A stretch of 64,000 nt of DNA. Source: an uncultured delta proteobacterium (GTDB lineage Bacteria; Desulfobacterota; Binatia; UBA9968). The notes below the pieces were generated by a model. The model was not told the origin of the DNA and ran no database searches. It saw only the letters and a program-made list of their open reading frames with translations. The stretch covers positions 224,001 to 288,000 of the forward strand of contig CAWJZV010000034.1 of NCBI GenBank assembly GCA_963847445.1, written 5' to 3'. The translations under genes were made by a program, and so were the position numbers. This document shows positions 1 through 64,000 of this stretch, piece by piece; position 1 is the stretch's first letter, and every line of letters begins with the position of its first letter.

Positions 1-1547
1 AGGTGATGCCGGTGATGTAGAAGTGCAGCTTTGACGCCCAGAAGTAGGGATCTTCGCCGCCGGTTTCGAGCACGTCGCCCAATAACGCGTCGTTGCGTCT
101 GCCACCATCAGTTCTTTCAGTCGCGACACGCTGAGCGGCCCTTTGGCTCGTTCTTCGTAAAAAGATTTTTCAAACTCGATAGCGCACGGGAATGTCCAAC
201 AAGTAGACCGCGCCATGGCCGACTTCGATGTCGAGGATACGCGCTTTGTCACTGTCGCTGACCGTCGGGTCGTCGAGGATGCCGTTCATCAAGACATTTT
301 CGCCGAAGGTCGACGCGGTTTCCGCCAGCGTCATCGGATAGCCGCGGGCGTAGGGACGGACGTCGCGCATCATGGCGCCGTGATAGGCGTGGCCCGATTC
401 ATGGGCGAGGGTCAGCACATCGCCGAGGGATTCGTTGTAGGTCATGAAGATGCGCGATTCTTTGCTGAGCATGGAGCTGGTGCAAAAACCGCCGGGCCGT
501 TTGCCCGGGCGCGGCTCCCAATCGACCCAGTTCTTGCCGATGACCTGCTCGGTGAAGAATCTTCCCAGCGCGGGTAGGCGCGGCTAAACGACTGCGGCGA
601 CGGTGGCTTGGGCTTTGTCCCAAGACAGTTTCCCGTGATCCGGCAGATCGAGGGGCGCGCCGAGATCGAACCAGGCGACCTGCTGGCGCGCCATCGATTT
701 GGCTTTTAGTTGGAGAATACGCCGCGGTATTTCCAGGTTCGCCATCAGCGCCTCGAACATGGCGTCGAGGGTCTTGCGCCCGATCGCGGCTTGAAAAAGC
801 GCGATGTCGAGAAAGTGATCGACGCCGCGGTGGCGATTCAGTGTCAGCCGTGTGCCGGCGATGGCGTTGAGGGCGGCGGCGGCGGTGTCTTCGACGCTTT
901 GCCAAGCCGCGTTGCCGCCTTCGAAGGCGGCTTGGCGCACACGCCGGTCGGGATCGTCCATCAACGAGCGGCGTTGCGACATCGGCAAACGCGCGCGCTT
1001 GCCGTCGGGATAGACCATGTCGAATTCTAGTTTGGCAGACACCGTATCGTAGAGCCGGCCCCAGGCCTGGATGCCGTCGATGCCCAAGTCGGTGGCGAGG
1101 ATTTCTTTTTCCGCCGTCATGGCGCGGCGCGCTTCTTCGCGCAGGCGGGTCAGATAGTTCTGCGCCCCAGCCAGTGCGGGACGGGCGCAGAATGCCGCAA
1201 AGACTTTGTCATCGGCGCTCTTGCAGGCGCGCAGCAGTTCGATTCTGCACTTTAGCGAGCTCGGCGCGGGTGCGGCTGAGCTCGGCTTCTTCTTTCTGAT
1301 AACCCTCGTTGCGCGCGTCGGATGAAGCCAGGCAACCGATGTAGGAACCGAGGTGCGACATGCGGCGCGACAGGTCTTCGTTGCGCAGGAGAATATCTTC
1401 CCAGTCTGGTGCCGATTGCGCAGTAAGGGCCGGTAAACCAGCGGCGGTTGCTGCAGCGCAGCGACATCGGCGCGGATGGCTGTCTTTGAATTGAACCATT
1501 TCGGCGCCGTTAAATTCAGGAAAGTAACTCGTCAGGTCCCAGGTCAT
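1..1547 (-). CDS. M3 family oligoendopeptidase F (frameshifted, runs off window start)
   Basis: Pieces in ORFs 1209-1592 (MTWDLTSYFPEF), 584-1120 and 170-472 (TLAHESGHAYH zinc motif, LAETASTFGE) join into a PepF-like protein. Confidence 0.85.
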
Positions 1548-1626
1548 GGCGCCTCCGCGCGGTTTCGGGTTGCGGGTTCCGAGTCCCGGCACCGAATCCG
1601 TCGAGACTGCAACCTGCGATCACTAC

Positions 1627-2605
1627 TCAAATTTCCACATCGGTGCCGACGTTCCGTTCCAGTGCCTTGCGATAAACTAATTGCGCCGTGGCGACATCTT
1701 GAATGGCGATGCCGACGGATTTGTAGAGTGTGACTTCACTCGGGCTGCTTCGTCCCGTCTTGGCGCCGGCGAGGACTTCGCCGATCTCGCCATGGATATC
1801 GGCTGCGCCGATGGACTGTTCTTTGAGCGCGAGCAGGATGTCGCCACACTCGGCCATGATCGCTTCGCGCGAGTCGACGACGACCTTGGCGCGTTTCAAT
1901 GTCGCGCCGTCGATCTCGCGCAGATCGGGACGGTGCGAGCCGACGGCGTTGATGTGGACGCCAGGCTTGAGCCATTCGGCCTGGACGATTGGCTCTTTGG
2001 CGGTGGTTACCGTCACCAGGAGATCGCTGTCGCGTACCGCAGTCTTGCGCCGAATCGACGACTTCGATTGGGATGGCGCAGGGCTTTTCCAAGTCTTGTT
2101 TAATACTGCGCGCGCTCTTTCCCGACGGACTGTAGAGCTTGATACGGCTCAACTGGCGCACCCGGGTGAGGGCTTGAATATGGGCGCGCGCCTGCACGCC
2201 GGCGCCCAGGATTCCCAGCACCGGCGTGTCGGGGTTCGCTAAGGCCCTCGTCGCCAGCGCCGAGGCGCAGGCGGTTCTGATCGCGGTGATGTAGCCGCCG
2301 TCCATGGCGGCGATCATTTTGCCGGTGTCGCTGCTGAACAACATGATGGTGGCGAGGATCGCCGGCAGATTTTGCTTGGGATTGTCTTGAAAGTAGGTCA
2401 CGACTTTCATGCCGAGGGCTTTATCCTCGTTCAAATATCCCGGCATGCTGGTGATCCGTCCTTGGATTTGCGGCAGCGGCACGACCAAGCGCACCGGCAT
2501 GACCGCCTTGCCGGTGGAATATTGGATATGCGCTTGTTCCAGTGCGGCGATCAGTTCGTCGATGTCGATCAAACTCTGAACTTGTTTCTCGGACAAAACC
2601 AGCAT
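1627..2605 (-). CDS. Ornithine cyclodeaminase / mu-crystallin family protein (one frameshift near 2040)
   Basis: ITAIRTACAS, GAGVQAR, GVHINAVGS and TLYKSVGIAIQD motifs across ORFs 1736-2605 and 1627-2016. Confidence 0.9.
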
Positions 2606-2689
2606 GATTCATTTTGATAGCATAAAGCGCGCGCTGAATATAACGAGCGCAGCGATCGATTTGTCGGTGCGCTGAAAAATCGGCGCCTG

Positions 2690-2908
2690 CTACTTGATTT
2701 CCTTGTTGGCTTCTTCGAGGGCGGCCTTTTGTTTGTCCTCGCTCTGCTTGAGCGAGTCCTTGGCGCTGTCCAAGGCGTTGAACGGTTGGGTGACCACTTC
2801 CTTCACCGCTTCGCGGCCCTTTTCGACGGGAGCTTTTTTCGCGTCGCAACCGCCAAGCAGGCAGATCGCAATCGCCAGCGGTGCCATTCTGCGAATTTTT
2901 AGTTTCAT
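2690..2908 (-). CDS. Small putative lipoprotein
   Basis: Basic N-terminus, hydrophobic stretch, LLGGC lipobox and helical tail; overlaps the tsaC stop codon. Confidence 0.65.
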   Translation of the reverse strand: MKLKIRRMAPLAIAICLLGGCDAKKAPVEKGREAVKEVVTQPFNALDSAKDSLKQSEDKQKAALEEANKEIK

Positions 2909-3532
2909 GCTTCAATGACTCCTTTGCCCACGACAACTTCGAGAGCTTCCCGGCTGATCTCGCCGGCGCGAATGATTCTCAGCTTATTTTTTTCAACCGC
3001 TGCGACGGTGGAGCCGGTTGGCGAAGTCAATTCGCCGCCGTCAACGTAGATGGTGATCTTAGCGGAGAAATAGTTTTTCGCTTCCAGGACGGTGTGCGCG
3101 CCAGGTTGCCCGGAAGGATTGGCGCTGGTGGCCGTCAGCGGATGGCCGAGTAAGCGCACCAGTTCCGTGGCGATGGGCTGGCTCGACAGGCGCACGCCGA
3201 TGCCGCCCTGGCGGTTGACCAGCGGGCGCGGAATATCGGTCGCGCGCAGGCAGTACCAGCGTCAGCGGCCCCGGCCAGAAATGCGCCATCAACTTTTCCG
3301 CCAGCGGGGAAACTTTCGCCACCAGAGAATCGAGCATCGCCCGGTCGGCGACTAGCACGGGAAATGGATTGTCGGGATCGCGGCCCTTGAGTTGAAAGAT
3401 GTTTTCGACGGCGGAGAAATTCAGCGCGTCGGCGCCGAGACCGTAGAGCGTTTCGGTGGGAAAGACGATTACTTCGCCGCGTTTGAGCGCGGCCAGCGCA
3501 CTCGCCAAATTTTCTTCACGGTTCGGTTCCAC
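2905..3532 (-). CDS. tsaC: L-threonylcarbamoyladenylate synthase (TsaC/Sua5), frameshifted
   Basis: FPTETLYGLGAD, KGR, WPGPLTLVL and TATSANPSG motifs. Confidence 0.92.
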
Positions 3533-3577
3533 TGTGGAATGGCTGATTCATGCGGTGCGCGCAAACTTTCGGACTAC

Positions 3578-3664
3578 TCACCGCAGAGACGCTGAGGACG
3601 CGGAGTAAAGATTGGGTTGATTAAATATATTCCGAACTCTGCGCACTCCGTGTCTCTGCGGTGA
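3578..3664. repeat. REP-like imperfect inverted repeat (29-bp arms, AT-rich spacer)
   Basis: tcaccgcagagacgctgaggacgcggagt ... actctgcgcactccgtgtctctgcggtga between purD and tsaC. Confidence 0.8.
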
Positions 3665-3674
3665 AATCCTTCCT

Positions 3675-4971
3675 TCATTGGTCGCGGCTAGCTATGTCGG
3701 CAACAGCCCGGCGGGCGATGTCTTTGCGATAGTGCATGCCGGCCCAAGAGATTTCGCCGACCGCGCGATAGACTTCTTTTACCGCTTCGGCCATCGATTT
3801 GCCGCGGGCGGTGACGCCCAGGACCCGGCCGCCGGTGGTGAGCCAGCGGTTGTTTTCTTTGGCGGTGCCGGCGTGAAAGACGAAGCCTCGTTGCCAGTCG
3901 GCTAGTTTGTCCAGGCCGGAAATTTCTTTGCCTTTGTCATAGGCGCCGGGATAACCATTGGCGGTGAGGACGACGCAGACGGCGGGGTCTTCGTGCCATT
4001 CGGCTTCGACTTGATCGAGTTTGCCGTCGATGGTGGCTTCGAGCAGCGGCAGCAAATCGCTCTTGAGCCGCATCATGATCGGCTGGCATTCGGGATCGCC
4101 GAAGCGGGCGTTGAATTCTATGACCTTCGGTCCGCTCCTTGGTAATCATCAAGCCGACGTAGAGCAGGCCGCGGTAGCGGATGTTTTTCCGCTGCAGATC
4201 CGTCAAGCAGCGGCGTCAGTACTTCGCGCAGAACTCGCTCATGGACCTCGGGCGTCACCACCGGCGCGGGCGAGTAGGCGCCCATGCCGCCGGTGTTGGG
4301 GCCCTGGTCGTTGTCGAAGATCGCGCTTATGGTCCTGGGACGAAGCCAGCGGCAGCACATGTTCGCCGTCGGTCAAGACCATGAACGAGGCCTCTTCACC
4401 GTCGAGAAATTCTTCGATGACGACTTTGTCGCCGGCGGCGCCAAACGCCTTTTGCGACGAGGATTTCCTCGATGGCGGCTTCGGCTTCCGCCAAGGTCGC
4501 GCAGATCAGCACGCCCTTGCCGGCGGCGAGGCCGTCGGCTTTGATCACATACGGTGATTTTTGCCGCGCCAAATACTGCTTGGCTGTAGCGGCGTCGGTG
4601 CAAGTGGCGAATGCCGCCGTGGGAATTCCGTTGGCGCGGAGGATTTCCTTGGTGAAGGCTTTGCTGCCTTCGAGTTGGGCGGCGGCTTGGTTTGGTCCGA
4701 AAATTCTCAGATCGACGGGATTCGAATAGATCGACGATGCCGAGGGTCAGCGGCAACTCCGGGCCGACGACGGTGAGATCGATATGTTCTCTTTTCGGCG
4801 AAGTCGGCCAGTCGATCGAGTTGCTCGGGGTTGATCGCCACGCATTCGGCTAACTCGCCGATGGCCGCGCTGCCCGGCGCGCAGAAGATTTTCGTCACGC
4901 GCGGGCTTTGGCTGAAGCTTCCAGACCAGCGCGTGTTCGCGGCCGCCGCTGCCGATGATTAGTAGTTTCAT
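3675..4971 (-). CDS. purD: Phosphoribosylamine-glycine ligase (several frameshifts)
   Basis: [32 protein letters not shown] and GGRVLGVT motifs. Confidence 0.95.
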
Positions 4972-4983
4972 GAAGGGTCGAAT

Positions 4984-5039
4984 ATGGAGAATGGAGGATG
5001 GAGGATCGCGATCTTCTATCCTCCATTCTCTATCCTCGA
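4984..5039. repeat. Heptamer-periodic inverted repeat in the purH-purD spacer
   Basis: atggaga-atggagg-atggagg-atcgcgat-cttctat-cctccat-tctctat. Confidence 0.7.
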
Positions 5040-5040
5040 C

Positions 5041-6613
5041 TTAATGTCTAAAATGCCTCATGCCGGTGAAGATCATGGCGATGCCATGTTCGTTGGCGGC
5101 GGCGATGACTTCTTCGTCCTTGATCGAGCCGCCGGGTTGGATGATCGACTTGGCGCCGCCATTGGCGGCTTCGTCGAGGCCGTCGCGGAATGGATAAAAG
5201 GCGTCGGAAGCGACCGCGGAGCCTTTCAGATCGAGACCGTGAGTCGCCGCGCGCAGCACGGCGATCTTGGTCGAGTCGATGCGGCTCATCTGGCCGGCGC
5301 CGACGCCGAGCACTTGGTCGGGCGAGGCGAACACGATGGTGTTCGATTTCACATGGCGGCAGACCCGCCAGGCGAAATCGAGGGCGCGATACTCGTCGTC
5401 CGTGGGCTTGCGTTCGGTGACGACTTTGCAGGCGCGCACGTCGATCTTGCCGGTGTCCCAATCTTGGATCAGCATGCCGCCGCGCACGCGCCGCAGATCG
5501 TAACCGCCGGTCTGCGGCTGGCTCATGTCGCATTCGAGCAAGCGGATGTTGAGCAGCCGCTTTTGCGACGACAGCACGGCTTTGGCTTCCGGCGTAAAGC
5601 TCGGCGCGATGACGATTTCGAGAAAAATATCCTTGAGTTCCAGCGCGGTCTCTTCGTCCACCGGCCGATTAAACGCCAAGACGCCGCCAAAGATCGAAAC
5701 CGGATCGCAGGCCTTGGCTTTGCGAAACGAGTCGGCGAGGGATTTTGTCGACAGGGCGACGCCGCAAGGATTGTTGTGCTTGATGGCGACGGTGGCGATA
5801 TCGGAGAATTCCAACACCGTGCTCAAGGCCGCGTCGGCATCGAGGATGTTGTTGAACGACAGTTCCTTGCCTTGGAACTGTTTGGCCCGCGAGATCGATG
5901 GGCCGGCATCGCCCGTGGTGCCGTAGAACGCCGCGCTCTGATGCGGATTCTCGCCGTAGCGCATGTCCTGGAGTTTGCTCACTTGGATGTTGACCGTCTG
6001 GCCCCAGCGCTGCGGCTTCTTGTCTTGGTCCAGCGAAGAAAAGTAGTTGGAGATGGCGCCATCGTAGTGCGCGGTGTGCTGGAACGCCTTGCAGAAAAGC
6101 CGGAAGTGCGTCGCCGGCAGGAGCGCGCCGTTATTAGCCTTCATTTCGCAAGAATCGAATCGTAGTCCGCCGGATCGACGACGACGCCGACATGCTGATG
6201 ATTTTTCGCCGCGGCGCGCACCATGCTCGGGCCGCCGATGTCGATGTTTTCGACGACTTCTTCGAAGGCCGCGCCGCGGGCGACGGTGGCTTCGAAGGGA
6301 TAGAGATTGACGACGACGAGATCGATGGGCTTGATGCCATGCTCTTTCATCTTGGCGACATGTTCGGGGTTGTCGCGCAGCGCCAGGATGCCGCCATGAA
6401 TTTTCGGATGCAGGGTTTTGACCCGGCCGTCCATCATTTCCGGAAAGCCGGTGAGCTCGGCGACGTCTTTGACGGGATCTTGTTGTCGCGCAGCAGCGCC
6501 GCGGTGCCGCCGGTGGAAACCAGTTCGACGCCCATGGCTGCGAGGGCGCGGGAAAATTCGACAATGCCTTGCTTGTCGGAAACGCTGATAAGGGCTCTTT
6601 CAATCTTGCCCAC
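5041..6613 (-). CDS. purH: Bifunctional AICAR formyltransferase/IMP cyclohydrolase (frameshifts in the 5' part)
   Basis: GTG start ([13 protein letters not shown]) after an AGGAGG RBS; [26 protein letters not shown] and GMRHFRH motifs. Confidence 0.96.
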
Positions 6614-6627
6614 TGCCGGTAATCCTC

Positions 6628-7769
6628 CTAAATATTGTTGTGAATGCGGGGAACGCGAGCGCCGATGGAAGTGAAAATCTCGTAAGAGATCGTGTTTGCC
6701 CAGCCGGCGATCTCGTCGGCGCCGATTTCCGCGCCGCCTTGACCGCCGAGGAGAACAACCTCGTCTCCCTGCTGGACATTTCTAATATCGGTAACATCGA
6801 TGGTAGTCAAATCCATGCTCACTCTACCGACTACCGGCGCGCGTTTGCCGCGCACCAAGACTTGCGCGCGGTTGGAAAAAAGCCGGCGGTAACCGTCGGC
6901 GTAGCCCACCGGCAACGTGGCGATGAGGCTGTTTCGCTGCGTCACAAAAGTGCGACCGTAGCCGATCGCTGGTGCCGGCGGCGACGCGCTTTAACTGGAT
7001 GATGCGCGTCTGCCAACTCAGCACCGGCTTGAGATCGATCTGCTTCTTGAGCGCCGGCGCCGGATACATGCCGTAGAGAATCAGCCCCGGCCGCACCATG
7101 GAAAAATGCGCTGTCGGTTCGGTGATGAGCGCCGCGCTCTTGGCCATGTGGCTGCATTCGATGCATGACCTCGGCGTCTGCCAAGCGGCTTAGCACTTGA
7201 TTGAAACAGGTAAGCTGTTTCTGGCTATAGCGTTCTTTGGCGCTCTCGGCATCGGCAAAATGGGAAAACACGCCGCGCTAGTTTGACCGCTTCTGAGCTT
7301 GGCGAGCGCCGGCAGCCAAGCTGTCGATTTCCTCGGCCGGGAAACCAATGCGGCCCATGCCGGTGTCGACTTCGATTTCCACTGGCAGCGTCGCTTTGAT
7401 CGTTGGCGCAGCCGTTTGTCCAAAGCCTTCAACGTCTCGACTTCATGGACCACCGGCGTTAGCCGGTATTTCAAAAACTACTCGCAATTGTTCGAGGTAC
7501 ACACCGGCGAGCACCAGGATCGGTTGCCTGATGCGCGCGCGCCTGAGTTCTATGCCTTCTTCCACCGTGGCGACACCGAAGGCGTCGCTGCCGGCGGCGG
7601 CAAGAGTTTTTGCCACAGCGACGGCGCCATGGCCGTAACCGTTGGCTTTGACCATGGACAGGATTTTCACCCGCGGACCGACCAGGGCGCGAATCTGTTT
7701 GAAGTTCCAGCGCAAGGCTCGATGGTCGATGACGCAGAGGGTGGGCCGCCCTGGCAGGGTGATGGTCAT
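6628..7769 (-). CDS. alr: Alanine racemase (several frameshifts)
   Basis: [12 protein letters not shown]-lysine motif, [20 protein letters not shown] and GRVSMD. Confidence 0.93.
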
Positions 7770-7796
7770 TAAGGACGAGGTTGTCTGTTCGACTGG

Positions 7797-8140
7797 TTAC
7801 TTAACCTGGAACCGGCAAGCGCCGGTTTGTCCGGTGTCAAGACGATCACCTGGTCGCCGCTGGAGGCGGCGAGCAGCATGCCTTGACTCTCCATGCCGCG
7901 CAGTTTGGCGGTGGCCAGGTTGGCGACGACGACGATTTGTTTGCCGACCAGTTGTTCCGGCGTGTAGTGGCTTCTGATGCCGGCGCAGATTTGCCGCTGT
8001 TCGGTGCCGAGATCGACTTGCAGCACCATCAGTTTGTCGGCGTTGGGATGGGGCTCGGCGGCGGTGATCGTCGCGACTTTGAGCTCGATCTTTTTGAAAT
8101 CGTCGATGGAGATGGTGGCGCTAGTTTCCGAAGTTTCCAT
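7797..8140 (-). CDS. Stand-alone tRNA-binding OB domain (MetRS beta / Trbp111 / CsaA-like)
   Basis: ISIDDFKKIELKV, HPNADKL, RQICAGI and LRGMESQGMLLA motifs; 3' end assumes one indel. Confidence 0.88.
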
Positions 8141-8294
8141 CGGAGAAAAGTAGCAGAAGTGGCGCGGCAAAAAAAGCGACCTTCATGCCACCGGCGATTT
8201 TCTCCTTCGTCCGCTAACGGGTGGAGGCGGTTTGAGCCAGAGAGTTTGTCGCTGGTTACTCAGTTGGCGTACAACCGGGCTCTGTGATTGTCTA

Positions 8295-9530
8295 TCACGG
8301 TTCATTAGCGGCCAGACGCCAGAGCGAGGTCACTTCGGCGGCCCGCGCGAAGTGCAGCGGATCGCTCGCATCGGATGCCTTGGGATGGCTTGGCTTGGCA
8401 TCGATTCGGCCCACGACCTTCAGGCCGGCAGTCGCGAACGCAGCCAACAGGTCGACGCGTGATCGTAAGCCTAAGTGCTCGGCAAAGTCAGACAAGATGA
8501 GCCAACCCTCACCTCCCGGCAGAAGGTGCGCGGCCAAACCATTCAGGAACCCAAGCAGCATGCGGCTGTCTTCGTCGTAAATAGCAGACTCAAGGGGTGA
8601 GCTGGGCCGCGCGGGAAGCCAGGGCGGATTGCACACCACTAGCGACGCTCGGCCCTCGGGGAATAGATCCGCCGGCACTACCTGCACTTGCCGCGTCACG
8701 CCCAGCCGTGCGAGGTTGTCACGCGCGCAGGCGAGCGCGCGCGGGTCCTGATCGGTCGCGACCACCTGCTCGATACGGCGCCGCGCTAGCACCGCAGCGA
8801 GCACACCGGAGCCCGTGCCGATGTCAAAGGCGACAAACCTGGCCTGCCTGGTCACAGGCAAGGGCGCTGTCGCGACGAGGCTCACATATTCTCCCCTTAG
8901 CGGAGAGAAGACGCCGTAATGCGGGTGGATGCGGTTGTTCGGCGCGTCGCCGAGCGCGGAAATCTCAACGCCTTTTTTGCGCCACTCATGGGCGCTAATC
9001 ATCCCCAGTAGGTCGCGCAGGGACGCCACTGAGGCGCCGACAGCCGCGTCCGCTGGATCCTTGCCCCACGCGTCCGCGCAGGCTTGTCGGGCATCGGGGG
9101 CGCGGCGCAAGGCAATACTATAATCGTCGTTAAAAGGCAGCAGCAGCAAGCCCAACACGCGCGCCCGCTGCGACTGGGCCTGACGATGGCGGTGAAAGGC
9201 GTCGGCAGGGGATGCGCACTGAGTAGATTCGCTTTTTCGGCTTCTTTGCTTGCGTCCGGGCGTTTTGTCGATGCGCCGCGCCAGTGCCTGGAGCAACTGT
9301 GTGGCGTTGTGAAAATCTCCACGCCAGAGCAAAGCCGTGCCTTCGCAGGCCAGGCGATAGGCAGCGTCAGCCGTGATGCTGTCGTCAGCCACAGCGACCC
9401 GCTCGGGCGGTGGCGCGCCGCGCTCTGAGCGCCAGAGAGCCGCACAACTTGTACCCGCTTCAGTCCAGTGGATGGACGGCCTTGGGCTGTCGAAGGGCTC
9501 TGTACCGCCGCTGGAAAGTGAAATTGGCAT
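8295..9530 (-). CDS. Class I SAM-dependent methyltransferase (HemK/RsmC-like)
   Basis: FDIGTGSGVLA motif I, VCNPPW motif IV, HYGVFSP; uninterrupted ORF. Confidence 0.85.
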   Translation of the reverse strand: MPISLSSGGTEPFDSPRPSIHWTEAGTSCAALWRSERGAPPPERVAVADDSITADAAYRLACEGTALLWRGDFHNATQLLQALARRIDKTPGRKQRSRKSESTQCASPADAFHRHRQAQSQRARVLGLLLLPFNDDYSIALRRAPDARQACADAWGKDPADAAVGASVASLRDLLGMISAHEWRKKGVEISALGDAPNNRIHPHYGVFSPLRGEYVSLVATAPLPVTRQARFVAFDIGTGSGVLAAVLARRRIEQVVATDQDPRALACARDNLARLGVTRQVQVVPADLFPEGRASLVVCNPPWLPARPSSPLESAIYDEDSRMLLGFLNGLAAHLLPGGEGWLILSDFAEHLGLRSRVDLLAAFATAGLKVVGRIDAKPSHPKASDASDPLHFARAAEVTSLWRLAANEP

Positions 9531-9795
9531 CGGTTTCGTCAAGACGGATAGGACAAGAGGGCAACCGCACTCGCGGCAATCGGTCACGCCTGCGGATCGA
9601 CTATTTCACCGATTGGCAATATCGCTTCTGCTCCATCTGCTCGCCGCCGATGCTCCCGGCTTCTACTATATAACTATACAACCGAGTGACTATGCATGAA
9701 TACCGCTTGGCCGCTGGCGCAACTCCTTGGCGGTTATCCCGCTCCGCTGCACTGCCCTTGCTTATCCTGGCGGAAAAATAATTGTCAACGGTTTC

Positions 9796-9836
9796 TTGAC
9801 TCACGTCGCGCTGTTTCGTATTAGTAACTGTTATTA
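9796..9836 (+). promoter_or_regulatory. Putative sigma70 promoter with overlapping 7-1-7 Fur/PerR-like operator
   Basis: TTGACT-17bp-TATTAG; TAGTAAC-T-GTTATTA at 9822-9836; AGGAGG RBS follows. Confidence 0.6.
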
Positions 9837-9855
9837 TTTAGGAGGAGGAAGCATT

Positions 9856-10283
9856 ATGGCAAAAAGCATTAGCAGGCACAAAGTCTCATGAGAACCTGAA
9901 GGGCGCCTTCGCGGGCGAGTCTCAGGCCAATCGGCGTTACCTGTATTTCGCACGGGTGGCGGATATCGAAGGGTTATCCGGATGTCGGCGGTTTGTTCCG
10001 CGACACGTCGGAAGCCGAGACCGGTCACGCCTTCGGGCATCTCGACTTTCTCAAAGAAGTCGGCGATCCCTGCACCGGCGTGGCGATCGGCACCACGTCG
10101 AAGAATTTAAAGTCGGCGGTGGAAGGCGAAACCTACGAATACACCGAAATGTATCCGGGCTTTGCCAAGACGGCGCGCGATGAAGGACTGCCCGAATTGG
10201 CCGAATGGTTTGAAACTTTGGCCAAGGCGGAAAAGTCTCACGCCGGTCGCTTCGCCAAGGGGCTCGATACTCTCGGTAGTTGA
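9856..10283 (+). CDS. rbr: Rubrerythrin (short type without rubredoxin domain), frameshifted
   Basis: [31 protein letters not shown] and AEKSHA motifs. Confidence 0.9.
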
Positions 10284-10359
10284 TGACCTCGTTGACCGAT
10301 TATCACGGCGGCGGCTAGCGCGGAATTTTCTACGCCAGCCGCCGCTCTCGATAGCTATC

Positions 10360-10940
10360 ATGAAAAAAATTGTCCTCGACGATATCTTGGGATTTACCGC
10401 CTACGAAAAGGTGCGCGAAGAGTTCCGCCGCGAAATCATCGAAAAGAAAAAACTCCGCCGGGTTTCGGTGGGCGAGAATATTTCCCTGGTGTTTGAAAAC
10501 CGCGACACGGTGATCTTTCAGATCCAAGAAATGTTGCGCGCCGAACGGATCACCGACCTCGACAAGATTCGCGAGGAGATCGCCGTCTACAATGAACTGA
10601 TTCCCAACCCCGGCGAACTCAGCGCCACGCTGTTTCATCGAGATCGAGGATCAGACTCACTTGCGCGACGACTTGCTGAAATTTCTCGGCATCGACGAAG
10701 CGGTACTATTCAAGGTCGGCGATCAGAGAGTTCCCGGGCGATTCGAAGAAGGGCCGCGCAAAGAGGATAAGATTAGCGCAGTCCAGTATGTGCGATTTTC
10801 CTTCGATACGCGGAAGCGCGCCAGGCCTTTCTCGCCGGGGCGCCGGCTGGAAATTGCTGTTGACCATGCCAACTACCGCGCGAGTAAAGTTCTTAGCGCC
10901 GCGGTGCAAGCGGTCGTTGGCCGAGGATTTGGCGGAATAG
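10360..10940 (+). CDS. DUF3501 family protein, frameshifted
   Basis: RRVSVGENISLVFENRDTVIFQIQEMLRAE, YNELIP and SAVQYVRF; typical rubrerythrin neighbour. Confidence 0.8.
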
Positions 10941-10942
10941 CT

Positions 10943-11335
10943 ATGGCGTCTACCGCAAAGCTGGCGCGGAATACCAGACAATTGGCGATGGTCTGGCAGG
11001 CCATCGAGCATGATCAGTCCCATCCCACTGCCGATCAGGTCTATGACCGGGTGCGGCGCAAACTGCCGAATATCAGTCTCGGCACCGTGTATCGCAACTT
11101 GCAGAAGCTGGTGGCACTAAAAAAGCTGCAAGTCTTGATGCTCGGGCGCTCGCAACATTTCGATCCGCTGGTCAAGCGTCATCAGCATTTTATCTGCGAA
11201 GTTTGCGATCGCGTCTTCGACGTGCTGGTTGAAAGCCAACGGGAGATCCGGCCGGCAAAGCTTCCCGAAGCGGGCTTCACCGTAACCTCGCACCACTCGG
11301 CCTTCTACGGTACCTGCAAGAGCTGCTCTTCCTAG
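10943..11335 (+). CDS. Fur-family repressor (PerR-like)
   Basis: HPTADQVY, ISLGTVYRNL, HQHFICEVC and terminal CKSC. Confidence 0.9.
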   Translation: MASTAKLARNTRQLAMVWQAIEHDQSHPTADQVYDRVRRKLPNISLGTVYRNLQKLVALKKLQVLMLGRSQHFDPLVKRHQHFICEVCDRVFDVLVESQREIRPAKLPEAGFTVTSHHSAFYGTCKSCSS

Positions 11336-11449
11336 TATTCTTATTTCTTGTAAACTGGCGGCCGCGGCGATAAGGTCTTTCCAGTCGCGACGGTAGCCAG
11401 CGCAAGGATTGCGGCAGCGAATCCACGGCGCTGGCCATGAGGAGGAGAA

Positions 11450-12273
11450 ATGAAACGACGTAGTTTTATTGGCGCGCTTACGAGCTTTCTGCTCTTGCCG
11501 CTGCGTGAAATCGTCGAGGCGGTGTGCAATCCGTCGGTGGTGCACTTCTTTCATCATGGACGCCAACTGGTTCAGGCGCGCGGTAATAACGGCAAAAGCC
11601 TGGCTCTGGGCTCTTATTTTCTCCAGTGGTACGGCCATTCGAGTTTTTTGATTCACTCGGGCAGCCAAACCAAAGTCGTCGCCGATCCCAATTTCAATGT
11701 CACCCCGGGGATTCAAGCCGACGCGGTGACCATCAGCAACGATCACTTCACCCATAACAACACCGGCGCGGTGACCGGCAATCCGGTGATTTTGCGCGGC
11801 ATCACTTTTAAGCAGACCTGGCAGCCGATTCGCACCAGCGTAAAAGATATCACCATCGTCAATATCCCGAGCCAGCGCAGCGCCAACTGGGGCGCCATCG
11901 CTAATTCCATATTCGTTTACGAAATGGGCAGCTTATGCCTGGCCCATCTGGGCAACATCGGCCACTTGCTTACCGACGAGCAGGTCAAGGTGCTGCAGCG
12001 CGTTGACGTCATGATGGTGCCCATCGATGCGATGACCAATCTGGGTTTCGAAGACGTCATCAAGGTGATCGACCAGGTGAAGCCGCCGATTGTGATTCCG
12101 ATGCATTACGATATCGCGCGCCAGGCCGAGCTGTTTGCCGTCTTCGCCAAAGAGCACTACCCGGTCAAACGTCGTCGCGGAGTCGCAACTTACTTTAAAT
12201 CGTTCGATGCTCCCGAAAACGACCGAGGTTTATGTGCTCGCCCATCCCCGTTCCACAGGCTTTCGGCGACTGA
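11450..12273 (+). CDS. Tat-exported MBL-fold hydrolase (3' end uncertain, frameshift)
   Basis: KRRSFIG twin-arginine signal, WYGHSSFLI, VVADP, HLGNIG and IPMHY. Confidence 0.75.
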
Positions 12274-12328
12274 AACGTTGCGGTTCATTTCTTTTATGGC
12301 CGCTCGCACAAAGCGCCGCGAATTTCGG

Positions 12329-12357
12329 TTGATGTTTGTCTGCTTGTGGCTTATAAT
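12329..12357 (+). promoter_or_regulatory. Putative sigma70 promoter for dksA-galU-tRNA
   Basis: TTGATG-17bp-TATAAT. Confidence 0.6.
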
Positions 12358-12375
12358 ACCGAGAATTCGTTACAG

Positions 12376-12750
12376 GTGCTTTTTGGACACTAAAGACCAC
12401 CACATATTTTCGCAAGATGTTGAGCGAGCGCATCGAAGAGTTGCGCACCGAGGCCGGCAAAACCGTCGGGACCATGGACGAAGAAGAAAACTTCCCCGAT
12501 CCCATCCGACCGGGCGTCGATGGAGTCCAACCGCAACTCGATGCTGCGCATGCGCGACCGCGAGCGCAAACTCATTTTCAAGATTCAAGAAGCCCTGGAG
12601 CGTCTCGAAGCCGGCACATACGGCATCTGTGAAAAGTGCGATGAAGAGATCGGCATCGCCCGGCTCAAAGCCCGCCCGGTGACGACACTGTGCATCCAGT
12701 GCAAGTCCGACCAGGAAGTCGAAGAAAGAAAGGCTAAGCGGGTCCTCTGA
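12376..12750 (+). CDS. dksA: DksA / TraR C4 zinc-finger protein (frameshifted, start approximate)
   Basis: FPDP, RDRERKLIFKI, YGICEKC, RLKARPVTTLCIQC. Confidence 0.88.
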
Positions 12751-12767
12751 CCGGCAATTTCACTCCT

Positions 12768-13631
12768 ATGAAACTTCGCAAAGCGGTTATTCCCGTGGCT
12801 GGGCTGGGCACGCGCTTCTTGCCGGCAACCAAAACCGTGCCCAAGGAGCTGCTGCCGATCGTCGATATCCCGTCGATCCAGTATGTCGTCCAAGAGGCGG
12901 TGGACGCCGGCATCGAAGAGATCATCTTCGTCACCGGCCGCGGCAAAGACAGCATCGAAGATCATTTCGATGAAGCGCCTGAATTGGAGCAGTTGCTTGC
13001 CGCCCGCGGCAACCATGAGATGGCTCAGACTTTGCGCAAAATCGCCGAGATGACCGAAGTGGTTTCGGTGCGGCAGAAAAAGCCATTGGGCCTCGGTCAC
13101 GCGGTGCTGTGCGCCCGCGATTTGGTTGGCGATGAGCCATTTGCGGTGATGCTTGCCGATGACTTGATCGAGTCCGAAGTGCCGGGTATTCGCCAGTTAA
13201 TCGATATTTTTGAAGAGACTGCCGAATCAGTAATTGCGCTCATGGAGGTGCCCCAAGCGGAGGTGCATCAATACGGCGTGATTAAAGGGCGGGAAATAAA
13301 AAAGCGGCTCTACCAGGTCGAAGCGACCGTGGAAAAACCGTTGGCAAAGGATGCGCCGTCGCGCATGGCGATCATCGGCCGCTATGTGCTGCGGCCGGAG
13401 ATCTTTCAAATTTTAAAAAACCTACCTCCAGGGCGGGGCGGTGAGATCCAGCTCACTGATGGCCTATCGCAATTGGTTCGTGAACGGAAAATATTTGGCT
13501 GCGAGTTCGTCGGCGACCGGTACGATATCGGCGACAAATTCGGTTTTGTCCGGGCGACGGTGGCTTATGCGTTGAAAAGGCCAGACCTTAGAGATAAAGT
13601 GCTGGAGTATTTGAAATCCATCAAAAACTAG
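12768..13631 (+). CDS. galU: UTP-glucose-1-phosphate uridylyltransferase
   Basis: KAVIPVAGLGTRFLPATK, LGLGHAV, VEKP and GEIQLTD. Confidence 0.96.
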   Translation: MKLRKAVIPVAGLGTRFLPATKTVPKELLPIVDIPSIQYVVQEAVDAGIEEIIFVTGRGKDSIEDHFDEAPELEQLLAARGNHEMAQTLRKIAEMTEVVSVRQKKPLGLGHAVLCARDLVGDEPFAVMLADDLIESEVPGIRQLIDIFEETAESVIALMEVPQAEVHQYGVIKGREIKKRLYQVEATVEKPLAKDAPSRMAIIGRYVLRPEIFQILKNLPPGRGGEIQLTDGLSQLVRERKIFGCEFVGDRYDIGDKFGFVRATVAYALKRPDLRDKVLEYLKSIKN

Positions 13632-13708
<77 letters not shown>

Positions 13709-13951
13709 AATTCTTCTTTCAATCCCGCTACTAGTCAAATAATGGAGGCGCTCCCCTGCTACCCGCAGGCAGTCGCCATAGGGATCAATCTACCCGCATC
13801 TGTTACTAAGCCTCGCCAAACTGGTTCGTCCTTCGCCGTGGTCTCGCCGCAGTCGCATTGTTCTTATTACCGAATTGACATAACTCCTGGGCTATGAAAA
13901 TAGGATCGGGAATTTTCATGACGGTACGATAACCATCGCGCGGGGGAAACC

Positions 13952-14220
13952 ATGTTGCCGGTGGTGTTTATGGCGTCGGTCGGCCGCTTGGGGCCGATGG
14001 AGCTGGACCAGCGGCAAATCGAAGAAATGTTCGGCGCAGTCGCTATTTGCCGTGGCGATCTTGGCCAATCTCAAGTTTAGCCTCGGCGAGGCTGTGGTCA
14101 TATTCTTGTTGTTTGCGACTCAACCGTTATTCCCGGATCCGTAATTTCGCTTCTATTATTCGATTCTCTATATCATCCTGGCCCTAGGCATGATGGCGCT
14201 GAGAAAGGATTCGCCAAGGC
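13952..14220 (+). pseudogene. 3' remnant of a Na+/Ca2+ exchanger-like membrane protein
   Basis: MLPVVFMASVGRLGPMELDQRQIEEMF / AQSLFAVAILANLKFSLGEAVVIFLLFATQ, with a frame break and an in-frame TAA near 14142; no 5' part. Confidence 0.55.
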
Positions 14221-14350
14221 GTGTTCGGGTTGTTCGCTCGCGGCGCGCCGGTATTGAAGAAGCACTAGACTTGGATCGACTGGCATGTCAGCCTGAGCGT
14301 CAATAGGCATCGGTGCGCCGGCGTTTTTTAGCTGGCGGAAGGTCTAAGTC

Positions 14351-14665
14351 ATGGCAATGAAACCGACAGGAATCATCCGGCAGTTGGGCTGGCGCAAATT
14401 CTTTCAGCTGCTTACCCATCTGCCGAGCTTCGTAAAACTGTTCTCACGCTTGATCAAAGACCCAAGGGTTTCTACCAGCCCAAAACTGGTTGTCGCTGGC
14501 ATCCTGGCCTATGTCATCTTGCCGACCGATCTGCTGCCGGATTTTCTTATCGGGGTCGGTCAGATGGACGACCTTGCGGTCATCCTCGGCGGCTTAAAAT
14601 TATTTCTCCGTCTGTGTCCTAGTGAAGTCGTGCAGGAACACTTGAATTCGATCACACAGGGTTAA
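14351..14665 (+). CDS. DUF1232 (YkvA) family membrane protein
   Basis: YVILPTDLLPDFLIGVGQMDD signature. Confidence 0.85.
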   Translation: MAMKPTGIIRQLGWRKFFQLLTHLPSFVKLFSRLIKDPRVSTSPKLVVAGILAYVILPTDLLPDFLIGVGQMDDLAVILGGLKLFLRLCPSEVVQEHLNSITQG

Positions 14666-14748
14666 CCCAGCGCAGTGATTATTGCGGGAGAATGGCGAAA
14701 TTCGCGCCGGAATGATTTCCGGCGAGTTCTGGGAAACTTACCGGCGGG

Positions 14749-14961
14749 TTAGTGCTTAGCCGCGGCGGGCTTTTCTTCCTTGATATTGTCGTGGATCATG
14801 CGTGGCACGCCGCCGCAGTTGAAGCAGCGGGGCGGTTCATGCTTGGTTTCACCTTCGGGGTAGCGCATGAAGCGTTTGTAGAAAGGCTTTTCCGTGCCGA
14901 CAAAGTCGTCGTAATAAAAAGCCAGTTTGCCGCACTCGCTGCATTGTAGATACTTCGCCAT
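14749..14961 (-). CDS. Small CxxC...CxxC metal-binding protein
   Basis: MAKYLQCSECG...RCFNCGG; AGGAG upstream of the ATG at 14961. Confidence 0.65.
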   Translation of the reverse strand: MAKYLQCSECGKLAFYYDDFVGTEKPFYKRFMRYPEGETKHEPPRCFNCGGVPRMIHDNIKEEKPAAAKH

Positions 14962-15177
14962 CTTCGATTCTCCTGAAATCTCGCCCTCGCGGTAGGCAGA
15001 AGAATACTCACGAACTCTGCCAAGGTCAATGACGGCGGCCGCCGCGGGGTTGAGAATTAATATGATTTGATGCATGGCTTACTATGCATGGGCGACGCCG
15101 CCGCAAATTCAGGGTTGCCGCATGAGTGATTTCAACCGTTTCATCAATCATTAACACACTAAGGGAGGGTCGAGACT

Positions 15178-15780
15178 ATGGCGATCAAATTGTTTAATTC
15201 TCAAACTTCGATGTTTTGCGAAAAGGTCCGGGTGGTCTTTGCGCTGAAGAAGGTGCCCTACGAAGTCATTGACGTGCGCGCCGACGAGCGCAAGTCATTG
15301 CTCGAATACACCAATCAGCGCAAAGTGCCGACGGTCAATTACAACGGCGAGTGTGTGATCGACTCGACGGTGATCTCAGCGCGGCTGGAAAAAGATCATC
15401 CGCAGAACAGCATTTACCCGGAAGGCGCCAATAACAAGGGGCTTTGCCTGGCCATCGAAGACTGGTCCGACGAAGTTTTGATTCACGCCAATCACGCCAT
15501 GCGGCGCGCCGATAATCCGGACGCAAAACAAAAGGCCGAAACCGAGTGGGATAACCACTTCAAAACCCTCGACCAGATGTATACCGGCAAGAAATTCATC
15601 TTCGACAACAGGATGACCATTGCCGACATCTCAATCTTCTCGGAGCTGCACTATCTGTACACCGCGGTGAAATACGATATCCCGGCGCAGTATAAAAACG
15701 TCCACGCGTTTCTGGAAAACATGCGCCAGACCTTGAAGCTCAAATCCTTGGCCGACAGCTTCGACGCGCCCTCGCTCTAG
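15178..15780 (+). CDS. Glutathione S-transferase family protein
   Basis: SMFCEKVR, KVPT, IDSTVI and TIADI GST motifs. Confidence 0.85.
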   Translation: MAIKLFNSQTSMFCEKVRVVFALKKVPYEVIDVRADERKSLLEYTNQRKVPTVNYNGECVIDSTVISARLEKDHPQNSIYPEGANNKGLCLAIEDWSDEVLIHANHAMRRADNPDAKQKAETEWDNHFKTLDQMYTGKKFIFDNRMTIADISIFSELHYLYTAVKYDIPAQYKNVHAFLENMRQTLKLKSLADSFDAPSL

Positions 15781-15788
15781 GATCGGGT

Positions 15789-16031
15789 ATGAAGACCGAC
15801 GTAATCGTGCCGCGCTTGGGTTCGAGCGACGAGAGTGACGAGGTGAGAATCCTGCGCTGGATCAAGACCCCTGGAGCTGCGGTGAAAAGGGGCGAGGCGC
15901 TGCTCGAAGTCGAAACCGACAAAGTCAACGTCGAGATCGAAGCACCGGCGGATGGCATCTTGGGTGAGGTAAGCGCCAAAGAGGGCGACTTCATCAAATT
16001 CGGCGCTGCGGTTGCGGTTATCGATAAATGA
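15789..16031 (+). CDS. Stand-alone lipoyl-carrier domain protein
   Basis: LLEVETDKVNVEIEAPADG lipoylation motif; 80 aa with its own stop. Confidence 0.85.
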   Translation: MKTDVIVPRLGSSDESDEVRILRWIKTPGAAVKRGEALLEVETDKVNVEIEAPADGILGEVSAKEGDFIKFGAAVAVIDK

Positions 16032-16250
16032 TTCCGCATGGAAACATCTCTGCCCGGTTGGTGCGGGCGGTCCCCGCCGGCGCTGATCGGGCAGAGATAG
16101 GCTAATTTATTGTTCATTCCAGCAGTTACCGAAAATCACTTTGTTTGCTCTGTTCTCATTGATGACCGGCGCTAATGCTTCTCTAGCGCGGCTAGATGCA
16201 TTGGCTTGGGTTGTGCCGATGGCGGGTCAGCATCGCGGCAACGGGTACTG

Positions 16251-18032
16251 ATGGAAGCGCGCTTCGCACAACTCCTGACCCGCACTTGCCTTATCGGTTG
16301 CCTGCTCGGTGTGGCGGGCTCGGTTTACTTGTTGGCCGGCCTGGCCGGTTTGGTTCACAGTTTGGTGCTCAATCTCGCTATCGCCGCGGTTCTCGTAGTG
16401 GCGCTGCTGTTTTTCCTGTGCAACTTCCTGGTAGCCTTCGCTCAGACCAACTGGGTCGGACGCGGTATCTGGCTGGCGATCTTAGCGATTTTGCTGGTCG
16501 AATGCCTGCTCGGGTTCCTGCCGCCGACCAGCCGAGATGAGTTGACCCATCATCTGGCGATACCCAAGCTCTACGCCGATGCCGGGCGCATCATCGAAGT
16601 GCCGGTGGCGCCTTACGCCTACTATCCAATGCTGGTCGACATGCTCTACACGCCGTGGATTTATTGGGGCCTTGATTTTGTCCCCAAGTGGATTCACGCG
16701 CTCTACGGCGCGCTCACTGGCCTGCTGATCTACGCGTATCTGGGCTGGCGCATGAACGGGCTGTACGGTTTAATCGGCGCCTTTTTCTTTTTGTCGACGC
16801 CGGTGATCCTGCGTCTCAGCCACTGGGGCTATATCGATCTCGGCATTACTTTTTACACCACCGCGGCGCTGCTGTTGCTGTTGCGCTGGCGGGAAAATAG
16901 AAACGCTTTGGGCGAGCTGGCATTGGCCGGGCTATCGTTGGGATTTGCTCTGGCCACCAAGCCCAACGGTCTGGTGGCGGCACTGATTATCGTCATGCTG
17001 TTTGCTTTGGTGTTGGCCAAACCGCCGCGCAAAAGTTTATTCGCGTCGATTCAAGAATCAGCGCTATTCGGCGCCTTGACGCTACTGCCGTTCTTACCCT
17101 GGTTGCTCAAGAACTGGTGGCAAACTGGCAATCCCTTTTACCCGTTCTTTCCCGGATGGTTTCACGCGAAAGCTGCCGCGGCTCCGGACACCGCCAGCTT
17201 TGCCGGCATCGGCATCTTCGACAAGCGCGAACTCTTGTACGGCGAAAACATCTGGCAGATCGTCACACTGCCGCTACGGCTGTTCTTTTCCGGCCAGGAC
17301 GATAACCCGCAATACTTTGACGGCGTGTTGACGCCGTTGCTGATCTTATTGTTGCCCTGGGTTTTCACGGGCAAGTGGCCGGAGGACAAGAAATTGCTCG
17401 CCGGTTTTTCCCTGTTGTCGCTACTCTATGCGGTCTTTTTGGTCGATCTGCGGGTGCGCTACGTGTTGTCGATTGTCCCGCCGCTGGCGATCCTAGCCGT
17501 TTACGGGGTGTTCAATATTTATACCCGGATCAAGCGGCCGGCGCTTTTATTTGCCGGCTTATTACTGTTCGCCATTTGGCATGGTGCTTTTCTGTGGAAG
17601 TATGTCGCGGCGGCCGCTCCATGGCCTTATCTAATTGGCGCGGAGAGCCGTGATGGCTATCTTTCACGAACGCTGCCGGAGTATCCGACGTTTCGCTATA
17701 TCAACCGGGAAACGCCGGCAAATGCGAAAATTTATCTTCTCTTTATCGGCCGGAGAGCGTATTATTGCCAGCGGAACTATTTCCACGATGGCGGTGAACT
17801 TCCCGGATTTCTTTTAGCCGCGATTCGCAACGCGAAAGACATCGCACAGTTAGAACAGTCGCTCAGGGGAAACCAGATCACCCATCTCATGCTGCGCGAG
17901 GATCTCCTGAGCGGTTTTCTAGGTAACAATCTCACCACGGATCAAGCACGGCGGTGGAACGAATTTGCCACGAACCGGTTGCAGCTCAACTTCCGTGAGC
18001 GCGGCTACGCACTCTATCAATTGAATGGCTAA
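16251..18032 (+). CDS. Polytopic GT-C-fold (ArnT/PMT-like) glycosyltransferase
   Basis: Many TM segments, DELTHHLAIPK loop, ATK, TGNPFYP. Confidence 0.7.
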   Translation: MEARFAQLLTRTCLIGCLLGVAGSVYLLAGLAGLVHSLVLNLAIAAVLVVALLFFLCNFLVAFAQTNWVGRGIWLAILAILLVECLLGFLPPTSRDELTHHLAIPKLYADAGRIIEVPVAPYAYYPMLVDMLYTPWIYWGLDFVPKWIHALYGALTGLLIYAYLGWRMNGLYGLIGAFFFLSTPVILRLSHWGYIDLGITFYTTAALLLLLRWRENRNALGELALAGLSLGFALATKPNGLVAALIIVMLFALVLAKPPRKSLFASIQESALFGALTLLPFLPWLLKNWWQTGNPFYPFFPGWFHAKAAAAPDTASFAGIGIFDKRELLYGENIWQIVTLPLRLFFSGQDDNPQYFDGVLTPLLILLLPWVFTGKWPEDKKLLAGFSLLSLLYAVFLVDLRVRYVLSIVPPLAILAVYGVFNIYTRIKRPALLFAGLLLFAIWHGAFLWKYVAAAAPWPYLIGAESRDGYLSRTLPEYPTFRYINRETPANAKIYLLFIGRRAYYCQRNYFHDGGELPGFLLAAIRNAKDIAQLEQSLRGNQITHLMLREDLLSGFLGNNLTTDQARRWNEFATNRLQLNFRERGYALYQLNG

Positions 18033-18912
18033 CCCGGTCGAAACCTCAATCATCGTTCCCGTCTACAACGAAGCGGCGAATCTGAAAAAACTCCTTGGCC
18101 AGATTCACGGGCTCGACTTGCCGGAATGCGAAATCATCGTCGTCGACGATGGGTCGAATGACCGCAGCGCGGAAATTGCCATGACGGCCGGCGCCAACGT
18201 CGTGCGTCATCCTTACAACATCGGTAACGGCGCCGCGATAAAAAGCGGCATGCGCGTGGCTAAAGGCAAGTTCATAGTATTGATGGACGGCGATGGCCAG
18301 CACAAGCCCGAGGATATCCCCAAGCTGTTGGCCGCAGCAGAGATTTATCACATGGTCGTTGGCGCACGCGCCAAAGGGTCGAAGCTCCGCCTGCACCGCA
18401 ACTTGGCCAACATGGTTTACAATCTTTTGGCTTCCTACGTGACCCGGTTCAAGGTGGAGGATCTGACTTCAGGGTTTCGAGTGATGCGCCGGCGCGACGC
18501 GCTGCGCTTCATCGATTTGCTGCCCAACACGTTTTCGTATCCGACGACACTGACGCTGGCCTTTCTGCGTTCCGGGCTGACCGTCAAGTATGTGCCGATC
18601 CAGACCCTTTACCGCGCCGGCCAGAGTAAGATCAGCCTGGTGACCGACGGTATTTTATTCCTGCTGATCATCACCAAGATCGCCACGTTGTTCTCGCCAT
18701 TTCGAGTTTTCCTGCCGGTGAGTGTGTTTTTCTTTCTCGGCGGCCTTGGCAATTACATTTACACTTACGTCACGCAGAATCGTTTCACCAACATGTCGGT
18801 GTTCGCCTTGAGCACGGCGGTGATTATTTTCATGTTGGGTTTGGTCTCCGAACAGATTGCCCTCTTGCGCATGGAGCGCCAGGAGAGCGGGCGGCGGCGG
18901 GACGATGGATGA
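18025..18912 (+). CDS. GT2 polyprenol-phosphate glycosyltransferase-like
   Basis: IIVPVYNEA, VDDGS, MDGDGQH and DLTSGFR; two C-terminal TM helices. Confidence 0.88.
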   Translation: MANPVETSIIVPVYNEAANLKKLLGQIHGLDLPECEIIVVDDGSNDRSAEIAMTAGANVVRHPYNIGNGAAIKSGMRVAKGKFIVLMDGDGQHKPEDIPKLLAAAEIYHMVVGARAKGSKLRLHRNLANMVYNLLASYVTRFKVEDLTSGFRVMRRRDALRFIDLLPNTFSYPTTLTLAFLRSGLTVKYVPIQTLYRAGQSKISLVTDGILFLLIITKIATLFSPFRVFLPVSVFFFLGGLGNYIYTYVTQNRFTNMSVFALSTAVIIFMLGLVSEQIALLRMERQESGRRRDDG

Positions 18913-18918
18913 ATTCAA

Positions 18919-19683
18919 TTGGCGCAAACTTCCTTCGTTGCTGACAGAGCGAACGTTGTGAATCCACAGCTGAAGACTCAAAAGACTCCGGACGCAGCGA
19001 CGGTACGCGAATTCTACGAGCGGGTTTACTACGCCAACGCGACGGCGTCAGCGGCTATTCCGGCGCACTACCGGAGGCTTGCCAAGAAGCTTCAGCCGTG
19101 GAAGGGCCAGCGATTGCTCGACGTAGCCTGCGGCACAGGTCAGTGGCTTAATGCGGCTGCCGCGCTTGGCGCGGTGCCCGCCGGCATCGATATTTCCCAA
19201 ACAGCGCTCGATATTTGCCGCAAGACTCTACCTGACGGCGAGCTCCATTGCGGTCCGGCCGAGCAGCTACCGTTTGCCGACCGGCGGTTCGACGTTGTTT
19301 CATGTCTCGGCGCATTGGAACATTTCTTAGATCCGCACGCGGCGCTGCGCGAGATGGTCCGGGTGGCGAAACCGGGTGCGATATTCATTCTGCTCGTACC
19401 GAATGCGGGATTTTTGCCGTTGCGCTTGGGGCTCTATTCAGGAACGCAGCAAGCTGATGTTCGCGAAGAGGTGCGGTCGCTGTCGCAGTGGCGCGAACTT
19501 TTTGCAAGCGCCGGTCTCAGTGTGCGCCATCGCTGGCGCGATCTCCATGTTATCTCGCCGTCATGGATTTTTCGCGGACCTTGGTACGCATGGCCGGTGC
19601 GCGCCGCCCAAGCGTTCGCCCTACCTTTCTGGCCGCTGGATTGGCAGTATCAAGTTTATCATCTGTGCACGATCAAGCGTTGA
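18919..19683 (+). CDS. Class I SAM methyltransferase
   Basis: LLDVACGTG, AEQLPF, LEHF. Confidence 0.85.
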   Translation: MAQTSFVADRANVVNPQLKTQKTPDAATVREFYERVYYANATASAAIPAHYRRLAKKLQPWKGQRLLDVACGTGQWLNAAAALGAVPAGIDISQTALDICRKTLPDGELHCGPAEQLPFADRRFDVVSCLGALEHFLDPHAALREMVRVAKPGAIFILLVPNAGFLPLRLGLYSGTQQADVREEVRSLSQWRELFASAGLSVRHRWRDLHVISPSWIFRGPWYAWPVRAAQAFALPFWPLDWQYQVYHLCTIKR

Positions 19684-19694
19684 CTACCGCGAGC

Positions 19695-20877
19695 ATGGAG
19701 ATTCTCGTCATCACGTGGAATTATCCACCGCGGCAGGGAGGGATGGAGCAGCTGCTCGCCAGCGTGTGCGCTGGCTTGAGCAAAAATCATCGGGTGTCGG
19801 TGATCACGGCGTATGCCGATAAGCATTTCACAGCGGGCGAAGAGTCGGTTTTTCGGCCCGCGTCGCCCGGCCTCGTTCGCTACTTTCTCTTCGCATTTAC
19901 CAAAGGGTTCGCGCTACTGTGCGGCAACCGCAACATCTCCGTGGTTTTCGGCGGCAGTGTGTTAGTGACGCCGATTGTCTTGATACTGGCCCGCTTGTTT
20001 CGCCGTAAAGCGATCGTCCAAGCCCATGGCTTAGATCTGATCTATCGCAATTCAATCTATCAATTCTTCGTTGTCCGCGGGCTTCGCTATGTCGATCGCG
20101 TGATTGCCAACAGCCGTCACACGGCAAGGTTGGCTCAGCAGAAAGGTGTGACGGAGCGAGCGATAGAGATAATCCATCCCGGTGTCGACTGGCAGCGCTT
20201 CCAAGTGGCGGAGGACGCGGTAGCACTAAAGCAGACGCGGGGATTGGCGCACCGTAAAGTAATTCTTTTCGTCGGCCGGCTGGCCCGGCGCAAGGGCGTC
20301 AAAGAATTCATCGAGCATTCACTGGCCGATATCGTCACGCAAGTGCCTGAGGTTTGTTTTGTCATCGCCGGCGCCAATGCGGCGGAATCGTTGACCCAGC
20401 ACGAAGATGTCGCCGGCGAGATTCGCCGAGCGATCGAGCGCCATGATCTTTCCGAACAGTTGCGTTGGTTCGGCGCGGTCAGCGACGCCGAGCTGGCGCA
20501 GATTTATGCACTTTGCGATGTGCTCGTGTTGCCGGTTTTGGATCTGGATTCTGATGTCGAGGGCTTTGGCATGGTTGCCTTGGAAGCTGCAGCCGCGGGC
20601 AAGCCGGTAATCGCCACTCGTTGCGGCGGGATTCCTGACGCTGTTGAGCGACGGGGTGAGCGGCATTCTGGTGGAGCCGGGAGACTACCAGCGCTTGAGT
20701 GAGTCGATTGTTTCGTTGCTAAAGGATCCACAGATAGGCGCAGCGATGGGACAATCCGGCCGCCAACGCGCCGAGAAAGAGTTTACCTGGGGCTCGGTGG
20801 TGTCACGCTACGAAGCGACCTTCCGCGGTCTGAGTGAAGAAGCTAATCAGGATGCGCTTCCGATCTTCGACCTTTGA
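19695..20877 (+). CDS. GT4 glycosyltransferase (frameshift near 20650)
   Basis: YPPRQGGME, VGRLARRKG and EGFGMVALEA. Confidence 0.88.
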
Positions 20878-22010
20878 GTCTGGGAAAACTTCGTGCCGGA
20901 GATTTTTTCGAAGAATCTGCTCAGATGTGCCGCCGAGTCGGCCCAAGAGGGCGCATCGATTTGCGCCGCGGTCTTTTTTTCCAATTGTAACCGGATAGCG
21001 CTTGCCAAGCTCATTGAATCTTCAGGCTCAAAAAAGCAATCCGGATAATCCTTTAGCAACTCATTCATCGAGCCCACCGCGGCGGCGACCATCGGGACAC
21101 CGCAGGCGATGATTTCGTAAGCCTTTTGGGGGAAACTGTATTCGCCTTGAGCTGAACGGCGATAACATATGACGGCGAGATCGAGGGCATTTAAGAATAT
21201 CGGGACTCGTTCGTGGGGTAATGATTGAAAATCGTGAATCCGCGGTCCGCTCGGTATCTTTTGCTTCGGACTGCGTGCTCCAGCTAATGCTAAATGGAGC
21301 TCTGGCATTTCTTCCGCCAATGTCGCAAAGGCGGAGAATAGGGTGTCGATGCTACGGCTTGAATCAAGTGCTCCTGCGACGCCGATGATCTTGGCGGCGG
21401 CTGGCAGTGTCAAATCTCGCCGGCAAGTGCGTCCTGTCCCGCGGATAGAATAAATCCTTGCGCACACCGCTCAAGATCACAGCATGCGGATTCGTCACGG
21501 GATAGGTTTGCATGACATGGTCGGCCAGGCGTTGACTGAAGAAGGTGACCCCGTTCGGCTTTTTTTACCGCGCTGCGAAACATGGACAAGACGCCGGGCA
21601 ATTTGGTCGCGGAAAAAGCTTCGAAGTTGTCGTAAAGGTCGATCACCAAACCACAGTGAAACTCGCGGGCGAGGCGAGATCCCAAGATCGCGTGATAGGC
21701 GTCCGAACAAGCCCAGATGATATCAGGTCGAAATTCACCTATCAGTTGTCGCGCCTGGCGGAAATAGCCCGGCAATCCCGGCAAGACAGCCACGCATTAG
21801 ATTGACTGATTGCCACTCGACTTGGCCATCCCGCGAGGCGGTGCAGTCGATGACATGGGCTTCGTTACGCGCGCGGTAGCTTAAGCACAGGCCGTGAACC
21901 TGATGGCCGAGTCGCGCGAGCTCCAAGGGGAGCTCGCGGAATCTGCCGAAACGATCATCGAGGAGATCTTTGCCCATATACTGGCGTTTGGTGAGGACGA
22001 GGATTCTCAT
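20847..22010 (-). CDS. GT4 glycosyltransferase (frameshifted)
   Basis: ORF pieces 21735-22010, 21410-21793 and 20847-21467; FPQKAYEIIACG. Confidence 0.75.
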
Positions 22011-22173
22011 TACCGTTGGCTGGTCGATAGCGCTCGAAAGATGACCTTAATATACCGGAAGTGCCCAGGTGTTCAAAAAAAAATAGTAATCCACCGCCAC
22101 AGGACGTATAATAACCGTTATTACTGCGACGATATACGCTTAATGGGGCCTATAATCGCGGAAAGTTTGACCC

Positions 22174-23073
22174 ATGGAACAAACGATCCATTCTTCTACT
22201 CTTACCGCTCCCGTTGCACAGCCAGTTGAATCAAAACTTGTGGAGGTCGAGTATTCGCCCGCCGGCGTGAAACGCAACGGAGCAATTGGCTGGAGTCTAA
22301 TGGCTAAAGAGCTGGCCGATAACCGCCGGCTTATTTGGCTGCTGATGCGGCGGGACATTTCGGTGCGTTACCGGCAGTCGATCCTCGGCTACGTCTGGGC
22401 GATCGTGCCGCCACTTTTCACCGTCGCGACCTTCGCGTTTCTCAACGCGTCCCACGTCTTACCGATCGGCAATACCCGCATTCCCTACGTCGCCTTTGCA
22501 CTCTGGGGCTTGAGCGTGTGGCATCTCTTTGCCGGTTGTCTTAGCGCGTGCACCGCGAGTTTGGTCGCCAGCGGCGCCCTGGTGACCAAGGTGAGTTTCC
22601 CAAGGGAGACACTCGTCGTGGCGGCGCTCGGTCAACCGCTATTCGATTTCTGTGTGCGCTTGCTACCGGTTGTCGCGGTTTTCTTTTGGTACGGGGTGGT
22701 GCCTGAGTGGACTGTTGTATTTGTCCCGCTGATACTTCTGACGGTCATGCTATTAGCGTTGGGATTTGGATTTATCCTGGCGATTGCCAATCTTGTGTTC
22801 CGGGATACCGGCAATGCACTGGGAATGGCACTTACGGTCGGCATGTTTCTCACCCCCGTGCTTTACCCGGCGCCGGTGCGCTGGCCGTTTTTCATGGTTA
22901 ACGTCCTGAATCCGTTGAGCCCCTTTGTGACCGCTACCCAGGATCTGATCGCTATCGGATACGTAAGCAGACCGGCAATGTTGGCGGTGGCATGCTTGTT
23001 TTCGTTAGCCTTGGCCTTCGGCGGTTGGCGCGCTTTTCACGTCACGATTCCACGTGTCGCCGGCTACGCTTAA
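22174..23073 (+). CDS. wzm: Glycan ABC exporter permease Wzm
   Basis: RDISVRYRQSILGYVW, KVSFP, TPVLYP, LNPL. Confidence 0.9.
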   Translation: MEQTIHSSTLTAPVAQPVESKLVEVEYSPAGVKRNGAIGWSLMAKELADNRRLIWLLMRRDISVRYRQSILGYVWAIVPPLFTVATFAFLNASHVLPIGNTRIPYVAFALWGLSVWHLFAGCLSACTASLVASGALVTKVSFPRETLVVAALGQPLFDFCVRLLPVVAVFFWYGVVPEWTVVFVPLILLTVMLLALGFGFILAIANLVFRDTGNALGMALTVGMFLTPVLYPAPVRWPFFMVNVLNPLSPFVTATQDLIAIGYVSRPAMLAVACLFSLALAFGGWRAFHVTIPRVAGYA

Positions 23074-23084
23074 GAGCCGAGTTC

Positions 23085-24401
23085 ATGTCCATCGATCCTA
23101 TCATCAGCGTGCAGAGCGTCAGCAAGAAATTTTGCCGCTCGCTCAAACGGACCATGCTTTATGGGGCTAAGGATGTGGCCCGCGACCTGTTAGGTATCTC
23201 TCCGAACTCCAGCGAATTGCGAGCGGACGAATTCTGGGCTTTGGAGGACGTTTCATTTGAGGTGCGGCGCGGCGAATGTTTGGGCCTAATCGGACCAAAC
23301 GGCGCCGGCAAAAGTACGCTTTTGAAGCTGCTAAACGGAATTACCCTCCCGGATCATGGCACGATCAAAATCAGCGGCAGTGTCGGTGCCTTGTTGGAAC
23401 TAGGCGCGGGATTTCATCCGGCGCTTACCGGCCGGGAAAATATTTACTTGAATGCTGCAATTCTTGGACTTAGCCAAGAAGAGATATCTGACAAATTTGA
23501 CGCCATCGTCAATTTCGCCGGTTTAGACGAATTCATCGATAGCCCGGTTAAACATTATTCGTCTGGCATGTACGTGCGCCTGGGGTTTGCAATTGCAGTG
23601 CATGCGGAACCGGATATTTTTCTAATCGATGAAGCGCTTGCGGTCGGGGATGTCTCATTCCAGTCCAAGTGTTACGGCAAACTGAGAGAATTCAGCGAGC
23701 GAGGCGTGACCATAATCCTCGTCACGCACAATCTGGACGTTGTCAATTCCCGCTGCAGTCGAGCAGTGTTACTCTCCAAGGGAAATGTGCTCTGCCACGG
23801 GACGCCGAAAACTGCGGTTGATGAATACAACAGGATGATTTCTAAGAGTCGTCCTAAAAGTTACGCGTCCGTCGGAAATCGAGCCGCTGAGGCAAGGTCG
23901 GTGGCTCGGGCAAAGACCATCGAGTGGAACGGATTGTTCAAAGTTAATCCGAACGAAGACCGCTACGGCTCGCATAAAGCCGAAATTCTTGAGGCAGGAA
24001 TATTCGATTTAGATGGCGCTCCGATCCAGGTCATAGAACGGAATCGCGAATTCCTGATCAAAATCAAACTGCGTCACAATGAATCGATGACGACTGCCGT
24101 GGCCGCGTATTCTATCAAAGATGCTAAGGGGATGGTGCTTTGCGGCACGAATACTATGTTCCAGAATATCGAAATGGGACAGGTAGAACGCGGTGCGGTT
24201 GTCCTGGTTGTGTTCAGGCAAGTCGCTCGCCTTAACGCCGGTGCTTATCTTCTTTCCATAGGCTGTGGAGCGTGGGAGACGGAGGCATATGTAGTCTATG
24301 ACCGACGTTTTGATTACATGCCGTTCCAAGTTGTCGAAGCTAGCCAGAGGGTCGGTCTTTTCGATCCAGAATCGGAAATTGAGTGGCAACAACTGCAATA
24401 A
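23085..24401 (+). CDS. wzt: Glycan ABC exporter ATPase Wzt with C-terminal carbohydrate-binding domain
   Basis: GPNGAGKST, YSSGMYVRLGF, DEALAVGD and a ~170-aa C-terminal extension. Confidence 0.92.
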   Translation: MSIDPIISVQSVSKKFCRSLKRTMLYGAKDVARDLLGISPNSSELRADEFWALEDVSFEVRRGECLGLIGPNGAGKSTLLKLLNGITLPDHGTIKISGSVGALLELGAGFHPALTGRENIYLNAAILGLSQEEISDKFDAIVNFAGLDEFIDSPVKHYSSGMYVRLGFAIAVHAEPDIFLIDEALAVGDVSFQSKCYGKLREFSERGVTIILVTHNLDVVNSRCSRAVLLSKGNVLCHGTPKTAVDEYNRMISKSRPKSYASVGNRAAEARSVARAKTIEWNGLFKVNPNEDRYGSHKAEILEAGIFDLDGAPIQVIERNREFLIKIKLRHNESMTTAVAAYSIKDAKGMVLCGTNTMFQNIEMGQVERGAVVLVVFRQVARLNAGAYLLSIGCGAWETEAYVVYDRRFDYMPFQVVEASQRVGLFDPESEIEWQQLQ

Positions 24402-24417
24402 TTCTGGAGTGCGGGCT

Positions 24418-25069
24418 ATGAGCGGCAAGGATGACTTTGGCCAAAGCTTGCCTATTGGCGCGCATCACTACCGGGCTTATGTCGGTCCACCGGAAAAGTA
24501 TGATTTGGTGGGGGCAATGCAGTTTAACTTGCTAACCCACCTTGGACTGCGCGAATTTCATTATCTGCTAGACATTGGCTGCGGATCTTTGCGAGCTGGG
24601 AGATTGTTTATTCCCTATCTACTATCGGGGCACTACTATGGGATTGAGCCACAATCGTGGTTGGTCGAGGAAGGTCTCAACAAGGAATTGGGTCGAGAAA
24701 TTCTGCAACTCAAGCGTCCGGTGTTTAGCCATGACTCAGACTTCAACTGTCTTCAGTTTAACCAACAAGTTTGATTTTGTCGTGGCTCAGTCCATCTTCT
24801 CCCACGCAGCCCCGGCGCAAATTCATCAATGCCTCGGCGAGGTGGGCCCAGAGTCTTCAACCCACGGGCGTATTAGCGGCGACCTTTGTGGCGGGAAAGG
24901 TGGATTACCAGGGAGAACGCTGGGTTTACCCCGAATGTGTCACCTATACACTTAAGCAAATGAAACAGTTCGCCGGCGATCGAACAATCTCATCGCCGAA
25001 ACGATCGATTGGCCTCACCCGAACGGGCAGACCTGGCTCTTGATCAAGCGGCGTGCGAATCGCATTTGA
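24418..25069 (+). CDS. Class I SAM methyltransferase (frameshifted)
   Basis: LLDIGCGSLRAG and AQSIFSH. Confidence 0.8.
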
Positions 25070-25129
25070 GGGGGGCGATTGCGGTGCGAACGGCTCCCGC
25101 GGTGCGATCAATGTGACGTTCTGAACGGC

Positions 25130-26206
25130 ATGGAAAATTCACACGAATGGCCTGTATGCATCATCGGCATGCACCGCAGCGGCACCTCGATGGTTGCCAA
25201 TTTGCTGCGCCTCCATGGCCTTTCATTAGGTCCCGACGAGCGTTTGATGGGCGCCAGCGAGAGCAATCAGTTCGGACATTTCGAGCACACCGGCTTCCTT
25301 GAAATCAACGAGGCGCTTCTGAAGCATTTGGGCGGTTCCTGGGATAGTCCCCCGACGCTCCAATCGGGCTGGGAGCAAGATCCCGACTTGGATGATTTGG
25401 CGCGGAAGGCGAGTGTGCTGCTTAAAGACTTCGCGGCTTGCAAGCATTGGGGTTGGAAGGATCCTCGCACGACGATACTTCTGCCATTCTGGCGGAGAAT
25501 CGTTCCAAACCTCCGATATGTCATTTGTATCCGCAACCCCTTGGAGGTGGCTTGGTCGTTGGCGCAACGCGACGGGCAATCGATTGCCGGGGCAGTCCAT
25601 CTTTGGCGGCAATACACATGTCAGGCAATTCGGAGCACCGAAGGTTATTCACGCATTCTGACTTTTTACGAAGATTACTTCTGTCGACCGACCCAGGAAG
25701 TAAACCGGCTCTCCGAGTTCTGTGGTTTGCGCAACGCGACCGGCGTTTCGCAAATCGAAGCAAGCATTGCCGGCGAGCTACGCCATCAAGTCGGAGGGGT
25801 CGAAGAGCTGCTCAACGAACCGCAGCATTTCCCTCGAGGACAAGTTGCTTTATTTCATGCTTCGCGCGCTACCGTTACCGGGTCCATTCGGCGACGCCCA
25901 AGGATTACATAACCGGAACAAATGTCCGCGGATGGCATGGGTAGCGTCTTGCGGTTGATTTCTGAATTGCATGACCAAGATAAGATCCTGCAATTGGAAA
26001 GTGCCGTCGGCGAAAAGGAGCAACAGTTGAATGCGCTCAGAGCCTTAATGAGAGAAGAATCGAGACGCAAAGACGAAACGATTGCACAACTGCAAGACCG
26101 TAATGCGCGTCTGCAAACTTTTGCCGACGCCGTGCGACAAACTCTAGCGTACCGTTTGTACAGAACTCTTCTCAAACCGTTTAGAGATTCTCGGGCGAGC
26201 CACTAA
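25130..26206 (+). CDS. Sulfotransferase-fold protein with C-terminal coiled coil (frameshifted)
   Basis: IIGMHRSGTS, WGWKDPR and RNPLEVAWSL; ORF 25922-26206 is a heptad-rich helix. Confidence 0.75.
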
Positions 26207-26315
26207 TTTTAGTTGGTTTGCACAGCATGGTTCGAACGAGCACCTGTTGAAAACACTTAAAAGTCACGCTGCGAATATGGGCGGGCTAACCCCTTAAAGG
26301 CGAGGCAGATCTAAG

Positions 26316-27053
26316 ATGCTAAGGCAATTACTGAAGACTTTTGGAATCGACAAGACTGATAGTCCGGTGGTTCAATTCAAAACAGGCATACTCAAAAAAG
26401 CGATGCCAGCGGAATCGGCCATCGTCTTCGGCGATATATGGAAGGTCGACGGCTTCTATACGCAAAAAACACTGGAACTCGGCTGCAAGCGAGCCGCTTT
26501 AGTCGATTCGTTGGAGACGGCTAAGTGGCTCAAGACCAGGCTCCAGTATCCGCAGATTGAGTTCTTCAAAGGGGATTTTTCGAATTCATTGTTCATGAAA
26601 AGCATTGCGGAAAAATTCGATCTGGGAGTGGCCTTTGATATCTTGCTACATCAACCACCTTTGCTCAATACGCTGCACCTCATGCTTGAAAAGATCGACA
26701 AGCGGTTCTGCGTCGTGCAACCGATGCTGCGCGAACAACAGTTTCCTAACGCACTCATCTACTTGCCCGGCAATACCGACGATCTTTACCCGCTCAGGCT
26801 GAACCATGGCGAATTTCGGATGTTCGATATTTCTCAAGTCAATCAGAGCCATTGGATATGGGGAATGACCGCGAGTTTTTTGCATGCCGTCTTGAGCGGC
26901 GAAGGTTTCGATGTCATTCACCAGGAAGAATTGTCGCCATTAGAGAACGAGAAGTGGTTTTGGGGCGGATACGTTTACGAGCGAAAGCGTGACAATCCCG
27001 GTCACTGGTCGGCGGCGAAGGTTACCCCCGGCTTATATAAATCTGATTGGTGA
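26316..27053 (+). CDS. Methyltransferase-like hypothetical protein
   Basis: Intact 245-aa ORF inside the glycan locus; FDLGVAFDILLH resembles a MTase post-motif. Confidence 0.5.
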   Translation: MLRQLLKTFGIDKTDSPVVQFKTGILKKAMPAESAIVFGDIWKVDGFYTQKTLELGCKRAALVDSLETAKWLKTRLQYPQIEFFKGDFSNSLFMKSIAEKFDLGVAFDILLHQPPLLNTLHLMLEKIDKRFCVVQPMLREQQFPNALIYLPGNTDDLYPLRLNHGEFRMFDISQVNQSHWIWGMTASFLHAVLSGEGFDVIHQEELSPLENEKWFWGGYVYERKRDNPGHWSAAKVTPGLYKSDW

Positions 27054-27101
27054 GTCGGGCATCCCGCAATCATAGATTGTGGTTGGTTTCGGAAAATCAC
27101 T

Positions 27102-28029
27102 ATGTCCGGCAAACAAAAGCCTGAGATTTCGATCATTATTCGAAGTAAGAACGAAGAGCGCTTGATCGGGCGGGTTCTCACAGCCATTTTTCAACAGGAC
27201 ATCGATCTTCGATTCGAAGTGATAGTGATCGATTCGGGATCCACCGACGGGACTCTCGACATCGTCCGAAACCATGCCGTGCGGCTTTATGAAATCGAGG
27301 CGCGCGATTTTAGTTATGGCAGCGCGCTCAACTTGGGCGCAACATTAGCGCAGGGCCAGTACCTAATAAACCTCTCTGCCCACTGTATCCCAACGAGCGA
27401 TCGATGGATTGCCAACATAGCTCAGGGATTTGCGGCCCAAGTCACGCATTGCCGCCACCTACGGCGGGCAGGTTCCAATTAAAGGTTTAAACCCCTTCGA
27501 AGAGCGGTCGTTGTTGGCGGCATTCAAACCGGACGACTATGGCAGAATCGGGCCGCCGTTTTCAAACGCGAACTGTGCGATTCGAAGGGAAATTTGGCAA
27601 CGGTATCCATTCGATGAAACGGCAAGTTTCGCCGAAGATTACATCTGGTCGCAACTGCTCCCGAAAGAGTTCGAAATCAAATACGTCCCAGAAGCCGAGG
27701 TTTATCACACGCATCCGGCACGATTTAAGTATTGGGCAAAGCGCTCCTATGACAACGGCTTGTTTGTGCAGTATCTACAATATGCCTACGGACTTCAGTA
27801 TCGATGGGCGGGAGGAGAAAATCGACTTGCCAACAATCCACGCGACTTCGGTGCGGTGCTTCGGTACGCGGTTCGCTCCGTCAGAGTCATGAGGTTCTTG
27901 ATTGCGAATGGATATTTGAAGTTCCTGCCGGTTTTTCCGATCTATTCGGCCTTGGAACAATACTACTACCGCAAAGGATTGGCCGACGGTCGTAAGCTTT
28001 ACGGGTCGCGGGAAAGGCCTCTTTCATGA
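27102..28029 (+). CDS. GT2 glycosyltransferase (rhamnosyltransferase-like), frameshifted
   Basis: IIIRSKNEE, IDSGSTD, FSNAN, AED. Confidence 0.85.
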
Positions 28030-28032
28030 GCG

Positions 28033-29002
28033 GTGGCAGCGTGCGAAATTTCCATAGTGCTGCTTACCTTCAATGGGGAGCAATATTTGGCGGAGGTCCT
28101 AGCGTCGATCTTCACGCAGCGAACGAGGTTGAGTTATGAAGTCCTTGCGATTGACTCGGGTTCCACTGATCGAACGCTGGAAATCCTCAATAAACATCCC
28201 GTCCGTGTCATGCAAATTCCCAACCTGAGAGTTTGGTCACGGCCGGACGCGAAATTTGGCGGCTCAAAATAGTTTAGGTCGTTATGTTGTATTCTTAACC
28301 CAAGACGCCGAACCCGCTAACGAACACTGGCTGGAAAACTTGGTTCGCCCGCTTGTCGAAGATGAGCGGGTGGCCGGAAGTTATAGTCGCCAAGTTCCCA
28401 GACCGGACTGTAATCCCATCGAATCTCGGGATATCGGTATCGGCGCCGGCCCGCTGAGCACGGTCAAGAGGGTCGATCAACAGGATCCGTTGCAGAAACA
28501 GAACTATGCCGCGTGCTTGTTTCGATTTATCGCCTTCTCCAATGTCAGCTCATGTATCCGCCGTGATGCGCTGGACAGATTACCCTTCTCCGAAAAGATC
28601 GTGATGGTGGAGGATCAGGAATGGTGCAAGCGGGCCATAGAGTCGGGCTACTGGATCATCTACGAAGCGACGTCGGTAGTTCACCATTCCCACAATCATC
28701 CGTTACCGATGATTTACCAGCGACATTTCGACTACGGGTTGTCGCTGCGAGAATTTGCGTCACTTCCACTTTCTTTCAAAGGAGTCTTATCTTACGCGGT
28801 TTTCGAGGCAATGGGCGACGTCATATTCATTGTCGGTCGGCGAGAAGGCGCGCTATCTACTTGGAAATGGATCCTCAAAGCGCCAATCATTCGGTTTGTC
28901 ATGCGCTACGGTCTTTACAGAGGTTTGCGTAGCAGGATCCGGCCGCCGGTGGTTGTCACTAAAGAAGTTGCATTTCGCCCGACCGAATCGAAGATCCGCT
29001 GA
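28033..29002 (+). CDS. GT2 glycosyltransferase (rhamnosyltransferase-like), frameshifted
   Basis: IDSGSTD, LTQDA, FSNVSS, ED, HSH. Confidence 0.85.
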
Positions 29003-29009
29003 TGCTGGA

Positions 29010-29895
29010 TTACGTCTTGTTTACGCGCAGCGGTAGCCATGCGACTAACAGGGAAAACGGTGGAGTGAGAGATCGATAACGGAAACAGCGCACGATTGCC
29101 CGGCCGCCGAGACCTACGATCTTGGTCAAAACCAGAAGCGGAATCTCTGCCGGATGCTGCCACGTCTTCAAGCTCAAGAGCAGATGGCCGCGCGCCATGT
29201 GATATTCATAGAAGAAGCTAGATCGCGCAACGGAGGGTCCGTAGTCATGTTTTACATAGGCATCCGTCGCGCATACTACCTTTTTGCGTTGGCGAGTCAG
29301 GCGCCAAGCCAGTTCGGCATCTTCGCCATACATGAAAAATGCTTCGTCAAATAATGGCGATTTACTAACCAATCGACTCGGTACCAACAGGCAACAACCG
29401 GTAAAATAATGAAAGCGAAACCGTCCCGGTCGTGAATATAGCAAGCCAAGATAACGGTGATACCAGACGCCTTGCTCCCGCTCGGTGGAATCGCTCGATA
29501 CCACCCTTGGCGCGGCGAGTACGGCTTCGGGTTCGTGTTCCAACGCCCGGAGCAGCCCGGCCACTAGCCCCGGTCCCGCCACCGCGTCATTGTTTAGTAA
29601 CAAGTAATAGTCGTGCGGCGATTGAGCTTGTTGGTCATGGGCGATGACGAAGTTAACGCCTTTGCCAAAACCGAGGTTGGTCCCGGCGGAAATGATTTCG
29701 ACCGCAAAGTCAGCTCGTTGGGCGCGAACTTGATCGACGGGCTTTATGAAGAGTTGCAGCCGCTTCGCCTTTCTGGGAATTATCCAGAACATAAATGGTC
29801 TTTAGGCCTTGGCCGATCAGCGAGATCAAGCAGTTTTTTGTTATCTCTGCGCCGTAATAGTCGAGTACAATGGCGCAGACAGTTGGGATGCTCAT
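29010..29895 (-). CDS. GT2 glycosyltransferase, frameshifted
   Basis: NLGFGKGVN, LLNNDA, FFMYGED. Confidence 0.85.
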
Positions 29896-29907
29896 GGTGG
29901 GTTACAA

Positions 29908-30705
29908 ATGATGCTATCGACGGAATTTTATTTTATCGCTTTCTTGTTCGGAGCCATGGTCGGCAGTTTTCTCAATGTCTGCATTGCCCGCATTCCGAAC
30001 GATGAATCGATCGTTCAGCCGTCTTCACATTGTCCTAAATGTAAGGTTTCGATTCCTTTTTACTATAACATACCGTTGCTTAGCTATGTATTGCTTCGGG
30101 CTCGGTGTCATTCCTGCAGGGAAAGTATCTCGCCGCGCTATTTCATCGTTGAGCTGCTGACGGCGCTACTCTCCGTGATGCTCTATTCCTGGTTTGGGCT
30201 GAGCTACACGTTCTTTGTGAGTTTTGTCTTCGCCGCCGCGCTGATCGTGATTTCGTTCATCGATCTCGACGTTAGGATCGTACCGGACGTGATCAGTTTG
30301 CCTGGGATCGTTGTTGGCTTGGTGTTCTCAGTCATCGGTTATTTCGTCTTTGCCGATTCCTTCGAGATCCTGCCGACGCCGCTAAGTTCGCTCATCGGTA
30401 TCCTCGTTGGCGGCGGGTTCTTACTCGCCACGGCCTGGGCCTACGAAAAATTCACTGGAGTAGACGGCATGGGCGGCGGCGACATCAAACTGTTGGCGAT
30501 GATCGGTGCGTTCCTCGGCTGGCCGTCGGTGCCGGTCACGCTTTTTGTCGCCTCGATCTTGGGTTCAGTGATCGGGATCGGCCTGATGGTCGCCACCGGC
30601 GCCGGTCGCCGGCTGGCATTGCCGTTCGCGCCTTTTCTATGCTCGGGGGCGCTGGCGTATCTTTTCTACGGCAGTCAGCTGATCGGTCTCTATCTCGGCG
30701 ATTAA
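29908..30705 (+). CDS. pilD: Prepilin peptidase / N-methyltransferase
   Basis: GSFLNVCI, CPKC...CHSC, FIDLD, GMGGGDIKL, PFAPFL. Confidence 0.93.
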   Translation: MMLSTEFYFIAFLFGAMVGSFLNVCIARIPNDESIVQPSSHCPKCKVSIPFYYNIPLLSYVLLRARCHSCRESISPRYFIVELLTALLSVMLYSWFGLSYTFFVSFVFAAALIVISFIDLDVRIVPDVISLPGIVVGLVFSVIGYFVFADSFEILPTPLSSLIGILVGGGFLLATAWAYEKFTGVDGMGGGDIKLLAMIGAFLGWPSVPVTLFVASILGSVIGIGLMVATGAGRRLALPFAPFLCSGALAYLFYGSQLIGLYLGD

Positions 30706-31252
30706 CTTCGCTAGGCAGCTCGGTTCGTGTCTGGCTGATTTATTCCGGCATACAGCACCGCCTCGGGGGTAAATCTTGTGTCATGGGGTTTATTGTCCTC
30801 TGACGGCACACGAGCCGCTTACAAATTCGAAAGATGGCGAACAGCATCGAAAGATCGACCGATGCAATAATTGTTAGAATAAACGACCGTTGTAACTCGC
30901 TGATTGATGCGATTCGCCGTTCCCTGGAATGGTCACCAGTACGACCCAGCCTGGCACTTGCAACTCGTACTTCATCGGCACGGTTCAGTAGCTCGCTATA
31001 AATTGACGCCCACCTCGTTCCATTCGATATCGCCGATGGCGGCCTTGCCGATTAGAGTTTCCAGCCATTCCGCTGGCACTGTTAGGCAATACAGTAATGC
31101 GACGCCGTTGATTTCAAATGGGTGGCAAGTTTGCGCCGCAGCTAAGGCGAAACCAAACAACTCAAGAATCCAGGGTCTTGCTGGATGCGATTTGGCGGGG
31201 TCTTGACAGATTGATCTGAGACCCATATGGTCCGCCAGCTTTTGGAGGGACC

Positions 31253-31702
31253 ATGCGTGTCATCGAAGTTTACGGCTTCTCGACAATTGAATTGGTGGTT
31301 GTCGTTGCGTTGACCGGGGCGATGGCGGCGATTGCGCTGCCCAACTGGAACCGCTTCCTAAAGAGCTACCATCTCAACAACTCGGTTCGTCAGATTCAAT
31401 CCGAGCTGCACACCCTCAAGTCGCGCGCGGCAGCGGAAAACGTCAGGTTTCAGTTGGTCTATGCCGCCGGTGCGAGGGACTACACGATTCAACGCGATAG
31501 CATAGCCCTGGTTACCAAGCCGTTGGCTGAAGGGACGATGATCGCCAAAGCGGGGACGGTGACATTCTCGCCGCGCGGCACGGCGGCGGCGAATCGCTTG
31601 CGTTTGCTCGATAGTGAACTAGGCGCGTGCCGACAAATCGTCGTCAGCGCCACCGGTCGGGTGCGCTCATGCACGCCCAACAGTTGCGCGGAGGATTGCT
31701 AA
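31253..31702 (+). CDS. FimT/GspH-like minor pilin
   Basis: G|FSTIELVVV prepilin motif; FSPRG and GRVR. Confidence 0.8.
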   Translation: MRVIEVYGFSTIELVVVVALTGAMAAIALPNWNRFLKSYHLNNSVRQIQSELHTLKSRAAAENVRFQLVYAAGARDYTIQRDSIALVTKPLAEGTMIAKAGTVTFSPRGTAAANRLRLLDSELGACRQIVVSATGRVRSCTPNSCAEDC

Positions 31703-31703
31703 G

Positions 31704-32117
31704 ATGGCCCGGTTGCTTTGGCGTTCGAGACTCGATCAACGTGGCTACACCTTCAACGAACTGTTAGCGGCCATGTCCCTCTGTATGGTCGCCGTGATGA
31801 GTTATTCGTTGAACAGCGCGTCGATGTTTCGCCAACAGACGGTCAACGGCAACGCGACTATCGCACTGCAATTGGCCCAGGATAAACTTGAAGAGCTACA
31901 AGCCCGACGCAATCCCGCCGATGAAAATCGCTGTCCAGGCGCTGGGGATCTTGGGCTGTCCGCCAGCGGCGGCTCGGGAGGGCGTTTCGACCGTTGCTGG
32001 CGTGTTCAGCCATCATCGCTGGGAGCCGATCTCAAGCAACTCGATGTCACGGTGACATGGCGCGATTTCCAACCTGGTGAAGTGACGCTGTCGGCGCTGC
32101 TGTTCGCGGGATCGTGA
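31704..32117 (+). CDS. PilV-like minor pilin
   Basis: RG|YTFNELL, LAQDKLEEL, VTVTW. Confidence 0.75.
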   Translation: MARLLWRSRLDQRGYTFNELLAAMSLCMVAVMSYSLNSASMFRQQTVNGNATIALQLAQDKLEELQARRNPADENRCPGAGDLGLSASGGSGGRFDRCWRVQPSSLGADLKQLDVTVTWRDFQPGEVTLSALLFAGS

Positions 32118-32761
32118 TGGCGCCAATGCATGACCAACGCGGCGTGACGTTGATCGAACAATTGATCGCCCTAGGATTGGGCGCGCTGATGATGACCGGA
32201 TTATTTGGCTATTTCCGCTCGGAGGTTTTTCATTTGCGCGCGCTTGAGACCAGGATTACGACGATGGAGGATGCCCGCGGAGCGTTGGACATCATGATTC
32301 GCGACTTGAAAAACGCCGGTTCCTGGGGCACCGGCAGCGCTCCGGCGGAAAGCGCCGGCGCGGACGATCCTGACGGCGATGCCGACTCTGTGTGCAATCG
32401 CGTCTACCGGGCGACCGCCACCATCATCCACGTGCAAATGGATCTTAACGGCAACGGCAACTGCACGGATCTCGAACCGCGAGAAAACCTCCGCTACGAA
32501 CTAACCGGCCCGACTTCCAGTTGTTCTGGCCCGAAGATCATTCGGCGCAACGGCGACTGCCTGGTGGCCAATGCCGTGGCGGGTCCTGGGGCGTTGTTCA
32601 CTTACTACGATGGCGCCGGCAATCAGCTCGGTGCGACACCGGACCGCACGGCTATTCGCCGTGTGCGCATATCCTTCGCGCTTCGGACGGCGAACCCGGA
32701 CCCGCGCGTCGGCGGTACGCTGACTTCGCAACTGTCGAGCAGCGTCGAGTTTCGCAATTAG
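32114..32761 (+). CDS. PilW-like minor pilin
   Basis: RG|VTLIEQL, RDLKNAG, terminal VEFRN. Confidence 0.78.
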   Translation: MMAPMHDQRGVTLIEQLIALGLGALMMTGLFGYFRSEVFHLRALETRITTMEDARGALDIMIRDLKNAGSWGTGSAPAESAGADDPDGDADSVCNRVYRATATIIHVQMDLNGNGNCTDLEPRENLRYELTGPTSSCSGPKIIRRNGDCLVANAVAGPGALFTYYDGAGNQLGATPDRTAIRRVRISFALRTANPDPRVGGTLTSQLSSSVEFRN

Positions 32762-32770
32762 ACGGTCTCA

Positions 32771-33940
32771 GTGAAAGGTTGGGCGATTTGATAAAAAACC
32801 AACGCGGTATCGTCCTGGCTGGCACGCTGATGATTCTCTCGGCGCTCGCGATCGCCGGCGTGGCCGCACGGGTGATGCTGCAAAACGATCACCGCACGTC
32901 GGCCAATCTGCGCGCTGGCTCACAGACTTTTTATCTCGCCGCTTCCGGCATCGAATGGGGCAAGAGTGAGATGTTGGCATCCCCAGGGCTCACGCCGGCA
33001 CCGGCGGACCGGTCGGTGGATTTCACTAATGGCAGGTTCTCGGTCTCCTTCGGATCGGCGTTGAGTCTTAGACCGCTATCGGCGCAGTTTGTCGTGCGAT
33101 CTTTAGGGATACTCGGCCGTGATTCTCACATGCTGCAAGCCCGATTGAGCAAGATCTATGATCTTGCCGATGGCGCGCTCGGGCTGCGCGGCAATATTCA
33201 GGCGGTTCATTTCGCCGGCGCCGGCATCGCCATTTCCGGCATCGATCATGATCCGGCGACCGGCCAGCCGGACGGCGCTGCGACGGGTCGTCTGGCAGTT
33301 TCCACCGATTCCCAGTCGCTGAGCGATCTGGTCGGGGCGCAGACAGCGAGTTTGCCGGCTGGTAGCTGGCAAAGCGCTGCGGGCGGGCCGGCCGTTGCGC
33401 CGAGTAGTCATCTTACCTCTGCCGCACTCAGTCAACTGGCCGACACTCTTTGTACCGCTCCGGGAGCAGTAACCCTGTCGATACCGGTTACGGGTGCGCT
33501 GACTCTGGCAAACCAGATTTGGGGAACGCCAACGACGCCGCAACTGCGCTGTATCGAGGGAATTTCTGGCGCCGGGGATGCCGTGACGCTGGCTGGCGAG
33601 TCCGCCGGCGCCGGTATCCTCGTCGTCAGAAATGCCGACACTAATCTTGAGCGGGGCGATGCGCTGGGAAGGCTTGATTCTCGTTACCGGCAGCGAGGTT
33701 AGTCTGAAGGCTGGAGTGTCGAGCACGACCAATATTTTTGGCTCGGTTATGATCAATGAGACAGCCACCCCAAGCCTTGGAGCTTTAGCTCTGGACATTC
33801 AGGGGAGTTTCCGGGTGTCTTATAGTCGCTTGGCGCAAAGCCGCGTTGCCGGCTTGATTCCTAGCAGCGAGTTTGCTGCGCTCCACGCCAGCTTGCCGGC
33901 TTCGATTAAGCAGGATTATTGGCGCTCGGAAAGCCCGTGA
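32771..33940 (+). CDS. PilX-like minor pilin (frameshifted, start approximate)
   Basis: NQRG|IVL lacking Glu5, FYLAASGIE, GILVV. Confidence 0.72.
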
Positions 33941-34132
33941 AAAAGCCCCGAAGGTTTAATTTACATTACCGCTGCAAGATGCTAAATAACGATTCTACAA
34001 TGGTTTGGGAGCAATTGACTGGCCCATGGAACGAGCTTCCATGTGAGCTGGAAGTTTTTCTGACAATTCCCAGACCTGATCATGTAAAATACCGAGTCTG
34101 AGTTTACGGTAGCGGTGTAAGAGGGAGAGCGC

Positions 34133-34522
34133 ATGGATACCAAAAAGACCATAATGGTGGTTGACGATAACCCCGATATCATTACGATCGTCAAAACCAT
34201 TTTGGAGGGCAGGGGGTTTACCGTTTTTAGTGCCTCCAGCGGCGCCGAATTGCTCAACCTGCTGCCGACTCAAAAGGCCGATTTGATCATTCTCGACATC
34301 ATGATGCCGGAGATGGACGGTCTCGAAGTGCTCACCCGGCTCAAGGGCAAGACTGAAACCTCGACGATTCCGGTAATTCTCCTGACCGCCAAGGTGCAGT
34401 ACGAAGACGTGCTCGGCGGCTACAAGTTGGGCGCGGACTATTACATCACCAAACCCTTCACCAGCACACAGCTGGTCAACGGCATTAATTTGCTGCTCGG
34501 CGAAGGCAAAGCCGCTAGTTAA
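34133..34522 (+). CDS. Single-domain response regulator
   Basis: VVDD, LDIMMPEMDG, LTAK, ITKPF. Confidence 0.93.
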   Translation: MDTKKTIMVVDDNPDIITIVKTILEGRGFTVFSASSGAELLNLLPTQKADLIILDIMMPEMDGLEVLTRLKGKTETSTIPVILLTAKVQYEDVLGGYKLGADYYITKPFTSTQLVNGINLLLGEGKAAS

Positions 34523-34609
34523 TTCGCAGTTCAGGTTATTTACCCCGTTCCCGGCCCAGCCAAGCGCGCGATTTGCATCTTGTCTGGGTTTTCTTCATTC
34601 TCATAGTCC

Positions 34610-35251
34610 ATGGTTCGTTTTGTCACCTTCGAAGGCGGCGACGGCAGCGGTAAGACTACCCAGATCAGAGCCCTGGAAAGCTATCTGAGTTCCCACGGCA
34701 AGGTCTGTTTAGTCACCCGGGAGCCGGGCGGCACTGATCTTGGGGCGATGCTGCGCCGGGTACTTTTGGAAGCTGGTGGTGCGCCGATTGCGCCCTCGAG
34801 TGAGCTATTTCTTTACTTGGCGGACCGGGCGCAGCATGTCAGCGAAGTGATCCGCCCAGCGGTAGCCGCCGGCAAAATCGTGCTGTGCGACCGTTTCACC
34901 GACTCTACTCTGGCGTATCAGGGGTATGGACGCGGTTTGGACTTGGGCTTGCTGCGCCAGTTCAATAGCGTAGCCGACGACGGCACGCGTCCGGATCTGA
35001 CTTTGCTGCTCGATTGTCCGATTGAAGTTGGCTTGGGCCGCACCGCGAGCCGCCAGGCGCAGTCCCAAGTCGACGCACCGAAGGAAGATCGCTTCGAGCG
35101 CGAGAAAATGGAGTTTCACGAAAAGGTCCGTGCCGGCTTTCTCGACCTGGCGCGGCAAGAGCCAGGTCGCATTCGCGTGATTGACGCGGCGCAGCCAGCG
35201 GCGCAGGTTTCATTGGCAATTCGCAAAATCATCGACGAGGCGCTGGAGTAA
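34610..35251 (+). CDS. tmk: Thymidylate kinase
   Basis: FEGGDGSGKTT, TREPGG, CDRFTDSTLAYQG. Confidence 0.95.
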   Translation: MVRFVTFEGGDGSGKTTQIRALESYLSSHGKVCLVTREPGGTDLGAMLRRVLLEAGGAPIAPSSELFLYLADRAQHVSEVIRPAVAAGKIVLCDRFTDSTLAYQGYGRGLDLGLLRQFNSVADDGTRPDLTLLLDCPIEVGLGRTASRQAQSQVDAPKEDRFEREKMEFHEKVRAGFLDLARQEPGRIRVIDAAQPAAQVSLAIRKIIDEALE

Positions 35252-36241
35252 TGGGTTTTGACGAAATCATCGGTCATCGCCGGCCACTGGAGAGCCTGCG
35301 CCTCGCCTTGTCAAGCGGACGGCTGCATCACGCCTATCTGTTTGTCGGGCCAGAGGGCATCGGCAAGCGCACGCTCGCAACCGCGCTGGCGCAAGCGGTG
35401 CATTGCGGCGATGGCGCGGGTGATTTTTGCGGCAGCTGCGTCAATTGCACGAGAATCGCCGATGGCAATCATCCCGACGTGCGCATCATCGAGCCGCTGG
35501 CCGGCAAAAAAGAGATTTCGATCCAGCAGGTGCGCGAGTTCGAGCGCGAGCTCAATTATCGTTCGTTCACGGGCAAGCGTAAAATCGTCATCGTCGATCC
35601 GGCGACATTGATGAACCTGGCATCGCAGAACGCGCTGCTAAAGACCCTCGAAGAACCGCCGCAAGACTCGCTGATTATTCTGATCGCTGTCGAGCGCCGG
35701 CGGGCTATTGCCGACGGTGCGTTCGCGTTGTCTGCGGGTTTCCTTCGCACCGCTGGCGCGCAGCGAGGTCGCTCAGTATTTGCGCACGAAGCAGAGGATG
35801 AGCGGCGACAATGTTGAGTTTGTCGCCGCCATGAGTATGGGCAGTATCGGCACCGCCGTCGGACTCGACAAAGAAGCATTTGCCGAGAAGCGGCGGGTGT
35901 GGGCCGGCATGGTCGGCGCGCTCAAAATGGGCGATTATCAAGCGGCCGCAGTCGCCGCCGAGGCGTTGGCCGGCAACCGCGACGACGCGCTCAAGTTTCT
36001 CGCTTGGGCGCAAAGCTGGTATCGCGATCTGCTGGTTTATGGCGTTACCGGCGATGGCAGTGAGCTGGTCAATCTAGACATGCGCGGGCAAATCGAACAG
36101 CAAGCGGCACCGGCGCAGAGCGCGCAGCGGATTGCGGCTGTGACCGCCAGCAGCCGGGCGGCGGCGGCGATCCAGCGCAATCTCAATCGCCGCATGGTCT
36201 TGGAGAAGTACTTGTTTGGAGTCGTGAAGGGACGGTCATGA
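35251..36241 (+). CDS. holB: DNA polymerase III delta' subunit (one frameshift)
   Basis: [38 protein letters not shown]. Confidence 0.93.
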
Positions 36242-37771
36242 GTTCGGTTTATATCACTACGCCATTGTTCTACGTGAATGCCGAACCCCACTTGGGCAGC
36301 ACGTATACAATGGTGATCACGGACACTTTGGCGCGCTACTACCGGGCTAAAGGTGACGAGACGTTCTATCTCACTGGCACCGACGAGCATGGCGACAAGA
36401 TCGCCCAGGTCGCTGCCGAGGCCAAGGTCTCGGAAAAAGAGTTTACCGATCGCGTCAGCGCGGCGTTTCGCCGTATCTGGGACGATTGCGGCATTACCTA
36501 CGATCACTTCATTCGCACCACCGACGCGCATCATGTCGGTTTCGTGCAGGAGGTGTTGCAGTTGGTCTATGATGCCGGCGATATTTACTTCGGCAAGTAT
36601 GGCGGACTTTACTGCGTCGGTTGCGAGCGCTTTTACACCGATAAGGAACTGCGCGACGGCAAGTGTCCCGACCATCTCATCGAACCGAAGCTCATCGAGG
36701 AAGAAAATTATTTTTTCCGCATGGGTAAATATCAGGACCGGCTGCGCGAGCATATCGAAAGTCATCCGGATTTCATCCGCCCCGAAGGCTACCGCAACGA
36801 AGTGCTCGGCATGCTGCGCGAGCCGATCGGCGATCTGTGCATCTCGCGGCCCAAGAGCCGGCTCACTTGGGGCATTGGCATTCCATTCGACCAGCGCTAC
36901 GTTACCTATGTCTGGTTCGACGCCTTGCTCAATTACGTGAGCGCGCTCAAGTTCAAGGGCGAGAAAACGTTTCAAAAATTCTGGCCGACGACGCAGCATT
37001 TTATCGGCAAGGACATCGTCAAACCCCACGGCGTGTTTTGGCCGACCATGCTGATGGCGGCCGGGCTGCCGCTGTACAAGCACCTGAACGTTCATGGTTT
37101 TTGGACCGTCGAAGGCCAGAAGATGTCGAAGAGCTTGGGCAATGCCGTGGCGCCACTGGAAGTGAAGGCCGAGATCGGCATGGATGCGTTGCGCTATTTC
37201 TTGCTGCGTGAAAGCGTCTTTGGCCAGGATCCCGACTTCCGTCATGAGAGTCTGGTTAGCCGCTATAATACCGATCTCGCCAACAATCTCGGCAACTTCG
37301 TCAGCCGGGCGCTGGCCATGCAGCAAAAATATTTCGCCGGCATCGTCCAGCCGCTCGAGCGCCGATTGGCCGGTGGAAGACCGCGAGCTGCGCGATAAGT
37401 TCGCGCAAACCGAGAAAGACATCGATGGCTACATGAACGATCTGCAGTTCCATCGCGCCTTGGAGTCGGTTATGGCTGCGCTTGATCACGCCAACCGCTA
37501 CATCGTTCAGATGGCGCCGTTCACGATGATCAAGGATGCCGACAAACAAGCGCGCGTCGGCGCTGTGCTGCATCAGTTGCTCGAAGTGGTGCGCACTCTG
37601 GCGCGACTACTGGCGCCGTTCTTGCCGGACACGGTGGGTGAGTTGCGCGCCTTGCTGGCGCTTGAACCCGCTGCTTTGACCAAGCCTTGGGGCGAGGGCT
37701 TCGTAGCTGGACATCAGATCAACGCGCCGAAGGTTTTGTTTCCGCGCATCGACACCGGCGCCAAAAAATAG
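36238..37771 (+). CDS. metG: Methionine-tRNA ligase, short form (one frameshift)
   Basis: [33 protein letters not shown]; ends at LFPRI without the C-terminal OB domain. Confidence 0.95.
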
Positions 37772-37785
37772 CAGCTTTGCCAATT

Positions 37786-38556
37786 ATGCTGATCGATAGC
37801 CACGCCCATATTCAGGGCAAGGAATACGCCGGCGAGACGGAAGCAGTGATCGCCCGTGCGCGTGAGGCCGGGGTCGAGACGATTATCGCCGTCGGCGGCG
37901 CCGGTGATATGTCGAGCAACAGCGAAGCGGTGCGGTTGGCGAATTCATTCGCCAACGTCTACGCCACCGTCGGCATGCATCCCCATGACGCCAAAGATGT
38001 TGGCGCCGATGAGTTAGAAGTCCTAAAAAATTTAGCGGCGGATGCCAAAGTCGTCGCCATCGGCGAGACTGGCTTGGATTACTACTACAGCCATTCGCCC
38101 CATGACGTGCAGCGGCGCGTGTTCGGTCAATTCATCCAGATGGCGCGCCAGACCGAGTTGCCGATCGTCGTCCATGAGCGCGACGCGGCGCAGGAGGCCG
38201 TCGAATTACTGCGCGGCGAAGGGGGCGGCGAGTTGCGCGGCGTGATTCACTGCTTCACGGGTAATTACCAAGCTGCTTGCGCTTATCTTGACCTGGGATT
38301 CTATCTCTCATTTACCGGCATCATCACCTTCAAAAATGCCGATGCTCTGCGTGAGGTCGTCAGCAAGGTTCCGCTGGAGCGCATACTCGTCGAAACCGAT
38401 TCGCCCTATCTCACCCCCGTGCCCCATCGCGGCAAACGGAACGAGCCCGCCTATGTTCGCTTTGTCGCCGAGACCATCGCCAAGGTCAAAGACATTGCAG
38501 TCGAAGAGATTGCTCACGTAACCTCTGCTAACGTTAAACAGCTGTTTCGTATTTGA
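37786..38556 (+). CDS. tatD: TatD family nuclease
   Basis: IDSHAH, HPH, GETGLDY, ETDSPY. Confidence 0.93.
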   Translation: MLIDSHAHIQGKEYAGETEAVIARAREAGVETIIAVGGAGDMSSNSEAVRLANSFANVYATVGMHPHDAKDVGADELEVLKNLAADAKVVAIGETGLDYYYSHSPHDVQRRVFGQFIQMARQTELPIVVHERDAAQEAVELLRGEGGGELRGVIHCFTGNYQAACAYLDLGFYLSFTGIITFKNADALREVVSKVPLERILVETDSPYLTPVPHRGKRNEPAYVRFVAETIAKVKDIAVEEIAHVTSANVKQLFRI

Positions 38557-38992
38557 CCGCCGGGTTTGGCAGCCTATGCTACCCTCAGTAACCAAAGTTC
38601 ATCACAAAAGGTTGTTGATGGAAGTTTCATAGAAGAGGAAGCCAGAGGTCATTAAGGTGTTGGGGCATCGCTATGCGAGATTATGTGCTAGCCGTTAATG
38701 AAACTGCTCAAAGGACATATCATATTCCTTCTTTTCTTAGGTGCGAAATTGAAAATCGTTGCTGGAATAATGAACGTGCGCAGCAGCCATGCCAACAGAG
38801 ACAGCGGATGTCCCAGCTCGGCAATCGCGGTAATTTTGCGTTAGCCAATTCTCACGCATAAAAAAGTAAAGCGCAAAAAGCTCATAAACGGGAAAGCGTC
38901 AATTCTCATGCGATAGCATCCACTCCAGTGGCCGAGATGGAGATGATCTGGTATGGGAATGACTGATCTGAAACTAAAACGGCGTAAGGACA

Positions 38993-39733
38993 GTGACGAC
39001 CTTTCTTTGGATCTTCTTCAGCGGACTGCTGATGAGCGCGATCGCGCTCGTCGGCAGCGTCACTCTGTTTCTCAGCGAAGCAGCGCTGAAAAAATTACTG
39101 TTGCCGCTGGTCGCGCTGGCAGCGGGCACTCTGCTCGGCGGCGCTCTCCTCCACATGATACCCGCCGCCATCGAAAAGAGCGGCAACCAACTGTCGATTT
39201 ATCTCTGGATTTTGCTCGGTTTTACGCTCTTCCTGGCGCTCGAACAGTTTCTCCACTGGCATCACTGTCACCGGGCGCCGAGCGAGCACCGGCCGTTGAC
39301 TTATTTAATTCTCATCGCCGACGGGGTGCATAATTTCATCGGCGGCCTCGCCGTGGCCGGAGCTTTTCTGATTGACGTGAGAGTCGGCATCAGCACTTGG
39401 CTTGCCGCTGCCGCCCATGAAGTGCCGCAGGAACTTGGAGACTTCGGCATTCTCATCCACGGCGGGTGGAAGAAGGGCCGGGCACTGCTCTACAACTTTC
39501 TTTCGGCGCTCACCTTCCTGGTCGGCGGCATCGTCGCGTACGGTGCGTCATTCACCTTCGACGTGACTTTTCTCCTGCCGTTTGCCGCCGGCAACTTCAT
39601 CTATATCGCCGCCGCCGATTTGATTCCCGAGATCAAGCATGAAGAAGACGCCAGGCTCAATGTCATCCACTTTTTTTCGTTCCTGGCCGGCCTTGGGCTG
39701 CTCTTGGTCGTAAGATTCGTATTCGAAGATTGA
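38993..39733 (+). CDS. ZIP family metal transporter
   Basis: HWHHCH loop, HNFIGG, HEVPQELGD. Confidence 0.9.
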   Translation: MTTFLWIFFSGLLMSAIALVGSVTLFLSEAALKKLLLPLVALAAGTLLGGALLHMIPAAIEKSGNQLSIYLWILLGFTLFLALEQFLHWHHCHRAPSEHRPLTYLILIADGVHNFIGGLAVAGAFLIDVRVGISTWLAAAAHEVPQELGDFGILIHGGWKKGRALLYNFLSALTFLVGGIVAYGASFTFDVTFLLPFAAGNFIYIAAADLIPEIKHEEDARLNVIHFFSFLAGLGLLLVVRFVFED

Positions 39734-39762
39734 ACAGAGCTTCTGAACTTTGGAGTTTCGTT

Positions 39763-40611
39763 TCAAAAATTGTTCAACGGGATCTTCAGATAAGCAATTC
39801 CGTTCGCCTCGGGCTCGGGGAACTCTCCGGCGCGGATATTGATCTGTATCGCAGGCAAGATAAGGGCCGGCATGTCGAGCTGAACGTCGCGGTTTTTTCG
39901 GATGGTGGTAAATTCCTGTTTGGTCGTCTCTTCGCGCAGCTGAATATTGGCGCGCTTCTGCTCGGCGACGGTCGTGACAAAACGCAGCTCGCGGCCGCCG
40001 GGCTGGTAGTCATGGCACATGAAAAGCCTGGTGCTTTCCGGCAGCGCATAGATTCGTTGGATGGAGTCGAAGAGCTGTTCCGCGGACCCGCCGGGAAAGT
40101 CGCAGCGCGCCGTGCCGTAGTCCGGCATGAAAAGGGTATCGCCGACAAAAAGCGCATCGTCGATTTGCCAGGACATGTGTGCCGGCGTGTGTCCGGGCGT
40201 GTGCATGGCTCGCACTCGGAACGAACCTACTTCGAGTTCCTGTCCTTCATCGAGCAAGAGATCGAACTGCCGCCCATCCACCGGGAAGTCCGCGCCGAGA
40301 TTGTAGATGTCGCGAAAACTGCGCTGGACTTCGCCGACCCGGCTTCCGGTCACAGTGCGGGCGCCGTAGCGCTTTTTAAAGAAAGGCATGGCCGTCAGGT
40401 GATCCGCATGCGCATGGGTATCGATCACGTAGGGAACGGTAAGATGCCGGTCATCGATATATCGCGCCACGGCCTCAGCGGACCGAAAGGAAGTGCGCGC
40501 ACTCTTCGGCTCGTAATCCAACACGGGGTCGATCACGACGCCGGTCCTGGCATCGTGAACCACGTAGGTCAACGTCGACGTTGCCCGATCGAAAAAGTGC
40601 TGGATCTCCAT
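39763..40611 (-). CDS. MBL-fold persulfide dioxygenase-like protein
   Basis: THAHADH, TPGHT, DYGTARCDFPGG, MCHDY, LKIPLN. Confidence 0.88.
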   Translation of the reverse strand: MEIQHFFDRATSTLTYVVHDARTGVVIDPVLDYEPKSARTSFRSAEAVARYIDDRHLTVPYVIDTHAHADHLTAMPFFKKRYGARTVTGSRVGEVQRSFRDIYNLGADFPVDGRQFDLLLDEGQELEVGSFRVRAMHTPGHTPAHMSWQIDDALFVGDTLFMPDYGTARCDFPGGSAEQLFDSIQRIYALPESTRLFMCHDYQPGGRELRFVTTVAEQKRANIQLREETTKQEFTTIRKNRDVQLDMPALILPAIQINIRAGEFPEPEANGIAYLKIPLNNF

Positions 40612-40722
40612 TTCAGTTTTGCCTTAGCTGACCTTCGTCGGCTGAAATGTGTTGTCATCTACGGGAAACAATGGCTCGCGGAATATTTTCCCGTCATGCT
40701 ACCCCTTAATACCGGCAACTTG

Positions 40723-40795
40723 CTTGCGCCCAGGCGCAACGAACGCCAAGCCCGGAAACGTTATAACCTTTGCGGTCTCTGCGTCTTTGCGCGTG
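40723..40795. repeat. Degenerate REP-like inverted repeat related to 3578-3664
   Basis: cttgcgcccaggcgcaacgaacgccaag ... ctttgcggtctctgcgtctttgcgcgtg. Confidence 0.55.
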
Positions 40796-40839
40796 ATAAC
40801 CCGATTGAGTTGCGGCTTTGCGCGTCAGGAATACAGGAG

Positions 40840-41325
40840 TCAAATATGGCCGCGCGCGTCTTGCAATTTTTTGTACCAGCCGGGAACGCTGAATTCGTCG
40901 ACGCGATAAGTCGGCCGATAACCTTTGATATCGAGGATCGGCGTACCGTCGAAAAAATCGAGGCCGCTGACTTTGAGAAATCGCCCTTGCCGTCCGAGCA
41001 AGCGCACCAGCGTGAGCCCGATGGGATTGGGCCGCGTAGGCGAATCGAGGGCGAAGACGCCGAGCAGCGGCAGGTCCTCTAATTTAAATCCTCGATTGAC
41101 CAGCCGTCGGGGCTTTACCTGAAGCGGGCCGATCTGATCCGGTCGCAGCCGGTCAAAATACGCCAGGACAAAAAGATGGGAATAACCGTCGATCCCTTCC
41201 AGCGCCGGTTCGAACTCGGCATAGATTTCGAGTTCTCCTGCCAAATCTTTGCCCTCCGCGCGAATATCCGATTCGGACGATTGCGTCCTGACCTGGCCAA
41301 TGGGATTAAAGACAATCTCAGACAT
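40840..41325 (-). CDS. TrmO/TsaA family SAM-binding protein
   Basis: PIG, GVFALDSPTRPNPIGL, DGTPILDIK. Confidence 0.85.
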   Translation of the reverse strand: MSEIVFNPIGQVRTQSSESDIRAEGKDLAGELEIYAEFEPALEGIDGYSHLFVLAYFDRLRPDQIGPLQVKPRRLVNRGFKLEDLPLLGVFALDSPTRPNPIGLTLVRLLGRQGRFLKVSGLDFFDGTPILDIKGYRPTYRVDEFSVPGWYKKLQDARGHI

Positions 41326-41390
41326 ACCAATATCTCCGTATTCTCGAACTAACGACAATCTGCCTCAGGACTTTGCCAAGCACGCCTCGG

Positions 41391-41832
41391 TTACTTCGCT
41401 GGCGTCGTGGCGCCTTGTTTGAGGAATGCCACCAAGTCGATGAGCTCTTGCACGGTCAAGAAGTGATTATAGTTGCCCATGGCGGCTTTTCCGTCTTTGA
41501 CCGTGTAACCGGGAGCCGCGACTGCCGGATGTGCTTTGATAATCGATGAGGCCAGGTACTCTTTGGGCAGAACCGAGTAGCCGGTCAGCTCCGGCCCGAC
41601 GTTACCGGGTCGCGCGGCGAGCGACTCCTTTGGGAGTTTGATCGTGTGGCAAGCGTAGCACTCCATTTTGATGAAGAGCTGCTTGCCCGTTTCCTGATTG
41701 CCGTCGGGGAATGAAAAGCTCCAGCCTTTGGGCACGCTCGGCTTGGCCGGGACTCGGCTTTTGCGCCAGCGCAATACCGGACAGCGATAGCGACAGCGTC
41801 AACGTTAACGCATATGGAATTATTCGTTTCAT
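41391..41832 (-). CDS. Exported monoheme c-type cytochrome (frameshift after signal peptide)
   Basis: Signal peptide MKRIIPYAL..., CYACH, GPEL, distal Met, DLVAFL. Confidence 0.8.
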
Positions 41833-41974
41833 AGCTCGATCTCCTTCGCTTTCGCATAACGTCAGCAGTCCGTCACAGCATGTTTATCGGAACCGGTTGT
41901 TCCAGCTCGGCAGATCTCTTTCCGACCTGCAGAGCAGCCCTGGCGTAGCGGCTGCTCGCTGTAGCGACCCGGTG

Positions 41975-42129
41975 AAATCAAACGGTCAAGGTTCATGGGC
42001 TTGTTCCACGCCGACGAGTCATGGACAAACTTCTTGCGGAGTCCGCGCATCCGTAGACTTCCAGCCTGTGCGCGAGAGTTCGGAGTTCGAACCGAAGACG
42101 AGATCGACACGCGTGCCGGTCCACTTGAG
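41975..42129 (-). pseudogene. katG: 3'-terminal remnant of catalase-peroxidase
   Basis: With indels reads [45 protein letters not shown], the KatG C-terminus; rest of gene absent. Confidence 0.8.
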
Positions 42130-42240
42130 TCAGAAGCTCATTCCTGGTTGTGGGTTAATCCTTTACCGCCAATTCATTTGCCAACCCAATTTGGCCTGCC
42201 GACGCGCGTCGAAGCTCCGCGCACGCCGGGGCGCAAATAG

Positions 42241-42741
42241 CTATCGCGATTTCTTCAACATGAAGTCCAAATCTTCAGAGAGCGACTGGAGATCCTCCTC
42301 GTGCGCCACTTCGTCCTGAAGAATTTGCAAAACCATATTGTAAGTGACTGGGTCTTTTGTCTGAGTCGCCTCCAAAAGTTTCTTGTAAAAGCCAATGGCG
42401 CAGCGCTCGCCCTTGATGTTTTGGCTTAGGATAGTCTCGACGAACGGGTCATCGGGCGCGTCGTAGCCGCAACTGGTCACGTCATACCATTTTTTCGGCT
42501 CGGCCACCGGCGTGCCGCCGAGCTGGATGATCCGGGCCGCGACCATGTCGGCGTGACGCAACTCGTCGGTAGCATGTTGCAGCAATTCGGCGATCACCGC
42601 TTCTTTCATCGGACCCTTCACGACCTTGGCGCCCAGCCAGTATTGGTAATAGGCGAGCCACTCATCGGCGAACGCCATATTGAGCAGCTTCAACAGTTGT
42701 TCCACGTCCATGCCGACAATTTCTCTTCCTTTGGTGCCCAT
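42241..42741 (-). CDS. DPS-like (DPSL/thioferritin) ferritin-family protein
   Basis: ADEWLAYYQYW, DELRH, SCGY and ERCAI cysteine pair, DEVAHE. Confidence 0.88.
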   Translation of the reverse strand: MGTKGREIVGMDVEQLLKLLNMAFADEWLAYYQYWLGAKVVKGPMKEAVIAELLQHATDELRHADMVAARIIQLGGTPVAEPKKWYDVTSCGYDAPDDPFVETILSQNIKGERCAIGFYKKLLEATQTKDPVTYNMVLQILQDEVAHEEDLQSLSEDLDFMLKKSR

Positions 42742-42829
42742 AATATTCTTCTCCTGTTTGTTCAATTTTTAGATGCACAACCACCGTGTAATTCCCTTAA
42801 GTATCGGCGATTGATCGCCATCAAGCGAC

Positions 42830-42891
42830 AAGAGCCCGCGCTTCGCCGCAAACGCGAAACGCCGGGCTCTGGGTTCGTGACCGCTGGCCTC
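42830..42891 (-). promoter_or_regulatory. Structured leader element, copy 1 (heptad repeats plus hairpin, no U-tract)
   Basis: AGAGGCC AGCGGTC ACGAACCC AGAGCCCGGCGTTTCGC-loop-GCGAAGCGCGGGCTCT; homologous to 51486-51555. Confidence 0.8.
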
Positions 42892-42907
42892 TTGGTTTAC
42901 TTGACAA

Positions 42908-42923
42908 AGCACTTAGTGTGCCA
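42908..42923 (-). promoter_or_regulatory. Putative sigma54 promoter of the DPSL gene
   Basis: TGGCAC-ACTAA-GTGCT with -24 GG / -12 GC spacing. Confidence 0.6.
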
Positions 42924-43108
42924 CGGCCAATGGCGGATTATCGACGCCGGATCAAAGACAAATTGTCATTGTTGAAAATTTGCGCTGCAAAAAACTTCAA
43001 CTATGGGAATCGCCGGTGTCTTTGGTTTCTGGCCCATAGCTATGTTTGACAGCACGATCTCGAATACAAATCTTTGCTTAGCGATCATCCCACTTGCAGC
43101 TCTAATCG

Positions 43109-43816
43109 TTAGTAGTGGTGACGGTCGTCGGAGCTCGTCACTTTGATTGCCAAACTATTCCGTCGGTTTGAATAAACGAAAGCGACGATATGTGGCGCGT
43201 CCGGTTGAATTTTTCGCTCGCCACTGCCGCCGGCCTTTTCGTCAAAGTGAGTTACTTCCAATACGTAGCGACCTGCCCAGGGCGTCGGCAGAGTGACACG
43301 GCCCTGTTCGTCGGTGGTTAAAGGCTTTTCCCACTTGGACGGTCCGATGATCGTGAGTTCGGCTTTCGCAAGCGGTGAACCGAGAAAAATTAGCACAAAG
43401 GTTTTGCCGTTGGCTTCTGTGGGCACTAACTCCAAGTCGAGCTTCGCCGCGGTTTCCGTACGCCCATGCTTGGCGTAATAGATCGTCTTGGTTGTGCCGC
43501 CCTTTTCGTTGTCCTCGCGCGCTGGGACGCCGCTGTCGACGAAGCGCACGTCGCCAGCTCCCTTGGCTGGGAATTCGAGGTTGTTGTCATTGCGTTTGAC
43601 CTGAAGCGGCTCGTTGCTTGCGCCGACAATGACGCGCGGCGCTTTGAATCGGTCGAGCAGCCCGCCGGTTTTTTCGCGGATATCGTCGATCCATTCGCCA
43701 AAATAGGCGCGCGCCGGGCCGTCGCCGTCGCGTTCGAGCCAGACGAAATGAGCCTGGGCACAAGGAGTTAGCAACAATGTGGCGGCCATTATCATGAGAG
43801 AAATGAACTTCAACAT
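43109..43816 (-). CDS. DUF4198-like exported protein (3' end uncertain)
   Basis: Signal peptide, AH|FVWLE, YFGE, TDEQGRV, GRYVL. Confidence 0.72.
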   Translation of the reverse strand: MLKFISLMIMAATLLLTPCAQAHFVWLERDGDGPARAYFGEWIDDIREKTGGLLDRFKAPRVIVGASNEPLQVKRNDNNLEFPAKGAGDVRFVDSGVPAREDNEKGGTTKTIYYAKHGRTETAAKLDLELVPTEANGKTFVLIFLGSPLAKAELTIIGPSKWEKPLTTDEQGRVTLPTPWAGRYVLEVTHFDEKAGGSGERKIQPDAPHIVAFVYSNRRNSLAIKVTSSDDRHHY

Positions 43817-43835
43817 GGGAGATCTCCTGGAATGT

Positions 43836-44426
43836 CTATGCCGACAGAGTGGTGCGTTCAGATTTTTCGAGATGCGCCAGCACGCCGTCGAGCCAATGCT
43901 TGGCCGGCGCGTCGTAATCGACGTCGCAATCGACGCGCGGATGGATGCGAATGCCACCGTGGCGCTCCAGAGCGGCGTCGAAGTCGCGGCCACACTTGCA
44001 GAAATGATCGTAGGTGGTGTTGCCGAGGGCGAGCACGGAAAACTTGACGCCGCGCAGATCGAGGCTATTGCCTTGCACCACCGCTTCCCAGAACGGCGCG
44101 GCATCGTCAGGCGGCTCGCCGTCGCCGTAGGTGCTGATCACCACCAGTACGCAATTTGACTGCGTCAACACGCTGGGTTGGCAGTGCGCGATGTCTCGTA
44201 CCCGAGCCGTGACGCCGGCACGGCGCAACGACAGCGACAGCTTATTCGCCAGCAATTCGGCGTTGCCGGTCACGGTGCCGTAGAGAACCAGCACTGAATC
44301 GCCGTTGTCGGGCGAGGTCTGCCACTCGCCGTGAACTTCCTCATGGCCGTTGTGCGTGTGGCCGTTGGTTGCATTGGAGCTAGTTTGTTCCATCTCGATC
44401 CTCGCTAGGTCGTTTTGATGTTTCAT
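43836..44426 (-). CDS. Flavodoxin domain protein (CysJ-type)
   Basis: YGTVTGNAE, STYGDGEPPD, LALGN, RVDCD. Confidence 0.85.
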   Translation of the reverse strand: MKHQNDLARIEMEQTSSNATNGHTHNGHEEVHGEWQTSPDNGDSVLVLYGTVTGNAELLANKLSLSLRRAGVTARVRDIAHCQPSVLTQSNCVLVVISTYGDGEPPDDAAPFWEAVVQGNSLDLRGVKFSVLALGNTTYDHFCKCGRDFDAALERHGGIRIHPRVDCDVDYDAPAKHWLDGVLAHLEKSERTTLSA

Positions 44427-45657
44427 TGCTCTGCGGCACGGTTTGCATGACTTCGGGACTGGCTTGCACCGGCGCGGTTACATATTCCACGGTGGTTGCG
44501 TCTTCGGCATCGCGTTTACGATAGCGGAAGCGCCGCCAAGCCATGGCGAAGCCGGTCCAAACCAGGAAGCAGCCGCCGAGCGACGCCAGGCCGGCGACGG
44601 TTTGGCCGGCGAAACCGAGAGCCTCGCCGGTGTGAAGACCGCGCACCCAAACTCGCAGCTTTCGTCCCGGACTGGCGGCGGCGTAGGGCTCCCATTTTAT
44701 GACTTCGGCGCTGGAGCGATTGAGCGCCAGTTGCGAGCGCGCGAAAATATGCGGCGCTGTCGGCTCTTGAATCAAGACCGTGACCGGGCCATCGCCGCGC
44801 GGCGGCAGGCGCATCATCATCATGATCCAACCGGGAGCTTGCTGATCGGCGCGCGCCAGGAAGGCATCGAAGCTTGCCATCGGCTTGCGCTCGCGCGCCT
44901 CTGTGCCCGCGCCGCGCCGCTGCTGCGCTTGAGCCGCAGGGCCGGGGGCTTGCGCTCTTGGCGGCGGCTCGCTGCCCGTCAATGTGTAGAGCAGATCGTT
45001 GGCCCACGGATAAGACATCACCGCCGCAGTGAGCGTGAGAATGATGAGCACCGACGACGACCAGAAACCGATGACGTTGTGCCAGTTCCAGTCGCGCGCT
45101 TTGCCGCGGAGGTGGAAATTGAAAAGGAGGCTCGGCTTCAATCCCCGCCAATGCCAACTGCGCGGCCACCAGAGATAGACTCCGGTAAGCGCCAGCCAGA
45201 AAAACGCTAGGTTGCAAGCACCGGTGATGGCGCGCGCGGTGACACGGCCTTCGCCCTCCGTGCCGAGCCAGCGGTGCCAATCGACGACGTCGTGAAACCA
45301 GTCGTGCAGTTTCGATTCCGAGCCGAGGATCGCGCCGGTATACGGATTCACGTAGGTTGCGCCTTCACGACCGAAGCCGACGGCGACGGATGCGGTCGGT
45401 TCGTTGCGCAGGACCACGCCTGTGGGCTGGGCTTTGGGATTCTGCGCGCGCGCCTTGGCTACCAGTTCATCCAGGCTTATGCGCTGCGCATTGGCAGCCG
45501 GCGGCACGACCAAGCGCACGTCTCGTTCGGCGTATTCGACCAGTTGGTGCTCGTACATCAGGATGACGCCGGTCGCCGACATGATGAAGATGACGGTGCC
45601 GCCGATAACGCCGGCGAGCAGGTGGGACCAAAAAATGATTTTATGCAGCAGCTTCAT
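44380..45657 (-). CDS. PepSY-associated TM protein (putative ferric-siderophore reductase)
   Basis: FWSHLLAG, WHRWL, TGVYLWWP, WHNVIG, LHTGE histidine pattern. Confidence 0.87.
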   Translation of the reverse strand: MKLLHKIIFWSHLLAGVIGGTVIFIMSATGVILMYEHQLVEYAERDVRLVVPPAANAQRISLDELVAKARAQNPKAQPTGVVLRNEPTASVAVGFGREGATYVNPYTGAILGSESKLHDWFHDVVDWHRWLGTEGEGRVTARAITGACNLAFFWLALTGVYLWWPRSWHWRGLKPSLLFNFHLRGKARDWNWHNVIGFWSSSVLIILTLTAAVMSYPWANDLLYTLTGSEPPPRAQAPGPAAQAQQRRGAGTEARERKPMASFDAFLARADQQAPGWIMMMMRLPPRGDGPVTVLIQEPTAPHIFARSQLALNRSSAEVIKWEPYAAASPGRKLRVWVRGLHTGEALGFAGQTVAGLASLGGCFLVWTGFAMAWRRFRYRKRDAEDATTVEYVTAPVQASPEVMQTVPQSNETSKRPSEDRDGTN

Positions 45658-45673
45658 GCCGTCTCCTCGGGCG

Positions 45674-46204
45674 CTAGTTGGTCTTGCCGGCCTTCAGAAC
45701 ACCAAGCTCGGCGCGCAGCCAGTCGCGCAAGATATCCTTTTCGTAGCGTAGATAGTCTTCTCTCGGGTAAACGCTGCGGAGTTGGTAATTGATATCGGTC
45801 AAGTCGCGTTTGCCGGATTTGACCACCGTCGCGGCGCTATCGATGATCTCGAACTCAAGCACGATGTGGGGCGGGTAGAGACCTTTGACGATGCGCACTT
45901 GGTCCGCTTGCGGACCGCGAAACAATTCGAAGTCGCCGGCGAGGTCGATGTCGGTGATCCGGATATTCAGTTTCATATTCTCAGGGATGTAGCGCGCGCC
46001 GGTCGTGATGATGAACTTTTGCAGTTCGCCGACGATGCCCGTCGATGTCGGCTCCAGCTCGGCGCGGCGCGCGTCGGTGAATTTCTCCGGTTCGATGAAG
46101 GCGACGGAGATCCGCGCGGCGGATTCATCCACCGGCGCGGCCGCGGCGCAGCCGGCAACCAGCACGAGGCCGATGGCCGAGATCATTCTTGATCGCCTAT
46201 TCAT
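45674..46204 (-). CDS. DUF3016 family lipoprotein
   Basis: PEKFTD, ITDIDLAG, YPP, LRYEK. Confidence 0.78.
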   Translation of the reverse strand: MNRRSRMISAIGLVLVAGCAAAAPVDESAARISVAFIEPEKFTDARRAELEPTSTGIVGELQKFIITTGARYIPENMKLNIRITDIDLAGDFELFRGPQADQVRIVKGLYPPHIVLEFEIIDSAATVVKSGKRDLTDINYQLRSVYPREDYLRYEKDILRDWLRAELGVLKAGKTN

Positions 46205-46205
46205 G

Positions 46206-46886
46206 TCACACCTCCGCGAAGCGGCGCAGCAAATTGTGATAGCAATTGGTCAGCTCCACCACGGCGCCGTGATTGGGCAGAGCTTGATTGACTTTGTTGA
46301 TCGCCATATCGAGATCGAAAAGCAGAGTTCGAGTGCCGTCGTCGCGCACCATGCTCTGCACCCAGAAAAACGACGCGAGACGAACTCCCCGCGTCACCGG
46401 CTTGACGTGGTGCAGGCTGCTCGCCGGATAAACCACCATGTCGCCGGCGCCAAGCTTGACCGCGTGGGCGCCGTAAACGTCGTCGATGACCAGCTCGCCG
46501 CCGTCGTAGTCTTCCGGCGCGCTGAGAAACAGCGTCGCGGAAATATCCGTGCGCACGCGCAGCGGCGTGCCGGGAATCTGCCGGATGGAATTGTCCAGAT
46601 GCGCGCCGAAAGATTCGCCGCCTTCGTAGCGGTTGAATAGAGGCGGGAAGACCCGGAGCGGCAACGTCGCCGTGATAAACAGCGGGTTGCGCTCCAGGGC
46701 CGCCACGATCATGTCGCCGAGCTCCCGCGCCTCCGGGCTATTCTCCGGTAGCTGGCGGTTGTCCTTGACCACGGCGGATTGATACCCCGCGGTCACGCGG
46801 CCGTCGATCCAGCCCGCGCGCTGCATCACTTCACGGCAGCGCGCGAGCTGTTCGGGGTTCAGGACATTGGGCACTTGGACGATCAT
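46206..46886 (-). CDS. piuC: PKHD-type Fe(II)/2-oxoglutarate hydroxylase (PiuC/YbiX)
   Basis: [38 protein letters not shown]. Confidence 0.92.
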
Positions 46887-46900
46887 TTTTTTCCGACTCC

Positions 46901-49118
46901 TTAGAACTTGAAGCTCGCGCTGCCGATGAACGTGCGGCCCGCGCCAGGCAACGACGTGTCCCCGCTGAGACTGTCGAATAGTAATGGTCGTTGGTCAGAT
47001 TGATCGCGTTGACCCGCAATTGGAATATTCTTGTTGAGCTGGTACGCCACCGTCGAATCCCAGCGAACATGATCCGGGACACGGGCGATTGTTTGGCGGC
47101 ATTGTTGTAATCGACAGCCGACATAGGTCGGGCCGCCGCCGATTTGCCATTTTTCGAGAAAGTCGTAGGTGACCCAAACGTTCGCGCTGTGCGTCGGCAC
47201 GTTGGCGAGTTCGTTGCCGATGATGGCGGGGTTGGTGTCGATTTGCGAATCTTCGATATCGAGGTATGTGTAACCGCTAAAGATATTCAAGCCGGGGAGA
47301 AGGCGGCCAGAGAGCCCGAATTCGACACCCTGTGAACGCGTGCTCACCGTCAAGCACATTAGCGTCCGCGGTCGGATCAATCGGATTCGGTGTACACGGG
47401 CATCGGTTTTGTCGATTCGAAATACCGCGCCTTGCAGATTCAGGGCTCCATTGAAGAATTCCAGTTTGCCGCCGATTTCGAAGGTTCTGTTTTTTTCCGG
47501 AGGGGCACCTGTCGGTGTTAGGTGCCAAGGGCATGGCTTCGGCGGAGGGATTGAACGCGGTGCGCATAGGAGAAATAGTAGCTCTGTGACGGGGTCGGGT
47601 GAAAGATCAGACCGCCTCGATAACTCCACATTCGATCTGTCCGACCCAGGTCCGAACGAGCCGTTATCGCGCCAGTGGTATTATGCGTGATCGTGTCAAA
47701 GTCGTTGTCGAAGTAATCCCAACGGACGCCGCCGACGAGATCGAAATACTGGTTTAGCTTGATCTGATCTGCGGCGAAGATGCCGAAACCGAAGGCACTG
47801 CCGTCTGCGCGACTCGATACCGAGCGCGACATTCCCGCGGTACTGGCAACTGATTGTGGTTGGGATTGTTGAGCGTTGTGCCGGAGGCACTCCGACGAAA
47901 GCGTAGTGGTTCGTCGAAGGTCTCCCGCGATACCTCCAGCCCGGATGTGACTGTGTGATTGAAACCGAAGGTGTCGAACTTGGCGGTAAGATCCGTTTGG
48001 TTGCTCAGAATGCTTTCCTAGGTATCGCGCTGCCGGTCGGCTTCCGGTGAACAGGGTCGGGGATGACATTGACGCGTGGCGCTTGGTTTCGTGAATCCCG
48101 GTCGACGTGGCTGTAGCGGAGGGTGTTCCGCAAGGTGAACATATCGTTGAAGCGGTGATCCAACCGCGAGGTGCCGATATTCACCGTTGTTTCTTCGTTG
48201 TCTTCATTGGCAAAGCCATAGAAGTTCTTGCGGTCGATGCGTAACGGACGGCCATTCTACGTACGGAAAACCGTAATCAGGAATATTGTCTTCAGCTTGA
48301 AGCAGGTAGCTCAATGTTAGCTGCGTCGGCGTGCCCAAGCCGAACGCAGATCGACGGCGCAAACCCCAGCCGCTTGCTGCTTCGATCTTGTCGCGTTCCA
48401 CGAACATCGTCTTTGTGGGCCATGAGGTTGATGCGGAAAGCCGCATGGGCAGCCCTGGGGAATCGGTTGGTTGACATCGATGGTGCCGCGCAGGTAGATC
48501 CGTTGCCGCCAACGCTAAAAATGCCGTCGTAGCTCGGGGTCGAGTTGAGGAACTTTGCTGACCTGATTGATCGATGCCGCCGGTGGAGCCACGACCGAAG
48601 TATAGGGAGGACGGTCCTTTTAGAACTTCGACGGATTCGAGATTGAACACATCTCGAAAATAGGAGCCCGGAGTCGCGCACCCCGTCGATGATACATGTC
48701 GTTGCTCGCGTTGTAGCCCGCGCAGCGTCAAGTTGTCGCCTTGAACCGCCGCCTTCGCCTGCACGGAAACGTAATACCAGGCACGTTGCGCAACGCATCG
48801 CGCAAGGTCGCAGCCGGCCTGTTCTTCGATTAATCTTCTGCGGCATCACGGTAATCGACTGCGGCATGTTTTTCAGTGGTACGGGAATCTCGATAGGGAC
48901 GATTGCGGCACTACATAGGGGCTATCTTGATCCTGCACCACCACCGGCGGCAGGGTAATCGGTTCCTCTTTTTTCGGCTCCGCCGCGCCTGCGTGGCTTG
49001 CCAGCGCAAAGCTGAAAGCCATCGCCTTGCCAACTCCTTCACCGGCGGCGAGACAGATTTTTTGGAACGCTGTCTTGTTATTTTTTCTTTCGTTCGCGCG
49101 CTTTTGTTGTCGACTCAT
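46901..49118 (-). CDS. TonB-dependent siderophore receptor (Fiu/PiuA-like), heavily frameshifted
   Basis: [34 protein letters not shown], terminal Phe. Confidence 0.85.
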
Positions 49119-49150
49119 CTCATCCTCCATAACGTTAGGGTTGCTTGATT

Positions 49151-49190
49151 GGCTGGCTTTCCACGTCCGGAGGGCTGGATGGCTGGCTGG
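49151..49190 (-). promoter_or_regulatory. AGCCAGCC direct repeats flanking a small hairpin between hemP and the receptor
   Basis: CCAGCCAGCC-ATCCAGCCC-TCCGGACGTGGA-AAGCCAGCC. Confidence 0.55.
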
Positions 49191-49202
49191 GTCAGAAATC
49201 AT

Positions 49203-49395
49203 TTACTTTCGTCAAAATCAGTTTGCCGTTTCTGGTGATGCGCAGGTTGTATTCCTCCTTTTGGTGCACGATGACGATCTCGCTGTTGCCTTGAAACAGG
49301 TGATTGCTTTCGATGCGCGGCTTTTTCCCGGACGGCGCCGAGCTGCTCGGCGTGACCGTTCGTTTGGTAGCGAAATTCACAAGCGTTTCTCCCAT
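49203..49395 (-). CDS. hemP: Hemin uptake regulator HemP/HmuP
   Basis: LFQG..EIVIVH..EEYNLRITRNGKLILTK signature. Confidence 0.9.
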
Positions 49396-49403
49396 GGGTC
49401 TTC

Positions 49404-50238
49404 CTAGTGCAGTTCGAACTTCACCGGCAACATCACCCATACCGACACCGCTTCTTTGCCCCGGCGGGCCGGCTCGAAGAGCCATTTTTTAACCGCTTCC
49501 ACAGCGGCGAAATCGAGATCGCGAAAACCGGCGGACTGATCGACCATCACTTCGCCGACCCGGCCATTCTCCAACACGCGGACGCGCAATGTTGTTACGC
49601 CCTGCACACCAGCTCTTCGCGCGGACTCGGGATAGCGCGGCTTGACTTGGTAACCGCCGAGTGGCCGAGCCAGACCCGATAGTGCTTCTCCGGAGCCCGC
49701 GCCGCCGCCGGTGCCGTCGCCCTTGGCGCCTCGACCCAGTCCCGACGCGCCTGTGCCGCCGCCACCGCCGGCAACGCCGCTGCCGCCGACCACGCCCACA
49801 TCGCCCTTGCCGAAAAGATTGCCGGCACCGGCGGCGCTGCCTTCGGCTTCGGCCGCGCTTGCGACGCCGACGTTCCAGCCGGCCTTGGCGGCACCGGTGT
49901 TATCCGGTAGCGAGGCGAGCGGCTGTTCGACCGGTTTCTCTTTGACTCTCTTCCTTGGTGTTGCCGGTCGGCGGCAGCGGGCTGGTTTCGAAAACCGGTT
50001 TGGATAGAAGCTTCGGCGCGGTGATATTTTGCAGCTTGGGTTTGGGCGCTGGAGGAGGCGGAGGCGGTGTGACCTCGACTTTCTTCGGTTCCTCGATGCG
50101 CGCCACATCCACCAGCTCAATCGGTACCATGGCGGGTTTAATCGGTTTGGCGTGCATCACCAACGCAGCCAACGGAATTATGCCCAAATGAATCAACGAC
50201 GACGCAGTGAATGAAGATACCAACCAGCGCTCGTTCAT
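49404..50238 (-). CDS. tonB: Energy transducer TonB (frameshifted)
   Basis: TM helix with SSLIH, Pro- and Gly-rich linker, PRYPESARRAGVQG, WLFEPA. Confidence 0.9.
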
Positions 50239-50648
50239 TTTTTCTGCTCCTTCGGTTTTACCGCGATGGCCATCTTTGCCACGTTGGCGCCGCGGGCGAT
50301 GTCCATGACTTCGACCACCTGGCCGTGCTGAACGCCGTCGTCGGCGTTGATGACGACCAGCATCTCGGCATTCTTCGCAAGTTGCTGGCGCAAAGCTTCA
50401 CCGAGAGCCGCTTTGTCGATCGCTTGCTGGTTGAGAAACAACCGGCCGTCTTTATCGATCGTGATCGCCGCGCTCTCGGCAGGCGCCTGCTGGCCGGACG
50501 CCGCCTTGGGCAGATTGACCGGCATGCCTTTGAACTGGGTCATCGACAAGGTCGAGATCATGAAAAAGACCAGTAGAAAAAAAATCGTGTCGATCATCGG
50601 GATGATCTCGATGCGCGCTTTCTTGATGCTGCGGCGTTGAATGCGCAT
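50235..50648 (-). CDS. exbD: Biopolymer transporter ExbD
   Basis: IIPMIDTIFFLLVFFM, VNLP, INAD. Confidence 0.92.
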   Translation of the reverse strand: MRIQRRSIKKARIEIIPMIDTIFFLLVFFMISTLSMTQFKGMPVNLPKAASGQQAPAESAAITIDKDGRLFLNQQAIDKAALGEALRQQLAKNAEMLVVINADDGVQHGQVVEVMDIARGANVAKMAIAVKPKEQKK

Positions 50649-51256
50649 TAATGCTTCCCCGCATGTTCATGCAGCAACAATTCCAGCGAAGAGCTGAAGT
50701 GCTCCATGCGGTCCATTTCGCGCTCGACCTTGGCGGTGAAGTAGTTGTAGGAGACCAGAGTCAAGATCGCGATCAACAAGCCCGTGGCAGTCGCGATCAG
50801 CGCTTCCGCGACTCCGCCGGTAATGGCGTGGGGTTGCCCCATGCCCGCTTCCGACATGACATCGAAGGAGCCGATCATGCCGACGACGGTGCCGAGCAAT
50901 CCGAGCAGAGGGGCAAGCGTCACGATGGTGTCGAGAATTCCCAGGCGGCTTTTAAGCACGGGAATCTCGGCCTGCGCCAGAGCTTCCATTGCCTTCGCCG
51001 GCGCGGGATTGCGGTGGGCGATACCCGCTGCTAAAACCCGCGCGATTGGCTGGCTGGAGTTCTTGCCCAGGTTTAAAGCTTGTTCGAATTCGCCCTTTTC
51101 GACCAATGATAAGATTTGTTGTAGGACATCTTTCGTTTTCAGTTTGGCCCAAAACACAAACCGTTCGATGGTGAGCGCGAGTGAGATCAAGGAGCAAGCG
51201 AGCAGCGGGATCATGACGATGCCGCCTTTGATGATGATTGCAATAAATGCCGACAT
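50648..51256 (-). CDS. exbB: ExbB/TolQ/MotA proton channel protein
   Basis: APLLGLLGTVVGMI, GVAEALIATATGL. Confidence 0.92.
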   Translation of the reverse strand: MSAFIAIIIKGGIVMIPLLACSLISLALTIERFVFWAKLKTKDVLQQILSLVEKGEFEQALNLGKNSSQPIARVLAAGIAHRNPAPAKAMEALAQAEIPVLKSRLGILDTIVTLAPLLGLLGTVVGMIGSFDVMSEAGMGQPHAITGGVAEALIATATGLLIAILTLVSYNYFTAKVEREMDRMEHFSSSLELLLHEHAGKH

Positions 51257-51258
51257 GA

Positions 51259-51472
51259 CTATTGGACCAGACCCTTTCTTTAGCTCGATGTGACTTTCCG
51301 TTTCACTTAGTTCGTTACTTTCGGCGACGCTTTGCATGGCGAGACCAAGTTCGCGCAGGTCGTCACGGGCGATATGCAGGACGACGCTGCCGTAGTGAAA
51401 ATGGGCGGTGTCCTGGCTGCAATTGCAAAGCGAGACCGACCATCTGCCGTTGGATGATTTGATTCCGTACAT
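51259..51472 (-). CDS. Small Cys/His protein heading the exbB operon
   Basis: GGAGG RBS then MYGIKSSNGRWSVSLCNCSQDTAHFHYG...; a TAG at 51259-51261 lies 2 nt before the exbB ATG, so the apparent fusion to exbB probably reflects an indel. Confidence 0.65.
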
Positions 51473-51485
51473 TTTGACCTCCAAT

Positions 51486-51555
51486 AAAAAAAGAGCCCGA
51501 GGTTCCGCCAACTTTTCGCGGAACGCCGGGCTCTGGATTCTAGATCGCTGGCCGC
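51486..51555 (-). terminator. Structured leader element, copy 2: heptad repeats plus intrinsic terminator before the first RBS
   Basis: AGCGGCC AGCGATC TAGAATCC AGAGCCCGGCGTTCCGC-loop-GCGGAACCTCGGGCTC-TTTTTTT-ATTGGAGG. Confidence 0.85.
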
Positions 51556-51565
51556 TGACTAGGGT

Positions 51566-51618
51566 TGTATATTCAAATCATAATTATTTGTCAATACTAA
51601 TATAAAAATATTAGTATT
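51566..51618 (-). promoter_or_regulatory. Putative sigma70 promoter of the exbB operon with an 11-4-11 inverted repeat at the -35
   Basis: TTGACA-17bp-TATACA; AATACTAATAT-AAAA-ATATTAGTATT at 51593-51618. Confidence 0.7.
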
Positions 51619-51675
51619 AACTAATAATAATTCCTAAGCTATTGAAGATATACTCATTTAATCATGCCGAGTAGC

Positions 51676-51897
51676 CTATATATTTCCCAAATCTGCTTCG
51701 GATGCCGCACCATCCTGATTATCGCGGCCCTCGGTACTGAGGGGAATCACTACCCGGCGTTTGCAGCGGCGACACTTGAGCTCCACGCCTTCGGGTACCA
51801 AGCGCGCGAGCAAGCTACCGCAATGGCAGCGGAGCGCATCGCCGTCCTTAGTCACCGTCCCCGCCGTTTCCTGTTCGCCTTGCCTTGGAATACGCAT
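51676..51897 (-). CDS. Com-like (phage Mu Com family) zinc-ribbon protein
   Basis: LRCHCGSLLAR...VELKCRRCKR; ATG immediately follows the FTR1 stop codon. Confidence 0.75.
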   Translation of the reverse strand: MRIPRQGEQETAGTVTKDGDALRCHCGSLLARLVPEGVELKCRRCKRRVVIPLSTEGRDNQDGAASEADLGNI

Positions 51898-53851
51898 TTA
51901 AGCCACTGCCTTATTTCGTTCATGCGCCATCCATAATGAGGTAGCTATAAATATGCCGACCAATAGCCCCTGGGCTGCCAGGGTTTCCATGGTCGGATAG
52001 ATACCCAACAGCGGCACCGCCGGCGGAAAATTGAGCGGCGTCGCCGGAACCCAGCCGGCCGCCTGCAATTGATTGATGCCGGTGCCGGCGAAGATGAAGG
52101 CCATGATGTAGAGCAGTGTGCCGGTGACGCCGAAGAAAGTATTTTAGCGGTAGCGCAGGCCGAGCTTGAAGATCGCAAAGGTAGCCGCGACCAGCGCGAC
52201 CAAGCCCGCGGCGAATCCGCCAAGGATGGCCTGGTGGCTGATTTTCATTCTGTAACCAGAGCGCTTGATAGAAGAGCACGACCTCGAAGGCTTCGCGGTA
52301 GACAGCGAAAAATGAGATGCCGATGAGTCCGAAGATACGTCTGCGTCGAAAGCACGTTTTGCACCTTGTCTTGAATAAATGCATGCCACCGTTTTAGCCT
52401 CGGTCCGGGTGTGCAGCCAATAGCCGACATAGAACAGCGCCGACGCAGCGAAGATCGAAATGAATCCTTCCATGCTTTCACGGTGCTGGCCGCTGAAAGT
52501 CAGCACGGTTTGGGCGGCGAGCCAGGTGAGGAAACCGGCGGCCAACTGCGAGAATCCAGCCGAAATGGATGTAGCGAATCGATTTTGTCGCGCCCATAAC
52601 CCGCAGCATGGCGATGATCGCGGCGAGAATCAGCGCCGCCTCGAGTCCTTCGCGTAAAATGATCAGGGCCGAATTCAAGAATGCGTAATAACCGGAGAAA
52701 TCATCGCTGCTGGCCAACAGCTGTGCCGCCTGGTCGAGCTTGGCTTCGATTTCGCAGCGTGTTGTTTTTGAATCTCCTCGGCGGAAACTCCCTGCCGGAT
52801 CGAATTGCGAAACTGGGTGAACTGGGCCTCGAGAGATCTGTCCCAAGGCCGCATCCTTGGCGAACAGCGTCGGCTCGGCCATCTCGATAGCCGTCAAGGT
52901 AGGCCTCGATGGCTTTTTGGTAAGCTTTTTCCTTATCGCCTTTGCGTATATCTCAGCGGCTTCGCCGAGCAGGGTCGCGGGCGATCAACAATGGATCGGT
53001 CGATTTTTCGTCCAGAAGCCCGCGCCTGAGGTAGGCGAGAATGTCGTTGCTCGGCGCGTTGGGAAAACTCTTCTTGATTTTATCGGATAGCTCGCTCGTC
53101 TGAAGAAGTTGCCAAGGTCGCGACGCCTGCGAGTCGGCCGGCAGCGACTTGCCTTTCAGCCAGGACTCTCCGCGCCGGCTTTGCCGTTCGTCAGCGGGAA
53201 AACGCAGCGCCAAAACATAGAAGGCGACTTGCCAGCGTTGCTCGTCCGGCAGCGCGGCGAAGGAAGCCATCGCCGTTTTGTCGATGCCGAACTGGTCGTG
53301 TTGTAGACTTTAAAAGGCGAGAGTCCGGCCATGAAGTCTGCGTCGGTGAAATTGGCCGGCGGCGGGGTTTTGGGATTCATCGACTCGCGGCCGGGGCCGT
53401 CGCCTTTGCCGCTCTCGCCATGGCACTGAGCGCAATTCTGCGTGTAGACGAGTTTCGCGCCGCTCGAAGTTCGGCAGAGCCTTGGGGTAGGTGACGATAT
53501 TATAGGTTTTGATCAAGCGGTCCTTGATCTGCTGGGCCAATTGCGGCACGGCATCTTCGCCGGTTTTATCTTGTATATGCTTCGCCAGCGCTTGCAGATC
53601 TTTTTCGATGCCCGCTTTATCGCCTTCGGCGGATTTGAGTTGGTTGAACAGCTCCGAGCTGCGCGCCGAGAACTCGCTCATCTCCGATACTCGTCGGCGT
53701 TGACAACTTTCCCGCCTTGCACGGCGTTGCGATAGTCGCCGCCGATGTAATCGATTAGCGCCAGAATTCGCTTGGCTTCGTCACCGGCAGCGAATGCGCC
53801 GGTCGCCGTTAGAATGATCAGCCCAAGGAAGAGGAAGAACCGACTGCACAT
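51898..53851 (-). CDS. FTR1 iron permease fused to a cytochrome c domain (several frameshifts)
   Basis: LIDYIGGDY, CAQCHG, LREGLEA and YREAFE (two RExxE motifs), LGIYPT. Confidence 0.87.
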
Positions 53852-53893
53852 GACTCGTGTCGATCTGGTCGCGGAGGATGAAGCCATAGTGGT

Positions 53894-53922
53894 CGTATAT
53901 GTAAGGAGCCGAACTTTATCAA
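53894..53922 (-). promoter_or_regulatory. Putative promoter of the FTR1/com-like unit
   Basis: TTGATA-17bp-TATACG. Confidence 0.5.
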
Positions 53923-54014
53923 AAATTCTTTTGTCCAATAACATTTCAGGTCGATTCTTTGCGCCTGCCCGGAGCCGTAAACGGGTTCGCTCGTCTCCCG
54001 CAAGGACGGCTCAG

Positions 54015-55724
54015 CTAAACAGCCGAAACCTGAGTCCGAACCGTGTCGCTCCGCCGACGCTGGCTCGAATTGGCGATCTGGCGCGACAGTAAAATCAGCG
54101 GCAATAGCGCGATGGCGACCATCAGCAGCGCCGGCAGGGCGGCTTCGGCAATGCGCTCGTCCTTTGCCAAGTTGTAGGCCTCGACCGCCAGTGTGTCGAA
54201 ATTAAACGGCCGCATGGCGAAGGTCGCCGGTAATTCTTTCATGACGTCGACGAATACGAGCAGCGCCGCGGTGGCGATGCTGCTGCGCATGATCGGCATG
54301 TGCACCCGCACCAGGGTGCGGCCGGGTGACAGGCCGAGGCTGCGCGCGGCATCGTCCATCGACGGTGTCACCCGTGTAAGCCCGGCTTCGGCCGTTTGAA
54401 ACGCCACGGCGAGAAATCTGACGAGATAGGCATAGATTAGCGCCGTGACCGAACCGGTTAAAATCAATCCGGTGCGCACGCCAAATTGTTGGTGAATCCA
54501 GGCGATCAATGCGTTGTCGAGCTTGCCCAGCGGGAGCAGAATGCCCACAGCGATTACCGCGCCCGGCAGGGCATAGCCGAGCACAGCCAGGCGATTCGCT
54601 GCTTGTACCAGCGGACTCTTCACTGTCCGTGCCGCATAAGCCAGCAGCATGGCGACGACGACGGCGGCAATCGCGGCGATGCCTGCTAAAATAAACGTAT
54701 TGGTAATCAGCCCGGTGATGCGAGCGCCAAATTGCACCTGCGGATCGGTCAGGGCCAGCTCCAGCAGAATCGCCGCCGGCACGACGAAACCGAAAGCAAT
54801 CGGTGTGGCGCATAGCGTGAATGCGCCCAGAGCCTTGGCGCCGCCAAGTAGTTGCGGGGTTATCGGTGTGCGGTTGCTGGTATAGCGCGCGCCGCCGCGG
54901 TGCATGCGCTCTAGTGCGAGCATCGCGAGCACGAATACGAGCAGGCAGGTAGCGAGCTGGCCGGCTGCGACCGAATCGCCAAGGGAGAGCCAGGCACGGT
55001 AGATGCCAGCGGTAAAAGTATTCACGGCAAAATACGAAACGGTGCCGAAATCAGCGAGTGTCTCCATCAGCGCCAAGGCGACGCCGGCGACAATTCCGGT
55101 GCGCGCCAGCGGCAATGACACTCGCCAAAATCTTCCCCACGCGCCATAGCCGGCCAGTTGGGCGGCCTCATAGCTGCTGCGTGACTGTTCGAGGAAGGCG
55201 CTGCGTGTCAGCAGGTAAACATAGGGATAGAGCGCGAGCGATAGCATGGTCGCGGCGCCTGGCAATGAGCGGATTTCCGGAAACCAGTACTCACGCACCC
55301 GCCAACCGGTGAATTCGCGCAGCATGCTTTGCACCGGTCCCGAGGTCTGGAGCCAATCGGTGTAAGCATAGGCCATGACATATGCGGGGATCGCCATTGG
55401 CAACACCAGCGCCCATTCCAGGACGCGTCGGCCAGGGAATTCATAGGCGGTCACCAACCACGCGGAGAGCACGCCGCAGCAAACAACTCCCGCAGCGACC
55501 AGCACCAGCAGCAGGAAAGTGTTGGCGATGTACTCGGGCAGGACGGTCGATATCAGGTGCGCCCAGGTAGCCTCGCTGGGCAAGAAAATGTTCCAGACGA
55601 CTGCAGCAATCGGCGCCACCACCAGGGCGGCGGTTATCAATGACACGACGCCGAGAGCACCGATCCGCGGGACGGTGATGCCGCCGATGGTTTTCGAGCG
55701 CAAAGCAGCGGCAATCGTTGTCAT
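54015..55724 (-). CDS. Fe3+ ABC transporter permease (FbpB/FutB)
   Basis: Two permease repeats, METLADFG, KELPAT..RPFNFDTLA. Confidence 0.92.
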   Translation of the reverse strand: MTTIAAALRSKTIGGITVPRIGALGVVSLITAALVVAPIAAVVWNIFLPSEATWAHLISTVLPEYIANTFLLLVLVAAGVVCCGVLSAWLVTAYEFPGRRVLEWALVLPMAIPAYVMAYAYTDWLQTSGPVQSMLREFTGWRVREYWFPEIRSLPGAATMLSLALYPYVYLLTRSAFLEQSRSSYEAAQLAGYGAWGRFWRVSLPLARTGIVAGVALALMETLADFGTVSYFAVNTFTAGIYRAWLSLGDSVAAGQLATCLLVFVLAMLALERMHRGGARYTSNRTPITPQLLGGAKALGAFTLCATPIAFGFVVPAAILLELALTDPQVQFGARITGLITNTFILAGIAAIAAVVVAMLLAYAARTVKSPLVQAANRLAVLGYALPGAVIAVGILLPLGKLDNALIAWIHQQFGVRTGLILTGSVTALIYAYLVRFLAVAFQTAEAGLTRVTPSMDDAARSLGLSPGRTLVRVHMPIMRSSIATAALLVFVDVMKELPATFAMRPFNFDTLAVEAYNLAKDERIAEAALPALLMVAIALLPLILLSRQIANSSQRRRSDTVRTQVSAV

Positions 55725-55757
55725 GGTGTCTCTCAGTCAAGTGCTAAGATTAAGGCT

Positions 55758-56774
55758 TCATTTCCAGCCGACCTGGTCGGCCAGTCGCTGGGCCGCCGCC
55801 TGGGTCTTGCCCAAATTTGCCAATGGCAACGCATCGGTCCTAAACCGGCCGAAAGTCTCGAGCTGGGGATTCGCCAGCTTCACGCTCTTGACGGTGGGCC
55901 ATTCGTTGTTGCCATTGGCAAAATAAGCTTGTGCCGTGTCGCTGGCGAGATACTCGAGAAACTTCACCGCAGCGTCGCGATTGGGAGCGTTCTTCAGTAT
56001 GCCGCCGCCGGAAATGTTGACATGAGCGCCGCGATCGTTCTGATTGGGCCAAACGATGTGGACTTTTTCCACCAGCGCGCGATCTTCCGGCTTGGTCGAA
56101 CGCATAAGCCGGACATAGTAATAATGGTTTGACAGCGCGATCGAACATTCACCGACGCCCACGGCGGTCAATTGGTCGGTGTCGCCGCCTCTTGGCGGGC
56201 GCGCCAAGTTCGTGGCAACGCCGCGCGCCCAGTCGCGCGCCTTATCCTCGCCCAAGTGGAGGATCATGCTGGATATTAAAGAAAGGTTATACGGGTGGCT
56301 GCTCGGGCGTGTGCAGATTTCGCTTTTCCACTTGGGATCGGCCAACTGCTCATAGCGCGCGACATCGCCGGGACTGACCTTGCGCCGATCATAGGCGATA
56401 ACCCGAACCCGCGATGAGAAGCCGAACCAGTTGCCATTGGGATCGCGAAAGTGAGCGGGGATGCGCTTAGCCAGCAGTTCCGACTTGAGCGGCGCGAAGA
56501 TGCCCGCCTGCTCCGCGCGCCACAGCCGGGCGACATCGACGGTCAAGAAGACATCCGCCGGACTGGCGGCGCCTTCGGCCTTGATGCGCTCAAAAAGCGC
56601 GTCTTCGCCGCCTTCGATGCGATTAAGCTTGATGCCGGTGAGTTTGCTAAAGCCGCTGTAGAAAGCTTCATCGGTCGCATAGTGACGGGCGGTATAGAGG
56701 TTCATGACCTTTTCTTGTGCCGTCACGGTGTCACTAACAATCGCGCTTAACCCGAGTCCCAATAACCAAGGCAA
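55758..56774 (-). CDS. Fe3+ ABC transporter substrate-binding protein (FutA/FbpA)
   Basis: LYTARHY, SPAD, GGDTDQL, NHYYY, HVNISG. Confidence 0.92.
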   Translation of the reverse strand: MPWLLGLGLSAIVSDTVTAQEKVMNLYTARHYATDEAFYSGFSKLTGIKLNRIEGGEDALFERIKAEGAASPADVFLTVDVARLWRAEQAGIFAPLKSELLAKRIPAHFRDPNGNWFGFSSRVRVIAYDRRKVSPGDVARYEQLADPKWKSEICTRPSSHPYNLSLISSMILHLGEDKARDWARGVATNLARPPRGGDTDQLTAVGVGECSIALSNHYYYVRLMRSTKPEDRALVEKVHIVWPNQNDRGAHVNISGGGILKNAPNRDAAVKFLEYLASDTAQAYFANGNNEWPTVKSVKLANPQLETFGRFRTDALPLANLGKTQAAAQRLADQVGWK

Positions 56775-56900
56775 AAACCGACAAGCACCATTGTGAATAT
56801 CTATGCTTCATCTCATGTCTCCCCGATAAAATTTACTTCGTGTTGACTGTTTAAATATCCTGTAGGTTTAACTTCTAAAAGTTGTACCCCAGAAACTTAA

Positions 56901-56935
56901 ATTGTTCGTATAGTCGAATAATATTAGTTTGTCAA
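56901..56935 (-). promoter_or_regulatory. Putative futA promoter with a palindrome over the -10
   Basis: TTGACA-17bp-TATACG; ATTGTTCG-N6-CGAATAAT at 56901-56922. Confidence 0.65.
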
Positions 56936-57121
56936 ACCGCAACCTTGTCCAAAAGGCACTGCTGGGCGGTACGTATTCTGGCGTTTCAAACTGCCAACAA
57001 ACGGCAAAATATCCGGGCGGTATTGATGCGAACCTCGGCGTGGCAATTGGCCACATGGTAATGGCCAACACCAACTAAGCGGAGGGGTTTCGATCGTCCC
57101 GTCGTTCTGGAAAAGGGGGAA

Positions 57122-58174
57122 CTACTCGATGGGTTCACTGCCGGCATCGGCAAAGACCACGGCGGTGGGGATATGAACATCGATTGGCACTCGGTGTCCG
57201 ACCGGCCAATGGACGGGTTTGCGTTGCTCCAAGTGGACCGCGTCACCCGAGGGCAGACGCAGCCGGTAGAGGATTTCGCCGCCAAGAAACTCGCGCTCTT
57301 CGACGGTGGCGAGAATGCCGTCGGCTGTGGTGTTGACGGCCTCGTGGCGGATCATCACTTTGACCGGTCCGGGAGGCACCTCCGACGAACAGGAGAAATT
57401 GCCAAATTCGGTCTTAACCTGGGCTCCGGTTACGATACCCGTGATAAAGTCGGCATGACCGACGAATCCGGCAACGAATATAGTCGAAGGATTATAATAG
57501 ACGTCTTCCGGTGTGCCGACTTGCTGCAGTTCGCCATGACGAACGACAGCGACTTGGTCAGCCATTCCGAGAGCTTCTTCCTGGTCGTGGGTGACGAGTA
57601 CCGCGGCGGTTTTCATCTGGCGCAATATGCCAGCGACCTCTTTGCGCATTTGCGGCCTGAGTTCAGGGTCGAGGCCATTGAAGGCTTCGTCAAGCAAGAC
57701 AACCGGCGGGCGCGGTGCTAGCGCGCGCGCCAAAGCAACCCGCTGTTGCTGACCACCCGATAATTCATGGGGATATCGTTGCGCGTACGGCAGCAACTCG
57801 GTTGCCCGCAACAACTCTTGAATGCGCTCTTGGCGCTCTTGGTTGGCAATGCGGCGCAGGCCAAACTGGATATTCTCGGTCACCGTCAAATGGGGAAACA
57901 GGGCGTAGTCCTGAAAAACCATCCCGACGCCGCGCGCTTCGGCGGGGAGCCATATCGAACCGGCGACGTCGACGACCGTGCGCTCGCCGATAAGAATCCG
58001 CCCTTCATCGGGTCGCTCGAATCCGGCAATCAGCCGGAGCAAGGTGGTTTTCCCCGATCCCGACGGTCCGAGCAGTGCGAGAATCTCACCTGAATGGACT
58101 TGGAGGTCGCAGCGCTTTACAGCCGGGGTGTGGTTGTATCGCTTGCTGATTTTTTCGACTTTTATGACAACCAT
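57122..58174 (-). CDS. Fe3+ ABC transporter ATPase (FbpC)
   Basis: GPSGSGKTT, FQDYALFPH, LSGGQQQR, TOBE-like tail. Confidence 0.9.
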   Translation of the reverse strand: MVVIKVEKISKRYNHTPAVKRCDLQVHSGEILALLGPSGSGKTTLLRLIAGFERPDEGRILIGERTVVDVAGSIWLPAEARGVGMVFQDYALFPHLTVTENIQFGLRRIANQERQERIQELLRATELLPYAQRYPHELSGGQQQRVALARALAPRPPVVLLDEAFNGLDPELRPQMRKEVAGILRQMKTAAVLVTHDQEEALGMADQVAVVRHGELQQVGTPEDVYYNPSTIFVAGFVGHADFITGIVTGAQVKTEFGNFSCSSEVPPGPVKVMIRHEAVNTTADGILATVEEREFLGGEILYRLRLPSGDAVHLEQRKPVHWPVGHRVPIDVHIPTAVVFADAGSEPIE

Positions 58175-58436
58175 CGGTGCTTTGCCAGGAATCAATACCT
58201 GAAACCGCTGGAGAGGTCCAGGACAGCCTGGGGAATTTCCAATTCTGAGTTCCGCAGTGCATTTCCGGACGCTGTTACAGCGCATCGTTTCGGCTGTTCT
58301 CGTGTAACCAACTTGCACTTGAACGATTCCTCCAATAGCATGCGCTACATCTTTGCGGAAACCTGCGCGCATCGTGGCCGTGCGATTCGATCGGTCTGGA
58401 GCGAGGCGAGAAAAGCGATCGGTAGTCAATTGATAT

Positions 58437-59102
58437 ATGGAAGCACATAAAGTAACCCACGCCTTGGAGGACTATCTGAAGGCGATTTACCAGCTAGCCG
58501 AGGAGGCTCAACCGGTGATCGCCGCGCGCATCGCCGCCGAGACCGGGGTGACGCCGTCGACCATGTTCGCGACGTTGCGTCGTCTGGCTAGTGAAGGTTA
58601 CGTTACGATCAATCGCCGCAAGGAGATTCATCTGACCGAAGATGGACGAAAAGTCGCTGAGCGGATCGTTCGCCGCCACTTTCTGACCGAGCGTTTTCTA
58701 ACCGACTTGTTGGGATTGGACTGGGTCAAAGCGCATCAGGAGGCTCATCGGTTAGAGCACGCGATCTCTCAGGAAGTCGAAGAGCGCCTGGCTAAGCTGT
58801 TGAGCAACCCGACCACCTGTCCGCATGGCAACCCGATTCCCGGAACCGGCTCCGGTAGACTGCCCAAGACCGTGCCGCTCAGCGAAGCCGTGGACGGCCA
58901 GCAAGTGGATCTCGACTATATTACTGAAGGCGGCGAACGGGATGTTCGCCTGTTGGGGTTTTTAGAGGATCACGGACTGGTGCCGGGCGCCAAAGTGCAT
59001 ATTATCGACGTCGCGCCGTCCCTCGGCATGATGACACTGAAAGTCGGCGACGATCAGTTTTCTCTTGGCATCGAGGCGGCGAAGAAGATCCGCGTTCACT
59101 AA
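58437..59102 (+). CDS. DtxR/IdeR/MntR family metal-dependent repressor with FeoA domain
   Basis: EDYLKAIY, RRHFLTERFL, EAHRLEH, CPHGNPIP. Confidence 0.93.
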   Translation: MEAHKVTHALEDYLKAIYQLAEEAQPVIAARIAAETGVTPSTMFATLRRLASEGYVTINRRKEIHLTEDGRKVAERIVRRHFLTERFLTDLLGLDWVKAHQEAHRLEHAISQEVEERLAKLLSNPTTCPHGNPIPGTGSGRLPKTVPLSEAVDGQQVDLDYITEGGERDVRLLGFLEDHGLVPGAKVHIIDVAPSLGMMTLKVGDDQFSLGIEAAKKIRVH

Positions 59103-59120
59103 ATTTCGCCGCAGGGAGTG

Positions 59121-59405
59121 TCAATTCGAACTTGCTTGCTCAGGACCCTGAGTGGATGCCGATTCCGGCTCTGTCTCGGCTCGAAGGCCGGCCAATTCGT
59201 TGGCGAGAAACTCGATCTGATCGCCGAGCGCAATATCCCGGTCGATGACGATCAACTCCTGTCCCTTGACCCGGCAGCGCCCGCTATGGGCGCGGTAGCC
59301 GACCTCGCGCAAAAGCTTCTCCATGCGCACATGAATATTCAGCCGTTTGGCGCTGACGATGAGATCCTGGAGGCGGGCTTCCTGACGATTCTTCGGTCGC
59401 TGCAT
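59121..59405 (-). CDS. Hypothetical protein
   Basis: 94-aa ORF with VRMEKL..SGRCRVKG..IVID. Confidence 0.55.
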   Translation of the reverse strand: MQRPKNRQEARLQDLIVSAKRLNIHVRMEKLLREVGYRAHSGRCRVKGQELIVIDRDIALGDQIEFLANELAGLRAETEPESASTQGPEQASSN

Positions 59406-59594
59406 TTATCCAACTTTCCGAACGTAGGCCCGAGTATCTCTTAAAGGGCGGCTTTTGTAAACCGCTATGGCAGATTCCGTTTGAAAATGGCCCCGGCCTT
59501 GTTATCGTGCTTCCAGCCAAGCGATACATCGCCGAGCGCGCCGGCGATACCGACTGGTTGCGATTGACGCAGCGCAAATGTAGCGGAGGGCAGC

Positions 59595-60431
59595 ATGATC
59601 AAAAACATTTTGATTCCTCTCGACGGCTCCGAGCATTCCAAGGCGGCGCTCGATTACGCGGTGTGGCTGGCGCGCGGCTTTGACGGCATGCTAATGGGCC
59701 AGCATGTGATCGACACGGTTTCCCTCGAAGGAACCTTTTTCCACGATGTCTCCGGTTCCCTCGGTTTTGAACCTTATCTCGATTTGTCGACCAAGATGCG
59801 CGAGATCTTCGATGATCGCGGCAAGCTCGTCCTGGAAAATTTTCGCGAGATCTGCGCGGCGAAGAACATCCGCGCGCGCACCTTTCTCGACACCGGACTG
59901 ATCGCCAACGAGATCTGCGAGCGGGCTAAGGTCGCTGATCTGGTGGTGATCGGCCATCGCGGCGTCAACGAAGGTTTCACCGCCGGCATGCTCGGCTCCA
60001 CCGCCGAAACGATCATTCGCAAATGCCCGCGGCCGATCTTTGTTTCGACAGAGCGCTTCAACACCATCGCCAACCCGCTGTTGGCCTATGACGGCAGCCA
60101 GCGGGCGAGCTCGGCGATGGAATCGGCGGCGGAGTTTTGCACGGTGCTCAAACTGCCGCTTACCGTGCTGACCATCGCCCGCGAGGAGGCGGCAGCGCAG
60201 GCGATCTTGCAACAGGCCAAGGCTTATCTCGGTTCCTATGCCATCGACGTCAAGTACGAGATCGCGCGCGGCTATCCCGAACAAAAAATCATCGAGTATC
60301 TGGTCAATCTCAAATACGACCTGCTGTTCATCGGCGCCCACGGCCACCGGCGGATCATTAAGATGGTGCTCGGCAGCACGACTGAGTATGTCCTGCGCAA
60401 TGCGCCTTGTCCGGTTTTTCTAAATCGATAA
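59595..60431 (+). CDS. Tandem-domain universal stress protein
   Basis: ILIPLDGS, LLAYDGS, LGSTAE / LGSTTE. Confidence 0.92.
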   Translation: MIKNILIPLDGSEHSKAALDYAVWLARGFDGMLMGQHVIDTVSLEGTFFHDVSGSLGFEPYLDLSTKMREIFDDRGKLVLENFREICAAKNIRARTFLDTGLIANEICERAKVADLVVIGHRGVNEGFTAGMLGSTAETIIRKCPRPIFVSTERFNTIANPLLAYDGSQRASSAMESAAEFCTVLKLPLTVLTIAREEAAAQAILQQAKAYLGSYAIDVKYEIARGYPEQKIIEYLVNLKYDLLFIGAHGHRRIIKMVLGSTTEYVLRNAPCPVFLNR

Positions 60432-60478
60432 CAGCCATTCAAAGGTTCACGGGTTCAACGTTTCAAGGGCTCGGAATT

Positions 60479-61285
60479 ATGAAGTTTATTGCTGCTGCGG
60501 TGCAGATGTTGGCCACCGACGACAAGGCGGTCAATTTGGCCGAAGCTGAACATTGGCTGCGCGACGCCGCGCGCCAAGGCGCGCGGCTGGTGGTCCTGCC
60601 GGAAGTTTTTATCTGGCGCGGCAACAAGAAATTAGAAAGCGCCTGCGCCGAACCGATACCCGGACCGACTTCCAACCGGCTTGCCGGGCTGGCGCGTGAG
60701 TTAAATATTTTCCTACTCGGCGGTTCGATCCTCGAAGAGATTCCCGGGAGCCAGAAAGCTTACAACACGAGCCTGCTCTTCGATCCTGCGGGAAATCTAC
60801 TCGCGAGCTATCGCAAGATTCATCTCTTCGATGTCGACTTGGCCAATGGCGTGTCGCTGCGCGAGTCGGAGAGCCGCGCCCATGGCTGCGATATTGTGGT
60901 TGCACCGACGGCGCTTGGCACCATGGGATTGTCGGTTTGCTACGATCTGCGCTTTCCCGAGCTTTACCGTCGATTAGCCGACCAGGGCGCCCACGTCATC
61001 TTTGTTCCCTCGGCATTTACCGCTTTCACCGGTCAAGCGCACTGGGAGACTCTCTTACGCGCCCGCGCCATCGAGAACCAAGCGTACGTAATCGCCGCCG
61101 ATCAATTCGGCAAAAGCGCCAAAAGCTTCGAATGTCACGGCCACTCAATGATCGTCGATCCTTGGGGAACGATTCTCGCTGAGTTGCCGGACGGGCCAGG
61201 TGTAATCACAGCGGAAATCGATCTCGACCACCTTGCCAAAGCGCGCGCCGAGCTACCGGCGCTGCGACATCGCAAGTTATTCTGA
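60479..61285 (+). CDS. Carbon-nitrogen hydrolase (Nit1 / deaminated-glutathione amidase-like)
   Basis: LPE, YRKIHLFDV, CYDLRFPE, RARAIENQ. Confidence 0.92.
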   Translation: MKFIAAAVQMLATDDKAVNLAEAEHWLRDAARQGARLVVLPEVFIWRGNKKLESACAEPIPGPTSNRLAGLARELNIFLLGGSILEEIPGSQKAYNTSLLFDPAGNLLASYRKIHLFDVDLANGVSLRESESRAHGCDIVVAPTALGTMGLSVCYDLRFPELYRRLADQGAHVIFVPSAFTAFTGQAHWETLLRARAIENQAYVIAADQFGKSAKSFECHGHSMIVDPWGTILAELPDGPGVITAEIDLDHLAKARAELPALRHRKLF

Positions 61286-61424
61286 GTTGCACGCTTAAAA
61301 ATTGATCACGGTACTGCTCAAGAAACCATCATAAGCCTTGGTTTGGTTGCTTCTCGCCGCTAATAGCTCGAAGAATCCCCGCGATTCCGATGAGTTAATG
61401 TAAGAATAAAGTTATAAACCGAAT

Positions 61425-61440
61425 TGGCACGGAGAGTGCA
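61425..61440 (+). promoter_or_regulatory. Putative sigma54 promoter of glutaminase
   Basis: TGGCAC-GGAGA-GTGCA preceded by an AT-rich tract. Confidence 0.6.
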
Positions 61441-61536
61441 CACTAACCTAAGATGGTGGAATCGTTAACGCTTCAACTCTTTGGTTTGATGGATTCAATT
61501 ACCGTCACCGGCTAACCGTATTACTACGTACCGCAG

Positions 61537-63408
61537 ATGCAACCGGCTTCAGCGACTAAGTTCAGCGTCAACGGCGCCAATTCGTCGCCGCTGATCGCTT
61601 CACTCGAAGAAATTCATGCGAAATACGCCGACAATTTTAGCGGTAAAGTAGCGACCTATATCCCCGAATTGGCCAAAGCTAACCCAAAGCTGTTTGGCAT
61701 CGCGCTGGTTACCGCCGACGGGCAAATCTATCAAGTCGGTGATGCCTGCCATGCGTTCACGATTCAATCGATCTCGAAACCCTTTGTCTATGGCTTGGCG
61801 TTGGAAGATCACGGTGCGGATTACGTTTTGACCAAGGTTGGCGTTGAGCCGACGGGCGAAGCCTTCAATTCCATCGTGTTCGATGAGCGCAATAACCGCC
61901 CGTTCAATCCGATGGTCAATGCCGGAGCCATCGCCACCACCGCTTTGATCAAAGGCGAGAGCGCCGAGCGGCGGCTGGAGCGCGTGCTTAAAAAATTTAC
62001 CGACTTGGCCGATCGTTGCTTAGCGATCGACCATGACGTCTATCTTTCGGAATTCAAGACCGGCCATCGCAACCGCTCCATCGGCTATCTTGAGCTCAGT
62101 GCCGGCATGATCGATGGGCAAGTTGACGAGCATCTCGATTTGTACTTTAAACAGTGCTCGATTTTGGCGAGCGCGCGGGATCTCGCCGTGATGGCAGCGA
62201 CACTGGCCAACGACGGCGTCAATCCGTTGAGCGGCAAACGGGCGCTGCAAGCGGCCTATGTCAAGAACGTTTTGAGCGTGATGCATAGCTGTGGCATGTA
62301 CGATTATACCGGCGAATGGACCTACCGCATCGGTCTGCCGGCTAAGAGCGGTGTGAGCGGTGGCGTCATCGCGGTTCTTCCCGGCCAGTTTGGCATTGGC
62401 ATATTCTCGCCATTACTCGACGATCAAGGCAACAGTTGCCGTGGCATTCAGGTTTGCGAAGAGCTTTCAGCGCGTTTCAAGCTGCACATGTTCGGCGCCC
62501 GCACGACTACCGGGGTTTGCCTGCGCCGGAGTTATCGGGCCGCCACCGTGCGCTCGATCCGCCAAAGGGGCAGTGTCGAGCAGGCGATCCTCGATCGCAA
62601 GGGTCAGGGGATTTGTGTCTATGAACTCCAGGGAAGTCTTTTCTTTGGTGCCTTAGAACAGGTGTTTCGCAAGGTCTCCGCGGAATTGGCAACCCTTGAG
62701 TACCTCATCCTCGACGTTAAGCGAGTGATGGGAATCGATGAATGCGCCTTGACGTTGGTGGTCCAGTTGAATGTCTGGCTGGCGACTCAAGGCAAGAAGC
62801 TCATCTTCGCACATCTCGCGCCGCGCTTCGCCGATACGCTCAAGCGAAGTCCTGATTATGTCTGGACCGATAGAAGCTTTTTCGCCGATACCGACACCGC
62901 TCTGGAATGGTGCGAAAATCGTTTGCTCGCGCAAGAGCAGCCCCGGCCTGTGGCGGAAATTCTTCGCCTGCCGCTCAGCGCGATGAATATTCTTGCCGGT
63001 TTCGCCGCTCAAGAAACCGCTTTGCTCGAAACCATCGTCGAGGAGGTGAACTACGCCCAGGGCGAAACCATCATTCGCGAAAACGATCGTGCTGACGACC
63101 TTTTTCTCCTCGCTGCCGGCACGGTTAGCGTCTACCTTCGACTCACCGATGGCAATCGGCGACGGCGGGTGAGCACGATCACGCCGGGTCTGGCTTTCGG
63201 AGAGCTTGCCTTATTAGACGGTGGCGAGCGCTCCGCCGACGTGATCGCCGACGAGCCGGCGCTGTGTTACGTGCTGCCGATCACCAAGCTCAGGGCGCTC
63301 GCGAGCAAGCATCCGGCGATTGAGACCAAACTTTTTTTCAATATTTGCCGCGAGCTCTCGGTTCGTCTACGGCGCGCGGATGCGGAAATCCGCTCTCTGG
63401 CGGAATAG
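61537..63408 (+). CDS. glsA: Glutaminase A with STAS and cyclic-nucleotide-binding domains
   Basis: YIPELA, QSISKPF, NPMVNAGAI, PAKSGVSGG; LQGSLFFG (STAS); FGELAL..RSA (cNMP). Confidence 0.92.
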   Translation: MQPASATKFSVNGANSSPLIASLEEIHAKYADNFSGKVATYIPELAKANPKLFGIALVTADGQIYQVGDACHAFTIQSISKPFVYGLALEDHGADYVLTKVGVEPTGEAFNSIVFDERNNRPFNPMVNAGAIATTALIKGESAERRLERVLKKFTDLADRCLAIDHDVYLSEFKTGHRNRSIGYLELSAGMIDGQVDEHLDLYFKQCSILASARDLAVMAATLANDGVNPLSGKRALQAAYVKNVLSVMHSCGMYDYTGEWTYRIGLPAKSGVSGGVIAVLPGQFGIGIFSPLLDDQGNSCRGIQVCEELSARFKLHMFGARTTTGVCLRRSYRAATVRSIRQRGSVEQAILDRKGQGICVYELQGSLFFGALEQVFRKVSAELATLEYLILDVKRVMGIDECALTLVVQLNVWLATQGKKLIFAHLAPRFADTLKRSPDYVWTDRSFFADTDTALEWCENRLLAQEQPRPVAEILRLPLSAMNILAGFAAQETALLETIVEEVNYAQGETIIRENDRADDLFLLAAGTVSVYLRLTDGNRRRRVSTITPGLAFGELALLDGGERSADVIADEPALCYVLPITKLRALASKHPAIETKLFFNICRELSVRLRRADAEIRSLAE

Positions 63409-63468
63409 TACGAGTTCGCCAGGGCAGGATATTGCCGCGCGCACCGATGGCGAGACGCTACTGAAGGC

Positions 63469-63531
63469 GATCTGGATTACCTGGCTAAAGTGCGCACCGA
63501 GCTGCCGGCGCTACGGCACCGGCGCTTGTAG
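63469..63531 (+). pseudogene. Diverged duplicate of the Nit1 gene 3' end
   Basis: DLDYLAKVRTELPALRHRRL* versus DLDHLAKARAELPALRHRKLF* at 61220-61285. Confidence 0.8.
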
Positions 63532-63561
63532 GGCGCGAATCATCGACGCCTTCATGCGCGG

Positions 63562-64000
63562 TTATCTGAGAGGAACCTTGCCCCACCTCGAATGAAGCCA
63601 GACCCACTGTTCAGGCACCGTCCGAATGGCGCATTCCAGGCGGTCGTTGAACAGGGCGGTCAATGCCGGGATATCGATTTTTGAATCGCCGGTCGGCGTA
63701 TAGTAGACGCGGTTGAAACTCAGTTTGTGCAGTTTCTGGCGGCGATGATGCCAGCAGAAAATCACCGGGGCTCCCGTGCGCAGCGCGATCGCTGCCGGGG
63801 TCGTCGGCGTGAAAGCCGGTCGTCCGAAGAACGGCAAATAATCTCCTGCGGTTCTGGTGTTCTGGTCGATCAAGAAGGCCATCAAACCGTTGCGTCGCAA
63901 AACGCTCAAGATGCTTTTACCCGCGTTCGTCTCGTCGCGCCAGACGATACGCAAGCCATGCGCGGTTCGCCACTTTTGCAGCCAGCGTGTTACGCGGGGA
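63562..64000 (-). CDS. Lipid A (LpxL-like) acyltransferase, 3' part
   Basis: FLIDQ, FFGRPA, PEQWVWLHSRW. Confidence 0.85.
   Translation of the reverse strand, partial: PRVTRWLQKWRTAHGLRIVWRDETNAGKSILSVLRRNGLMAFLIDQNTRTAGDYLPFFGRPAFTPTTPAAIALRTGAPVIFCWHHRRQKLHKLSFNRVYYTPTGDSKIDIPALTALFNDRLECAIRTVPEQWVWLHSRWGKVPLR

Follow-up and report, generated by a model that had tools for sequence, protein, structure and literature searches.

Why a ferritin-like gene carries the same leader element as iron-uptake genes, and what that element does there, is the question raised by a 64,000-nt stretch of DNA (the window) from an uncultured delta proteobacterium (Desulfobacterota; Binatia). In the eukaryotic IRE/IRP system, sites for one RNA-binding protein are found on uptake as well as on ferritin-family messages. 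A sequence-only reading of the window had noted that the copy of the element ahead of the DPSL gene lacks a U-tract, and had proposed that the same ligand could act there through RNA stability, translation or Rho, giving reciprocal control of storage and uptake as in IRE/IRP, or that the copy is a decayed attenuator. Our results indicate that the DPSL-side feature is genuine, that it is under selection, and that it works by a mechanism other than that of the uptake copies.

The DPSL leader and its counterpart at the uptake genes

Read from the sequence, the minus-strand leader runs from a sigma54-like string through two boxes and a hairpin to a tail without a U-tract and on to the DPSL gene, which matches the layout described earlier (sigma54-like site, element, no poly-U, small hairpin, DPSL about 90 nt on). 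The candidate sigma54-type -24/-12 promoter, TGGCAC-N5-GTGCT (GG-N10-GC), lies at 42923-42908 and suggests a transcript start near 42897. Box 1 (42891-42881), a putative site for the Com-like protein described below, follows the string after a gap of 16 nt and lies 6 nt past the predicted start; across the DPSL leaders, the boxes begin no more than 7 nt from the predicted 5' end. The 3' part of box 2 (42875-42864) is the 5' arm of a GC-rich 40-nt hairpin (42870-42831; -29.1 kcal/mol), which is present in all seven DPSL leaders. In place of a U-tract stands the tail TGTCGC (42830-42825), which could form a second, smaller hairpin with the segment that follows it, 92.7% paired on the alignment with one two-sided pair. 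The small hairpin GGCGA-TCAA-TCGCC (42819-42806) is poorly conserved, its region being 64% identical and the hairpin intact by eye in three of seven leaders; it overlaps the position of a third CAGCG site that six of the seven DPSL orthologs carry 42-61 nt ahead of the start and that is absent in this genome. The Shine-Dalgarno sequence (42755-42751) is predicted to be accessible in both states, and the ATG at 42741 lies 89 nt past the hairpin. The gene (42241-42741, minus strand) encodes a DPSL-type ferritin-like protein of 166 aa (PF00210). Its best PDB match is 2VZB (E 8e-40), which we take to be B. fragilis DPSL, followed by 7STW, 8W1D and 2CLB; both of its cysteines align with 2VZB and its ferritin fold is closest to DPSL structures, and the protein scores below the NCBIfam archaeal DPS cut-offs.

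By itself the sigma54-like string is at chance level, with 31 matches in the genome versus 34 in the reversed genome. The GG-N10-GC motif, however, lies upstream of the boxes in 7/7 element-bearing DPSL leaders at a variable spacer length, its -24 and -12 blocks are conserved as expected of a sigma54 promoter (consensus from the excerpted text of PMC12754779), and the genome contains rpoN. Through this conservation and rpoN, the predicted sigma54 promoter of the earlier reading holds. A conserved block further upstream (42963-42978, minus strand; pairwise identity 89%, 12 of 16 columns invariant in seven leaders) is a candidate enhancer or activator site for it.

The second copy (boxes, hairpin and a 7-T tract; 51555-51486, minus strand) lies between the Com-like gene and a small ORF followed by exbB-exbD-tonB-hemP-receptor genes. 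A sigma70-type promoter, TTGACA-17-TATACA (51566-51594, minus strand), was read from the sequence and has similar -35 and -10 hexamers in orthologous uptake leaders; the site is absent from the list given by a promoter scan of the window. A perfect inverted repeat with 9-nt arms and an 8-nt spacer (51593-51618) abuts the -35 of this promoter, and its ACTAA...TTAG recurs at the uptake -35 in orthologs; it is a candidate operator for a repressor and does not resemble the classical Fur box. Fur boxes sought at the DPSL and uptake promoters with two consensus strings were unconvincing (best 12 and 11 of 19); of the two Fur-family genes in the genome, one falls within the window (10967-11296). The first ORF after the uptake element (51472-51260) is conserved, 70 aa long and without a Pfam or NCBIfam family; it reads fused to exbB here and is separate in relatives.

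The candidate ligand of the element is the product of the Com-like gene (51676-51897, minus strand), a four-cysteine zinc ribbon of 73 aa. It matches PHROG 13819 gpCom (E 0.0024), its homologs carry the name 'phage FluMu protein Com', and C24, C26, C42 and C45 are invariant in 51 sequences, as in a four-cysteine zinc finger. The structure model has a three-strand core (pLDDT about 84), with which a fold search gave no match at E 0.001. None of the 51 Com-like members matches the Pfam Com models at E 0.1, and the gene itself has no Pfam match. A position-weight-matrix scan of the 7.19-Mb genome returned the two element copies at 38.9 and 37.7 bits, with the next site at 17.7, and thus no third copy; the genome has one Com-like gene and only two element sites. 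Rfam gave only a tRNA in the window and a chance match at E 2.5.

Com-like genes and their leaders across genomes

A strict pattern of 25 bases, allowing at most three mismatches, was scanned in 90 genomes of the family. It occurs in 42 of them, every one of which belongs to the 56 genomes that have a Com-like gene; the 34 others gave no match. Kin genomes are not independent in this count. An RNA model matched 60 of the 90 family genomes at E 0.01, and 40 of 55 in a second family. Model matches with E < 1e-4 were also obtained in four genomes in which no Com gene was found (G008, G010, G068 and G109); in G008, a diverged copy (L369:334) precedes a PEP-CTERM protein. The loose pattern, applied phylum-wide to 401 genomes, matched about as often as its reversed control and was uninformative. 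No pattern match was found in viral contigs, and no description of the system was found in searches confined to open-access articles.

The Com-like gene often lies 17-180 nt upstream of the element, the conserved part of which is 28 nt long with little structure of its own. Downstream genes with Pfam names are mostly of TonB, ExbB, receptor, imelysin and FeoB types. No ferritin-like protein was present among the 39 downstream proteins scanned (of 100 listed), and no ferritin-family gene other than DPSL was found behind the element. Two outputs are seen repeatedly. In 113 copies, the hairpin is followed by at least 6 T in 9 bases, forming a terminator. In 14 mostly myxobacterial copies without the tract, the ribosome site costs 15.0 kcal/mol to open, and blocking the boxes is predicted to free it by 3.8 kcal/mol. 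Both outputs are OFF by default. In phage Mu, Com is described as binding a two-part GAG(N)2CC hairpin and melting the inhibitory structure (PMC6483171, in excerpt), so that the natural inference, by analogy, is that binding of the Com-like protein would switch the uptake genes on. Myxococcus xanthus carries a Com-like protein and terminator-less boxes predicted to cover the ribosome site (L159:4249), and such myxobacterial loci offer a culturable test system.

The uptake islands often also contain bacterioferritin-like genes on the opposite strand, the leaders of which lack the element (among the ferritin matches listed, besides which there are 115 weaker ones). They are found antisense inside or at the end of islands (L081:16281-16754, L198:745-1218, L315-L317, L319 and L321-L323), and in G004 and L198 a bacterioferritin-like gene is divergent from DPSL. 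Convergent transcription with antisense bacterioferritin genes could itself couple uptake and storage.

A conserved leader without a U-tract

Between 34133 and 56774 of the window, the metG, holB, TonB receptor and FTR1 genes are in pieces, suggesting assembly indels, so a collapsed homopolymer at the DPSL tail was a real worry. Contigs from three of four runs (three studies) cross the tail with no indel among the differences listed, and the orthologs also lack the tract; the missing U-tract, for which a check of the reads had been suggested, is therefore not an assembly slip. In the six DPSL leaders scored, 4-5 T follow the hairpin in 9 bases. The tail scores of all seven DPSL leaders (-2.8 to -3.8; -3.3 listed for the tail at 42830-42825) are at the level of the random background (-2.9), and almost every one of 63 terminator-type copies has a stronger tail (mean -5.0). 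The DPSL leader thus has the GC hairpin of an intrinsic terminator and lacks the 7-9 nt U-rich tract right after it; judged by eye, no U-run follows any downstream hairpin in the DPSL leaders that could make a later terminator. The earlier reading had suggested comparing U-tracts between storage and uptake leaders. Every DPSL tail is at background level; U-poor copies with strong hairpins (3-5 T in 9) also lie ahead of three non-storage genes (L086:12717, L278 and L282, a count that leaves out the misparsed L384 and L402), and loss of the U-tract is not peculiar to storage genes.

Seven DPSL copies of the element were found, namely in this genome, G003, G014, G077, twice in G004 and in L198. 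Their box 1-box 2 segment is 95% identical (23 of 28 columns invariant) and the 3' arm of the hairpin with the tail is 88% identical, whereas neighbouring leader segments reach 54-64% and four-fold sites of DPSL 63% (five intact genes). Because the boxes are so much more similar than the silent sites of the gene that they precede, the copy is not decaying and is under selection. The hairpin has a pairing probability of 0.99-1.00 in 7/7 leaders; on the alignment its outer helix is 97.6% paired and its inner helix has two two-sided changes. The covariation score was reached by 2 of 500 shuffles, the seven sequences being kin.

Among the best 80 of 574 metagenome DPSL loci, a few of them with little upstream DNA, one has the element. 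The earlier reading had held that its proposal would fall if orthologous DPSL leaders lacked the element, and here the result is divided: seven leaders carry it, and six close homologs with upstream DNA (L199, L200, L202, L203, L261 and G015; 86-93% identical) do not, nor does the gene fragment in G013. A near-consensus sigma54 site is present in all of these element-less loci except G015, a genome with the Com system at another place. A DNA tree puts the genes lacking the element together in a single group (81/88) nested within the close clade. All element-bearing DPSL leaders fit a single origin on this tree, and the seven therefore count as one evolutionary event. In 5/5 genomes, the Com-like gene lies in the same island as the DPSL copy.

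Individual loci differ in several respects. In G004, two tandem DPSL genes (L081:17070 and L082:1005) each have a promoter and an element, and both are frameshifted or stop-bearing as assembled; in G014, a catalase-peroxidase gene follows DPSL. In two runs from different studies, the DPSL leader (42755-42863 of the window) is 42-45 nt shorter. In one of these runs, the third CAGCG lies a few bases before an SD-like sequence (as pieced together from 30 loose letters, with one joint and one loose end), where a bound protein could block the ribosome, a lead favouring repression.

Output of the DPSL leader and comparison with known systems

The DPSL leader is a third architecture of the Com-like/leader system, in which the hairpin is kept, there is no terminator, and the ribosome site is free and distant (104-123 nt from box 2). 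Opening this site costs 3.0 kcal/mol on average, versus 15.0 in the copies that cover it, and blocking the boxes shifts the cost by +1.0 +/- 1.2 kcal/mol, compared with +0.5 +/- 2.0 in 59 terminator-type leaders (p 0.36). A ribosome-site switch that had initially appeared in 4/7 leaders (+1.6 to +2.3 kcal/mol) is at control level and also within the range of shuffled leaders (14 shuffles each, wider window), so the suggested translation route found no support. The Rho route fared no better, the 80 nt downstream being A-rich with C below G in 7/7 leaders. Two further candidates were rejected: an extended spacer-tail stem, 100% paired on the alignment, was equalled in 105 of 500 shuffles and has a probability of at most 0.05 in 7/7 leaders, and a short upstream ORF seen in this genome lacks an SD and, judged by eye, any conservation. 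In vitro, RNA polymerase ran past hairpins devoid of a U-tract and NusG helped at imperfect ones, as described in part of PMC3993855. Since it has no U-tract and its ribosome site is free, the DPSL leader is probably ON by default and would offer no block for binding to relieve. As proposed earlier, the copy, being under selection and lacking a canonical terminator, thus probably works by a route other than canonical termination, and with no occlusion, later terminator or C-rich stretch, RNA stability or titration remain. The genome encodes RNase J, RNase E/G and Rho.

In the mechanism that we propose, the Com-like protein would bind the element right at the 5' end of the DPSL message, transcribed from the sigma54 promoter, in a single Binatia lineage. 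Box 2 of the uptake leaders would form the terminator or cover the ribosome site and binding would turn the genes on, whereas in the DPSL leader binding would melt a protective hairpin and lift a barrier to 5'-end-dependent decay, giving lower DPSL output in scarce iron, opposite in sign to uptake. The anatomy, the conservation, the default-ON layout and the co-occurrence with the Com-like gene are read from the sequences; the binding, its occurrence in low iron, the route of decay and the sign of control are inferred, and we hold such repression in cis to be a tentative possibility. In its favour are the conserved boxes, the tails at background level, the ribosome site that opens cheaply, the co-occurrence with the Com-like gene and the presence of RNase J and RNase E/G. 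Low iron leads to repression of a Pseudomonas Dps-like gene by way of its 5' UTR (PMC13104616, excerpt), and ANTAR sites cause antitermination in some bacteria and a block of translation in others (PMC12591593, excerpt), both of which fit it. Against it stand the absence of a direct sign of repression, the effect of blocking the boxes, which stays at control level, the one origin of the DPSL leaders, the lack of the element ahead of any other ferritin-family gene found, the U-poor copies at non-storage genes and the model matches in genomes in which no Com gene was found, together with reports, in the portions of the papers drawn on here, that RNase J can be blocked by a protein bound to the RNA, which would stabilise the message instead (PMC3799425), and that dpsl of S. 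solfataricus rises upon iron depletion (PMC2739297). Known biology points both ways, Pseudomonas brnD and S. solfataricus dpsl responding oppositely.

Control in the same direction as uptake is nearly as likely as repression in cis. Here the protein would cap and stabilise the 5' end, or relieve a leaky, Nus-aided pause or termination, and DPSL, needing both a sigma54 activator and the Com-like protein, would rise with import to limit Fenton damage. The overlap of hairpin and box 2 exactly as in uptake copies, the start of the boxes no further than 7 nt from the predicted 5' end, the archaeal induction just cited, the help of NusG at suboptimal terminators and the U-poor non-storage copies all agree with this, but the DPSL tail scores at random background, below nearly all 63 terminator-type copies, and a retained U-tract would have given activation directly. 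It is rather improbable that the DPSL message, induced by stress, is a decoy that soaks up the Com-like protein so that uptake leaders terminate, a reciprocal coupling in trans. Strongly conserved boxes for which no output in cis was found would be explained in this way, and one Com-like gene with two sites in this genome, the third CAGCG in six of seven leaders, the catalase-peroxidase gene after DPSL in G014 and the sigma54-driven peroxide-stress genes of Myxococcus (PMC12754779, in part) are compatible with it; against it, the hairpin that hides box 2 is kept, and the boxes cost 17.0 kcal/mol to open, about as in uptake leaders (18.8).

The remaining explanations are unlikely. Recognition of the boxes by some other protein or by a small ligand, the Com-like gene being a mere fellow traveller, would accommodate the four model matches in genomes where no Com gene was found and the spacing CC-N1-G(A/C)G, which differs from the CC(N)2-3GAG of the Mu Com loop, and the assignment of the Com-like protein to the boxes is itself drawn from sequence; we nonetheless regard it as improbable given the co-occurrence (42/42 against 0/34), the frequent position of the gene 17-180 nt upstream, and a conserved part of 28 nt with little structure of its own. 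Equally doubtful is a decayed attenuator without a present role, the alternative offered at the outset: the single origin, the element lost or never gained in six close homologs and the frameshifts or stops in both G004 copies would suit it, and it is disfavoured by 95% identity in the boxes against 63% and by a hairpin kept with compensating changes (2/500 shuffles match the score; the sequences are kin). Least probable, and very unlikely indeed, is an operator in the DNA just past the start site. The boxes do closely follow the predicted start at both types of promoter, but box 2 pairs with the downstream arm or, in other lineages, with the ribosome site, and many copies directly follow the Com-like gene, where no promoter could be recognised.

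Among known systems, phage Mu Com/mom is similar in combining a small four-cysteine zinc finger with a two-part GAG/CC RNA site that overlaps an inhibitory hairpin (PMC6483171, excerpt). It differs in serving phage DNA modification rather than chromosomal iron genes, in its motif, which appears similar and not identical to that of the boxes, in its finger compared with CxC...CxxC here, and in its outputs, which here include terminators and the block-free DPSL hairpin. ANTAR shares a two-part RNA site over a terminator and a position that decides between antitermination and translation block; its protein is unrelated, and its repression site overlaps the ribosome site in the part of PMC12591593 considered, unlike the 104-123 nt of separation here. 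PrrF control of Pseudomonas brnD likewise acts post-transcriptionally on a Dps-like gene via the 5' UTR in response to iron, but the excerpt of PMC13104616 describes pairing by a small RNA, whereas the site here is one for a protein and recurs in uptake leaders. A related group is known to have sigma54 promoters at genes for peroxide defence, as the excerpt of PMC12754779 describes for Myxococcus xanthus PexR; PexR-type repeats (CACCG-n6-CGGTG) were not found within two mismatches in the five element-bearing leaders scanned, four of 11 leaders being unparsed and left out.

With IRE/IRP, the likeness lies in one candidate protein and the same RNA site on both uptake and DPSL messages (two copies here; seven leaders). 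Unlike that system, an IRE hairpin is absent (Rfam gave no match), the candidate ligand, a zinc ribbon of 73 aa, is not of aconitase type, no block of translation is seen on the ferritin side, where the site lies more than 100 nt from the start codon, and nearby bfr genes have no site. The comparison extends no further than a site present on uptake and DPSL messages alike, and the reciprocal control once proposed has no positive sign in the sequence. That a phage-type zinc finger serves bacteria as a counterpart of IRE/IRP, raising import operons by antitermination or release of the ribosome site and lowering a ferritin-like gene through boxes without a U-tract, is accordingly put forward only tentatively.

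Bacteria usually couple iron import and storage via Fur and small RNAs, and control of import and storage messages by one RNA-binding protein would differ from that design. The change of output here traces to some ten bases that follow a single hairpin. Should the sign of control prove to be the same on both sides, the DPSL leader would still be a naturally occurring variant in which binding is uncoupled from termination.

What the first reader, a model, noticed from the sequence alone, without database searches (positions are those of the whole stretch)
51486..51555. Conserved structured RNA leader present twice: before iron uptake (as a terminator) and before iron storage
Seen: minus-strand 51486-51555 and 42830-42891 match at 32 of 37 positions (GGCCAGCGrTCnnGAAyCCAGAGCCCGGCGTTyCGCG). 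Both fold an AGAGCCCG/CGGGCTCT stem plus an upper stem with a compensatory change (GTTCCGC/GCGGAAC versus GTTTCGC/GCGAAGC); the loops differ. Each has four 7-8 nt repeats (about AGmGnCC), the last forming the 5' arm of the stem. Each lies just downstream of a promoter-like sequence and upstream of an iron gene. This copy ends in U7 a few nt before the RBS of the exbBD-tonB-hemP-receptor operon, so expression would need read-through. Inference: a protein-bound attenuator or riboswitch-like element coordinating iron uptake and storage. I do not recognise it as a known RNA family.
Basis: partly seen in the sequence, partly recalled or inferred. Interest (0 to 1): 0.92.

Follow-up and report, generated by a model that had tools for sequence, protein, structure and literature searches.

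The report
RNA switch paired with Com-like protein
The two look-alike RNA leaders belong to a widespread, undescribed structured RNA family that nearly always sits just after a small phage-Com-like zinc-finger gene and probably serves as that protein's docking site, letting it override a terminator in front of iron-uptake and iron-storage genes.

Summary
The two minus-strand copies match at 32 of 37 positions, both carry the stem, and they are the only two copies in the 7.19-Mb genome. They are not a repeat element and match no Rfam 15 family.

They belong to a conserved RNA family found in several phyla. It has a near-invariant 26-nt core (GGCCNGNG, a small hairpin P1, then CCAGAGCCC). The 3' part of the core is the 5' arm of a second helix, P2. 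P2 is usually an intrinsic terminator and sometimes a helix that hides the ribosome site or start codon. P1 and P2 covary.

Downstream genes are mostly metal and iron acquisition genes: exbB-exbD-tonB, porins, DUF6662, FTR1, cupredoxin, multicopper oxidase, ferritin-like.

A roughly 60-aa Cys4 zinc-ribbon gene homologous to phage Mu Com ends a median 36 nt upstream, on the same strand, in 102 of 154 instances. In the reverse test, 22 of 33 such genes have the core within 200 nt downstream, and controls gave 0. The core holds two CC-A-GAG motifs, close to the published Com recognition motif.

Best reading (about 0.6): it is a Com-protein operator that prevents P2 and so turns the genes on. Binding, direction of control and iron sensing are inferred, not shown.

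The parts
51528..51553 (-). Copy 1, 26-nt conserved core (GGCCAGCGAUCUAGAAUCCAGAGCCC). It holds two CC-A-GAG motifs (51551-51546 and 51536-51531) flanking hairpin P1 (51546-51544 paired with 51538-51536, loop CUAGA).
   Evidence: Read. The core pattern is conserved in 65 sites of 61 genome loci and in 78 independently supported metagenome sites. P1 covariation is shown.
51486..51534 (-). Copy 1, helix P2 (51534-51492) plus the U7 tract (51492-51486). This is an intrinsic-terminator-like hairpin whose 5' arm (AGAGCCCGG) is the 3' end of the core.
   Evidence: Fold (hairpin about -30 kcal/mol). 59 of 67 unique family sites have 7 or 8 of 8 lower-stem pairs. P2 covariation is shown.
51566..51618 (-). 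Promoter region of copy 1. TTGACA is at 51594-51589 and an ATATAC-type -10 is at about 51573-51566. Upstream lies a perfect 11-bp inverted repeat, AATACTAATAT (51618-51608) and ATATTAGTATT (51603-51593), a possible operator.
   Evidence: Read. TTGACA and the -10-like box are conserved in the exbB-type loci of relatives. The tool scan lists a different pair, TTTATA-18-TATGAT. The match to the recalled Fur consensus is only 12 of 19.
51676..51897 (-). Com-like Cys4 zinc-ribbon gene (73 aa). It is the only one in the genome. Its ATG directly follows the stop codon of the frame-broken FTR1 gene.
   Evidence: HMM search of the own genome gave 1 hit, E 1.2e-25. 44 of 45 family members hit PHROG 'gpCom control of modification'. 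hhalign against Mu Com gave probability 94.4%, E 8.7e-8. JGI names many homologues 'phage FluMu protein Com'.
50648..51472 (-). First regulated ORF of copy 1. It has a Cys/His-rich N-terminal part, which is a separate 70-aa ORF in relatives, continuous here with ExbB. exbD, tonB, the broken TonB-dependent receptor, piuC-like, DUF3016, PepSY_TM, flavodoxin-like and DUF4198 genes follow, down to 43109.
42864..42889 (-). Copy 2, 26-nt conserved core (GGCCAGCGGUCACGAACCCAGAGCCC).
   Evidence: Read. CM hit of 66 bits.
42823..42870 (-). Copy 2, helix P2 (42870-42831) with a poor U tract (UGUCGCUU, 42830-42823).
   Evidence: Fold. The same weak tails occur in the other ferritin-type loci L024, L043, L046 and L057.
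42907..42923 (-). Sigma-54-type promoter-like sequence, TGGCAC (42923-42918), 5 nt, GTGCTT (42912-42907), about 18 nt upstream of the copy 2 core.
   Evidence: Read. The same GGCAC-N5-(G/C)TGCT is conserved before the core in ferritin-type loci L024, L043, L046, L057, L201 and L206. The genome encodes a Sigma54_DBD protein. The sigma-54 consensus itself is recalled, not tested.
42241..42741 (-). Ferritin-like gene downstream of copy 2.
   Evidence: PF00210, E 2.6e-26.

Best explanation
The element is a cis-acting RNA operator, a 'Com box', for a chromosomal homologue of the phage Mu Com zinc-finger RNA-binding protein.

The 26-nt core presents two CC-A-GAG half-sites on either side of a small hairpin, P1. 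The 3' half-site is also the 5' arm of helix P2. Left alone, P2 forms. In copy 1 it is a strong intrinsic terminator 14 nt before the start codon. In other members it is a helix that buries the Shine-Dalgarno sequence or start codon. In either case the downstream genes stay off.

When the Com-like protein is present, it binds the core and keeps the 3' half-site out of P2. Transcription then reads through, or translation starts. In the window this protein is encoded at 51897-51676, as the last gene of the FTR1 iron-permease operon.

The same single protein would act in trans on copy 1 (exbB-exbD-tonB-receptor operon, own sigma-70-type promoter) and on copy 2 (ferritin-like gene, sigma-54-type promoter). 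This would tie uptake and storage genes to expression of the com-containing iron-permease operon as a feed-forward gate.

Shown: the RNA family, its structure, its overlap with P2, its gene neighbourhood, and the protein's homology to Com.
Inferred: binding, the direction of control (activation), and the link to iron status.
For: 1. Real structured RNA.
- With positions 9, 10, 16 and 17 left free in the search pattern, 78 independently supported sites pair at 9-17 in 77 of 78 cases (GC 35, AU 24, GU 16, UA 1, CG 1) and at 10-16 in 78 of 78 (UA 71, CG 4, UG 2, AU 1).
- The 32 unsupported sites pair in only 17 of 32 and 19 of 32 cases.
- For P1 plus P2 together, the covariation score is 0.336 against 0.161 +/- 0.009 in shuffles (0 of 500 reach it), and at most 0.096 when partners are slid.

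2. The same core occurs with different expression platforms.
- 59 of 67 unique sites have a terminator-type P2.
- In L026, L076, L036 and L140 the 3' arm of P2 or the core pairs with the SD or AUG.

3. Protein partner.
- A Com-like ORF lies on the same strand and ends -400 to +120 nt from the core (median -36) in 102 of 154 unique instances, and within 3 kb in 111 of 154.
- Starting from the protein instead, 22 of 33 Com-like ORFs have the core within 200 nt downstream and 25 of 33 within 1500 nt. None has it upstream or on the other strand.
- All 5 of 5 genomes from other phyla that carry the element also encode a Com-like protein.
- In a phylum sample, only 6 of 151 genomes encode it. In two of those, G116 and G150, the weak RNA-model hits lie 36 nt and about 1.2 kb downstream of it.

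4. Homology to Com.
- hhalign against Mu Com gave probability 94.4%, E 8.7e-8, with the four Cys aligned.
- 44 of 45 members hit PHROG gpCom.
- JGI names homologues 'phage FluMu protein Com'.

5. Published Com biology (PMC6483171, passages read).
- Com binds 5'-CC(N)2-3GAG-3' in a hairpin next to the translation-inhibition structure.
- It binds weakly when the motif is in a duplex.
- The SELEX motif is bipartite: NGAGNNCC(N)2-3GAGNNCCNN.
- The core here carries CC-A-GAG twice and GAGNCC-like repeats four times.

6. Core fold.
- The core alone folds only weakly (-3.9 and -5.8 kcal/mol, z about 0), against about -30 kcal/mol for P2. A factor is therefore needed to hold P2 open.
- The positions that vary (5, 7, 12, 13, 20, 22) are the unpaired ones in that fold.

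7. Default state. The default is a strong terminator, so an activator makes regulatory sense and a repressor would add little.
Against: - No binding, expression or termination data exist. No RNA run was listed, so nothing can be said about transcripts.
- The spacing in the motif is CC-N1-GAG, not the CC-N2-3-GAG found for the Mu-like Com.
- The RNA model R1 finds nothing in the Mu com-mom region. The RNA is therefore not a member of the Mu target 'family' by sequence.
- The Com-like protein matches no Pfam or NCBIfam model. The PDB sequence search (best E 0.3) and the fold search (best E about 1) give no significant match. The AF2 model is only moderately confident (mean pLDDT 63.7; 74-89 over residues 21-50).
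- 52 of 154 instances lack an adjacent Com-like ORF. Many of these are at contig edges, are second copies, or are ferritin-type or operator-type sites with their own promoter, but this was not resolved for every one.
- 8 of 33 Com-like ORFs have no recognisable core within 1.5 kb.
- The outer helix of the core (1-25, 2-24, 3-23) has only one compensatory example, L217 with GAC/GUC. These positions were fixed in most of my search patterns.
- The Fur link at the copy 1 promoter is not supported (12 of 19).
Confidence: 0.6

Rival explanations
1. It is a riboswitch. The core is a small aptamer for a metabolite or metal ion such as Fe(II), and ligand binding decides whether P2 forms. The Com-like gene is only another member of the same regulon.
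For: The core is near-invariant across phyla. It shows covariation. The same core is coupled to terminator and SD-sequestering platforms. Some copies have their own promoters and no adjacent com gene. It matches no known family.
Against: A conserved RNA-binding-type protein gene is physically coupled to the RNA in both directions of the test. The core repeats the recognition motif type published for Com. In other families the P1 loop and length vary freely or carry large insertions, while the two CCAGAG flanks stay fixed. That pattern suits two protein half-sites better than a compact ligand pocket. The isolated core is no more stable than shuffled sequence.
Confidence: 0.12
2. The Com-like protein does bind, but the purpose is different. 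Either the element is mainly the 3' end of the com or FTR1 operon (autoregulation or stability of the com transcript), or Com binding represses the downstream genes.
For: In the commonest arrangement the element lies 36 nt after the com stop codon, so P2 is also the terminator of the com transcript. Nothing here measures the direction of control.
Against: Copies with their own promoters and no upstream com exist: copy 1 and copy 2 here, the ferritin type, and the Chloroflexota operator type. In translational variants P2 or the core pairs with the SD or AUG of the downstream gene. Without a factor, P2 is already strong, so a repressor would add little.
Confidence: 0.12
3. It is a trans-acting small RNA. 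The roughly 70-nt transcript that ends at U7 of copy 1 is an iron-starvation sRNA of the RyhB/PrrF type, whose conserved 5' part is a seed for other mRNAs.
For: Copy 1 has its own promoter-like sequence, a conserved unstructured-looking 5' part and a strong terminator. Two paralogous copies lie 8.7 kb apart.
Against: A start codon follows within about 50-190 nt of the core start in 61 of 67 unique sites. Members without a terminator, whose P2 or core pairs with the SD or AUG, cannot be free-standing sRNAs. Near-identical 'seed' sequence across phyla is unusual for base-pairing sRNAs (my knowledge). No target search was done.
Confidence: 0.08
4. It is an ordinary terminator or repeat element with chance similarity.
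For: Both copies contain GC-rich hairpins of the kind common after genes.
Against: There are two copies only. The 26-nt core is conserved in dozens of unrelated genomes, always in the same orientation relative to the downstream gene. P1 covaries outside the terminator.
Confidence: 0.02

Closest known systems
Phage Mu Com protein and its target hairpin in com-mom mRNA (translational activation of mom)
   Same: Both involve a small Cys4 zinc-finger protein that is homologous (hhalign probability 94.4%; PHROG gpCom in 44 of 45 members). In both, the protein gene lies immediately upstream of, or overlapping, the regulated gene. In both, the RNA site is a short hairpin with CC...GAG motifs directly next to, or overlapping, an inhibitory structure that hides the start signals. 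Com binds duplexed sites poorly (PMC6483171, passages).
   Different: Here the genes are chromosomal and cellular, related to iron or metal acquisition and storage, not a phage DNA-modification gene. In most members the inhibitory structure is an intrinsic terminator, which implies transcription antitermination rather than translation. The motif spacing is CC-N1-GAG, present twice around a hairpin, not CC-N2-3-GAG in a loop. The first Cys pair is CxC, not CxxC. One protein gene serves several sites in trans. The Mu RNA does not match the model.
Protein-dependent antitermination by RNA hairpin stabilisation (BglG/SacY/LicT with RAT, HutP, ANTAR regulators). Comparison recalled from my own knowledge.
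   Same: A roughly 26-30-nt protein-binding RNA element has a 3' part that overlaps the 5' arm of an intrinsic terminator, so binding and termination are mutually exclusive.
   Different: The protein folds are unrelated, as are the RNA sequence and the signals. None of those proteins is a Cys4 zinc ribbon. No Rfam model of such targets matched.
IRE/IRP system of animals, and apo-aconitase binding in bacteria. Recalled; functional analogy only.
   Same: One RNA-binding protein and one RNA motif sit in front of both iron-uptake and iron-storage genes.
   Different: The RNA here is not an IRE-type loop, the protein is not an aconitase, and iron sensing by the Com-like protein is not shown.
Small riboswitches with overlapping terminators (for example preQ1-I and HMP-PP). 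Recalled.
   Same: A very short conserved domain shares nucleotides with the terminator stem, and both terminator and SD-sequestering platforms occur.
   Different: No match to any Rfam riboswitch model. A dedicated protein gene is coupled to the RNA.

Membership tests
Mu Com-type RNA-binding zinc-finger proteins (the protein at 51897-51676) | Small protein (about 60 aa) with four Cys forming one zinc finger, followed by a variable tail | tested here: met
   In the 45-sequence alignment A3 the invariant columns are C24, C26, C42 and C45, with a variable C-terminal tail. The AF2 core has three short strands at pLDDT 74-89. Metal binding itself was not tested.
Mu Com-type RNA-binding zinc-finger proteins (the protein at 51897-51676) | Sequence homology to Mu or FluMu Com | tested here: met
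   hhalign of A3 against Mu Com (AF083977, Mu_52) gave probability 94.4%, E 8.7e-8 over 33 columns. 44 of 45 members hit phrog_13819 gpCom, best E 8.3e-6. JGI uses the name 'phage FluMu protein Com' for many of 330 homologous clusters. However, there are no Pfam or NCBIfam hits.
Mu Com-type RNA-binding zinc-finger proteins (the protein at 51897-51676) | Binds a specific RNA hairpin and activates the downstream gene | not testable with these tools
   Only genomic coupling is shown.
Com target RNA as defined for Mu-like phages (PMC6483171) | [quoted passage not shown] | tested here: inconclusive
   The core has CC-A-GAG twice (spacer of 1, not 2-3) and GAGNCC-like units four times. Viral contig L261 has GAGGCCCAUGAGCCC after its Com-like gene, which is nearer the published spacing. 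The published motif is taken from passages read.
Com target RNA as defined for Mu-like phages (PMC6483171) | Site lies next to a structure that hides the start signals of the regulated gene | tested here: met
   The 3' end of the core is the 5' arm of P2. In L026, L076, L036 and L140 the SD or AUG is paired with P2 or with the core. In most members P2 is a terminator instead (59 of 67).
Com target RNA as defined for Mu-like phages (PMC6483171) | Sequence and structure similarity to the Mu com-mom leader | tested here: not met
   Model R1, run with filters off on the Mu com-mom region, gave a best hit of 5 bits, E 0.43.
Any Rfam 15 family | Score at or above the family's gathering threshold | tested here: not met
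   In the whole window only a tRNA reached threshold. Sensitive scans of both copies up to E 10 gave only chance hits far below gathering score.
Riboswitch | Conserved structured aptamer with covariation and alternative expression platforms | tested here: met
Riboswitch | Direct ligand sensing without a protein factor | not testable with these tools
The tight coupling to an RNA-binding-type protein gene argues against it.
REP / MITE / dispersed repeat | Many copies per genome, either orientation, unlinked to particular genes | tested here: not met
   There are 2 copies in 7.19 Mb. Orientation is always towards a downstream ORF.
Fur-regulated trans-acting sRNA (RyhB/PrrF type) | Free-standing gene with its own Fur-controlled promoter and terminator, acting by base pairing | tested here: not met
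   An ORF follows closely in 61 of 67 unique sites. Terminator-less members exist. The Fur-box match at copy 1 is 12 of 19, which is background level. Targets were not searched.

The most novel reading that the evidence does not exclude
The Com-like Cys4 protein is itself the iron sensor. Its metal site would be occupied differently in iron-replete and iron-starved cells (zinc versus iron, or an oxidisable iron site), and this would switch RNA binding. Together with the Com box in front of both uptake genes (exbB-tonB, FTR1, porins) and storage genes (ferritin-like), it would form a bacterial counterpart of the IRP/IRE circuit, built from a domesticated phage regulator and spread across several phyla.
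Probability: 0.12. Interest if true: 0.9.

Novelty: new variant of a known kind. Interest (0 to 1): 0.72.

Why it matters
Com has so far been known as a phage Mu curiosity: one protein, one mRNA, one gene. The data here indicate that Com homologues are common chromosomal genes in soil and sediment lineages. They occur in 73 of 201 genomes sampled in the window's class. They also occur in the 5 element-bearing genomes tested from other lineages, whose records are titled Anaerolineaceae, Dehalococcoidia, Thermoflexaceae, Anaerolinea and Nitrospiraceae. Each is paired with a conserved RNA box that overlaps a terminator or a start-site helix.

That would add a new family to the short list of protein-dependent antitermination and translation-activation systems. 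It would be a post-transcriptional layer on top of transcriptional control of iron acquisition, and it would give a function to hundreds of 'hypothetical' 60-aa proteins. It would also supply a compact protein-RNA pair, a roughly 35-residue domain with a 26-nt RNA, that is directly testable and potentially useful as a tool. Members occur in genomes assembled to one contig, which may include cultured strains, so experiments may be feasible.

Tried and rejected
- Rfam: nothing found beyond a tRNA.
- Repeat-element idea: rejected by copy number.
- Trans-acting sRNA: this was my first working idea. I dropped it once terminator-less members and constant ORF linkage appeared.
- Riboswitch: this was my leading idea until. 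It is now a minority rival.
- Alternative 5' hairpin (G1-C11, G2-U10, C3-G9, C4-G8): rejected because natural variants break it while keeping P1.
- Fur box at the copy 1 promoter: 12 of 19 to the recalled consensus, and 52 sites in the window score as well. It is not claimed. Better matches (13-16 of 19) occur upstream of com in L033, L095, L126 and L065, against a maximum of 14 in the whole 64-kb window.
- Pfam and NCBIfam for the Com-like protein: no hit.
- PDB sequence profile search: best E 0.3.
- Foldseek against PDB with the AF2 model: best E about 1. The top rows are zinc-ribbon subunits, but they are not significant.
- Naive six-frame ORF clustering of neighbourhoods: too noisy in GC-rich DNA to be useful.
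- RNA evidence: no RNA holder was listed for window:51300-51950.
- Complex prediction was not used, because it does not take RNA.
- Phylum-level scan with the RNA model: no strong hit outside the own genome in 151 genomes.
- Viral contigs: only 3 loci encode a relative of the protein.
- Literature: five searches found no description of this RNA or of a Com-like protein in iron regulation. Supplements were closed and not seen. Papers outside the held library were not searched.
Full report
**1. Observation**

- blastn-short aligns 37 nt with 5 mismatches, i.e. 32 of 37, with E 0.03 against the 7.19-Mb genome.
- Both fold into a long hairpin whose lower stem is AGAGCCCG/CGGGCUCU. The upper stems differ by a compensatory change.
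- Copy 1 ends in seven U. GGAGG and the ATG at 51472 follow at once.
- The element is not repetitive. The covariance model finds two strong hits (74.7 and 66 bits), and the next hit scores 21 bits. A fuzzy search allowing 5 substitutions finds only these two.
- Rfam 15 gives nothing but a tRNA in the window. Sensitive scans of both copies give only chance-level hits.

**2. It is a family**

- BLAST of the copy 1 region against 40 relatives found the same 5' part in 14 genomes of the same genus. Some of these genomes hold two or three copies on one contig.
- The copies share a near-invariant 26-nt core and differ freely in the upper hairpin.
- An exact IUPAC scan for the core in one genome per species found 61 loci with 65 sites. 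The record titles name Chloroflexota (Anaerolineae, Dehalococcoidia, Thermoflexus), Binatia, Myxococcota, 'delta proteobacterium', Nitrospira, Omnitrophota, Bdellovibrionota and Thermodesulfobacteriota MAGs.
- Model R1 found 94 hits in 100 of those loci, including extra copies that the pattern had missed.
- In a sample of 151 genomes of the window's phylum, the own genome is the only strong hit. The distribution is therefore patchy.

**3. Structure**

The core reads G1 G2 C3 C4 N5 G6 M7 G8 R9 U10 C11 N N G14 A15 A16 Y17 C18 C19 A20 G21 A22 G23 C24 C25 C26.

P1:
- RNAalifold predicts a 3-bp hairpin P1 (8-18, 9-17, 10-16) as well as the long helix P2.
- For an unbiased test I used the metagenome pattern in which positions 9, 10, 16 and 17 were free. 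A site counted as real only by independent criteria: a Com-like ORF upstream, or a P2 with at least 7 of 8 pairs.
- Among the 78 real sites, 9-17 is a standard pair in 77 (GC 35, AU 24, GU 16, UA 1, CG 1, AC 1), and 10-16 is a standard pair in all 78 (UA 71, CG 4, UG 2, AU 1).
- Among the 32 other sites, the figures are 17 and 19.

P1 and P2 together:
- On the model-fitted alignment A2, 94.3% of cells pair. The covariation score is 0.336 against 0.161 +/- 0.009 in shuffles (0 of 500 reach it), and at most 0.096 for slid partners. That alignment leans towards the model's structure.

Variation in more distant families:
- P1 varies in length and loop, and one member carries a long insertion. GGCCNGNG and CCNGAGCC stay fixed.

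The core on its own:
- It folds weakly into one hairpin: 1-25, 2-24, 3-23, 4-21, 6-19 plus P1. The energies are -3.9 and -5.8 kcal/mol, no better than shuffles.
- The positions that vary in 71 canonical-length cores (5, 7, 12, 13, 20, 22) are the unpaired ones. That set was filtered for P1 pairing, so it says nothing about P1 itself.
- One variant, L217 with GAC...GUC, is compensatory for the 2-24 pair.

**4. Expression platforms**

- Core positions 20-26 form the 5' arm of P2.
- In 59 of 67 unique sites from the genome set, the lower stem of P2 has 7 or 8 of 8 pairs and is followed by a U-rich tail.
- The other 8 lack a terminator. Folding of L026, L076, L036 and L140 shows the SD or AUG of the next gene paired with the 3' arm of P2 or with the core itself. 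L049 is less clear, with z -0.1.
- One core coupled to two kinds of 'off' structure marks a cis-regulatory element.

**5. Regulated genes**

- An ORF with a ribosome site was called downstream in 61 of 67 unique sites.
- Pfam was run on 20 representative ORFs. The hits were DUF6662, Porin_O_P/BBP2-like porins, DUF6125, acyl-CoA dehydrogenase, HD_5, Cupredoxin_1, FTR1, multicopper oxidase and CCP_MauG. Seven of the 20 had no family.
- In the window:
  - Copy 1 precedes a Cys/His-rich ORF (a separate 70-aa ORF in relatives) continuous with ExbB, then ExbD and TonB.
  - A TonB-dependent receptor follows, broken into at least three frames.
  - After it come a PiuC-like oxygenase, DUF3016, PepSY_TM, a flavodoxin-like gene and DUF4198.
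  - Copy 2 precedes a ferritin-like gene.
- The link to iron therefore rests on gene content.

**6. The protein partner**

- A regex for a Cys motif, and then an HMM built from 45 sequences, showed a roughly 60-aa ORF with the motif LRCxCGSLLARLVxxGVE(L/I)KCRRCKR.
- This ORF lies on the same strand and ends between -400 and +120 nt of the core (median -36) in 102 of 154 unique instances. It lies within 3 kb in 111.
- Most of the 52 remaining instances fall into recognisable groups, though I did not resolve every case:
  - sites at contig edges;
  - second copies behind a first one;
  - ferritin-type sites with a sigma-54-like promoter;
  - Chloroflexota sites with a palindromic operator.
- In Chloroflexota the ORF was first missed by the regex. 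What looked like a tiny upstream ORF is in fact its C-terminal tail.
- Reverse test, starting from the protein. In a class sample it occurs in 73 of 201 genomes. Of 33 such ORFs in the loci fetched, 22 have the core within 200 nt downstream and 25 within 1500 nt. None has it upstream or on the opposite strand.
- All 5 of 5 element-bearing genomes from other phyla encode the protein.
- The own genome encodes exactly one copy, at window 51897-51676.
- In the phylum sample the protein occurs in 6 of 151 genomes. In G116 and G150 the weak R1 hits lie 36 nt and about 1.2 kb downstream of it.

**7. What the protein is**

- Pfam and NCBIfam give nothing.
- 44 of 45 members hit PHROG 13819 'gpCom control of modification', and 38 of 45 hit PHROG 6417 'translational regulator'.
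- A profile comparison with Mu Com, taken from AF083977, gives probability 94.4% and E 8.7e-8 with the Cys residues aligned.
- JGI calls many of the 330 homologous clusters 'phage FluMu protein Com'.
- The AF2 model has a three-stranded core at pLDDT 74-89 and disordered tails. The fold search gives no significant match.
- PMC6483171 (passages read) reports the following for Com of a Mu-like prophage:
  - it binds 5'-CC(N)2-3GAG-3' in a short hairpin next to the translation-inhibition structure that holds the mom start codon;
  - it binds duplexed sites weakly;
  - it selects a bipartite motif, NGAGNNCC(N)2-3GAGNNCCNN.
- The core here has CC-A-GAG twice and GAGNCC-like units four times.
- The Mu leader itself does not match R1.
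- A viral contig (L261) has a Com-like gene followed by GAGGCCCAUGAGCCC and a terminator.

**8. Model for the window**

- The com-like gene starts directly after the stop codon of a frame-broken FTR1 permease gene, so it is probably made together with that operon.
- Copy 1 lies behind its own promoter: TTGACA plus an ATATAC-type box, both conserved in relatives, with a perfect 11-bp inverted repeat just upstream. Its terminator is strong.
- Copy 2 lies behind a sequence of the sigma-54 type, TGGCAC-N5-GTGCTT, that is conserved in all ferritin-type loci. The genome encodes a sigma-54 protein. Copy 2 has a weak U tract, so its P2 may act less as a terminator.
- I propose that the protein binds the core, keeps positions 18-26 out of P2, and thereby allows read-through or translation. 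That is activation, as in Mu. None of this has been measured.
- The copy 1 promoter matches the recalled E. coli Fur consensus at only 12 of 19 positions, which is background level.
- In other lineages, 13-16 of 19 matches lie just upstream of com, against a maximum of 14 in the whole window.
- The genome has two Fur-family genes, one of them in the window.

**9. Rivals**

- Riboswitch: still possible, because of the conserved core, the alternative platforms and the copies without an adjacent com. The two-way coupling to an RNA-binding-type protein, the Com-like motif and the freely variable P1 all argue against it.
- Com binding with a different purpose (com 3'-end control, or repression): cannot be excluded without experiments.
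- Free-standing sRNA: contradicted by the constant ORF linkage and by the terminator-less members.
- Plain terminator or repeat: excluded.

**10. Novelty and limits**

- Five literature searches found no description of this RNA, nor of a Com homologue in iron regulation. The library is limited, and supplements were closed.
- No RNA run was listed, so expression remains open.
- Two unpublished genomes contributed single rows. G005 (L004) is one of 58 rows in A1 and one of 45 in A3; the same sequence is public as L022. G360 (L243) is one of the 33 ORFs. No claim depends on them.
- The consensus motifs for Fur and sigma-54, and the comparisons with BglG/RAT, HutP, ANTAR, IRE/IRP and small riboswitches, are recalled from my own knowledge and were not tested.

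Noticed in passing
window 46901-49202 (-) and 51920-52897 (-): The TonB-dependent receptor (Plug at 48204-48764; barrel pieces at 47518-48069 and 46901-47629) and the FTR1 permease (three pieces) are each split over at least three reading frames. The cause is either assembly indels or pseudogenes. The 70-aa ORF that is separate in relatives is continuous with exbB here.
   Followed up: partly
window 51593-51618 (-): A perfect 11-bp inverted repeat (AATACTAATAT, 4 nt, ATATTAGTATT) abuts the -35 of the copy 1 promoter. Relatives keep a CTAAT...ATTAG palindrome at the same place. It is a candidate operator for an unknown regulator and explains the weak mir-310 chance hit.
   Followed up: partly
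window 42907-42923 (-): The ferritin-like gene appears to be driven by a sigma-54-type promoter (TGGCAC-N5-GTGCTT), conserved in all ferritin-type loci. This is unusual for an iron-storage gene.
   Followed up: partly
window 51262-51472 (-); L003:1673-1882 and others: A conserved 70-aa Cys/His-rich protein (MYGIKSxxGRWSVSLCNCSQDTAHFHYGN...) is the first ORF after exbB-type elements. It has no Pfam family. It may be a metal-binding accessory protein.
   Followed up: no
window 10967-11296 (+): A Fur-family gene (PF01475, 69 bits) lies in the same window as the iron-uptake island.
   Followed up: no
L169:8124-8196, L175:318-391, L164, L097: A divergent subfamily has a Com-like ORF with a CPYC...CRKC finger that runs into a perfect tandem GGCCAGAGCCC-GCGA-GGCCAGAGCCC. 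The core is translated as part of the ORF tail, and a terminator or a start codon follows.
   Followed up: partly
L261 (viral contig), about 1605-1690: A Com-like gene on an IMG/VR contig is followed by GAGGCCCAUGAGCCC plus a U-tract terminator. This may be a link between phage Com targets and the chromosomal family.
   Followed up: partly
L047, L066, L073, L096 (Chloroflexota): These elements have no adjacent com. They sit behind a conserved palindromic sequence (...GAGAATAGTGAYTCG...TCACAAT...) upstream of DUF6125 genes. It is probably a metal-regulator operator.
   Followed up: no
L226, L240, L246 (family f6, genus g8, several one-contig genomes): In this genus the core lies about 1.0-1.1 kb downstream of com, after an intervening gene, rather than directly behind it.
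   Followed up: no
L026, L076, L126: The Com-like ORF has no stop codon before the core and reads through it in frame (...RPEVANPEP...). It overlaps the start of the next gene, as com overlaps mom in Mu.
   Followed up: no

Follow-up and report, generated by a model that had tools for sequence, protein, structure and literature searches.

Between an iron permease gene and a terminator-containing leader, an uncultured delta proteobacterium encodes a protein of only 73 residues with two closely spaced cysteine pairs, and the question raised by this locus is what such a protein does there. An earlier note on the DNA had proposed that the protein resembles Com of phage Mu, a small zinc protein that binds the mom mRNA and relieves an inhibitory hairpin, and that it binds repeats in the leader, holds the terminator open and switches on the TonB operon behind it, its cysteines perhaps sensing iron or zinc directly. 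We analysed the gene, its neighbours and the leader in a stretch of 64,000 nt (the window), together with related loci in other genomes.

The translation quoted in the earlier note, including the stretch LRCHCGSLLARLVPEGVELKCRRCKRR, was reproduced from the minus-strand ORF, the four cysteines being C24, C26, C42 and C45. A search of proteins of 40–128 residues returned 330 homologues at E ≤ 1e-3. An alignment of 52 homologues contained 16 invariant columns, all four cysteines among them, and an invariant core (RCxCGSLxAR…G.E.KCRxCKR) that includes basic residues. By these homologues and invariant columns the predicted ORF, called Com-like here, is more than a chance frame. The distance of about 120 nt given between gene and leader agreed with our 117 nt from the stop codon (51676-51678) to the start of the conserved leader (51559), and the terminator stem (51534-51492) follows about 140 nt past the stop codon. 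The supposed translational coupling to the FTR1 permease gene stood in part: the last FTR1-frame ORF (51898-52104) ends one base before the Com-like ATG, so that TAA and ATG abut with no spacer, but the FTR1 gene itself is split into several frames here. An intact 656-aa homologue of the broken gene consists of FTR1 and Cytochrom_C, and the window gene differs from that of a related locus (L002) by many single-base indels. All ORFs that could be assigned between 42 and 59 kb of the window were iron or transport genes (Table 1), among them, further on, genes for a PiuC-type oxygenase, DUF3016, PepSY_TM, flavodoxin, DUF4198 and a ferritin-like protein.

Table 1. Features of the Com-like locus, with positions counted from the first letter of the window.
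Feature	Position	Strand	Evidence
Com-like Cys4 zinc-ribbon gene, 73 aa	51676..51897	-	ORF, homologues, invariant core
Cytochrome c / FTR1 iron permease gene, broken into several frames	51898..53944	-	FTR1 matches on fragments
AT-rich 24-nt inverted repeat I1, operator-like	51580..51631	.	88% complementary; overlaps promoter-like site
Promoter-like TTGACA-17 nt-TATACA	51566..51594	-	By eye; similar in relatives
Leader motif GGCCAGCG-AUCUAGAAU-CCAGAGCC	51529..51553	-	Regex, alignment, RNAalifold
Whole leader element: motif, terminator, U-tract, SD, start codon	51467..51559	-	Covariance model R1 (80.5 bits, E 1e-17)
Intrinsic terminator	51486..51534	-	Inverted repeat I2; 20-nt arms 51534-51515 / 51511-51492, then U6
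Small Cys-rich ORF (MYGIKSS…CNCS…HFHYG) fused in frame to exbB	50648..51472	-	MotA_ExbB residues 153-270
exbD	50235..50648	-	PF02472, E 1e-32
tonB	49404..50120	-	TonB_C, E 1e-20
hemP/hmuP-family gene, second unrelated small regulator	49192..49485	-	PF10636, E 9e-17
Second leader element copy	42804..42895	-	R1 58.8 bits, E 2e-12

The likeness to Mu Com held as a remote one. A family profile aligned by hhalign to the Mu Com sequence from the Mu genome record gave a probability of 92.4% (E 5e-7) over 32 columns, the invariant core falling on Mu Com residues 3-36. BLASTP of the window protein against Mu Com gave E 4e-5 and PHROG 13819 'gpCom' matched it at E 0.0024; these E-values come from pairwise or small-library comparisons, so the relationship remains remote. 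Many homologues carry the JGI name 'phage FluMu protein Com'. The curated Pfam model of Com failed, however: PF10122 (Zn_ribbon_Com) was touched by one of the 52 family members, at E 0.32 and short of the gathering score, and the window protein matched no Pfam or NCBIfam family, in Pfam even at E ≤ 10. The first cysteine pair is CxC against CxxC in Mu Com, and a one-residue gap is needed to align the four cysteines. The description of the site as a rubredoxin-like knuckle was not borne out, the first knuckle being CxC and not CxxC as in rubredoxin, with no Pfam match. An AlphaFold (AF2) model had a mean pLDDT of 62, with residues 21-52 forming a core block of three short strands (pLDDT 70-83) between two disordered ends. 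The same general build, a zinc finger with a disordered tail, is described for Mu Com in the available part of PMC6483171. Foldseek of the model against viral structures gave 0 matches at E ≤ 0.001, the domain being too small. Separately, a PDB sequence search found only protein kinase C C1 domains at E about 0.1, which were of no use. The phage arrangement, with the gene upstream of and overlapping mom, was absent, the neighbours being iron-uptake genes. By sequence comparison, the predicted 73-aa protein is a remote relative of Mu Com and not a family member by the curated Pfam test.

The window leader begins behind a promoter-like site that would place the transcript start at about 51559; our promoter scan omits this site because its rule accepts only T as the last base of the second hexamer. 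The AT-rich palindrome overlapping it could not be assigned to a Fur or an IdeR box. Within the leader, two CCAG(A/C)G repeats flank a 3-bp mini-hairpin (51546-51544 paired with 51538-51536). The second repeat, CCAGAG, is the 5′ foot of the terminator (MFE -40.2 kcal/mol, z -3.9), its AGAG pairing with the CUCU that adjoins the U-tract. The proposal that a repeat supplies the 5′ arm of the terminator was thereby upheld, from both the inverted repeat I2 and RNAalifold, and the presumed binding site shares a terminator arm between promoter and start codon. Beyond the six U residues, GGAGG precedes the ATG (51472) of the small Cys-rich ORF. This ORF has no Pfam family and is separate from exbB in relatives, the window carrying an extra base at 51274 when compared to L002. 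The second copy of the element lies upstream of the ferritin-like gene (42241-42741; Ferritin, PF00210). The TonB operon named as the target is indeed preceded by the motif, but this is too narrow, since the ferritin-like gene and others are preceded by it as well.

Across relatives the motif is about 25 nt long and consists of GGCCAG(A/C)G, the 3-bp mini-hairpin and then CCAGAGCCC, just 3′ of the Com-like gene. In a wider form it reads (A/G)G(C/A)GGCC(A/C)G(A/C)G, followed by a 3-bp stem with a loop of 3-8 nt and by CCAG(A/C)GCCC. The genes that it precedes are exbB-exbD-tonB, a haem receptor, a cupredoxin, DUF6662, isochorismate synthase and the ferritin-like gene. RNAalifold of 48 leaders recovered the mini-hairpin between the repeats with 0 broken pairs, pair 17:26 being GC in 23, AU in 13 and GU in 12, and recovered the terminator pairs 29-36 with 76-69 that the second repeat forms; the top of the terminator stem varies, with compensating changes in relatives. 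A count of 54 distinct instances, made after discarding four coding or chance-like pattern matches (L073, L093, L098, L100), gave standard pairing at the two variable positions of the mini-hairpin in 52 and 51 instances; with the partner shifted by one base, as a control, pairing was standard in only one or two of the 54. The first of these pairs was GC in 29, AU in 11 and GU in 11, and the next was UA in 36 and CG in 13. Myxococcaceae keep an invariant motif without a U-tract, followed by a variable hairpin and then by a second hairpin with a 3′ arm that extends into GGAGGA. Rfam 15 gave no match on the window element at E ≤ 10 and chance-level matches only on a Myxococcus leader (E 0.3 or worse, far below gathering scores).

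The repeats read CC(C)AGAG and resemble the Mu Com site CC(N)2-3GAG, a likeness of five or six bases; the first repeat of the window copy is CCAGCG, with GAG absent. According to the available part of PMC6483171, the SELEX site of Mu Com is a short hairpin carrying 5′-CC(N)2-3GAG-3′ in which an accessible GA is critical for binding, the zinc finger is sufficient alone for RNA binding, and binding is thought to melt an adjacent translation-inhibition hairpin. The two proteins are alike in being small, with a Cys4 core (a putative zinc finger in the Com-like protein), disordered ends and remotely similar sequences. Each gene lies directly upstream of its RNA target, presumed in our case, and in both systems, going by the same part of PMC6483171, the target consists of a short hairpin that carries CC…GAG-type bases and lies beside an inhibitory hairpin. 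They differ in setting and reach: the Com-like gene is chromosomal, single-copy and found at iron loci, whereas Mu com lies beside a DNA-modification gene; the inhibitory structure is an intrinsic terminator in most Com-like loci and a ribosome-site hairpin for Mu mom; and the Com-like system has up to four targets per genome, unlike Mu Com.

A scan of one genome per species gave 385 stretches encoding relatives, of which 80 loci were compared. They came from Binatia-like and 'delta' MAGs, Myxococcus, Corallococcus, Sorangium, Haliangium and a few other phyla, and iron genes were neighbours throughout. An intact cytochrome c-FTR1 permease lay directly upstream of the Com-like gene in 39 loci, and exbB, exbD or tonB lay downstream in 18-23. 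In the Myxococcaceae the Com-like gene is followed by a TonB-dependent receptor gene with HmuY, HemS/ChuX and periplasmic binding protein genes, whereas its Sorangium neighbours encode a TonB_C-Plug-barrel fusion and a PepSY_TM protein. At other loci the next gene encoded a cupredoxin, DUF6662 or an unassigned ORF of about 530 aa followed by FMN_bind and ApbE genes. Some loci carried a Fur or DtxR-type repressor gene directly upstream.

The link between gene and motif was strongly supported, and the two were not distributed independently, whether counted from the gene or from the motif. With the window added to the 80 loci, 58 of 81 had a regular-expression match to the motif no more than 350 nt downstream of the gene and on its strand, in front of at least six kinds of gene; mononucleotide shuffling of all loci gave about 21 loose matches, scattered anywhere. 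The remaining 23 loci, all seven from Sorangium included, had no motif within 350 nt; two Sorangium chromosomes carried it at a distance of about 11 kb, where it is part of the leader of an isochorismate-synthase (siderophore-type) gene. The source genome (7.19 Mb) holds one Com-like gene and exactly two canonical motifs (0 in the reversed-sequence control), the second, before the ferritin-like gene, 8.7 kb from the gene-adjoining one. In the complete 9.5-Mb genome of Myxococcus sp. Y35 the one pattern match was the copy after the Com-like gene, and the L008 and L066 genomes had four and two copies, all at the Com-like locus.

Searches of whole phyla gave a similar picture. In the phylum of the window's lineage six of 151 sampled genomes carried the Com-like gene, and the element was near it in four (G000; G076, 34 nt; G097, 28 nt and weak; G110, 1.2 kb), with the loose pattern present in nine of the 151 against four reversed-control matches. 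The Myxococcota sample had the gene in 52 of 201 genomes, as a single copy in 51. The exact pattern lay 46-111 nt past the gene match on the same strand in 33 of these 52 and was absent from that position in 19. Among the 149 gene-negative Myxococcota genomes, which include one flagged as unpublished (G350), 28 contained the loose pattern compared to 29 of 201 in the reversed control, i.e., the control rate. The loose pattern has a background in GC-rich genomes, and only its position beside the gene therefore counts as evidence. A whole-genome covariance search, which scored 28-150 of about 2000 candidates per genome and proved insensitive, was replaced by these pattern searches with a reversed-pattern control, and its result of one in 151 genomes is not evidence of absence. 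A motif-first metagenome scan returned at least 120 stretches, of which 80, with 90 motif instances, were examined. Among the matches listed, 50 of the 74 instances with at least 450 nt of upstream sequence had a Com-like gene ending within 450 nt upstream, eight had one further upstream on the same strand and 16 had none on the contig. The genomes compared are partly related and are not independent samples. Taken as sequence counts, these results show the predicted gene and element travelling together across phyla, both rare (one gene and one to four elements per genome), although such proximity is no proof that protein and RNA interact.

As a reading of these observations, we give an even chance to the Com-like protein being the dedicated trans-acting factor of a leader RNA that precedes iron-homeostasis genes. 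We infer that it would bind the two single-stranded CCAG(A/C)G repeats on either side of the mini-hairpin; since the second repeat forms the base of the terminator stem, binding would keep the terminator from closing. RNA polymerase would then read through into the small ORF and exbB-exbD-tonB and likewise, at the second copy, into the ferritin-like gene. In the Myxococcaceae, where no U-tract follows, the likelier effect of binding would be to free the ribosome site, which is how Mu Com acts on mom. Because the gene closes an iron-uptake operon as its last cistron, its product would extend expression to the next unit once that operon is on, chaining the next transcription unit to the activation of the one before. 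Known RNA-binding proteins such as TRAP, PyrR, HutP and LicT/SacY likewise decide termination through leader repeats that overlap a terminator arm, and they sense a small ligand or phosphorylation. Their folds are unrelated to that of the Com-like protein, and the Com-like leader, unlike theirs, has no visible antiterminator hairpin. At the Myxococcus xanthus locus, RNA-seq data (reads X21-X23, contigs X17) had even depth in both mate orientations, showed no transcript starts or ends at the leader and were uninformative for strand, termination or level.

Any signal acting through the protein would have to suit an element that stands before both uptake genes and a ferritin-like gene, an arrangement that a simple logic of switching on at low iron does not obviously fit. 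We think it quite unlikely that the CxC…CxxC site is itself the sensor, such that loading with Zn or Fe(II) would set the predicted RNA binding and read-through and so report iron, a domesticated Com-type finger and a site of about 25 nt together making up a hitherto unrecognised post-transcriptional iron layer. Such a layer would span the Myxococcota, Binatia-like lineages and scattered other phyla.

The Com-like protein may bind the element with another outcome, either repressing by stabilising the terminator or blocking the ribosome site, or acting as chaperone or partner of an iron-responsive small RNA, a short terminated transcript. The anatomy in the window is that of a Fur-type small RNA, with a promoter-like site and an operator-like palindrome, a unit of about 75 nt and a strong terminator, and an element shared by a ferritin-like gene and uptake genes would fit a factor with mixed outcomes. 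The proteins FbpA, FbpB and FbpC of Bacillus subtilis, which work with the small RNA FsrA, are the proposed precedent; the available part of a review (PMC7430163) describes them as small, basic members of the iron regulon presumed to act together with an RNA, their RNA binding likewise being presumed only. They lack both a zinc finger and any sequence similarity to the Com-like protein, and their partner is a trans-acting small RNA. At most loci, however, the SD and start codon of the next gene stand 5-12 nt past the terminator, so the downstream genes depend on read-through. Several loci have no promoter between the Com-like stop codon and the element, and in our reading of the alignment the conserved single-stranded bases do not resemble an anti-SD seed. 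We consider these other outcomes rather unlikely.

The element may instead work independently of the protein, as a small riboswitch, a metal-sensing attenuator or a conserved operon terminator, with the Cys4 protein serving FTR1/TonB uptake as, for example, a metal-binding partner in the cytoplasm and lying next to the element only as the last cistron. Iron is among the metals that Cys4 sites can bind, riboswitches as small as about 35-40 nt are known, and the Com-like gene abuts the FTR1 gene with no spacer in the window and in the 39 loci that have the permease. Folding and RNAalifold showed no RNA-only antiterminator hairpin in the leader, so that a ligand or another factor would be needed. 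We nevertheless judge this explanation unlikely, because the Com-like gene occurs without FTR1 in 41 of the 80 loci, where the motif is usually kept, and because in the Myxococcaceae the motif follows a Com-like gene that no permease flanks. A passive terminator would not keep 25 nt upstream across phyla while the top of its stem varies, and the core of the protein is rich in invariant Arg and Lys and aligns to a known RNA-binding finger.

We rate as very unlikely a Com-like transcription factor that binds DNA, with the motif, or else the AT-rich palindrome, as its double-stranded operator. NCBI annotation of such proteins, which we take to read 'Com family DNA-binding transcriptional regulator', would agree with this, as would the place of the motif in the window, about +6 to +30 relative to the promoter-like site, a stretch in which repressors bind. 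The covariation of the mini-hairpin includes 11 + 2 G·U pairs, however, which are sensible only in RNA, and the orientation of the motif is fixed relative to the downstream gene. At three loci (L020, L040, L041) the element starts 2-29 nt past the stop codon, too close for a promoter to fit in between. Together with the G·U pairs and the constant orientation, these loci argue for an element that would act as RNA and not as a DNA operator. In the available part of PMC6483171, Mu Com itself is an RNA-binding protein.

The published HmuP-responsive elements (HPREs) offer a further CCAG-containing system. According to the available part of that study (bioRxiv 10.1101/2022.02.10.479982), the gene of the small protein HemP/HmuP/ChuP likewise lies directly upstream of a TonB-dependent receptor gene, and the HPRE is a conserved CCAG-containing 5′ UTR repeat for which post-transcriptional activation under iron limitation is proposed. 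The Myxococcaceae Com-like gene occupies the position of hemP in proteobacterial haem clusters. The HemP family (PF10636) is unrelated, without a Cys4 site, and HemP binds haem. That HemP/HmuP and not the Com-like protein is the factor of the CCAG-repeat element is extremely improbable: a hemP gene is present in the window with a CCAGCCAGCC…AGCCAGCC stretch following it, and HPREs of Chromobacterium (chuR, vbuA) contain GCCAGCC repeats in the 5′ UTRs of iron receptor genes (available part of bioRxiv 10.1101/2022.02.10.479982), but hemP is missing from four of five whole genomes with gene and motif, a complete Myxococcus and two complete Sorangium among them, and from 65 of the 80 loci, and the HPRE-like stretch of the window (49140-49191) lies directly behind hemP and before a receptor gene, separate from the Com-associated element. 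HemP was rejected as a candidate leader factor on the PF10636 counts (one of five genomes, 15 of 80 loci). The 73-aa protein was likewise rejected as a HemP/HmuP, having no PF10636 match, and hemP is a separate ORF. The window seems to hold two parallel pairs, each a small protein with a putative 5′-UTR element.

Our preferred reading remains that of a Com-like protein acting on its own leader. Searches of the open-access literature and bioRxiv found no paper linking a Com-type protein to iron genes or describing the leader. What the Com fold is and how it acts is established knowledge; its cellular iron regulon appears undescribed, and so does the RNA element. That the gene is nearly always followed by this motif across several phyla suggests a protein-RNA switch over iron genes that is likewise undescribed. 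The system occurs in the genetically tractable Myxococcus xanthus, and the hypothesis is therefore directly testable.

What is understood of bacterial iron regulation centres on Fur-type or DtxR-type repressors and on small RNAs. The comparative data point to a third type of component, a tiny zinc-finger, putatively RNA-binding protein with its own leader element. The system is small, with a protein of 60-75 aa and an RNA of roughly 90 nt, and about a quarter of the sampled Myxococcota (52/201), as well as abundant uncultured soil lineages, carry the gene. If the reading is true, the targets would be TonB energisers, haem and siderophore genes, FTR1-linked genes and a ferritin-like gene, and the pair would be a functional counterpart to the poorly understood HemP/HPRE pair. 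For the Com fold, to our knowledge so far a phage curiosity and a synthetic-biology RNA tag, this would also be a first role in cells.

Among the metagenome contigs (L108, L160), two instances of the leader motif (a ~25-nt RNA motif with a mini-hairpin) lie on one contig. A match to the Com-like gene, which encodes a small Cys4 protein, ends 31-44 nt upstream of each instance, so in some organisms the gene and its motif occur as a pair twice, ~3.4 kb apart. In Sorangium (L023, L026, L033, L050, L052, L064, L073), the Com-like proteins have an additional C..CG pair near the N-terminus, and no motif adjoins their genes at these loci. A well-formed motif lies ~11 kb from the Com-like gene in Sorangium (L094 and L097, positions 1497-1528), preceded by an AT-rich stretch and followed by an isochorismate-synthase gene.

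A conserved small ORF directly follows the Com-like gene in six loci (L012, L013, L024, L055, L062, L074), with the consensus …EERIEVI…LE.R.LRWG.G.GWY.QKT..L… and no Pfam family in the single copy scanned (L062). Four of the six (L012, L013, L024, L062) have a motif copy another 1-1.3 kb downstream; no motif was found in L055 and L074.

Features of the window
Feature	Position	Strand	Remarks
Leader element, second copy	42804-42895	minus	ahead of ferritin-like gene (42241-42741)
TonB-dependent receptor gene	46901-48867	minus	reading frame split into several
Repeat stretch CCAGCCAGCC…CCAGCCC…AGCCAGCC	49140-49191	minus	between hemP (49192-49485) and receptor gene
Small ORF	51260-51472	minus	conserved in relatives
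AT-rich inverted repeat, 24 nt	51580-51631		88% complementary
Cytochrome c-FTR1 permease gene	51898-53944	minus	reading frame split into several

The second leader copy in the window has a U-tract that is broken up (CUCUUGUCGCUUG), and because of this interruption termination may be weaker there. At the exbB leader, the AT-rich inverted repeat overlaps the promoter-like site and looks like an operator; it could be assigned to neither Fur nor DtxR/IdeR. A different small ORF of ~75 aa separates the leader from exbB in relatives, located just after the leader (L015, L008, L011 and others), with the consensus M.GIKS..GRWSVSLCNCS.DTAHFHYGNVVLHI..DDLRELG.AMQSVAE and no family in Pfam. One extra base at 51274 joins the window's copy in frame to exbB.

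Comparison with the closest relative (L002) revealed dozens of single-base indels, outside homopolymers, in both the FTR1 permease and receptor genes, and none or few in the ABC permease, Com-like, exbD, tonB and PiuC genes that lie between or beside them. This pattern looks more like gene-specific decay into pseudogenes than like general assembly error.

Upstream of the receptor gene, the stop codon of the small regulator gene hemP directly precedes repeats that look similar to the published HmuP-responsive elements. Together, hemP and these repeats would be a second small-protein/5'-UTR pair within the same locus.
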